The position numbers were made by a program, and so were the translations under genes. 64,000 bases of DNA from Fimbriosthenelais zetlandica (taxonomy: Eukaryota): the NCBI GenBank assembly GCA_977030845.1, contig OZ365118.1, forward strand, positions 8,370,001 to 8,434,000, given 5' to 3'. Position 1 is the stretch's first letter, and each line of letters begins with the position of its first letter. The notes under the pieces are model-generated. The model saw only the letters and a program-made list of their open reading frames with translations, was not told where the DNA came from and made no database searches. Positions 1 to 64,000 of the stretch are shown in pieces.

Positions 1-40
1 TGGTGGACAACCGTAATATATTTCTGTCATTTTAACACAG

Positions 41-2987
<2,947 letters not shown>

Positions 2988-3543
2988 TCCCTGCCAATAG
3001 GTTTTTAAAAATAAAATTTAATGGAAACTTACTCCATGTGTTTGGCTTTTGTATGGGTTTTTATGGTACTTTTTGATGAAGAGATCTTGGTTCCTGAAAT
3101 GTTACATCTCTTACTTGTGTTTTGATTTTTGATTTGCAAGGAATTGTAGATTTTTCCCCCAAGATTTTGAGATCGCTAAACGTACTTCATAAATCCGGAC
3201 TTCCTGGACCTAAAAAAACATATGAGGCACAATAGTCAATTATGTCATAACTAAAAATATATTTCAAAATTAATTTTAGAATTTACTAGCTCGTCTTCAT
3301 TGGGAAATATTCAGTCATAGGAGGATTTGGAATCTAATTTTTTAAAACTTTTAACACCTTTTCCATTTACCATATAATAGTTCCAATTTTTTTTAGAGAA
3401 ATATCCATCTAGAATTACAAAGTAAATTTCCACTTATTCTAATTTTAAATGGAAATATATTTCAAATGCAGAAGATATAGATATGTTCACAGAAATCCAG
3501 ATAAATATTAACTTTGTGGGGGGTAATTTTTGAGGATCGAATC

Positions 3544-3612
3544 TCGAGTTGACTATCTGTTAATAACCTCTCGGCGTTCTGCCTCGAGGTTAATAACAGG
3601 TAGTCAATTCGG
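3544..3612. repeat. Imperfect inverted repeat (about 27-bp arms) between the convergent SPATA5 and SLC10A7 stops
   Basis: TCGAGTTGACTATCTGTTAATAACCTC ... GAGGTTAATAACAGGTAGTCAATTCGG. Confidence 0.7.
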
Positions 3613-3721
3613 GCTGCACTCTTACCTGGTCTAACCACATGTACATGAACATGCTGTGATTGGGCAGACTTCATGGCAGTGCATTATGGTCACAATAATC
3701 CACCGTTTTTTGAAGAAATAA

Positions 3722-6700
3722 TCAACGGAGACCACCAAAGCAGTGTACTAAAGAATAATAGACAACACCATACCTGGGTGTTGGAGAGGAATGCATCCAT
3801 TGCCTGACGGTGGGTACTAGCAGACTACCCAGTAAGATCTGTGTAGGGTGGTAGACTAGTAGAGGCATGGAGAGCACTGACAGCTCCGGGTCGTCAGCGA
3901 ACACTATCTTTAACATGGGTATACCTAGAAAATTATATCAAAGATCTATATATTTGATAAAAAAAAAATAATAATGAATATTTCTCTGATATATACGAAT
4001 ATGGATGGACTACAATGAGTCTCGTGTGGTGGCACCTATACTAGTGGCCACCTATGTCCGCCGTGGCAGCGCCTCCCACACAGTAGGGTCTTCAGGCCAT
4101 TTTTAAAGAATAGCGATACGAATGAATGCGATAGCTCAAATGAAAGATCTCCTCCAGAGCAGCTCGAAACAGTTTATTATTTTGTGAAAGTATTTCTTGT
4201 TCAAAAGTCATGGTCATTTTTATCTCTTAAAAATGGGCTGTCTGTGAGACAATTTCTCCATAGAGAAAGCACCTCTCAGATGGCACAATTTTCACAAATA
4301 CAAAACTGGACAGACTCACAACGCATTTTTCATTGACTTTCACAAATCACTGAAACAAATTATTTCCTCTTACTTACCCAGTGTCAATGATTTATGAGTT
4401 GTACAGAAGAGAGCAGCCACGATGTCCTCCGGCATGAAGCTGAACTCTGGTCGACTTGATAACCAAAATGTGGTCGCCAGCAGGCAGCATTGTACAGCAA
4501 TAACTGCCGGGTACAAGACATTTATATTTTGGTTATTTTTCTAAATTATTTTTGTAAGACAAATTAACATGGACACTTGGCACTCATCAATAAGAGGATA
4601 GTGCTAGGATTAGTCAGCCTGTTATCAGTTAAAATGTGACTGGGTGAGGTATCATGTCATGTGGCTGCGACATGATACCTCAGTGAGGCAGCACTATAAA
4701 AGAGCATGTAGGGCTGTCTGTCACAAGCAGGCACCGTCATGATATAACTGAAAAAATGTTTGAAAGTGACGTTCAACAACGATACAATCACAATATCCCA
4801 GTTAGCAGCACTGGGTGGAGTTCGGACCATGGCACATTTGGTGAATGCTTGAATACTATAGGGTTACATAATTATACTCACTGAGAAAGACGACAGTAAG
4901 AAGACCCAGCTCATCAATAGTGACGTCATCGTGGGAGAATGTATCACAGAAAGTCGTGTATATAATCAGCAGCAAAATCACACTGTTAATAAAGACATTT
5001 TAAAAATTAGTGAAATCATAATCGACCAGGAATCCGAAATGAATCCTGCAACTGGAAATGCCAACAAAAGTTTAGCAGTTTTTCTTAAAGTTCATGTTTG
5101 ATTTGATTGGTGCTTTATTACGTCTCAGTTTGAGTCAAGGAGTAGGTCTATGTCCTCGGGATGACCAAAACAAAAATATCTTAATATGTACATGTACCCC
5201 GATGTGTCCTAAAAATAATTTTTCTGAAATCCCGTCGGATTAATAATTATGGTTCCCTGTATTTTCTAATCCCCTGAATTCTGGAGGTGGCCGGGTTGGT
5301 GGGAGAGGGAGGGGGGGCACATTGACTGGTGCATTACTGGTAAAGGCAGCAATGGTCCTCTCACCATATTAACTTGGGATATTAGGACCTTTTCCAGCAG
5401 AAAAGACTTTAATTATTAAAATGTTATTCGTACCTGCTGATTGTTCCATAAGGGAGATTCCATCGGTAGAGATGATACTTAAATGCTGATCTACCCATCT
5501 GTCCTATCACTAGAGGTATAACCACTGTGGCAGTCAGCTGGCCAAATACCGTACTGAAAGGCACAGCACTTGATGACCCGAGCTGCAAAATAATTACATA
5601 TTACAAAAAAAAAAAAAATAACTATAACCAAAAGGAATGGACCTGAGTACAAATTCTTTCTGAATCCACTTCCCCAAAAGGGGTAGGGTAGTTGAGAAAA
5701 AAAAATGGACCTGAGAAAAGTTAAACATTTCAGTTTGAAAAAAAATAGATTCATGGGATGATATATACATATAATAGAACCAGAGTGCAATACAGGACAA
5801 ATTATGGCACTCTGATGCCAATATCAGACTCCTATGTTAAGGCTATGGGAGATCAGTATCAGGGGTATAATAAAAGGCTGAAAGACACTATTTTAGACCG
5901 GTAAGTTTCTTTAACAAAATATGGCAATGAATACTTACAAAATATAGTAGCCACAGTGGAGTTATCACAATACCCTGGAACAAGTCAAAGTATACACGTA
6001 TTTTACCAATACGTCCTTTCTAACAATCTAATAGACTATATGAATCATGAATCTAAATTACAATTTAAAGAAATCAACATATATCATACTTACAAGGAAA
6101 CTTCCGAACGCAGAATTAAAAATGGCAGCTGCCTGAAAAAAAAAAAAAAAAAGGAAAAATCATATTTAATTCCAATACATTGATTTTTCTGAAAATTCGT
6201 ATTTTCTAATTTTACTTAAAAGTAACTCACTTCATTGCCACCGACAGATTTAGTTAATATAACTGCTGAGGATACGGGAGGAGGCATGCAACCAACCACA
6301 ATAAAACTGGAAACAAGAAATAGTAGGCCCTATATAGTAATGCAACTAGATTTGGCATATCTAATTATTGGGTGCTATTATTATTTATTCAATCATATTC
6401 ACTTAAAATTATATCAATCATTTTAATGAAATTAGTAACGAGATTATACAGTAAAATCTCCACTAGTGAACACCTCAGGAAAAGGAACACCTCTGAATAT
6501 AGTCTCAAATTAGTGAACAGAAAACTATACACAAGTTCCTGTGTACGGGCCCTCGATTAATAAAATAGTGAATACTTTTTCAGTCCCTAAAGTTTTAGTC
6601 AAATGGAGGTTTTACTGTAAATTTTCTGTTGTATTAAACAAAACACTTGTTAGTTCATTCTTCAGGAATTTTTATATAATAAATTAAATAGTTAGGACTA

Positions 6701-7763
6701 TATTAATAAAGGATGACGGTTCATTAAATTCATTAAATTTATTAATAATATAATACTTTTCTCATGAATTGTTTGTGAATAATAAAATCTGAGGTACTGA
6801 CCCATTTACTAGCCATGGATCCATGGCTACCGTCCTGTCTAGGACAGATGACAGCATCCAGAAAAGACAGGGTATGATGGCCAGAGAAAACACCTGAATA
6901 TAGGCGTGTAGGGACCAATGTGTTAATGCTTTGGCCAAATCCTGAAAGACAGAAATAGGTGAAAAGAATTCCTCTTAAGGTAATTTATTCCCCTAAATAT
7001 TGTTAATCCATAGGATTAGTATAGGTGGAAAATATGGAGTCGGGAGGGACATATTATGTTCAGTATTTGCCCTAGGGAAATACTAGTTGACCTAGGTTCC
7101 TGTAACATTAATTCACAATGGGAATACAATTATTTTGGGGGTATTTTTTGTTGGCTGGGGTGGAATAGATATAGACCTGCCCTCGGTAAGTTCTATCCAT
7201 TTCCTACGAGACAACATGTACATTTTTCGGCCTGTTTATTGCAGATTACATGTAGTTGAGTTGTCGTTGTCTTGCCACAGTGTATAATAAAGGCCTTTAG
7301 CTTTAATAAGGTCTACCACAGGCCTTCTATGCGAGTAGGCCTTGACAAGTTGTGGCATCTCTGACTGATCCTTACCTCAGTCCTAAGTGAGAGGCCACTA
7401 TTGAGGAAAATAATAGACACTGCCACATATTTGATTGTTATTTCGGGAAGTAATGGACCTGAAAATATAAAAAAGAAAAACAATGTTTAGCGGCTTTAAA
7501 ATTAACCTTAATGATCATAGCTATAGAGGATCTGGATCCATTTTATTTTATAAAACGAACAAGTAGACAATAAATAGGCCTAATGATAATCAAACAGTAG
7601 GGTAATCCAAGTCTATAGTAATATGGAGTTTTCTATGCCTAGCCTATAGTCTATACTCACCCCCAGAAGCACCAATATGAGGTTGAAGATGGGCTAAGAT
7701 GATTACTATAATTATACCCAATATGAACCAATTCTTTCGTAATGTGCGCTTGAGGACCTCCAT
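3722..7763 (-). CDS. SLC10A7: Sodium/bile acid cotransporter 7; exons 7661-7763, 7376-7458, 6802-6941, 6231-6306, 6094-6132, 5939-5974, 5434-5582, 4882-4982, 4378-4503, 3722-3924 (3' end uncertain)
   Basis: The spliced ORF reads [18 protein letters not shown]..., [104 protein letters not shown]. These are hallmark SLC10A7 motifs and the phases are consistent. Confidence 0.92.
4576..4790 (+). mobile_element. tRNA-derived SINE copy (head missing; core and tail present)
   Basis: It shares GACTGGGTGAGGTATCATG...GATACCTCAGTGAGGCAGCACTATAAAAGAGC...GGCACCGTCATGATATAACTGAAAAA...GAAAGTGACGTT with the copies near 23.4k, 37.6k, 40.7k, 45.2k and 60.0k. Confidence 0.85.
6447..6619. mobile_element. Tc1/mariner (pogo/Tigger-like) MITE
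   Basis: TA|CAGTAAAATCTCCA ... TGGAGGTTTTACTG|TA, with TA on both sides. Related pieces lie near 22.9k, 29.6k, 33.5k, 47.5k and 53.5k. Confidence 0.75.
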
Positions 7764-8375
7764 TCTGAGATTTCTCTTCGAAATGATGCCTAGATGTCAA
7801 ACGATCCTGCAACAGAAACAGTCTATGAATCATTGTTGACACTATGTTACTGCTAGTGTTAATAGCAGTGTTACCATTAGGGTTACTAACCCTAATGCCA
7901 TGGTAATATTTATAAGCAGTCGATCTATACATTACCATTAGCCTACGGTACTGAGGCATTAGGGACCTGGGTTACTGACCCTACATGGTGATGGACCCTA
8001 TAATTATTATATACATGTATGTATAGAAATATCCCCCCAACCCCTTTATGACCATGTTCATCTATAGGGAATACATAGGGAATACTAATATAGGGAAAAA
8101 ATATGCAGTCGGGAGGGACATATCATGTCCAGTATTTCCCTGACCCTCTGTGTGGCTGTAGGCCTAACATTATTTTGCATAGAATGATTGTTGACTTGAG
8201 GTATTTTTTGTTGGTTGGGATGGATGCTCTGTCTAGTCAGGTAGGCTAGGTGGTAGGCCCCTGGCACTTCGGCCAGTTCAGGTGGACGCCCTCGGGACAC
8301 CTCCACCCTCAACCATGGGACATACCACCGACCTGCCCTCGGTCGGTTCTATCTATATTCCTATAGGTCAGGCAC
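7020..8375. repeat. Two copies of a dispersed repeat (about 7020-7225 and 8062-8375)
   Basis: Both share AAAATATG(G/C)AGTCGGGAGGGACATAT(T/C)ATGT(T/C)CAGTATTT and GACCTGCCCTCGGT..GTTCTATC.AT in the same orientation. Confidence 0.7.
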
Positions 8376-8714
8376 GAACTGATTAGGGATTGGGCCTTGG
8401 CTTGGACCCTGCGAACAGAAATACCATTTAGCAATTTTAGCAATGGTAATCATAATCATGTACTATGTAGCCTATCGGAATCAAGACAATATCATGGGCT
8501 CCTTACCCCTGCTGGAACACACAGGGGTGGATATTATAAAGATTAGTACCGTAATAGATATGCTATTTTGGCAAAAACCTCACTGAAACAGAGGAAACCT
8601 ACGAATGACAGACAAAGAGTAAACCCTCTTGCTTCTTTCTATCTTACAACAACTTCAAAGACTTACGTACATTCTTCACATTTCCACTAAAACACCAACA
8701 TCTCCCTTCAGCAG

Positions 8715-9173
8715 TACGCCACTAGATGGGCGCCGCCATCTTTGTTTTGGTAAGGCCCTTCCTTTCTTTTTTTCCTCCCGCACGGTGGAAATATGCGATG
8801 GTGCTACCACCTAGTGAACATAACGAACCGTAATTTAGCTTATTTTTAAGTGGCGCCCATTAGCGGATGATAGCGGCACTAGACATTAAAATCTCCCGCC
8901 AGACTCGTGACTGCGGGATGAGTATACCACTAAATGAAACATTTTGCACCATAAATAATCGATTTAAAATATTTTATTACTTGTAATTTACTTTAAAAAT
9001 ATTAATTTTAATTTTATAATTCCCTGTGCCATTTTGACCTCAATGGGAAAACCAATTATTTACACTCTCTCATTTACTGCGGAATAACCCGGTTCAAGCT
9101 TCTTTGTGCGCCATTTCTCATTTCCCGGGAGTAGACTGTCCTAGCGTCATCGGAAAACCCCTACCATTCCATC
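8715..9173. promoter_or_regulatory. Probable shared promoter region of divergent SLC10A7 and SUMO
   Basis: CpG-richer segment with a YY1-type GCCGCCATCTTT at 8732-8743 and CTCF-like CCACTAGATGGG and CACTAGGTGGTAGCAC (minus). It lies between two divergent start codons. Confidence 0.45.
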
Positions 9174-11141
9174 ATGTCCGACGATAAAAAGGTAAGGCCT
9201 AGATATTCATGATCTGTAAACTCTTAAGCTTGTATATATTGAAGAAAGTGTTTATTTCGATCAATAGTTACACTGTCTCATGTGGTTTAACTGCAATGAT
9301 GATATTCGCCGGTTCCCTTGCCGCTTTATAATATCCTAACCCACGCCGTACTTCATGTACTTGTTCCCACCCTTTGTACGTTAACATCAAGTTACAATTA
9401 ACTCATAATTCCCCAATCTTCATCTGAGAAACACAATGTAGAAGTGGTCATGGTATCTTGAGACATTACCGTCGTAAATCGGTTAGATCCTACGTGGAAA
9501 GATGTAATCGTAGACGAGTCGTTGGGCCCATCACCACGCGGGCGTTTTGAACAGGAAATGCAGGGTTGGGCGGGGGTTTCAATTGAATTCTGAAGTAACA
9601 ATATTTTTTATTTTCCGTCAGATGGTTTCCATGTAATGAAGTAGATTTATAAGTTGGACGAGTACTGTGAACATAGATAATGTATATAAGATATCTAGGT
9701 TAAAATAGTGAACAGACATTCCTCCCTCTAAACTAAAGGCTATGATGATATAGGCCTATTATTAGGCCTATACTATAGGCTAACTTTATAAGGCAGGGAA
9801 GAACCCCAAGGCAAAGGCAACGAAATGGATTGTCCCGCAATTCAAGTCCATTCTATTTCGTCTTCCTGTTCAGTGTTGTTACCAGTCCTTCTAGTTAGTG
9901 TGTGCGAGTAGACTAGATCTAGTTCTGGATCTCATAGTCGTACAGTACTAGACAATGGTAGAAAGCTGCCCATCTTCGACTTGTGTAGTTAGCTGATCTT
10001 AGCTTAACCGTTTAACTTTAATTGCTAAATAAGATGTGAAATTATTAGGTCTATAGTCTCCACAGCTCTTCTTCTTCGCTTTGTCTGGTAGACCTTTCTT
10101 TGTCCCTAGGGCTAGGCAGCAGGCTATTTGGGCATATTGTCTGCATCTAGTTTTTTAAAGCTTGTGTTATGTTGTTGGATATTAATTATGTTATTTCTTC
10201 TCATTTTAAAGCCTGAGGGAAGCACTGAACACATCAACCTGCGGGTGATTGGTCAGGATGGACAAGTTGTCCACTTTAAAATCAAGAAAAATACTCCACT
10301 CCGCAAACTGATGACAGCCTTCTGTGAGAGGACTGTAAGTGTATCTTTGTTTTACATACCTTTACTTAAATCTGAAATTTACTCAAATATTTCTAAGTAA
10401 TGGGTCATACAATGTACAAAAGTAACAACCAGAAATTTAGCTGAGTGAAAATTTGAATAATTTCTCTTTATGATCCCCCCACCCCCATTATTTTGCTCTG
10501 ATTAATAACGAGAACCTTGGTGTTTCTTTTTCAGCAACTTCGCCTGGAGTCCTTGAGGTTTAGATTTGATGGGCAGCCAATAAATGAGACTGACACACCT
10601 TTACAGGTAAGATACCTTTCCTGTAACGATAATGTTGGAATCATTTAATGTAAATAGGACTTTAAAGTATTGAAAGAAAACCTGTAATAATATCCAGATT
10701 ATTCTATCTAATTCCGGGCCATACTTACCACTGAGTCCTTGATACGATCAGAAAATAGAGATTTTGGAATTTAAAATTAACGATATCATATGGTAACACC
10801 CCAGAATTTATAGTAAAGACTTTTTCACAGTTCTCGAGGACTTGTATATTATATACAGGGTTCCCAGCGACTCTAGAAATCGGGGAAACCCTGGAAAATG
10901 AGTTTCACTTTTTCCAGATAGGGAAAACTCCGGGAATTCCATCTCCTGGAATTTATATAGGGCTAGCTTTGCCCTGTGGCCTGTCCCCACAATTATTTCC
11001 TTCCTCTACACACATTTTACTGTACGTCCCCGAGTTCTTAATACATATTCATGCACTGTTCCTTTCTTTTCCTCACAGCTTGAGATGGAAGATGGTGACT
11101 CCATAGATGTCTTTCAACAACAGACCGGAGGATTACGATAA
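9174..11141 (+). CDS. SUMO: Small ubiquitin-like modifier (SUMO2/3/Smt3-type), 91 aa; exons 9174-9191, 10212-10334, 10535-10606, 11079-11141
   Basis: MSDDKK|[41 protein letters not shown]|[24 protein letters not shown]|[20 protein letters not shown]. It ends in the QQTGG diglycine motif followed by a 2-aa propeptide. Confidence 0.96.
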
Positions 11142-13697
11142 AGGGAGATTTATAACCTACAGTAATATTGTGTAATTGTGGAACTTTAAATGAGCGTAAG
11201 GAAAATCATGGCTTCGCTGTACTCGCCAAATTTTTGGGAAGAAAGTGACAAAGAAAAGAGACTTGAGTTCTGCTCGACATGGAGGGATATGTGACGAATA
11301 GGAGTGGGATCCAACCATGTCCGAGCTAACAATATTTCTTGAAGTTGACATGTGTCTATCCGGTTTTTGGAGAAGGAGAAAAAAAAATATCTACATCAGC
11401 TCTCCCAGTGAATCTTGAATTTATGGATTTCTTTAATTTTTTGGCCCATATAACATAGGGCACTCGTGAACCCTTTTACATCCGGCAACTTCCCCGGGAA
11501 TTATTTCTTTTCGGGGTTTCACGAGGATGTCAGTTGTACCAGTGAAGCTATATTATAAATATCAAAATATTTATATTGGTTTCACCTCAATAATAAATAG
11601 CTGCAAGATGATACATTTTAAGACGAAAAAATATATATATGCGCTATTGAATCTGTAACTTTACATTTCTTTCGAAATGCACCGACTTTGTAATCGAAGC
11701 TTTTTTTAACAAAAAAAAGTCCATCCATTGGGAGGGCTGGTTTATTTATGTTTGAGATCTATTATACATGTTTAAATTTATTATTTCAAAAAAAAATATA
11801 TATAACAGGACTCGTATGTAATCTTTGGGAAGGTTCTGGATAATTTTCCATTGTCTCGACTCGTGGCCGGAGTTATGTCTAGCTCTGTCTAACCTTTCAA
11901 TAATGTAATAATTGTAAATTATTTTTTTTAAAATCTAAACGAACTGTTCACATCTCTCTGCTGTACATAGCTTACCAAGAGGGATTGTGTTTAAACATCA
12001 AGTGATGAGTAAAAAAAAAAAAGTTGTTTTTAATATTCGGATCTTTAAATTTCTTTTGCATAATTTCGGTCCTTTTCTCAAAGGATCTTAACTGTTGTGT
12101 TAAATGCCAGTTGTAAAATTTGCATATTCTCATACCCAGTGACCGATAACATATTGGTGAATCCTGCCTAGTTACCAATCTAGAAATTGTACCGTACGCT
12201 TGTGTGTCAGTATAATGCATTTTAATTATGGGGAAGTCAAAAATAGATTATTTTCATGTATTGGTTGTGTTTAAACATGGGACCCAGCTCTGTAGACTCC
12301 GGTGTGTTTTTAAGAAAAAGAACGAAGGAAGAGAAGACATTTTCTTATTCTAGCTGGAGATGGAGGGGTGTTTAAATACATTACAGATAGGTGGGGGGGT
12401 TTAGTGGAGAAGACTTCTGTATGGAACCATTGAGATCTACCAAGAAAAGTGCTCGTATAACACTTATTTTAAAGTAAATGTTATCGATGTAGATGATACT
12501 ATGTGTAATAAAGACATTTTCTTAAAAATCATTGTATGTCGTGAAATTATACTTTTCAGAAGCTTATTTCCTAACTACCGTATTTGCCGGTGTAAATTAG
12601 TTTGCACCCTCTGGGCGCTCAGGATAAAAAAACATGCTGCGGCTTTGTATATAACTATTTAAAAATCCCGTCGTTGTATTTTCTGGAAAAAAAGTTGCGG
12701 TTGCCACACAAGTCGGAAAAAAAATCTTTTCCTGGACTCGTGAAATTTTTCCAGGTAGACTAGTATTACCATATATCCCATCGCAAAATAGGGGAGAAAG
12801 GCAATCAAAAATATGCTTTACAAAAAATTCCCTGACCTTTAAAGATGTGCATATTCCCCTGACTTTTCAAGTTGTGTGGCAAACCTCAAGTAAAATGCTC
12901 CAACGGTTGCCTTTTTATCGAAGAAAAATTTCTCCCAAAGTTAAATAGATTGTCACAATTAGCTATCTGAAGGTAACTATCTTAAATTTAAATCCATGAT
13001 TGCACAAGAGTCACACAGAAAGTCCATGTTTAAGTATTTGTCCAAGAATTACTGTTTAATTCCAAAGTTACAAGGACATTGAGAATTAGTACAATATCAA
13101 ACAATTTAAATCATTAGTCCAAAGAAAAGAGAACCTGTCTGATGCTACATCATCTGACAATAACGTCCATGGATGAATGACCTGCCAAATGACAATAGAA
13201 CTAACTTATAAAGTTTACCATGTAAGCTTCTTTTCCTCTTTCTACGCTAATAAAGGCGCAAAGTTGGCAACCACGGCCCCAACTACCGCCAATCAAGAAA
13301 GGAATTTCCAAAACTATCAGCCAATAAGCACAGAAAACACAACAGTTTCATTCTAGCGGAAATATCCTTCATAATGGTCCAAACAATAGGCGTACATACA
13401 TAGCACTCAGTGTTCAGACATTCTGCATAAATTAAAAGGCCACAAATACGACATTTTTTCCTTCCTAATTATAAGTACAGTGATCTAGCATTTAATACAA
13501 ACACAACCTTTTAGATGCGGGCAAAAGAAGAAAATTTCACGATTCAATTGTTCATGTCATATTATTTTACCGTAGAAAGATGTGATAGCATTATTTGGGC
13601 AAATTTACAGCTTTTCAGAATCATTATCAATACATGTAATTGTATGATTCTCTTGATTGTTAGGAAATGGTACATGTCTCAAAGCTAATTATCCCGA

Positions 13698-14010
13698 AAT
13701 GAACAATTACTTAAATGATAGAACACAACCTTTCACTAAAAACGAGAAAATCCTTAAATCTAAAGTACAAATGAATATTATAGATGAAAAAAAACTAATC
13801 GCTCTTTCGTAATGAACAATTACTTGGTCCAAAAATAAGAGCACAACCTTGTTGTAGTAAACATAAAACAAAATATTACTTTCAAACTCACTTTAAATAT
13901 TTAACAACAAAAAATGCATTCGTCGAAATAATTTGATCAGAAGAAAAATGGCAGGGCACAACCTTGCACTAAACTCAAAAGAATATTCCTTACTTTCAAA
14001 GTACAAATTG
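13698..14010. repeat. Degenerate tandem repeat (about 115-bp period)
   Basis: AATGAACAATTACTT at about 13698 and 13811; CACAACCTT at about 13725, 13843 and 13958; AAAGTACAAAT at about 13761 and 13998. Confidence 0.55.
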
Positions 14011-14991
14011 ACAAACTAAGCGAGATTGGTCTTGGATACACATTTTTTGGGCGAAAAATTGTAGATAATTCTCTTAAAGGAAACCCCCTTTCTTTCGACA
14101 CTTCTTTTCTCGAAGTTATATCCCGATAATAATATTGGTAACAAATCAGACCTCTAACCAACAAGGATCAAATAAATACCAGAACAAAATGGCTAGCGAT
14201 GTTATATATAACACAATACAGCCGTATATAATATATATACTATATATAATATATATCTATACAAGAAAGAACAAATGATAAATGATGCTTGAGGGACAAT
14301 AAGCATTTCCAACAGATCTATCCCTCGCCTTTCAGAAGCGCCCCACCCCGACCCCACTTTTCAACGCGCCCATGATAAGATTTTTTTTATGGTAGAGAAC
14401 TCCCGACTAGTAGCCATCTACCGAACCCTAGCTACAACACTGAACCTTATGAAACTCCACTGGATGATGGTGAAATATGTGAAAGTGAAAACACATTCAT
14501 TACCTTTGTTTTATGTACATGGGATAATTTCTGAATGATTAAAGAGTTTTTGCCCGATGGTGGAAGGGACTAATATTATGTCCCAGGGTTTTGGGGTGGT
14601 TTCCATGGCATCGGGGCTATAGCTCTAGTTTAATATTATTGGCAGTTGAGACTGGATACATTCAAAACACACGATGGACGATCATATGTAAACCCTCATT
14701 GACAAAATACAAAAGTGACAAAATATTATCCAGTCAGGAACACACTAACACAAGACAATCAAACAAAAGACAGATTTTTTTATAATATTAATCAATCAAG
14801 TTTTCGTTACTCACTGCCAGTCTGGTAAAATATTAAAGAATTATAACTATGAATTAGAATCATAAACAAAATATTTTCAAATAGAAAGTCTGTCAGTTGT
14901 TTGTATGTTGGGTTATTGCTTCCCTAACTTTCCTCTAGTTACTCCGTTAATCAACTACTTTTAAATATACATACATGTACAGACAACAATA

Positions 14992-15175
14992 AGGGCTAGA
15001 TCTACTGTGGTCGTAAGGACTTGCGACAGCCTTAAGACGTCCCTTAAGACAGGACTACGAGAATAGCTCCTCATGTTTCTCTATATTGTCTGTATTCAGA
15101 CAACTGTGGAAACCTGTGTTAAGACCGTATTAAGATTCGTCTTAAACCCGTAAGATTTCAGTGGACCTTAGCCCT
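14992..15175. mobile_element. MITE-like element
   Basis: Imperfect TIR AGGGCTAGATCTACTG ... CAGTGGACCTTAGCCCT, with internal repeated TTAAGAC motifs. Confidence 0.5.
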
Positions 15176-16341
15176 AAGACACTGTTGACAAAACAATAAT
15201 TATAGTAAGGCTATATGTAGTACAACTATACAAAACGCTCATATAACTCAACAACTAATTTTGAAGGATTTCTGTTTCAACAACTTGACTTGAGAACCTT
15301 TTTTCCAAGCAAAGAAAAAATCTTTAAAACTATTTTTGATCGTAAAGGCAAGAGGGTAGAATTTCTTGGACTATTTACATTGAAAATTACATGAAAATAC
15401 ATCAATTAATTATGGTCAACGATCTTAACAATTTTCTTTTGGTTGGCATTAACGATTTTTTTCCATAAATGGAACTCCTGTATTCCCGAACAACAACTAT
15501 TATCTGGATGCTAGGATAAGCGCATTTCTTTGCCTGCAATAATTTGAAAACAATTTTGTGAAAATCAACGAGGGTAAAATCTGCTGCCATGAAGATTATA
15601 GCACCTTAAATACAAAGAGGCAAAATTTGGATGAATGTAAATAATCTTTTCCCATTGTCGATAATAACTTCAACTCATCGGCCACGATCGATGCTTCAAA
15701 AATAATTAAAATATAATTCCAGGGAGTTTCATATGATTTAGGGCAATTTAGAAACTTTATAAAAATTCGGGCTCCTACTTTGCTTTCAATTCAGAATGAA
15801 TGACTTAGAACGTTTGAACAACATGGCAAAATTTGGATTCATACGACGTACAAAAAGATTCCTAGCCACTCAAATATAGACATAGGAATAACTTTGGACA
15901 CAATCCATGTAAATTTCCCGGGACAAAAACCTTGCCTAGCCGAATAACAAATGTGTGCTTTGAATATTTCAAACATTAGCCTATCTGTTTTCCACAAGGC
16001 TGGGGAAAGATCCAAATACTTATCACAAATTACACTAATTGTGCGACAGATGTTAAGGCGATAGGAAACAAACAACTATCATGTATTATATAGGATTCAA
16101 AAAAGACCAAAAATGGGAAAATGTGAGCACGTCATCAAGAAACTTTTCTAACTCCCATTATTTCTTTCTTCCAAAAAGACATTTCCTTCCCGATTCTGTC
16201 CAGAGTGAAAGCCTCGTATGAAAACAATTAAATTTTGCGAAAGTTGAAAATTGGTTATTTTTTACAGTACAAAATATACTGCGATCAAGGAAAATATACC
16301 AGAATGGTGGATTAGACAGCTAAGCAATAGGATTTACAATT

Positions 16342-16502
16342 CAGGGATGCAACATAGGCAAAATTTTAAAAGTTTCGAAATATTTCTGGAGGGTTTGCAA
16401 TAAATATTAATGACCAGAAAACCTATCTGAGCCTTATTCTTTCGTATTCAGCAAAAAAAATGCTCAAAAAAATCAAAGTTTGCCTGAACGATTGCATCCC
16501 TG
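16342..16502. mobile_element. MITE-like element (CAGGG termini)
   Basis: Perfect 11-bp TIR CAGGGATGCAA ... TTGCATCCCTG; no TSD seen. Confidence 0.5.
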
Positions 16503-17319
16503 CACACTGTTGTAGTGAAGTGTAAGTGAGTGAAGTGTGAATGAATTAGCTGAAGTGTGAATCAATGCGTGGCTTTGTGAATGAAAGTCTTCCTATACAT
16601 AAACGCTCTATGTACACTCACAATTAACTAGTAATACCGAGTCAAATCATAGTGAGGATTCATTCCAATAATGAGTCAAACCGGACCTGGGCTTTTGGAA
16701 ATATTATCAATTAATAATGATAATCGTAATAATAATATCCAGAGTGTATAGATGATAAAGATTAGATAAGATACATATAGATCTATGTAATAATATATAT
16801 ACCATGGATGGATAATCCCCTATACATTGTAAGTAACTATGTATAAGACGCTCAAAAACTGATATGAACTGCCCACGCTCTTTGTGGAATATACACTTGA
16901 AATAGTTTCGTGTACTGTACAACACAAGGCAAAGAAGACTGAGCTGCCGCTAACAGCAAATGGTAGTTTGGCTCATAATACGAGCATAGCCTGTACAGCA
17001 TAACTATTCTTAGTTAAATCTTCCATTATTTTCTCCTAAAGAAAGTTATTGCTATCCTTCACGAAGATCCGCATCTGCCCACTATACACTATGAGAATGA
17101 ATACCATTGAATATATCTAAACAATACTTAACATTAAATGACACTTTTTTGTGACTTTCAAAAGCGTAGCATCAAGACATGGCACGATTCAATGCACCGT
17201 AATGACAAATAACATTAACTAGGTTAATTACCCTATATTATTATGTAATAACATGAGAATTTTTTGAATTCATACCTGTTTTTGTTTTAATCGATGAGCC
17301 CACATTTGACAGAGAGAAT

Positions 17320-17631
17320 CGGGGTTCCCACTAATGTCCAGAGTCAAAATTGTCCTGACTATAATTGAGAATGTCCTGACCAATTGTCATAATCACTATA
17401 ACTAATGTCTTTTAGGCTCATTTCACAAAGGAAAACGATGCAGGAGAAGGAAAATAAATTAGAAACTCCAGAAACTAGTCAACATCATATCAGTTTTTCC
17501 ATATTTCCTACATTTTCAAAAAATGTCCTGGCTTTCTCCTGGCCCTCGAGAAAGTTTCTTTTCTTTTTCTTTCCATATTTCAAGAAATATTGCTGTCCCT
17601 GACTTTTTTCTTCTGACGAGTGGGAACCCTG
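17320..17631. mobile_element. MITE of the CAGGGTTCCC family
   Basis: CGGGGTTCCCACT ... AGTGGGAACCCTG, with related termini at 10856 and 21627-21900. Confidence 0.55.
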
Positions 17632-17753
17632 AGTGCTGTCATTTTGTCATGCCCCGTCTCACCACCTCGGGTGTATTTATTATGTGTGTATTTTATATTA
17701 GTGTATGTGTAGGGTAGCTGCCTTAGCTGTGGCTGGCTGGTTTGTAGAATGAT

Positions 17754-30350
<12,597 letters not shown>

Positions 30351-30733
30351 TTGGGGAAAACTTTGCAGCCCACTTCAGGCCAGAACTGCTGCCGTAATTC
30401 CACCTGAGCAGGGAAAATGCTCCCGAATTACAAGGGAATCCCTTCTGCCAAATTTTATCAACAACAATAAGACCTTTCTGCGCAGGCGTTACTTTTCTAA
30501 ATTCGCTTGTGTGAAGGGTTATGATTGGCTGGCTATTTCAGACCTCTCCGGTGATGTAGTGCTGAAGGCTAAAATTGTCAGCCAATGACAAGCGAGGTAA
30601 CAAAACATTTCGGGTCGGCGCTTACCTCATTCCCACAATGCAGCAGGGCCGGTTAGTGCGCATGTCTGACAGGGATTCCTTGGTCTTCCGGGAACAGGTG
30701 CTTGTTTTGAGTTGTGAGTGAACAAAATTCATC
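30351..30733. promoter_or_regulatory. Bidirectional promoter Sfmbt / WBP4
   Basis: About 380 bp between divergent start codons; opposed CCAAT boxes (ATTGG 30524, CCAAT 30582), ZNF143-type TTCCCACAATGC 30630-30641, NRF1-like TGCGCAGGCG and TGCGCATG. Confidence 0.6.
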
Positions 30734-33700
30734 ATGTAAGTAGTTTTTCTACAGTCTGGGTTTTTCATATTTGTGTGATTAAGTGATTACTTAATTTGTT
30801 AAAGTGGTAGGGACGTATAGGCTCGATATCAAGTCTTTGATGTTTAAAATAACCTTTTCTGCACCGTTTATGATCACTGAGTGAGTGAATGATACTGATA
30901 GTGTCAATGTGAGTGTCCATCCCTGGCCTAGGGCTAGGGCCTAGGCTAGTACGGGTACTACTGTAATAGGCCTACTAACACTGATACGTAAGTAGTATAG
31001 GCTAGGGCTTTGGGCCAATGCACATCAACAACTGCCAGTACCTTAGACAACTGACCCCTGAATAGACAAATGTAAAACCTCACCCTAAAAGTTGTTCACT
31101 AGTTTGAAATAATAAAAAAAAATACTATGGCTATGCTGTCTAGGCTAGTAATATAGAAGAGAAGATAAACAGCACTAAATTTATCATTAAAATTCTCTAA
31201 AACACATAAAGGACTCAGCCTCTTAGAGAACAGTATTTTTTTTTAAATCGCCACGGAATAGTGTCTTGCACACTTTGTCCCAAATTATTTATAGTAGGCT
31301 ATGAGAAATATTATTAAAGTAATTTTTCTAAACAGGTCGGAATATTGGGTATCCCAGGCTAAAAAGTTTTGTGAATTCTGCAAGTGCTGGATCGCTGACA
31401 ACAAACCTGTAAGTATGCAGTGACATGAAATTTAATATTGTCAATCAGATGTTAATGTAGGCCCATTAAGCCTATAGGCGCCAATCATATAATAATCACA
31501 TTATTAAATGTCGATTTAACTACACGCCATTAAATTTCATTTGTTCATCCAGAGCCGAGATTTTCACGAGAAGGGAAAAAAGCACCAGGACAATGTCAAG
31601 AAAAAAATAGACCAGGTGCGGAAGAAGTCGATGAAAGATGCCAAAAAGGAAGAGGAAATGGTTGATTCTATACGAGAAATGAATGAGGTATGGTAATTTG
31701 AATTATATTTGGGCCTATTGATTTATTATCTCGTGTCTTTCATCGTTCGTAAGCCTATTATAGTCCCAGTTTGCCCATTGAATATGAATTAAAAGATCTA
31801 AAGCTAAAGCTAATTAGCCCAGAAGAATATTTCAGGGAGAAATAATCCAGGACTTAGAAAGATATCTCTGCAATGAACTTATGAATGTATAATAGGATTA
31901 AGTATTGAAATATTTATACTTTATTAATGGGATTATATGACTGCCTTTTATCTTTTTCAGAATGCACTGAAAGCTTTCAAAAAGGACCTTTTGCAGAATC
32001 CCTCTCTGAGAGCACAATATGGCATCGATTTAAAACCCAAAGGTGAGCAGGGTGGATGTAGTAGTCATCAATATTCACACATAACAGTTTGGAACATTTA
32101 TTGGTGATTTTCTCTAATACTATCTAAAAATCGTAAAAAAGTTGAGAAACATTGACCCTTCAAATATAAGACCAGTACTAGGCTAGCACATATTGATTAT
32201 AAATTTTGATTTACAATCCAAAACTGAGCCTCAATCACAGTTTCCTAACTTTCTCAAAAAAGTTTAGAAACATTGACCATTCAAAAATAAGACCAGTACT
32301 AGGCTAACACATATATATTGATTATAAATTTTGATTTCAGAATCTAAAAATGAGCCAGTGTATGGCCCAATGCCTCAACCAGAGACGTCTAAAGAGGCAA
32401 CCCAAAGTGAAGAACCGGAAGTTAGTGAAAAAGAAAATACATCAGACGAAGAAGAAGAGGGGGAGGAGGAGGAAGTGGAGGAGCCGGGGACGTGGCATAT
32501 GGCGGCCTCCGATAAAGGTTACCCTTACTATTGGAATGACGCTACATCAGGTATGGCTATGATTACATTTTAAGACAAATTCCTATGGATTAAAAACCAT
32601 TTTTGGGCCTTAAGTTTACAATCTTTCGATCTCAATTGGCTTGAAGCGTTTTCTTGTTAGTTTCATTGTCATATATTTCTAAAGTGTTGGTGTTTGAATA
32701 TTTAGCCTAAATATAACTACATGTACATTGTATTTGGCTAATAACTTACATCGTTAATTACAGAAGTAACATGGGTTGCACCAGTTGGATATTTGAAACA
32801 ACAAGGAATCCCCCGTGAAGAATACGATAAATACAGACCAGAAGAGGTGAGAAATACATGTTCGACATTTTTCAACTCTTTAAATAAAATAAAAAATTCG
32901 ATAGTGTAACATGTAATGAAAAAATCGATTAGTTAAATATTACTGCAATCGATTAGTTAAATTTTACTGCAACAAAAGTCGGATTTTCCTCTATGTTTAC
33001 AAGCAAGGCACGTTTTTAAAAAGATTTTCCTCATTTTAACAGGAAGATAAAAAGCCCAAAACCAAAAAGAAAAAGAAGTCTGTACCGGCCAATAGCACGC
33101 CACCGCCGGTGGGACCAGAGACAGGGGAGACAGGGGAAACAGAGACAGGGGAACCCGAGGCGAAAAAACCAAAACTAGAAACTATAGAAAATACCACACC
33201 AGAGGAGATTCCTAGCGTTAGTGTACTACCCGAGGACATACCACTACCTCCTGATCCTAGTGACGAAACGACAGATGAAGTGAAGGAAGAGCAAAAGGAA
33301 GGGGCAGATGATGAGAAGGAGGAAGAAGAGGAGAACAAATCGCATGAATCAGAAAAAGCGCCCAAATCGCATGATTCTTATGGTACATGGGAACAAGTGC
33401 AGGTTATTGAAAAGTAAGTAGGATTTTGGTGGAATTAAAAAAGAGAGGACTCGGAGGAAATTTCAAATTTTTATCATAATGTACAGTAAAATGTCCATTA
33501 GAGAACACTACTCATCAATTGAATATATTGGACGCTTTTTCACAGTGCCAGGTTCTGTAGGTATCTTATACAGCTCCCTGTGATTAAGAACACCTATAAT
33601 AAACACTTTATAAATCTATTCTTTATCCATAATAATTCTCTCATAAAATGCCACTTTTAATTTGTGTTTTTCAGACCGCCTCAAATCGACCTGGGATTAC

Positions 33701-33867
33701 CTACGGTGGCGAAACCTGAACAGACCGTGATCATTCCTGCCAACGAACCCAAGATCAAATTCAGAGAAAAGACAGTCTCATCGCTGGGCAGTGGACCAGT
33801 GTTTTTCAAGAAACCCAAAAAGAAAATGACAGCTGCTCAATTCTTAAAGAAACGGGAGGACTCCTAA
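30734..33867 (+). CDS. WBP4: WW domain-binding protein 4 / FBP21 (matrin-type zinc finger plus WW); exons 30734-30735, 31336-31408, 31553-31687, 31961-32042, 32341-32550, 32764-32846, 33043-33413, 33675-33867
   Basis: MSEYWVSQAKKFCEFCKCWIADNKPSRDFHEKGKKHQDNV (U1C/matrin finger), WW GTWHMAASDKGYPYYWNDATSEVTWVAP, and the C-terminal motifs YGTWEQV, QIDLGLP and KFREKTVSSLG. Confidence 0.9.
32137..32356. repeat. Tandem duplication (about 120 bp) covering a WBP4 splice acceptor
   Basis: AAAAAAGTT(G/T)AGAAACATTGACC...GATTATAAATTTTGATTT occurs twice. Copy 1 continues ACAATCCAAAACTGAGCC and copy 2 continues CAG|AATCTAAAAATGAGCC. Confidence 0.85.
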
Positions 33868-34282
33868 CATTCCCTAATAATGTGATCAACCTCGTGTTCC
33901 GAATCATTCTACTCGTCTTATTATCATGCATCTTGTGTCATTTGTCAATAAATCATTATCATAAAATAGAATAAAGAGCTTTTTATTTATTATTATACGA
34001 ATGACCTGTGTATCATGTGTGGTTCGGAATTAATTATAGTTTCACTGATTATTCAGTATGCAGGTACATTGATAAATGGTGTAAGTAAACTGGGCATCAG
34101 AAAAGGCTGCGAAAACCTGCAACACTGAGGAACTTAAAAAACACGAACGCAGTCCATTTAGGTCCATACTACTATTCTTCCAAATCTGTACATTTTACTT
34201 AAGGATGAGATCACAAACCTCTAGTTCCAATATTCATTGACTCATATCTCATTCAACTTAGCTCGGTGAACTTTACTTAACA

Positions 34283-37200
34283 CTATAAACATTTCTTAAG
34301 TTCCTCCAGTTTTCTGTTCAATATTTCTGAGGTTTTCTTTGGATCTGATCGACCACGCGATTCCTTTAGAACTTGCCCCATGAGACGTTGAAAAACTTTC
34401 GATTTTCCATTCAGATATGCAGCCACCTGAAATAGTCAATGTACTCGTTAAAAAAACTTCAGCCAAAAAAAGTTATATTTATAGAGTTTAATACTGTCAT
34501 TAATATTTTTGAGATGCAAAAGATAAAACATATATTCAGATGGGCCTCTTGAGACCTCCGGTTTTTATATACATTTTTGGGGGGTATTATTTTTTTATCA
34601 TTTAAAATTATATATGCTCACAGTATCTGGATTTTGTTGAATCACCCTATCACATATTTGGGTGATAACATCTAGGTCGGTGATCTGTCCCCAGTCATTT
34701 ACCTTCACCACTTCTCTCGGACTCAGCGACCGTTTAAAAACTTCTTCCAAAACCTGCAGCAAAAAGTGTTCAAATCAAAAGTAGTGTGGTTCGTCTGTGT
34801 GTCTTAGTATAGGGAGAAAATCCATTTGATAACGAAACGCACCTTCTTGGAAATATTCTTAGGGATTTCATTGTTTTCAACCATTTCAAGTATTTCTGCA
34901 ACCGTTGCATTGGATATAGGGCTGAAAATGAAAGTACGAAATAGCAAAATTTTAAAGAGGCTGACAGAGACAGCTGATTTTATAATTAATCAATACTTAA
35001 AAGTATTCAGTGTGGAATATACATTTTTATTCGTGAAAAAGTATTCATCCTAAAGAACTCACCTAGTTTCAATGTCCAAATCATGTAGATTTAACAACGT
35101 CAACACTTCGTTCAGTATTAAGTTATAAGCCTGTTTCGGAGTTTTGTTTTTCTGCAGAGCAACAACCTTCTCAAAGAATTTCATCAGTGGTGGATCATTC
35201 TGAAAAAATCAAGGAATTTAGATAAACATTGTTGAAACAGATAAATTGTTTAACTTACAATTCCAATATTTTCTCCAGGATGCGTTTGAATGGGTTCATA
35301 CGGACCCGCAACGCCTCCCTGCCAATATTTTCTAAATCGGAAGTGTTTTGGCTAAGAAGTATAAAGACGGAAAGGGAGGAAGAACTGTTGCGTGCCACCT
35401 GCGAGTCAAAGAGACTCCTTATTATTTATTTTTTTAAAGAATTTTTATAGAGCCTGTCATGGGTGGATACCAACTCACACTCTTGATTACTCAAGTTTCT
35501 ACAAATGTATATGATTTTCAGCTGGCGGCTCTTTCTATGTGCATTACTACATTACCTTCTGTGCAATGGATGTTTCTAGGTGCATGTGCTGTAGAACATA
35601 TGTACAACACACCAACATCCTGAGGAGGGAGGCATTGGAAATGCCTTGGACAGCTTAGAGGATTGAACCGCCGACCCTACGATCATTGGTCAACTACACT
35701 GTGTGACCCTGTGGCCCTCTTAACAATTTGACCACGAAATCCGGCCCTGATAATTATGGTATATACTGACCACCAGTGTAAGAGTCTGTGGTCTTGATAT
35801 GTTGTAATCTTCACCCAGTCGTTCACGTGTTGTTTCTGGTAGAGGAGGCATGCCTCTCCTCACCTCGTCTACATTCACCACGCCTCCCTTCACGGTTTTA
35901 GGTAATGTCTTGTCGCTATATAACACTAAAGGTGGGAGATTAGGCTCCGGGTGGAACCGGTAGTCATGCACCTTCTCCTTATCACGCATTGCTATTGTGG
36001 TACTGAAAAAAATATACAAAATTTAAAGTAAAATTTACATTAAAAAAATTCGTAGTCATTGTTACTCATTCTTAGACACTATCTTAAATATTTCGTAAGT
36101 GGTCTGACTCTATAGACTATACATGTATGTACAATTAAAACGGCTCACATTCTTAGTATCTATTGAATAATTTAGACAAATTTTAAAAATTCATTCCTCA
36201 CATTTCTAAACCTTACCCTGATTCGAAATCAAAAGATCTGGTTTCGTTTATGACTTCGCCACCGCCTTCAAGGATTTTAATCTGGCGTTCAATTTCATAT
36301 TCTACAAAGTACATAGGAACATTTTTAGGACCAGTCAAGAGAAAAGTTTACAAAGACAAAGGAATATATCCTAAAGGATAAATAAAATGCAAAGACTCGG
36401 AGAGCTCACCTATAGCTTTAGCAACGAATCGGACACTGTTAATATTTTTAACTTCTGCTCGTATCCCGAGAGGTGCATTTGGTCGCCTCATGGAAACACT
36501 CGCATCTACACGCAGAGAACCCTCTGAAAATTAATCTAAAATTAGACTTAACACCTATCGCTCCTACAAACCATGGAAATTATTTAGAAAGACAGTGAAC
36601 ATTATTATTTAATTGTCTATAATTATTGAACGAATTTAAAAGATCACCGATTTTTTTTGGGGGAAAGGGAGGTTTTAAAAAAATTGAATCAATTAAGGCA
36701 CTTATACAAATTAGTCAATAATTAATTCAATTTATCACAAACCATGGAAATTGTGTAGGAAACAGTGAAAATTAATTCTTTAATTGTCTATAACTATTTA
36801 ACGATTTTAAAGGATCACCTATTTTTTCTATATTCTTTTTTGGGAAGGGAGGTTTTACAAATATTGAATCAATAAAGGCACTTATACAAATTAGTCAAGA
36901 ATTTATTAAAATTATTCGAGATGTTTCTACCTGACATCTTGCCATCACACGTGCCCAGTGTGACGAGTATTAACTGTAGCTCTCTGATGAAGGCCGCCGC
37001 CTCATCAGCGCTCCTAAAGTCAGGCTCTGTCACGATCTCCATCAACCCAACCCCCGCCCGGTTCAGATCAATCAACGATACCTAAAAGGTCGACAAATAT
37101 GTATTTCTTTTTCAAAAAATGGACTTAATGATAATTATTGATTGAATGAGTAAATGAGTAGAACTAGGAACTGGGATATGTAGAGAAAGAGATAAAGAAA

Positions 37201-38663
37201 GGGAGAAATAAAGAGGGAGACAGAGAAATGGGAAATTAATAAGAGCAGCTCAGGGGAGCCCAGATATTCATTCTAACTAATTCAGATTTTTTTTTAAACT
37301 TTAAATTTTCTCAAGGGATGCCAAGAACCCACCTTAGAGTCCGAATCGTGGAGACTTTTCCCACTGTCTTGTTCTAGTTGGACCTGTGTGATCCCGACTC
37401 TGTGTGATATGTACTCTTGCCGATCCCTAGCATTCTCCGTTGTAAAGGAAAGGTGACCTTTTGTTGCGATTGGCATACGTTGTTGGGTTATTTGGTAGCC
37501 CGCCTATAAAATGAATACATGAATACATGTATTTTTTTTAAAGACCAAGGATATTTAGAATTGATTGAATGGGGTTTAACGTCACTTTTGAACAATTTTT
37601 CAGTTATATCATGACGGTGCCTACTTGTGACAGTGAGCCCAATGCTCTTTTATAGTGCTGCCTCACTGAGGTATCATGTCGCAGGCACATGACATGATAT
37701 CTCACCCAGTCACAATATACTGACACCGGGTTGACCAGTCCAGGATATTTAGAATGACTTAAAAAGGCATTATCCAGACATGATTATAATTATAAAGATT
37801 TGACTGAAAGAACACTGTATAAATTAGTGTCCCTCCACAGAGGAAATCCCTCTTAATGACTCTATGCCAGTAGGGCCTCCTTTGTTAGTCCTATACCAAA
37901 ATTGTTTAAAATTAAAAAGAAAACTTACAGGTAAATCTGCATAGAAGTAGTGTTTTCTGTCAAACTTGGAAACCATGTTCACGTGGCAGTTGAGGGCCAA
38001 AGCTGTCATCACTGCAGCTTCCACACATCTTTGGTTGAGAACCTGAAACGTGAAATAAATTATTTAAATCAAATGGAGATGCAGCCATTTTCTTCTAATT
38101 CATCAAAATGAATAATTAATTTATACTCACTGGAAGAGTTCCTGGTAGGGCAGCATCCATGAAGGAAACTTGGTTATTGATGGGTGCAGAGAACTCAGTT
38201 CCAGCTGCAGAGAATAGCTTGGCCTTGGAGCTAATCTGGGCATGGACTTCAAGTCCAATAACGCTTTCCCATTGACGTCTATAGAAAATAGAAAAATATT
38301 TGAAACATTAGATTAGTGATTAGGTCTGGCGACTACACTAGTCCCTAGGCTGTAATGCATAGGCCTTGAAACTTGATTACTGTAATTTTTATTTTTTTTA
38401 GGATTGTTAGGATTACTGTAATATTGATAGGTGTAGAGCCAGAGGGATACTACTACTACTCAGTACTAGACTAGAGGGCCAAGTTTGATTGGGAAAAATT
38501 TCATTTCTTCCTAAATTAAACAAAATGACATTAAGTGCCATAGTCGCATAGATTCTAATCAACTAATCACATAGGCCTACCTAGCATTTTCCTGTGCCTT
38601 CGCAGCTCGTTGAGAAAAATATCTCAACTGACAAAAAGAAATTTTAAGGCTCTGCCTCAGCAT
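34283..38663 (-). CDS. GATB: Mitochondrial Glu-tRNA(Gln) amidotransferase subunit B (PET112); exons 38581-38663, 38131-38278, 37929-38042, 37333-37503, 36931-37081, 36410-36523, 36217-36301, 35771-36002, 35063-35199, 34843-34921, 34622-34753, 34283-34426
   Basis: Basic presequence [24 protein letters not shown], then [110 protein letters not shown]. Confidence 0.95.
36567..36900. repeat. Intronic tandem duplication, about 170-bp unit, 2 copies
   Basis: ACAAACCATGGAAATT...GGAAGGGAGGTTTTA...AAGGCACTTATACAAATTAGTCAA at about 36567 and 36737. Confidence 0.85.
37561..37742 (-). mobile_element. tRNA-derived SINE copy (5'-truncated)
   Basis: Near-identical to the copy at 59953-60223 across the core and tail. 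Confidence 0.85.
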
Positions 38664-38826
38664 GGCGAAAATGGTAAAAGTTTCATAGCGAGAAGGACTT
38701 ACAACGCCTTGTGATTTCCGGAGCAGCCGCTACATAGACACGTGGCAGCACCTCCCGGTGAAAACTAATATACGGAACTTGCCGGAACTTGCCGGAGTTC
38801 CCCGAAGATGACGTCAGTAGGAGAAC
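38664..38826. promoter_or_regulatory. Compact bidirectional promoter GATB / FBXW7
   Basis: 163 bp between the two ATGs; E-box CACGTG 38739-38744, tandem CGGAACTTGC/ETS-like repeats, perfect CRE TGACGTCA 38809-38816. Confidence 0.65.
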
Positions 38827-41800
38827 ATGGCAGCTGAGGTGACCACTTCGTAAGTGGATGCAGCAAGTAAGTAGCTTATTTATGTGTCTTACCTCTACAT
38901 CCTTGGCGATTTGAGTACGCAGTCAAGCACAAATTGTTTCTAACTAGTTGGTCTTAGTTCGGGAGGCGAATATAGACTATTTGAAAGGGGATCTCTGCAA
39001 TTTAATGCCATTCAAAGGGCCCCCGTCCGCAAATGAAATGTGTGTCGGAGACGGAGTGGGATTAGATTGGGTGCTGAGCCTGAGGAGACTCGTGTTTGGG
39101 TAGAGGATTTCAGCTTTTTGCAATGATATGTTTAGAAAAGTAAACCATAGAAAATGTGCATTTAGTTGCATGAGAAAGCATGAGCTGATTGCCTCGGAAG
39201 TATGGGAGAAAGCTTCGTCCAAAAGTCAAAGCGAGCTGAGGGCTTCTGATGATTGATCAGTGCCCTGGCCTGAGGCCTGACCCCTGTCATTACAGAAATC
39301 TATATAGATCTAGGCCTAGGCCTACACATCTTATCTGTCTCTCCAAACCCACACCTCTATTCCACAAATTCTATTTCTTAAAGTGTCATAATTATAGGCC
39401 TTCCTACCTCCACAATTTTCTAAGTGATCAATACAAAAACAATCTTACAAGATGTTTAAAGGGATTTTGTTAAAATATTCTCTTCGCCCTCGGGCCCTTT
39501 AAAGCAGTTGAAGTAAATTCAACTGTATATATTTTATATATTTATATATATTTTATATATTTTTCAGGAATCTGCCGACTTATAATGCTGCTATGGCGAG
39601 TGGAAAAATAGACATAAATTCAGCTTCACTCGAGCAGTTGGAATGCCTCGTTGGAATAGGACACGCCAAGGCTCAGATTGTTATAGAAGCTAGGAAGGTA
39701 GGCTATGCTTGTTCATTTTGCCAAAATTTTTGGGGCATAGACGTCTATGTCGCTACCTAATATGATAAAATCATCCTTTAGATCTAGATAGTTTAAATAT
39801 TTCCTGAAATTCCTCTATTTTATATTTGCAACCAGTTTGGAAAATGCAAGGGCTGAAAATCACTTTGGCCTACTATGTCTGAGAGGCTCTCTGGTTGGGA
39901 TTCTGAACACCCAATATGACTATCTATAAATCATTTCTGTGTCTTACATAGAATCTTTACTATGATTTTGTGGGTAATTTTTCAGAATTAGATATCTACA
40001 TGAATATTTATGCATCCAAAATCCCTATACTATATCATCAACATATCTTTAGGCTATAATCTGTGGTGATAGGCTAGTCTGTTTATTGTATGCCTCATAT
40101 AAATCTTTTTCGGTGTCCAACTATAAATCTTTACTTCGATTATCTTCGATTATCTTTTATTCGATTTCATATGCATTGTACCTCCGAACATTTACATCAA
40201 CATATTAGATTCTAGTCTAAGGTTATAGTCTGTCTATTATAAACCAAATCTAATTCTTTCTTTCCACAGACTGCTGGGGGGTTTAAAAATGTGAGTGACT
40301 TGATCAAGATTCCTGGAATAGGTCGTGTTATATTAGACCTGAACAATGATCTGCTTACGTGTATACCTCTACCTTCACCCAGCACGAGGCGGAGTCCCCG
40401 TAACCATGAACGGTACGTTAATGCTGCTAAATAATTACCTTGCTTCCCGTTATGCACATTTACAATAGATACTGCTGATGGTCTTACATAAGCTGCTTGC
40501 CTTCTACAATAATTAATTCCTACTTTGGCAAATTGTCAGTGTCCAATGCGATCAGAGCTTCTATAATATCAGGGTGTAAGATGTTCGATATTGCATGATG
40601 CCATCCCAATTTGCGATTAAAACTACCGGTACCTCTTGTGGGATGTATTCCTACCTTTGTGTCACTAAAAATTGGGGTACACATAAAAGAGAATAGGGCT
40701 CAGTGTCACAAGTAGGCACTGTCATGATATAACTGAAAAAGTATTGAAAGTGACGTTAAACAACCATGCAATGACAATGAGACATTTTGACAGTGGTTCT
40801 GATATATTAATAATCATTTTTGTATAGGAGAGAGACGCGGAGTTCCGCCCGTTTAGAGGCGAGTTCCAGCAGTTCCTGCTCGTCGGGAACCTCGTCCTCC
40901 AGCACCACCTCCAGCGTGGGTAGTTCCAGCCTCATCACTCCAGACTCGGACAGGGAACACCTGCCTACAGCGGGAACCTCTCACACCTCTCCCTCTAAAC
41001 AAGAACCCGCAAAAGATGCGGATAAGCCTAAAGATGAATCCCCAGCCTCAGCCCCTGGGGATGAGAGGGGCGGGGATTTGGAGGAAGAGGAGGAGGGGGA
41101 AGATGAAGATGTTCTATTAGACTCAATCAGTAATGGTGATAGTGACAATGTGGTACAAATGGACCTTATAGCCGGGGATGGTGACAACCAGGCCACGGGG
41201 GATACCCCCAGGGAATCCCCGAGTCAAGGGGAGGCAGAGGATGACGAGGAGGAAGGGGAAAAAGAAGGGGAGGACGAGGAGGAAGAAGAAGAGGAGTTGG
41301 AGGGAAGTGGGTTACCGTGTCTTAGGTCTAAAGGATTACCCAGCACTGATAAACAATGGGTAAGTCAAATTCTTTAATTAATTTTGTTAAATTGTTAAAT
41401 TCCCTGTATACCACGAGGGAAATGGGATATTAATCATTACTGACTATCATGATGAGGAGTTATATAATGTAAGTATGTAGCTATAATGTTGTAAATTATT
41501 TAAAATATAAATTTATTTAAAAGGTACAGTCTACATCTTTTATTTTCTAGGAGTTAGAATTTATTAGTACAGTACCATATATAATTACATTAAATTTCTC
41601 TTTCCATGGCTTGCCATGAACAAACGCCATAAACACCTGCATAAGATAAAGTATAAGAATAAAACTGGAAACTTGAATGATTATGATAAAGACTTGAGGA
41701 TCGAGAACCAGAATAGTGATAAAATTATTTTTTATAAATCCATGATTTTTCAGATGAAAAGAAAATCCGAGACCAGTGTAGACCTGAAGGCCATGTCCCC

Positions 41801-44800
41801 AGGCAAGAAGCCCTGCCGTAACTCCTCCGTCGACAGGTATATATTACAGTTCATATACACTTTAATTTTAAGGGATAAATAAGTAGTTTTACTTATTTAT
41901 TTTGATGACATCGCAATATAAAATATATGGTATCTTAATTAGTGATTAACTTTCATGTTTTTTTATTTTCATGTAATAATTGTGCATTGCAGCTCGGACA
42001 GTGCATTGTTTAGAGCTATATTTGTCTTTTTGAATGTAATAATTGTTGGTGATCTTTCAGTTCGCGCAGTGTGACTGTCAGCTCGGGCAGTGCGTTGTTT
42101 GGATCTATGTCTATATTTAATTTTAATGTAATTTTGGTGATCTTTCAGTTCGTGCAGTGTCAGCTCGGGCAGTGCATTGTTTGGAGCTATCCGAGCTAGT
42201 AATTCTCAGGCTACAGCAGCTTCAGCGAGGCGGCGGATACCGTCCAGAGCCAACCCTCCGCCAGAACTAGCTGACTGGCTGAAAACTTTCCAAGTAAGTT
42301 ACCAATCCATTCGTCAACTCACTATTATTCCCTCCACGGTGTGTCGCTAAAAATGCAGTACGCGGTTAATTGAAACCTTTCTAGGAAAAATTTTACCATA
42401 TTTAAACTATAATCTGAACTAGCAATTTTAATAAATAATTTTGGGGTTGAGAGGTATTTTCATGTGTTAATAAAAGTTCCTAAATTGGTTTGCATAAATA
42501 CACCTAGCATGTTCAATTGAAATCCACTTGTATATTTGTAAACTAGAAAAGTTACATGAGAAATTCTATGATCTATTTTAAGGAATACTTCCATTTACGT
42601 TTTGCGAATTTATTATATAAAATCCTGTGATTTTGTTTCCAGGAATGGTCACACGCTGAGCGGCTGATGGGACTGGATGAGCTAATCGCCCAATGTGAAC
42701 CTACCTTAGTACGTCATATGATGGCAGTTATTGAACCACAATTCCAGAGAGATTTTATATCATTACTACCTAAAGAGGTCGGTATTTCATTAACTTTTAT
42801 TGTGCCACATGGACACTTTGTTACACTGAATTCTCATAATTATAGAGCAATGTAATATATACGATTTTCCTTTATTTCCTTTGTTTAACATTCTATTAAT
42901 TTCATTATAAATAATTGTCATAATGTATAGAATGTGGGTTGATTTCTATATTATTCATTTCAGCTGGCCCTCTACGTGCTCTCCTTCCTGGAGCCTAAAG
43001 ACTTACTACGGGCGGCGCAGACTTGTCGTTACTGGCGACTTCTGGCCGAGGATAACCTGCTGTGGAGGGAGAAGTGTCGCGAGGAGAACATTGACGAGGC
43101 CCTCGTCTTCGGCCATCGTATGAGGAGAAAGTCTGCCGGCAGCAGTCCCTGGAAGGTGCTCTACATGCGACAACACCAGATTGAACAAAACTGGCGGCGC
43201 AAAACCATCCGGCCATGCAAGGTAAAATCATGAGTACACTTTAAATACAGGTAATCAGTAGCCTATACACTAAATAAGTTAAAGTAGCCTTTACAGGAAA
43301 TTTACCTTTACAGGAACTTTTATCTAAAGAAAATGAGTACATGTACATGTACCATTATCTTAAGAATATGTGTAGTCTTTAAGTTTAGATTATGACTAAA
43401 TTAGTAAATGAGTAGCCTTTAATGGAACTTTTATCTAAAGAAAATGAGTAGTTTTATCTAAAATAAAATGAATAGCTCTTATCTAAAGAAAATGAATAGC
43501 TATCTAAAGAAAATGAGTGTCGATAAGCAAAGAAAATGAGTAGCGTTTGCAGGAAATGAGTAGCTTTTATTTATCTAAAGAAATGAGGACTTATTAGAGA
43601 ATCATTACTTGAGTCGTTCTTTTTTACAATGGTTTTTTTTTTATCTCTTTTAGGTGCTAAAAGGTCATGACGACCATGTGATTACATGTCTCGAGTTTCA
43701 CGGCAACAAAATTGTAAGTGGATCCGATGACAACACGCTCAAAGTTTGGTCAGCTATCACTGGGAAGGTAACATGTCTTCTTTATCTTAACTTACTAAAA
43801 TATTTAATATATTTCTTGTCGTTTCCTAACTTTAAACTGTCTTCTGTACATATTTGGATAGGGGGTGACCCTTGACCAAAGAAAATGAGTATCTGTTATT
43901 ATCTGAAGAAAGTGAATTTCAGAAATTTAAAATGAGTTGCGTTTACAGAAAATGGGTCATTTTTTAACAAAATTATTAGTTTTTTTGTATCTGAAGAAAT
44001 GATGTACAGAAATTGGAAATGAGGAAATGAGTAATATTTAAGGTGGCTCGTACCATTTGCCATGTGACCATGGCGTTGCAACGCCTTTCTCTCGGTTTCA
44101 CGGGTTGCCACTTTCGCCTTTTCCGCTCCAAGCGTAAACTTCCTGCTTGCGAAAATGGCAGCACACTACATGCGATTACGGGGGAAATTTGCTTCCCAGA
44201 AGAAACTAAACAAGGTTAACCACATTCTGGAAGTCCGCCATGAAAAAGCTATATCCAATATACAAGACTACGTTCATTTGGATCACTGTTACGGCTGTCC
44301 AACCTCAGAATTGAACATTGCGTCGGAGGTGACAGTTGAGACTACCGACCCGGACTTGTGGGGTATTTTTATAATAAATGTTATTTAGTACAAGTTGCAG
44401 TCGGTCAATATTTTTTTTGGGGGGATATATGGTGGCTAACAATATAAATAACTTCCTGGCACATTTTCAGGATTTTCTGTCTCATGGATTTTCTTGAGGA
44501 GCCTTACGGGGATAAAAACCTGCTATTTTGCACTGAAGTCAATGGGCGGACTGTGAAATTCTTTAAAAATTGACAAAAAAAAAAGTAGACGGCCAATTGA
44601 CTTCATGTTTTGTATTCTGCCTCCTGCGACACTAGGCTACAACATATAAAAAAATTAGGGTTTTCTATCACAAACTTTAAGAAGGTATGAGCCACCTTAA
44701 CTGGGGAAAATGAGTAGCCATTTATTTAAGCTCTCATTAAAATACCTGGAATATTTCCATTTTTGCTTCATTTTTCTGCCTTCGTGTTCTTTCAGTGCCT

Positions 44801-47094
44801 ACGTACGTTGGTTGGACATACGGGAGGGGTATGGTCATCACAGATGTCTGGTACCCTCATTATCAGCGGCTCTACTGACCGCACCCTCAAGGTGTGGAAC
44901 GCTGAGACTGGACAGTGTGTACACACCCTGTACGGTCACACCTCCACCGTACGGTGTATGCACCTACACAATAATAGGTCAGTATGGCTGTTCAAGATTC
45001 AAAAATATTTATTTCCCGCGTTAGAAAATATTACGTAGTCAAATGATTTAGCCTTAGGCCCAAACATATCACACACAATAAAAAGCAGGTCCCCGAGGGC
45101 AATGGGTAAAATAAGAAAAAATATACCTAATACTTCATCCGCTCACTTACAATACGTATGTGGAGGCCACCGCAGTGGTATAATGGTTAGAGTGTCTGCC
45201 CTGCGTGTGGAAGGTCGGCAGTTCGAACCGCAGCTCTCTCGCTTGGCACTCAGCAAGGGGCTGACTGTCCCAACTAGGCACCGTCATGATATGTAACTGT
45301 GAAATTGTTGAAAAAGGCGTTAAACCCCATTAAACAAACTATTACTGACTAATCTTACAGAATGTGCCATTTGAATGTTGCTATATTGAATGTAACCATG
45401 TATGAATGTATTTCAGGGTTGTCAGTGGGTCTCGGGACGCCACGTTACGTGTCTGGGATATTGACACGGGTCAGTGTTTACACGTATTGATGGGACACGT
45501 AGCGGCCGTCAGGTGTGTACAGTACGACGGTCGGCGCGTCGTCAGCGGTGCTTACGACTACATGGTCAAAGTGTGGGACCCAGAGACGGAGACCTGTCTA
45601 CATACATTACAGGGTCACACCAATAGGGTATACTCACTGCAGGTACGTCTTATACTTTATATCACAACTTGGCTTGTTAATTACACTCCCAAACACGCTG
45701 ATCTGGCCGTTGCATTTTCAACAATAGTGAAACCAAGGAAACTTAATGGGCATATTTTATAAAGTTTTGAGGTAGAAGTTGTGATATAAATATGGAATAC
45801 GACTCGACATCGATCTGCTCGTAGCAAGTCACTCAAGATTATCTGCATGTTTTCACGCATTGTGCGACCCATCTGCTCTCACAGATCAACGTCTCGTTGT
45901 ATTCCATATTATAAGTAGTCTTTCTAGTAGGGTTAGTAGTAGTCTTAGTAGTAGGGTTTTCTGTGGCGATTTCACTGATACGGAACAATTGGTATAAGGT
46001 GATTTTTCCAGGTAGATCTGACCTTAGATAGTTGATTTCACTACAAAAATAGCTGGCTGATGTCTCAGTAGAGAGAAATCAATTCCTAGTAACGGAACCG
46101 TCTACTGGTTTTCTTGTCTGTCTTAGGATATTGCACATATGGGCACTAAATTTTAACAGGGTACATTTCTGATACCAGGCTACAAAGAAATCCTTACTTG
46201 TGTTTCATTTCCCTTTACCCTTTAACAATTTAAACAATTTTAAAAATTTAGTTTGACGGGACACACATCGTAAGCGGTTCACTGGACACTTCTATCCGTG
46301 TGTGGGATGTAGAGACGGGGAACTGTCTGCACACACTGATAGGTCATCAGTCACTCACGTCTGGTATGGAACTCAAAGATAACACACTCGTCTCAGGTAA
46401 CGCTGACTCGACCGTCAAGGTATGGGACATCACCACAGGTCACTGTCTGCAAACATTACAAGGTACCTCGTCTTTCTTTTTACTTTATTATTTTATTTGC
46501 AAAATATATATCACTGTTCGCTTAGAAAATTTCCAATTTTGGCAGCTGCCTTTTGTCCTTGATAATTCAGGGTTACCATGCGTTATTAAATTTTGTTACA
46601 AATTTTTAAAATTTCGGAATTTTTGTCTATACGGTCTTAAATTTGTTTTAAGTTTAATTTTGTTCAGTAAGGTATTATGTCCCTGAAATTATTGCAAGGA
46701 AAGTTTTCTGAAAATCAAATAACCGTATTTTTTATTGATAATTAAAACCAATTTCCCTCCGTTTCCAGGTACCAACAAACATCAGAGCGCCGTTACATGC
46801 CTACAGTTCAATAAGAAATTCGTCATCACTTCCTCGGACGACGGCACTGTGAAAATCTGGGACTTGAAAACCGGCGAGTTCCTACGTAACTTGGTGGCGC
46901 TGGAAAGTGGGGGCAGCGGGGGCGTGGTGTGGCGTATACGGTGTAGCAACACCCGCCTTGTCTGCGCCGTTGGCAGCCGTAATGGCACGGAGGAGACGAA
47001 ACTGTTAGTTCTAGACTTTGACATGGACGAGTCTTCTAACCAATGCAACCAATCTAGCGCCATTCAAGGGACAAAGAAACAAGTGGCCATGTGA
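38827..47094 (+). CDS. FBXW7: F-box/WD40 protein 7 with N-terminal helix-hairpin-helix domain and acidic region; exons 38827-38849, 39568-39697, 40270-40412, 40828-41359, 41754-41836, 42149-42293, 42643-42777, 42964-43221, 43654-43767, 44796-44977, 45417-45642, 46252-46462, 46769-47094
   Basis: Common region [21 protein letters not shown], dimerisation domain [31 protein letters not shown]-box [25 protein letters not shown], and a WD40 propeller nearly identical to vertebrate FBXW7 ([12 protein letters not shown] ... [17 protein letters not shown]). All junctions are GT-AG and in frame. Confidence 0.96.
40680..40770 (+). mobile_element. SINE 3' fragment
   Basis: ATAAAAGAGAATAGGGCTCAGTGTCACAAGTAGGCACTGTCATGATATAACTGAAAAAGTATTGAAAGTGACGTTAAACAAC matches the family tail. 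Confidence 0.75.
41985..42190. repeat. Tandem duplication (about 88-bp period) of an FBXW7 acceptor plus exon start
   Basis: GGTGATCTTTCAG|TTCG(C/T)GCAGTGT...CAGCTCGGGCAGTGC(G/A)TTGTTTGGA at 42061 and 42149, with a partial third copy near 41993. Confidence 0.85.
43320..43590. repeat. Degenerate tandem repeat TATCTAAAGAAAATGAGTA
   Basis: About 7 diverged copies in an FBXW7 intron. Confidence 0.75.
44038..44700 (+). mobile_element. Internally deleted TTAA-targeting DNA transposon (Kolobok-like) retaining a 5' ORF
   Basis: TTAA|GGTGGCTCGTACC ... GGTATGAGCCACC|TTAA (12/13 TIR, TTAA TSD, GG...CC termini). It contains ORF 44155-44388 and an internal inverted repeat GAAGTCAAT/ATTGACTTC. Confidence 0.75.
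45165..45339 (+). mobile_element. SINE with tRNA-like head and deleted central core
   Basis: A box (AGTGGTATAATGGTTAG) and B box (GTTCGAACC), then CTCGCTTGGCACTCAGCA, joined directly to the tail TAGGCACCGTCATGATAT...GGCGTTAAACCCC. Confidence 0.8.
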
Positions 47095-47497
47095 CGGCAG
47101 CTCCTGGCTTATAGAGGTGTTGTCTATGCTACACGGAAAAGTGGCTGCAAGTCAGACAGGGCTGTCTTTAAGGCTAGTCACTTGAAGCACTCAGGCTGTG
47201 ATAGGTGACGGGATTTAAATATATAAACAGGCTAATACTGAATATTATTAATAATAGGGACTGTATGAGACACAAGTATAGACACTATAAAAACACTCAG
47301 GCCCTATGATTACTAGTGCAACAGATCCTGATACAACCTAACCCCATCTTCTTCCTCCCTCTATCTCCACCTTATAACTGAGGTTTTTGAGTTTTGAGTT
47401 TGGTTGGTAAGCAGGGAATTGGTTGGTCTGAGGTGTTAAGAAAAAAAGAAATGTATTCACGATCCAGCCAATGTGTAAGCTGAATAGGATGTATTCT

Positions 47498-47717
47498 TAT
47501 AGTAAAATCCGTTAATGAACACTTACGGGATTGGGCGAAAAGTGTTCACTTTATGGAGGTGTTCCCTAAACGGCACTGAATTATGGACTGAAAAAGTGTT
47601 TCTTAATCAGAGGGGGCTTCTACAATCCAACAATTTTGGACTGAAAATGTGTTCACTATAAAGAGGTGGTCCCTAACTAATCAACACTGAGTGTTCACTA
47701 ATGTAGGTTTTACTGTA
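47498..47717. mobile_element. Tc1/mariner (pogo-like) MITE downstream of the FBXW7 stop
   Basis: TATAGTAAAATCC ... AGGTTTTACTGTA, with internal GTGTTCACT repeats shared with the 6447 copy. Confidence 0.6.
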
Positions 47718-47987
47718 TGTGTATCCCATATAACGCTTGGGTAAGGAAAGTGTTCTTAGTTCCACCGTGCAACACTGTGTTAGCCAAACAAGTATATCGT
47801 ATAATGTCCATGGAAAAGACCGTGTGAAGAGAAGGAAATTGGAGAGAGAGAAGAAATGATTCTAGTATTGAGCATTGATGACCTAATCTTACCTCACTAT
47901 GAGAATAATATGTGGAGATGTGCGTGAGTGGGTTTTCGTGTGTCAAGTCAGATATGGTTCCTGTGTGTGCGTTTGTGCATATGGGAT

Positions 47988-48265
47988 GCGTTTGTCTGGT
48001 GTGTGCGTGCGTAGGCGCGTTTGTCTGGTGTGTGCGTGTTTATGAGGCGTTTGTCTGGTGTGTGTGCTTATGACGTGCGTTTGTCTGGTGTGTAAATGCG
48101 TTTGACGCGTTTGTCTGGTCGGGTGTGTCCATGCGTTTGACGCGTTTGTCTGGTCGGGTGTGTCCATGCGTATGGCGCGTTTGTCTGGTCGGGTGTGTCC
48201 ATGCGTATGGCGCATTTGTCTGGTGCGTACATGCGTATGACGTGCGTTTGTCTGGTGTGTGCGTG
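47988..48265. repeat. Minisatellite, 30-35-bp unit with core GCGTTTGTCTGGT, about 9 copies
   Basis: Directly visible TG-rich array, probably in the FBXW7 3' UTR. Confidence 0.9.
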
Positions 48266-51200
48266 CGTTTATTTCAGTGTGTGTGACTTGCCATTCTGTC
48301 TCTTTATTTTCCAGTACATTTCTTCCTTATGGCACAAACAAAACAAAAATTTGCAACAGATAACAAAAAATCTGTATGTATTCTTTAGACGAACAAGGTT
48401 TGACACTTTTCTTAGCAGATTGGCTATGTGTTTTGTTATACAGTCTGTTTACTCTAAGTTGATCCGAAACCACACTACAAATGTATGGTGGTTTCGGATC
48501 AACTTAGACTGAACAGACTGTAGTTAACTTGTTCATTCTCAATTCCTCCTTCTTTTATAGGAATGTTACTTTTTGCCGGTCTAATAGTGGTGTAGGGTTT
48601 TTCATTGTTAAATATTTCTGACTTTGATCTCTTTTGTTTCTTGGTCTCTCTTTCGTTGAAAATAATTAATTCATATATGAAGTGACTGTGTGGTAACGTA
48701 AGATTAGTGAGAGAAATTTAGGAATGATAAGGAATTGAGGAGTATTTCAGATCACTTTTCGTCGACTTGCAAGAATTTATTTTTGTTGAGAGTGTGTTTG
48801 GGAGGAACATGAACAAATGGACAGTGTTGATTTGTATTGAAAACTTTCTTAATATCTGGGATTTGCTTGGCTGAATTTAGAGTGGTGACTGTTGAATGGC
48901 ATGAGAAATGAGCGGCGAAGAAAAAAAATGTACAAGAATTAAATTTTGGAGGGTGAATATCATAGCGTTTCATAACGACTCTTCCAAGCAATAAATATCA
49001 TTTTATAGTTTGAAAGTTGTATCCAAGGAGTTTATATATCTCTATATTAAATAGAATATAAAATTAAATAGATGTATACATATATTATTTTATATCATGA
49101 GAAAAAATGACTGATTTTCCATAATTGTACAATATATATATGCATCTACATTGTGATCGGATGATACTAGTATTAATTTGATTTGGGGGATGTTTTTTTT
49201 GTTTTGTTTTTTTATATTTTTAACCTGAGGCGACATTTTTTTATTGTTTGGTTTGCTGACAATATAAGTCCTTTTTGGGGATGGGCGGAGTAAAAAAACT
49301 AAAATCCTGAATATCGGTAGTTACCTTTCCAAAATTGGGGATGGTTATAAATAATTTTAACAAAGTTTTATCAAAAATACTTTCAATAGGGTACTATTTC
49401 CATTAAGCCTTAAGGGTATATATATTTTGCCGTCGGCGGATCCACGAAGGATCCTCGAACCAAACAATAAAAAAGATGCTCACCTGAGTGTGATGAAATC
49501 AGAATGTAATCCAAGTAAATCCTGAACCTGGTAAGGGATTTGTCGTTTTGTAGTACCACCGATTAGTTAGTTGTTTTTTTCTATGTGATTACTCTGTGTA
49601 TTATGTGATAACGGGCGGAGAGCAGTTTAACATGAAAGTCTGCTGCGCTTAACAATTCATAACTGGTCCCATGTATTCCTAGGTTTCCTCCTCCTAGTTC
49701 GGTGTCGGGGGCATCTGTGGTTTTTAGTCGACTGAAAACGATCCAAGAAGGGTTTATCGGAGGGAGAAACCATGAGAAATATACAAGAATCTGGAGAAAA
49801 AGAAAATTGTTGACTTTGGTTGCATAGGTAGGTGGCGGGCAGGAGTTGTTGTTGAGATAAGTTGGGAACCTTGGGCAGAGTCGAAAACAATAATGTGAAA
49901 ATTACATAATTTATTTGGAAGGAATAAGAAAAAATATATTTAGTTGGTAATTTTCATTCCTTAGATCGATTTATTTGAAAGAGAAAAAATATAAAGTATC
50001 CCTGATTATTTGGTGGAAATAAGAAAAATACAGGACACAGTTCATATTGGTTCCTTTACTCGGTGTTGGGGGCAACTTGTAATCGTGAATTGTTGACTGA
50101 AATAATACATGTATATCAAGAAAAATTGACGTGAGTGAGTTTACAAAAATACAGGATTTGAATTTTGGTTATGGTTGTGAAATAAGTGTCCAATTATCTT
50201 GTGAATAGAACCTTTTCAAAATCAGTATTTTTGAAATAATTTTAAACATTTTTCATCTCAGGTACTTTTGTCTTTGTCGAGGAAATAATCATATCGTTTG
50301 TGAAGAAGAGCAAGCAAGACAGAACAATTCATATGAGATGGGGATTTGGTTACAGTTGCTGAGTGGAATTCTTTAGTATAATCATGTGTGAAAGTGTTGT
50401 GATATTAAATTCCTTGCCTTTGAATTGATGGTTTATAGAAATTATATTTTCTTGGGTCCAAAAAAGACTGGTTGAAACTGAATCATTTCTTGGGTTTCCA
50501 ACATGATAAGGTCATTAAGGAAGGCGAAGTTGGGACTCCCTTCCAGTTCCCTCCTTTGGTGTTTCTGTGTTTAAAAAATGAATTTGGCGTTTGTGTGGAG
50601 AAGTGACTGTCACAACCTAGCCCCTCCTTGAAAAAAGAAAATGGAATTGAAAAAAAAATTAAAAGTTAATGCGAGTGGACCATGGATTCACCCATGTAAA
50701 TGTATATAGATCTAACCTCGATGTATAAAAGGTATGGGAACATGTGAAAGCTCTATTATAATAGTCATTATGTATTTCGTATTGATGAATATATTTCTGT
50801 GGTTTGTGGGTGGGGACCGATTAATAGATTAATAAACGTGAAGGTTGGGAGGGAAGTCGTCCATCCATCTTGTATAGTGGAGTGATGAACCCGAGAAACA
50901 ACTACGATGGTAGATGTGCAATAAAGACAATCTATTTGTATCTCCCGTTTTCTTCTTTGTAAGCCCAGTGTTAATTGAAATATCAAGCAGTTCGGGTTAG
51001 GCCTAAGTATAATGATGAGTCCAGAGCTCCCACACTTCCAGACCTCGAACGGTGCTGGTTTCATCGTCCTGGCGCAAATTTGTTTGTCCCCCGGGTTGCC
51101 ACTGGCCATGAAAAAGTCCGGGGATTTTGACAGGAATACCGGTACTGGGATTTTAAGAAAACTCCAGCGGAAATTTTTACTCATGTCAAGGAAAATTTGA

Positions 51201-51641
51201 ATTTGATTTTTCCGCCTATAGGGCTACCGTAGGCCTACATAGGCCTATATATCTTTCAATTTCGGCCAAATTGGAGAAAAATGAAAATTGATTTGTAATA
51301 AGCAAAATAACCTTCATAGGCCTGTGTCTACAGGCCTTCACAGAACTCCATGATCACCCCCCTCTTCCTCCCACAGCCTATCACTCTCACCCCCCTAGAT
51401 ATTTAGATCTAGTTAGAAATTTAGAAGGCCCGGTTAGTAGGCCTACATATTTTTGGAGGTTTGGCAGCTATCCGCCAGATGTCCTGCTTGTCGCCTGTTA
51501 TCATTCTTATCCGCTATTAGACTGGCGCTGTAATCGTTATTTCGTGACCTCACCAAGCACCCGACCTCCTTCAGCCGGCTCTCGCACGTGTCCACGTTTC
51601 CCCCTTCCTTTTCACCACTCCTCTCCCAGGCGTCCGGGCGT

Positions 51642-53878
51642 ATGATTGGAACACTCCTCGCATTCTTTGCTCAATTTTCACCTACCATCATGGCCAACCG
51701 AGAAAGAACTTTCATCATGCTCAAGCCTGACGCCGTCCAGCGTAATCTGGTGGGCGAAATTATCTCCCGCTTCGAGAAGAGAGGCTTCAAATTGGTGGCC
51801 ATGAAATTCATGATGGTAAGTTGGTCCTCTTTGTCATTTTTCAATATGGAGTTGGCGACCTGTCTGACTGTCCGTGTAGTCTCCTTCCTACCAGAGTTCC
51901 TCTAGTTGAAAGTCTAGATTTATTCCACACAAAAACTTATTTATTTCTTTGACCACGTACCCTATTCATATTGACCAATTTTATTTTGACGTTTCCCTAG
52001 AGTTTAAATTATTTATGATCCTAACTACCGGCCCGGTAGACCCGGTGGGCGGTCGGCTCGCCGTACATGGCAATGTCTAATTTTCTCCTATTATCGTTCA
52101 CAGCTGTCACGCGTGGACTCTTGATTTTCTGGTTATCCTGGCCTATTTTCATATTTAAAAAGCCATTATTTTTCCCAAATACACTGGAAAAGGTATCAAC
52201 TAAGGCGTATTCATTCATTTGAAATGAACCACACGTTTATTAACCTCGTTCGTGTTCATAACTGCTGGTACCGGTACATCCTATTGGCAGTATTGCAATT
52301 TACCTCTATTATCGCTCAGAACTGTCACTTGTTGCAGATAAGTTGCTATTCTAAAAGTCACCCCACTGGTGACTTGTCAGACAAAACATGTCTATGGTCA
52401 GACTTAGCTGACTGACTTGTTGCTATTGCACAGTCACCCCCCTCACTGCCCTGTCAGACAGACTTAGACTTAGCTGACCGACTTGACACTTGTTGCTATT
52501 CCGGGTATTTCACAAAGTCTTATCTCAATAAAAAAAAAAAGTGAAAATTTAACTTCTCTCATCCTTTGGGTCCCCAACTCTGCATGAATATGTTTATAGC
52601 TGCTCAGAACTTGGTCCCTCTTTTTACCATCTACGAGTCATTTAAATTAAATGGTACTTCGTACTACTACCAGTACTGACAGCCAGTAGGCCTACTTGAG
52701 TGCATGATATTTGATTTGAATCTCTTCTTTCGTCTCAGGCCCCCAAGTCTCTCCTGGAGGAGCACTATGGCGAGCACAAGGGTCGTCCATTCTTTGACGG
52801 ACTGGTCGGCTATATGGCATCTGGCCCAGTTGTTCCCATGGTAAGATTTACTTTAATTTTTTCATTATTAAGTTTTGTAAACTTTAACTTTGATTTTAAT
52901 TTGGTCCATTATTGGGAAGAATTTTCTAATCGTTATCTAGGAAATAGAGCTGTAGAGGGGCTCCTTTGATATATCATTGACGTTTATTACCGGTACAGTA
53001 CTAATATTTGTTGAGGTTTTGTATTTCAATTCTTTTTAGATGTTATTATTTTTGTCGGTTTTCTCGTTTTAGGTGTGGGAGGGTACTAATGTGGTTCTTG
53101 CTGGCCGTACTATGATGGGTGCCACTAAACCCATGGAGTCTGCACCTGGTACCATCCGTGGCGACTACTGCATCGATATTGGAAGGTAGGTTCATTATTC
53201 TTGGTTAGTTAGTCATTCCTAAGATTTTTTTACACTTTTGACGTCTATCTAGATTAATGAAATAAAAATTGACTGATTTCTTTAAAGAAATATTTCAGTT
53301 TAATTTCAACTTAATTTAAGTATGAAGAACAATATTTCAATGTTGAGAATATTCCCAGTAATGAAACTAAATCAACCATCCCTACCTTTTCTAAAAAAGT
53401 AAAATCTAAAGTATGGAATCCGAATTTTTTCAAATTGTACAATGCAAAAATAAAGCTTTTCAAATGCCATTCCAGTACACCTGTTTATCAAATTTTAATA
53501 TGAAAACCCACATGAAACCTTGCCCAGGCTCGGTTATCATTCTACAGTCAAACCTGTATAAATCCACCATCCTTGGGACCCAACGAAAGTGGTCGCTTTA
53601 TAGAGGCTCATCACTTAGAGGAAAAAATTCGGGACCGGGGAAAACAAGTGGTCGGATTATCCAGGTGGTCTAGTTAAGAGGTGGTCGCTAAGTCAGGTTC
53701 GAATGTATATTATAATTAAAACATTTGAGTCTAATATTGTGATGAATTATTTCCCCCCAGGAATATCATTCACGGTAGCGATGCTGTTGAGACTGCTAAC
53801 AAGGAGATCGCTCTCTGGTTCAAGGAAAACGAGGTAGCTTCCTGGACCCCCACCTCAGACGCCTGGATCTACGAATGA
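51642..53878 (+). CDS. NME: Group I nucleoside diphosphate kinase (152 aa from ATG 51690; 168 aa from upstream in-frame ATG 51642); exons 51642/51690-51815, 52739-52840, 53073-53185, 53761-53878
   Basis: [86 protein letters not shown] (catalytic His), C-terminal WIYE*. Confidence 0.96.
53543..53707. mobile_element. Tc1/mariner (pogo-like) MITE in NME intron 3
   Basis: TA|CAGTCAAACCTG ... CAGGTTCGAATG|TA. Confidence 0.65.
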
Positions 53879-54517
53879 ACTACAATGAGACCATTATGTA
53901 ACTTGTAAGGAGCTAACGCAACCAACTTATTTGCCAAGGCTGTGCCTGCTGACTGACCGGGAACACTTTTTGCTCTCCGGAAGAAAGAAAAAAAAATCAT
54001 TTACCGCAGCAACTAGCAATCCTTATTGATAAACATTTTAGGACGAAAATTGGTTGAAAGGACCATTATTGATTACATCGTGTAAATAAGTTGATGCAAA
54101 TCCAATTGTGCTTAATCTACAGGGTATAATCTCTTAATGTAGGTTTTCTGTGTTGATGCAGGTCATAAAAAATAAAGTGAAAAATATATCTAAATCTCCT
54201 GGTTTTCTGTCCGTATCGGGATTCCCTATCTTTTGGAAGCTAGTAGCTAACCGGAGTCGTCCTTATATCTTAAATCCCCAAATCTTAATTTAGTCTATTT
54301 AGGCAGACTCATTTGCCGGATTTACTCCCTCCGAAATATTGCAGTAGTCAGCACTAATGAATAGTTGATGCCGTGAACAGCTCAAATTTAAATATTTTTT
54401 CTCCCTTAGTTACATGAACTGTAAATATTAATCATAAGTAAACTAAACACTATCACAGATTCTTAGGGGATAATTAGCACCACATGTTCTAGCGTATGGT
54501 CTCGTACTTGATGCATC

Positions 54518-57500
54518 TTAGAATGATATTAGAAGTGGTACCGGTTTGACCACATTCTCGGGTACGGTTGGCATATCGTCTATTGTCGGAGCTTCTGGCT
54601 TTTGGATTTCTGGGAAAACTTCGTATAAAAATACTTCCAAAAGTTCCTGAAAAAAACAACGTTTTAAACAAATTTATCTATAAATTAGCAACATTTTCTT
54701 CAGTTCAATTTGCACCAGATATATATCCCTCATAGAGGGTTCCCGCGCGTCACTACAAAGTAAAATTTGGTTGTGGTAAATTTAAGGCATTAAAAATGTT
54801 AAATTTCTGCAATTGGGTTTAAAAGATCTTTTATCATCCGCAGGAACACTGTTCTAGTTTACCTTGAGAAGGCGAGTGAGAGAAATTTGTCAAAATCTAT
54901 TTCCACTATTTAAAATATAAATTTCAGTGCAGCGATAATATTAAATCCAAGAATTCTACTCACATAGAAGAGTGCCTTATTGAGCTTGATGTCTTGTAAA
55001 GATTCAAATATTTTAACAGTACCTCGCCGAGTGTTTTCTTCCCCAAACAAGTTTTTTAATGGGTCTGGAAGGAAAATAATTAAATTCGAGGATTAATATG
55101 CACACAAATATTTATCATATTAGTCCGTATATTATATTATTTAAACTGAAATTTATATAATGCATAACAAATTAATATTTATTAAATCAAATAATTAAAA
55201 AGTATTAAATAATTGTTGTAAAAATGGCCCTATTTACCTCTGCCCACCAGGAGTTGTAGAAACTTCTCTTTAGCTACAAGTCTGGTCCGGAGTTTAGTAG
55301 CCTCGCTTCGCTCCGGCCATCCTGGGCTTAGCTCCCCATCAGGCCAGTAGGCCTCCTTAAACTGAGAGATGTAATAGAGCAGCATGGGCTCAGATATGAT
55401 CCACGACACCACGTCCCGTAGCTGTCTAAAAACAGGCAGACATATTATTAATTATCTACACTTGGATATTTCTTCTGTTAAGCCATACAGTGTACCTATT
55501 CTAGTCTAAATGGGCTTAGGACTAAACCAAATAGTGGCAAAACATTACAATTACATGAAATGGGGCAAATTAAATCTTTAAACAAAACCGCATCACTGCA
55601 CTACTTTGGCCAGGTGCTGGTGACGCTAAACACAACATTTATTTTCTTTGGCCTAATACCTGGTATGGTTCTTACCTATTTATTGACCGACCGAACGAGA
55701 CTTTAACGAAGATCATTAAGGTCCTCCTCAACCATTTAAACATGCCTCTTAACTCAAACACTTCATTGAGCAGCATGTAGAGGGGTTTGGCTATAGAGTC
55801 CCTCACTCTCTCCTCCTTCACACTGAGGGAAATGGAACAAAACAAGTTCATCAGAAAATTATTAGAACTAGCGGCCGTCTGTTCCCAAAGGGGGCGCAGG
55901 TAAAAGTATAATAAATTCATACAAATTATTTAAATCAAGGGGATTTCTGAACGAATTATGAATTTTATCAAGGGAAATAATCATTTTGTGGGGAATAATC
56001 CCTTCATTAGACTATAGACGTTGGGTTTGGTCTCAATGTTAAAAAGATGTTCACATACATGTACATTTATTTTTCATAAAGTTGTGCCAATACTAATTTC
56101 ACTTACCCATCAGCGTCCACAAATATGAACTCATCGTCACTGTCACTGTCTTGATTTTGATTGGATATGCTGAAAGATACACAAAATTAAATATTGAAAA
56201 TTGATAGCTAAAATCAATATTCGAAAGAGACTTGCCAGAGTCTCTAATTTTTTTTTTTTTAAATGATGTGTAGCTAAAATTGGTCACCCTCCCCTTTATT
56301 GTATATGTCATACATTTCCTTGATAATTGGTTATATGTTATAAATTAAAACAAACACTGGATGACAGCTATTTATAGTATAAATTAGAATGTTTCTGACC
56401 CTCTGATGAGGCTAGCCACAGAGAATCTGGCCTTCTTCAGAGGTTGTGGGGCGAACTTGAGATGTTCAGGACTGGGGCTGAAAAAGGCAAATGTCGACTC
56501 ATTCTGCGCTGCGCGTTCGTCACTCAATAATGCCTAGAAAAATAATGGAAAACACATATTTAAGTTTTGGGCCTATCTAGCATGGCATGGCATTTTCCCG
56601 ACACTTGTGGGAAATTTTACGAAAAATGATACATTTCATCAAGTTCATAATATCATATCATATTATATCATTTTAAGTTGAACATTAATGAAGAATTAAG
56701 GGGCAATTCACCTCAAGATATTCTTGTAGTTGTTTCGTTGCTTTGTCTAAAAATTCCTTATCAATCGATCGGAACCGTAGTTTGCCAACCGAAGGTAATT
56801 GGAACTTCTTATATTCAGGGAATATCTATAAGAAAAGGAATAATTAAACGTGTATGTATATGCATTTTAAATAATTTCAAAGAGCTTTTTAAGGAAGGGG
56901 GAGAGGGACAGAGAGAAAGAGAGAGAGAGGGGGTAGGGGGGCGGATGACTGAGAGGAAGAGAGGGGGGCAGAGAGACAGGAATATGAAAGGGAAGAATAG
57001 AATTAAGAAATGACAAGTCAAAATGATTAAAAATTAAATAAAGTTTAAGTTATATACATAGCATTATTTGACCTGTTTGAGTTGAGAGTGTAAAGCGTGG
57101 AACTCAGAGAGCTTCCTAGAGACGACCCAGCCCTGCGTGTGCTCCCTGGGGTTGATGTTTCCCTCCAGATGGACCAAAATCACAAAGTACGGAACCATTC
57201 CAGTCTCATCAGGCACCACCTGATACACAAAATATTTTATTATTCCATTCGATATTCTTTTTCAACATATGGATCCATCCATTTAAAATGCAAACCAAAC
57301 TGTCTCAGAAGCATGTAGGCATGCATATGCCGCGAAATTATATTGAACCATTATGATAGATTTGAACATTCAAACTGCAGTAAATATTGAACTTTTTGGA
57401 TGTAACTTTTAAAAAACAGAAATAAACATGACTGCATTTGAAGCAATTTCATTTGCTTATTTATCAACTGTAACCAATTTTGATTAATTTTAATAAAGAA

Positions 57501-60500
57501 CTTCCCACCCTTACCTCAGCATTATAAATATTAGCTTTCCATTTTCCCAGTTTCTCCACCCACACTTCTGTCCTGTCTATATGGAACTCAAGCTGCCGTC
57601 TCTCCGTCCTCAAAATCTCTATCTCTGCTTCAATGCCTTCTTGTAATTGTAGAGCCTGACAATGTAATCAGACAATAGATTATTGGTTTTTAGTTTCTAA
57701 CATTTAAATATTATTTTATATTGTCTAAATAATAATTTATTTATTTTTTTGCCAATTGCTAATCTCTATAAAATTTCATGACTGAAATCCCCAAGATATT
57801 TCAACTGCGGTATTTTAAAAGGCAAGCGACTATTGTATAGAACTTTTAAATTTTACCATATTAAATTTGCAAAAAACTTGTAACAATGACAATAGACTAA
57901 GATGACATTGCAGTCTTACGCCGAAGGCTTTTTAATGAAATATTAATTTCAGTCAAAATTGGTTGGGACCATGAACTGCCTCATAATATCAAATTCACCG
58001 GTAATGTTCAGATAACAGCTTACCCTCTTGTCAGTCTTTTTGGAATGTTTGAGAGCTTGCAGAGCCAGACTCTTGTTGGCTATTTTATCATCCAGGGCTC
58101 TCAGCTTCTGAAGGGCATATGTGGAATGTTCTGCTATCTTATAGACACTGTCTTCTTTCTCAGGCGTTTTGGGCGACCTCTGGACATCTTTCTCATCTCC
58201 TAAAGTTAAAATACAAACCAATATCCAAATAAACAAAAAGGGGGAAAGGGGACAAATGTTATAAAAATAAATTAATAAATAAAATTAGATTAAAAAGTCT
58301 GGGTACCTTTGTCCTCTAGCTGGGCGTCCGTCTCGTCATGGATGTATTTGTGGTAGATGTCACTGATGATGTAAGATGGATAAAACTTCTCTTCTAAAGT
58401 TTTCTTCATCTCGTCCTGAGCATCATAAAATGACTCGGGCCCCTACAATATTATAGTTGAATCAATATAATTATATAATAAATAGGATTCATATTATTGC
58501 CATTATTCACATCATTATTGCCTCTGATGGATCTATTCCTGTATATAGATGATATAAATGTCTCACCGTATTGCCCATCATGCCTCTGATGAATCTATTC
58601 CTGTATATAGATGATATAAATGTCTCACCGTATTGCCCATCATGCCTCTGATGGATCTATTCCTGTATAGAGATGATATAAATGTCTCACCGTATTGCCC
58701 ATCATGCCTCTGATGGATCTATTCCTGTATAGATGATATAAATGTCTCACCGTATTGCCCATCATGAAGGCCTCCATGCCTCTGATGGTAGTTTTGTCCA
58801 GCCTGCTCCTCACCAGTGAGGTGGGGTGAGCTATAAACATCTGATATGTGTCGCTACCCAGCTGGTGGAGGTGACGATGTGAAGAGTGTCTCATCTCCTC
58901 CACACTCACCCAGAACCTGCGGTTTACAGAAATAAAAATAATAATGTTTTTATATAGCGCTTTTTCAAAGGAGCTCAAAGTGCATAAAATATAAATCAAA
59001 TAATTGCTTTCTGCTTTATATTATTCAATGGGAACAGTGGGTGTTAATTTTAGGTTTTCGCCATTCTGTACTCCTATAACATGGTTTCATAATTAGACAT
59101 TTTTACAAGTATTCTGACCTGAGAATGGCGTCATTGTTGCCACGTTGTAAGTACTTCAGGAAGTGCTTTCTGGCCGGCTCGTTCTCCATAATTACATCAA
59201 ATGATAGCACCTTAAAATACATGTATGTTTCACTTTAATTTGGTCATATCATGCATTTTTCCTACATTCAGTAAGGAATTCATTCTTATAATTTTATTTT
59301 TTATGTGGTTTAATAAGAATTTCTTTTGTGAAACTTTGTATATGGGAGCTGGATTCACCCATAACATGGCTGTATAAAAACTCAAACTAAAATAGAAATA
59401 CTGTATAACTGAAATCAGTACCTTCCTGCCTGGTACTTTCTCCTGCTCCTCTCGCCTCGAGTCAGAAGTATATGATTTATAATCAGGACCGCCTAGTAAA
59501 TAAATCCTCTTCTCACAGTGGTTCTTAGCTACCGTCAACTGTAAATAAATATTATTAATGATTGATAAAATACTGACATGTACTCAGTAAAGTGACTCAT
59601 AAGAAGCCTATGAAAAGTGTGGTGTGATAAAAAAAATATGCAGGTGTGTCCCTGTCACATGGTGCCCTGCCATATTGTACAGAGACATTATAGACTTTTT
59701 ATGATGAATTTTATAGGCCTTTTTTTTATGAAAAGTTCTATTCTGCAAGATTAGTTTTAATGGACATACCAAGGATCGTAGAGTACACTGAATAGAGTAC
59801 CCTTGGACATACTAAAAATCTGAGATCATTTACCTGATTGATGTATCTGGTCAGGTTGCGAGCTCGAAGGAGATCCCCCTTTGTTGTTCCCTTGGGCGAG
59901 GACTCTCTGTCTGTAAAAAAGTTCTGACTTTTATTAATTGTAATTACTGTATGGTTGTTTTATGTAACTTTCAACTAATTTTTCAGTTATATCATGACGG
60001 TGCCTACTTGTGACAGTGAGCCCTATGCTCTTTTATAGTGCTGCCTCACTGAGGTATCATGTCGCAGGCACATGCCATGATATCTCACCCAGTCATATTA
60101 TCCTGACACTAGGCCGATCAGTCCTAGTACTTATTGACGAGTGCTAAGCGAGGGCCGCGGTTCCAACCAGCGACCGTCCACTCAGAGGGCAAACACTCTA
60201 ACCACTACACCGTCCTGGCGGTCATTTTCTGACTTTCTCAAGCACATCTTATGAAAATATCTTTGAATATGAACAATCGATTTCCGAGGAGGTATTAAAG
60301 CTAATATGACAAATATTGTTATTGTCAATGCTGAAATATCCTAACAAGTCTAAGAACTGATCATCGACCTACCTGTATCCTGACCCCGAGCTCTCTTCAG
60401 GTTTTGTATTGTAGTAGCTTGCATGATTTCGGATATAATATTAAATCTGAAAATCACAACATACACAAAATATCAGCCCCCGACTTCTTAAATGGTGACC

Positions 60501-63052
60501 CAAATCACTTCTAACATATTATTCACGATACTTTTCAAAAATATAAATATAAGCCAAAAGGACAAAATTATTTGAGGACGAGAAACTTTCATCAGTATTC
60601 TTCTGAATGAGAATCTATTTATACATTTTAGATGAAAGATGGATTTCAGAAATCAGAATAACAGTTTTGTCTTCCCTTGAAAAATATGCCAATTTCTACA
60701 AAATTAATACCAATATATAAGATACAAAAGAGCAAGATTTTAAACCTCATTTCTTGTAGATGCCTTATATTGTCACAGATCTCTATCATTCGCATGAAGT
60801 CCTCGTAGCTGGCAGCGTAAGCGTAGGTCCGCTTGTGTTCTATGGTGATCTGTTCTCGGTACAGTAACCAGCCACTCAGCTTCTGATTAATGTAGTCAGG
60901 GTCACAGATGATATCCACGGCCGGCTGAAATACTGAAATATTACATCATGTTAGAAAATAATATAATATTACCCTAGGAAATATATATTATGTTTGGGGT
61001 TCAAATAGGACCATCTATTATATATTTTTCATTTATTAATCAGGAAGTGTCTTTGACTAGTCAGACTGTACTAGTCAGAAAAAAAGTTCTAAATAATAAA
61101 AAAAAAAAATCATAAAAACATTCAGAAAGATCAGTCTATTTTAATCGAAGCATCGGAGAAATTTCCCCCAAACGAAAAGATCACTCTCGAGAAGCAGTAT
61201 GCGTTAAAAATATGTTTTGACATGTAGTCTATATTTTTCCCGCACTGCTTCAAAAAGCGAATATGACAGTTAAGTGGGGAGGTGTAAAACGAGGAAGGGC
61301 CAAGCAGTCCCTATATATAACGACCAAACAAAATAATTTTTGAGTACTAATTGACTTCTTGAGTACTAATTTACCGCTGATAATACCGGTATATAGGAAA
61401 AAAGATTTCTTTTCTTTTCGCATATAGGAAAGTGTTTTGTTTCATCTGTTACCTTTACAAGCCAGTATCTCTGTGAGGAGGTGACGGGCTGGGGAACACT
61501 TGACATAGTTGTCAGGTAGAAGATGTAGACAGAAAACAGACGCCACCTTCCTTAGGTACTCCAACTCACGGCTCTCACTGGTCAACCATGGCGGCAAGAT
61601 GAACTTACACTTCTGATCCTCTTCTTCTAACCTTAAACGTTAATATTTATTTCATATTATATTTGTAAAAATTGTTAATATATTAATCATAATTAATCAT
61701 TATAATGTAAAGTAAATGAAAGTAGTTGTACTTTCTAAGTATGGACAAAACTCTCATTCGTGAAAGTAAATAAAACTGTTATTGACATTACAATCATAGA
61801 ATAAATTAAAATATTCGATAGGCCTACATACATATATATCAAAAACATAATTTACTATAGCCTACGGAATTAAAGATGAATATTAGAAAAATATAATATT
61901 TATGAATTTACAGATATTTTTATATTAATTTTCATGATGTCATGAGTACTTTGCCTTAAAATACTTTGGGACTTACTTGGAATTGGCAAGGCGGATATTT
62001 TGGAAATGTTTGTAGACCAATGTTGTGACGTCTTGGGTGACGAATCGGACGTGCTCTATACGACTCAGTCTGTCACAGAACTTCTCCAAGGCATACCACA
62101 CTTCATCACTTGAAATCAAAACAAATGAAATATTGAAAAGCAATTATGTCATGCAATAATTATGAAATAATATTTCACTCGATTGTGATTTTAATTATGA
62201 TATAATAATAATTGATATACCGGTAATTAACATCCGGATGAATTTACTTACTGAAATTAATTTTCCATTTCTTTAACTTATTCTGTCTTTTTGTTTTATT
62301 TCTTGAAAATTTATTGTTAAATAATTAAATTAGTAGACTTACTGTAGTAAAGTTTTGAACCTTTCCCTGTCCTGCCCTAGATCATCGTACCAGGACATGA
62401 TGTAATCCCGTGTGACGTAATCCATGATCTCCTGTACCAACAAATCCAGGTTTTTGGACATCACCACCTTCCTCGTCTTTGGCTTGAACGAAGATCTCTT
62501 CTCCTAAAAGAAGGAAAATAATACATTTATAAACGTCCATGAAGGTATTTTTTAATTCATAACATTAAAAATGACATTTTCTCATGTTATGGTTTTTCAA
62601 AAATGTTTCTACTGAAGTTTCACAAGATATGAATGTGACTTTACTTTACCATACTGATTTATTTATTTAAGATTTCGTCTACGGTACTATCTCCTATTTA
62701 GGGTTTACTTCATTGATCAGTTCTACAATATTTCAGAAATATCTATTTTCAGCAGCAATTTCTCCCTAAAAGTGTATATAAATTAATGGGGAAAAAAGAG
62801 GCATTTCACCATCATTTTAATGAAGAGGTCGTTGACGGTGCTTGATTTTCTTTTGGGTGTAGATGGGGAATATCGTTTGCCGGACGACAGAACCATCCCG
62901 AAGCCAACAGCCACGGCAGCAACGCCATAAAACATGACGGAGACTGTTTTAATCAAGGGTAGAAGCCATCCACTGGCCAGGAGGACAGCAAAAAGTACCA
63001 CTCCACATGTGACTATGTGTATACGCCTATTCCTCATTATTAACCCATCCAT
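54518..63052 (-). CDS. SNX25: Sorting nexin 25 (TM-PXA-RGS-PX-PXC); exons 62810-63052, 62343-62503, 61977-62108, 61453-61626, 60746-60932, 60373-60446, 59834-59910, 59422-59538, 59119-59210, 58751-58916, 58307-58442, 58024-58199, 57515-57655, 57073-57219, 56712-56825, 56400-56533, 56107-56169, 55676-55822, 55238-55425, 54964-55064, 54518-54646
   Basis: N-terminal hydrophobic helices, PXA VTRDYIMSWY, the SNX25-typical HKRTYAYAASYEDF, DLLRARNLTRYINQLTVAKNHCEKRIYLLGGP, RGS FWVSVEE...FYPSYIISDIY, PX WVVSRKLSEFHALH, PXC IAKPLYMLLNEVFELRGMFKWLRR. Phases are consistent. Confidence 0.9.
58519..58766. repeat. 60-62-bp tandem repeat spanning an SNX25 exon/intron donor
   Basis: The minus-strand unit ATGATGGGCAATACG|GTGAGACATTTATATCATCTAT...GGAATAGAT(C/T)CATCAGAGGC gives donor copies after 58751, 58691, 58629 and 58567. 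Confidence 0.92.
59953..60223 (-). mobile_element. Near full-length tRNA-derived SINE
   Basis: Minus strand: GACCGCCAGGACGGTGTAGTGGTTAGAGTG (A box), GGTTGGAACC (B box-like), core GTCAGGATAATATGACTGGGTG...CTCAGTGAGGCAGCACTATAAAAG, and tail. Confidence 0.85.
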
Positions 63053-63443
63053 GGTTATAGGGCTGGTTTATTTCTGAAATGTAAGAATGTGAAATAACAA
63101 AAGTAGACCATTGTGGTAGGCCTACCAGGTACCGTATGCTAATAAACTTTTAAACTGTTAAAAAATTATGTAGGAAATTGGGCCTAATATATTGGGCCTT
63201 AATTAAAATTTATTTCTAAAAAAAACCAACACAATTTCTTGAGCCAATTGGAGGCAACGTAATGGGCAGGTAACCCCTGAGTAGGAGCTATAACAAATTA
63301 TATAGTTTATAGGCGGATCCTGAATTTAATAGGTCTATATAGCCTATGGCCGTATGGGAAATAATAGGAGTATTAGGACAGGGTCAGGGGACCCTGCAGG
63401 CTGCACTGGCTGCAGACCTAGCAATACATCGGCTAATACTCAC

Positions 63444-63700
63444 TTCACAGGAGGTTTTTGGTCTGATCGAAGTAAAATAACAGCAATCCTGAAGTACATT
63501 TTCACAAAACCATTCCTTTCCCTCACTCTGTCAAGATGTCAACAGATAGAAACCAATATTTCACGGGAAGTTCTCTCTGATGACACTCTGATAACACGGT
63601 TTGTATGTATGAGCGATAATAGGGAGTCACGCCCACTAAAGACTCCTGCTTACTTACTTCCGGTCATGAGACACTCATCGATTTTCTCACTTGGTGTCAG
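63444..63700 (-). other. Probable non-coding first exon / promoter region of SNX25
   Basis: Minus-strand donor GAA|GTGAGT at 63443, ETS-type CCGGAAGT near 63655-63662, no long minus-strand ORF. Confidence 0.4.
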
Positions 63701-64000
63701 CACTGCGCCGTCTCGGCAACACTCATGAGCGTTCACGATCAGAGAAGTGCCACGAGGACGCTCTAATCAAAATTTAATTGGGGCATATCGAATGCAGGGT
63801 TTTATTGACCGTGGCATGGACATAGGCTAGGCCCAACTAACCTAGGCCTAATTAGGCCTAAAGCTAGGCTTAGGCCTAGGCCTGCTATAGGCCTAATAGG
63901 GCTCCTCCACTAGGACAGTCTAGGTGCGAACTGCTTGCGAATGTGTGCGATGGTTTTTGCCTGCGAATGCTTGCGAATATCGCCTGTCCATCGCAAGCAT

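Follow-up and report, generated by a model that had tools for sequence, protein, structure and literature searches.

The analysed window comprises 64,000 nt of Fimbriosthenelais zetlandica DNA (GCA_977030845.1, contig OZ365118.1, positions 8,370,001–8,434,000, forward strand) and carries on its plus strand a gene whose body was compared with known F-box proteins. The F-box exon (42964–43221) matched the F-box-like model PF12937 with 52.8 bits and PF00646 with 30.6 bits, and is followed by the WD40 propeller exons (43654–47094, up to the stop codon), which were recognised from open reading frames (ORFs) and the Pfam WD40 model as several exons with partly mapped boundaries. One of these, at 45415–45642, reached 308 bits against human FBXW7 chains compared with 200–204 bits against FBXW11 and FBXW1A, and its best natural solved match was human FBXW7 (2OVP/2OVR, E 8e-94; also 5V4B/7T1Y). 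Upstream of the F-box lies the exon of the dimerisation (D) domain (42643–42777), which matches no Pfam model and contains a 16-residue motif identical to that of FBXW7 orthologues (PMC12475580 supplement). It is preceded by exon E (42149–42293; 86% identical in the compared locus L040) and by the FBXW7 common exon D (41754–41836, donor GT at 41837; 93% identical in L040), which starts with MKRKSE and agrees with the MKRK junction that vertebrate and amphioxus FBXW7 show in the PMC12475580 supplementary alignment. The order of D-domain and F-box together with the MKRK common exon is that of the FBXW7/Cdc4/Ago/SEL-10 orthologues, and by its F-box, WD40, D-domain and MKRK exon the downstream gene body is assigned as a predicted FBXW7 orthologue. 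Tandem Repeats Finder places the acceptor region of exon E inside a tandemly duplicated stretch of 82-bp period.

Three further plus-strand exons precede this body. Exon A (39568–39697) holds the conserved start (ATG 39593) and the first helix-hairpin-helix (HhH) with a G-I-G hairpin at residues 21–23, and was read as ending in phase 0 at the donor GTAGGC, while exon B (40270–40412) was read with a CAG acceptor, a phase-2 end and the donor GTACGT, and contributes the second HhH (P-G-I-G) together with an invariant Cys and a tail of Pro, Ser and basic residues. Exon C (40828–41359), a linker entered in phase 2 and left in phase 0, runs from a basic patch (R-RETRSS) through a Ser-rich stretch into an acidic one and closes with a terminal W; 177 of its 177 codons are open in that frame only, the other two frames having 17 and 3 stops in the window. 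Pfam gave no match on exon C, and its use as a query retrieved neither homologous proteins nor an RNA-derived ORF; by position it is the counterpart of the vertebrate FBXW7 alpha-specific exon. All junctions from A to D in the window are AG/GT with phases 0, 2, 0 and remain in frame throughout. The exon coordinates and translations of a preliminary description of this DNA agree with our direct reading of the sequence, its GT-AG junctions with phases 0, 2, 0 and no stop into the MKRK exon were verified, and the Ser/Glu-rich exon that it placed before the common exon was recovered as exon C, basic, Ser-rich and acidic in turn and open only in the frame of exon B.

Further upstream, the start-codon exon of GATB lies at about 38560–38665 on the minus strand. 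The adjoining interval (38700–38850), by sequence reading, shows repeated CCGGAACT motifs besides a CRE (TGACGTCA) at about 38809, and includes a possible short FBXW7 first exon (ATG 38827, donor GTAAGT 38850) whose in-frame joining to exon A is confined to this genome. It is likely a bidirectional promoter common to FBXW7 and GATB; in L043, L049, L051 and L052, GATB was not found within 10 kb upstream of FBXW7.

Profile comparisons were used to characterise the two HhH exons. Exon A alone matched Pfam HHH_3 with 30.8–31.7 bits at profile positions 3–35 of 65, the curated cut-off being 27 bits, and exon B matched with 15.2 bits at positions 38–64 of 65, the two matches being collinear and forming complementary halves of one domain. 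All eight of eight orthologous exon A sequences matched the model as well. The spliced domain, represented by an alignment of five lineages joined in a script, reached 99.4% in hhalign against small bacterial ComEA (E 7.5e-22), unbroken across the exon junction, with 43% identity over the 72 aligned columns. Against the PDB, the exon A profile matched ComEA 8DFK (E 9e-8) and EEPD1 9YI2 (E 4e-7), while the five-lineage profile of exon B found its best solved match in residues 93–132 of EEPD1 9YI2 (E 4.5e-5) and also matched residues 118–139 of ComEA 8DSS; the stretches corresponding to exons A and B are adjacent in both 8DSS (87–115, 118–139) and 9YI2 (60–89, 93–132). These comparisons show exons A and B to encode one predicted ComEA/EEPD1-type HHH_3 (HhH)2 domain of about 66 residues, and the equation of the (HhH)2 pattern with Pfam HHH_3 made in the preliminary description is borne out by them. 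Both hairpins read G-I-G in the window. Hairpin 1 keeps G-[IV]-G in all eight sequences compared, with its flanking Asp/Asn/Ala residues unchanged as well. Hairpin 2 reads G-I-G in three lineages; in two others it is S-V-G or G-I-S, which would make canonical two-hairpin DNA binding less likely in those two. Rfam gave no match on the window.

Broader searches with exon A returned bacterial-type relatives. Among protein representatives, where any single-domain orthologues would be swamped by multi-HHH_3 proteins, each of the best 150 matches had multiple HHH_3 stretches, and the ten longest of these 150 were bacterial-type multi-HHH_3 proteins, some combined with LTD, PKD or SLBB domains. The protein atlas search yielded ComEA-type clusters only, and metagenome contigs contained 39 loci with 44–66% identity, which we presume to be ordinary ComEA-type genes and among which no close orthologue was found. 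Individual bacterial proteins reached up to 55–66% identity to exon A, and the spliced domain shares an identical run of 14 residues with some bacterial ComEA proteins. Horizontal transfer was considered on account of this high identity and rejected as unsupported, because the ComEA matches were selected from billions of sequences by common words. Candidate origins of the domain are an EEPD1-like gene, bacteria or a transposon; the best match of the exon A profile is ComEA and that of the exon B profile EEPD1, with similar scores.

The arrangement recurs in other animals. With the F-box exon as query, 171 homologous exon ORFs were retrieved, and the loci of five lineages (the window, L040/L043, L049, L051 and L052) were compared as DNA and that of a sixth by its called ORFs. 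All five share one order on a single strand, A, B, C and then the F-box exon, and an MKRK exon D was identified in each except L052; every junction is AG/GT with phases 0/2/0, and no stop interrupts the reading frame from the conserved ATG. Orthologous exon A sequences were obtained from L040, L049, L051 and L052 as well as from P0273–P0275. The sequence of exon C is poorly conserved and its ends and composition are kept; in the window and the four other lineages it is open only in the frame of exon B, with 2–32 stops in the other frames. A basic motif across the B/C junction (SPRNHE-R|RETRS) is identical between the window and L040. In the sixth lineage, the F-box exon is preceded at a distance of 5.9 kb by a called HHH_3 ORF in the same orientation. 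Because exon order, phases and the continuous ORF are kept across lineages, splicing from A through D is supported, and the in-frame joining of the HhH exons to FBXW7 proposed in the preliminary description recurs with the same order, phases and ORF in the four other lineages. These genomic comparisons strongly support the HhH exons as the predicted in-frame N-terminus of FBXW7.

The carriers include an annelid-like lineage, close to Lamellibrachia, and a bivalve-like one, as assigned by comparing F-box signatures by eye with the published alignment (PMC12475580 supplement). Since annelid-like and bivalve-like animals are both represented by their F-box sequences, the predicted HhH-FBXW7 fusion is old and probably spans the Lophotrochozoa rather than a single lineage. 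Its description as a feature of "this lineage" thus holds as regards its presence, but the feature is not peculiar to it, being found in six of six lineages with a visible upstream region. In the literature searched, we found no description of an FBXW7 with an N-terminal HhH.

Between the window and L040, its nearest relative in the comparison, the HhH codons differ with pN 0.18 and pS 0.90, the latter saturated, and the introns are unalignable; between deeper lineages, the HhH core retains 29–36 identities over 66 positions. These values show purifying selection on the predicted HhH coding sequence. The conserved start reads MAS-x-K/R-I/V-D-I/V-N and corresponds to ATG 39593 in the window. 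An N-terminal extension from ATG 38827 was rejected as the conserved start, with an in-frame TGA five codons upstream of the MAS start in L051 and a differing acceptor phase in L040.

Taken together, we consider it very probable that the coding sequence of FBXW7 genuinely begins with the HhH exons and that this HhH-FBXW7 is ancient and maintained by purifying selection; its HhH domain may tether the protein directly to DNA. A related reading holds that the exons are coding but belong to one alpha-like isoform, other starts, possibly the ATG of exon D, giving an HhH-less FBXW7 and the domain serving, for example, a nuclear or chromatin sub-pool. The alternative first exons of vertebrate FBXW7 indeed join at the same junction, as the preliminary description had stated; the MKRK junction itself is visible in the PMC12475580 alignment. 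An ATG stands at the beginning of exon D in the vertebrate and amphioxus rows and in four of the five lineages available as DNA. In the same alignment, the amphioxus rows begin at the exon D ATG, possibly by trimming, and the mollusc and octopus rows start near MKRK, where the alignment likewise appears trimmed. Against this, the C-D intron of the window, 394 bp long, contains no alternative coding first exon, and joint skipping of A and B, which keeps the frame in the window only and not in L040, would remove the conserved start codon. We regard an isoform-restricted domain as rather unlikely on balance, and it is compatible with, not opposed to, HhH exons that form the true start of the gene.

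Equally short of favour, and judged rather unlikely, is the proposal that the HhH domain is kept for a role other than DNA tethering: it might serve as a surface for dimerisation or other protein contacts, bind RNA or poly(ADP-ribose), or regulate the WD40 or F-box part within the same molecule. The degenerate hairpin 2 in two lineages and the long acidic tract adjoining the domain would fit such a role, as would the behaviour of the isolated (HhH)2 of EEPD1, which does not bind DNA stably without multivalency, and of XPF-ERCC1 and Mus81-Eme1, in which (HhH)2 domains mediate dimerisation (PMC12988330). Yet in every search the nearest sequence relatives were ComEA-family dsDNA binders and the DNA-clamping EEPD1, hairpin 1 with its flanking residues is invariant across the eight sequences, and the basic patch follows the HhH domain.

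That the HhH exons instead form a small gene of their own, or represent the remains of a transposon or non-coding 5' sequence, with FBXW7 starting in exon C or at MKRK, is very improbable: an unspliced exon B would stop after 7 codons and leave an HhH-only product of about 90 residues, but order, phases and the continuous ORF are kept in five lineages despite saturated synonymous sites and unalignable introns, the frame of exon B is the sole one in which exon C can be read through from its acceptor, an early Met being absent from exon C in most lineages, the basic motif across the B/C junction is conserved, and neither transposon features nor a further copy of the HhH domain were found in the window.

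Returning to HhH-FBXW7 as the preferred reading, translation from ATG 39593 would yield the (HhH)2 domain, a basic patch straddling the B/C junction, a Ser-rich and acidic linker and then the FBXW7 body in the order MKRK exon, D-domain, F-box and eight-blade WD40. The (HhH)2 module may contact the phosphate backbone of dsDNA without sequence preference. As FBXW7 dimerises via its D-domain, an SCF complex would carry two such modules. This pairing could provide multivalency of the kind that EEPD1 needs for stable dsDNA binding, since in EEPD1 it takes the joint action of several (HhH)2 units within the dimer to clamp dsDNA (PMC12988330); D-domain dimerisation of FBXW7 itself has been described (PMC12475580). 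The substrate receptor would then be held on chromatin near phosphorylated transcription-factor, replication or repair substrates, and competition between DNA and the neighbouring acidic tract might regulate binding. More tentatively, and with somewhat less than even confidence, we propose that annelids, molluscs and probably other Lophotrochozoa possess a dimeric, DNA-tethered SCF-FBXW7, gated by its acidic linker, for on-chromatin degradation of Myc, Notch-ICD, cyclin E, Jun-type and repair factors, while the HhH would have been lost, or never acquired, in vertebrates and ecdysozoans, which would use NLS/PAR-based recruitment.

FBXW7 is a heavily studied substrate receptor and a major tumour suppressor, and how it reaches nuclear and chromatin substrates and sites of DNA damage remains a matter of debate. 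If a large animal clade has conserved an N-terminal domain of DNA-binding type in FBXW7, this would offer a natural experiment for direct DNA tethering of this ligase. The domain also suggests that a folded module under selection can occupy an N-terminus usually regarded as a disordered label of isoforms. Lophotrochozoan FBXW7 models starting at or near MKRK may miss two to three 5' coding exons located 3–14 kb upstream of the F-box exon.

To our knowledge, no HhH domain is known in vertebrate, fly, worm or yeast FBXW7, and the literature searched held no report of one. Vertebrate FBXW7 alpha (human, 2OVR; orthologues Ago, SEL-10 and Cdc4) shares the same body of D-domain, F-box and WD40, and its isoform-specific N-terminus joins at the same MKRK point and likewise has an acidic tract with basic residues. 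None of the searched HhH motif strings occurred in its full-length vertebrate N-termini (PMC12475580 supplement 4). The statement of the preliminary description that no HhH is known in vertebrate or fly FBXW7 agrees with the vertebrate alpha rows as regards the searched motifs and, for the fly, with the literature searched. Invertebrate rows of this alignment appear trimmed to the part matching the human protein, so that it is silent on HhH in annelid and mollusc proteins and served for taxon anchors and the vertebrate motif check.

Among the known carriers of the domain, EEPD1 (9YI2; PMC12988330) is metazoan and has (HhH)2 units of this type at its N-terminus, to which exon B is similar in its GGF-x-x-V-x-DL stretch and in a Cys after the domain. 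EEPD1 combines two tandem (HhH)2 with an EEP nuclease fold, is myristoylated and has neither F-box nor WD40, whereas a single unit is present here and Pfam found no EEP domain in the exons downstream of the HhH. By its sequence, HhH-FBXW7 would thus resemble EEPD1 in its HhH without being a member of that family. ComEA, the bacterial competence DNA receptor, is a stand-alone protein, secreted or membrane-anchored, in contrast to the HhH described here, which is predicted to be cytoplasmic or nuclear, is fused to an SCF receptor and is split by a phase-0 intron. The domain family itself is the same in bacterial ComEA (HHH_3; 8DFK, 8DSS, 2DUY) and in the spliced exons A and B. A comparable design is known among other F-box proteins: in KDM2A/KDM2B (FBXL11/FBXL10), with a CXXC zinc finger, and in the F-box DNA helicase FBH1, a built-in nucleic-acid module places the SCF receptor on DNA. 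KDM2A/KDM2B and FBH1 use other DNA-binding folds and have LRR or helicase parts in place of the WD40 propeller.

Pfam and structural comparisons confirmed that exon A (39568-39697) and exon B (40270-40412), two exons at the 5' end of the window's FBXW7 gene, encode a real helix-hairpin-helix (HhH) domain, as the preliminary description had claimed, and excluded a chance match. Exon A alone reached 30.8-31.7 bits against the Pfam family HHH_3 (curated threshold 27) over profile positions 3-35 of 65, and exon B supplied the complementary half, positions 38-64, with 15.2 bits. Searches of solved structures, using single exons and profiles of five to eight sequences, matched exon A to ComEA (8DFK, E 9e-8) and EEPD1 (9YI2, E 4e-7) and exon B to EEPD1 (9YI2, E 4.5e-5); the ComEA structures 8DSS and 2DUY were also matched with the HhH exons. 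In both proteins the exons adjoin, falling on residues 87-115 and 118-139 of ComEA 8DSS and on residues 60-89 and 93-132 of EEPD1 9YI2. The spliced domain, assembled by script from five lineages, aligned with small bacterial ComEA over 72 columns, with the splice junction inside the aligned stretch (43% identity, hhalign 99.4%, E 7.5e-22).

The region 39300-42000 was read and its reading frames were checked. All exons lie on the forward strand. Exon A, preceded by a pyrimidine-rich acceptor, contains the ATG at 39593, and a GT donor closes it in phase 0. Exon B leaves in phase 2; exon C (40828-41359) picks up in phase 2 and leaves in phase 0. MKRKSE opens exon D at 41754, and the donor of this exon, at 41837, falls one base before a naive reading. 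Next come exon E (42149-42293), the exon for the D-domain (42643-42777), the F-box exon (42964-43221; Pfam F-box-like, 52.8 bits) and Pfam WD40 exons up to a stop near 47094. Because of these Pfam domains and because the best natural solved match of a WD40 exon is human FBXW7 (308 bits; FBXW11 and FBXW1A about 200 bits), the gene was identified as an FBXW7 orthologue. A tandem duplication with a period of 82 bp and 79% matches spans the acceptor region of exon E (41990-42204), showing three copies by eye of cag^(c/t)tcg…cagtgc(a/g)ttgttt(a/g)ga(g/t)ctat (^ marking the boundary), which creates additional candidate acceptors; conserved coding sequence continues from the last copy only.

Relatives were found by searching with the F-box exon against exon-sized ORFs on long ENA contigs, and their flanks were walked upstream and scanned with tblastn and small HMMs. 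This gave DNA for five lineages: the window; L040 and L043, two haplotigs of one sample (about 91% identical); L049, of the same species as L047, L050 and a JGI metagenome contig; and L051 and L052, the upstream continuations of L041 and L044, respectively. L042 and L045 were left out as their loci end too short upstream. In all five, exon A, exon B, a Ser-rich/acidic exon C and the F-box exon follow each other on one strand, the MKRK exon being found between exon C and the F-box in four of them (not in L052). The AG/GT junctions, the phases 0, 2, 0 and the stop-free joining to FBXW7, all put forward in the preliminary description, recur in 5/5 lineages, with the ORF open from a conserved ATG. 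In every lineage the frame set by exon B is the sole open frame of exon C, the others being interrupted by 2-32 stops, and the B/C junction motif …SPRNHE-R^RETRS… is the same in the window as in L040. The gene table of a sixth lineage, which is more divergent (55% identity in the F-box exon), lists a 48-residue ORF with an HHH_3 match on the same strand as the F-box exon and 5.9 kb upstream of it, and the domain was missing from none of the lineages whose upstream region was seen. Strong comparative evidence thus supports the reading of the HhH exons as part of FBXW7. Confinement to one lineage, as originally proposed, does not hold with six lineages sharing the arrangement; judged from these loci, it is of far greater age and spread.

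For the HhH codons, the window-L040 comparison gives pN 0.18 and pS 0.90, with synonymous sites saturated, and none of the intron sequence aligns; between deeper lineages, 29-36 identities are kept in the 66-residue core. Comparison of eight exon A sequences (the five lineages and P0273-P0275 from short contigs) revealed D7, N9, A11, E17, L19, G21, G23, A27 and R34 as invariant, and M-A at the same position in 8/8. In L051 an in-frame TGA lies five codons upstream of this ATG, which marks it as the conserved start; the upstream ATG at 38827 joins in frame in the window, but is not conserved. In three of the five lineages a short out-of-frame upstream ORF begins a few bases before the MAS start and overlaps it (window 39585-39611; L049 8640-8672; L051 4770-4812); L040 has its upstream ATG in frame with that start (MRDGAMAS…). 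Translational control of an HhH isoform by this ORF is possible. Restriction of the domain to one FBXW7 isoform is a rival reading that we rate as less likely than not.

Exon C is nearly unalignable between lineages, retaining a basic start, a Ser-rich/acidic composition and a conserved end (window 41340-41359; L040 3227-3277; L049 about 10470-10504; L041 1590-1642). The last residues of this fast-evolving linker read …K-x-W in the three annelid-like lineages and …SRIPVPV…L in the bivalve-like one, and SRIPVP also occurs in mollusc, octopus and hemichordate FBXW7 (published alignment, PMC12475580 supplement). A short linear motif so far overlooked may lie here, directly ahead of MKRK.

Carriers were assigned by comparing F-box exons by eye with the FBXW7 alignment of that supplement. 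The pattern FLEAKDLL…RLLAEDN…REESIDE-x-LVFGG…LSGG of L047/L049 is common with the annelid Lamellibrachia, which also has RLLAEDN in common with the window. The insertion pattern …IDESLVFG-x-NRLRRRQ-x-SP of L041/L042/L051 is common with the bivalve Mercenaria, and their exon C end, SRIPVP…L^MKRK, matches Mercenaria, Mytilus and Octopus. We hold these annelid-like and bivalve-like assignments with moderate confidence; if they hold, the fusion would therefore be older than the annelid-mollusc split. The intron preceding the F-box exon of the bivalve-like L042 also holds a 498-residue reverse-transcriptase-like ORF (retroelement; 6872-8368).

At 38560-38850 of the window, GATB (minus strand; start-codon exon about 38560-38665) and FBXW7 lie head to head. 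The gap of roughly 150 bp between them contains a CRE (TGACGTCA) as well as CCGGAACT motifs that recur, and resembles a bidirectional promoter. In four other loci, the 10 kb preceding the HhH exon yielded no GATB; on human 4q31 the two genes are also near neighbours. ORF fragments further suggest a putative minus-strand MBT/SAM-domain gene (L3MBTL/SFMBT-like; 17698-29000), a SUMO-like exon (10128-10400), a nucleoside-diphosphate-kinase exon (51588-51905), an AAA-ATPase with two Walker-type exons (110-930) and an acidic WW-domain protein (32331-33417).

As to the origin of the domain, the exon B profile prefers EEPD1 and the exon A profile ComEA, with close scores; the exon B-EEPD1 match takes in a Cys directly following the domain, a residue which is invariant across the five lineages. 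A 14-residue run is identical between the window and some bacterial ComEA proteins. Since these were chosen by shared words among billions of sequences, the run is no evidence of transfer, and horizontal transfer on this basis was rejected. Full-text searches of the literature turned up no account of FBXW7 with an HhH domain, and the HhH motif strings searched were absent from the full-length vertebrate FBXW7 rows of the PMC12475580 supplement alignment. Automatic annotations may already assign HHH_3 to some invertebrate FBXW7 entries, which would make the observation less novel but leave the novelty of the biology untouched.

The comparisons show a ComEA/EEPD1-class N-terminus, selected and of folded-domain type, on an SCF substrate receptor, and an HhH-bearing FBXW7 is of solid interest to SCF/FBXW7 biology. 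(HhH)2 domains use their two hairpins to grip the dsDNA backbone irrespective of sequence, and the D-domain mediates FBXW7 dimerisation. No lineage departs from G-I/V-G in hairpin 1; in hairpin 2, three lineages have G-I-G and the remaining two S-V-G or G-I-S. A non-DNA role of the domain is a rival reading that we rate as less likely than not, and tethering of FBXW7 to DNA by the HhH domain is plausible. With tethering, the basic patch that follows the domain could add DNA contacts or serve as an NLS, and the acidic tract might compete with DNA. The isolated (HhH)2 of EEPD1 does not hold DNA, several units joined by a dimer being needed (PMC12988330); dimeric FBXW7 would carry a pair of HhH modules, each on a flexible linker, and such a pair may suffice for avidity-based chromatin tethering.
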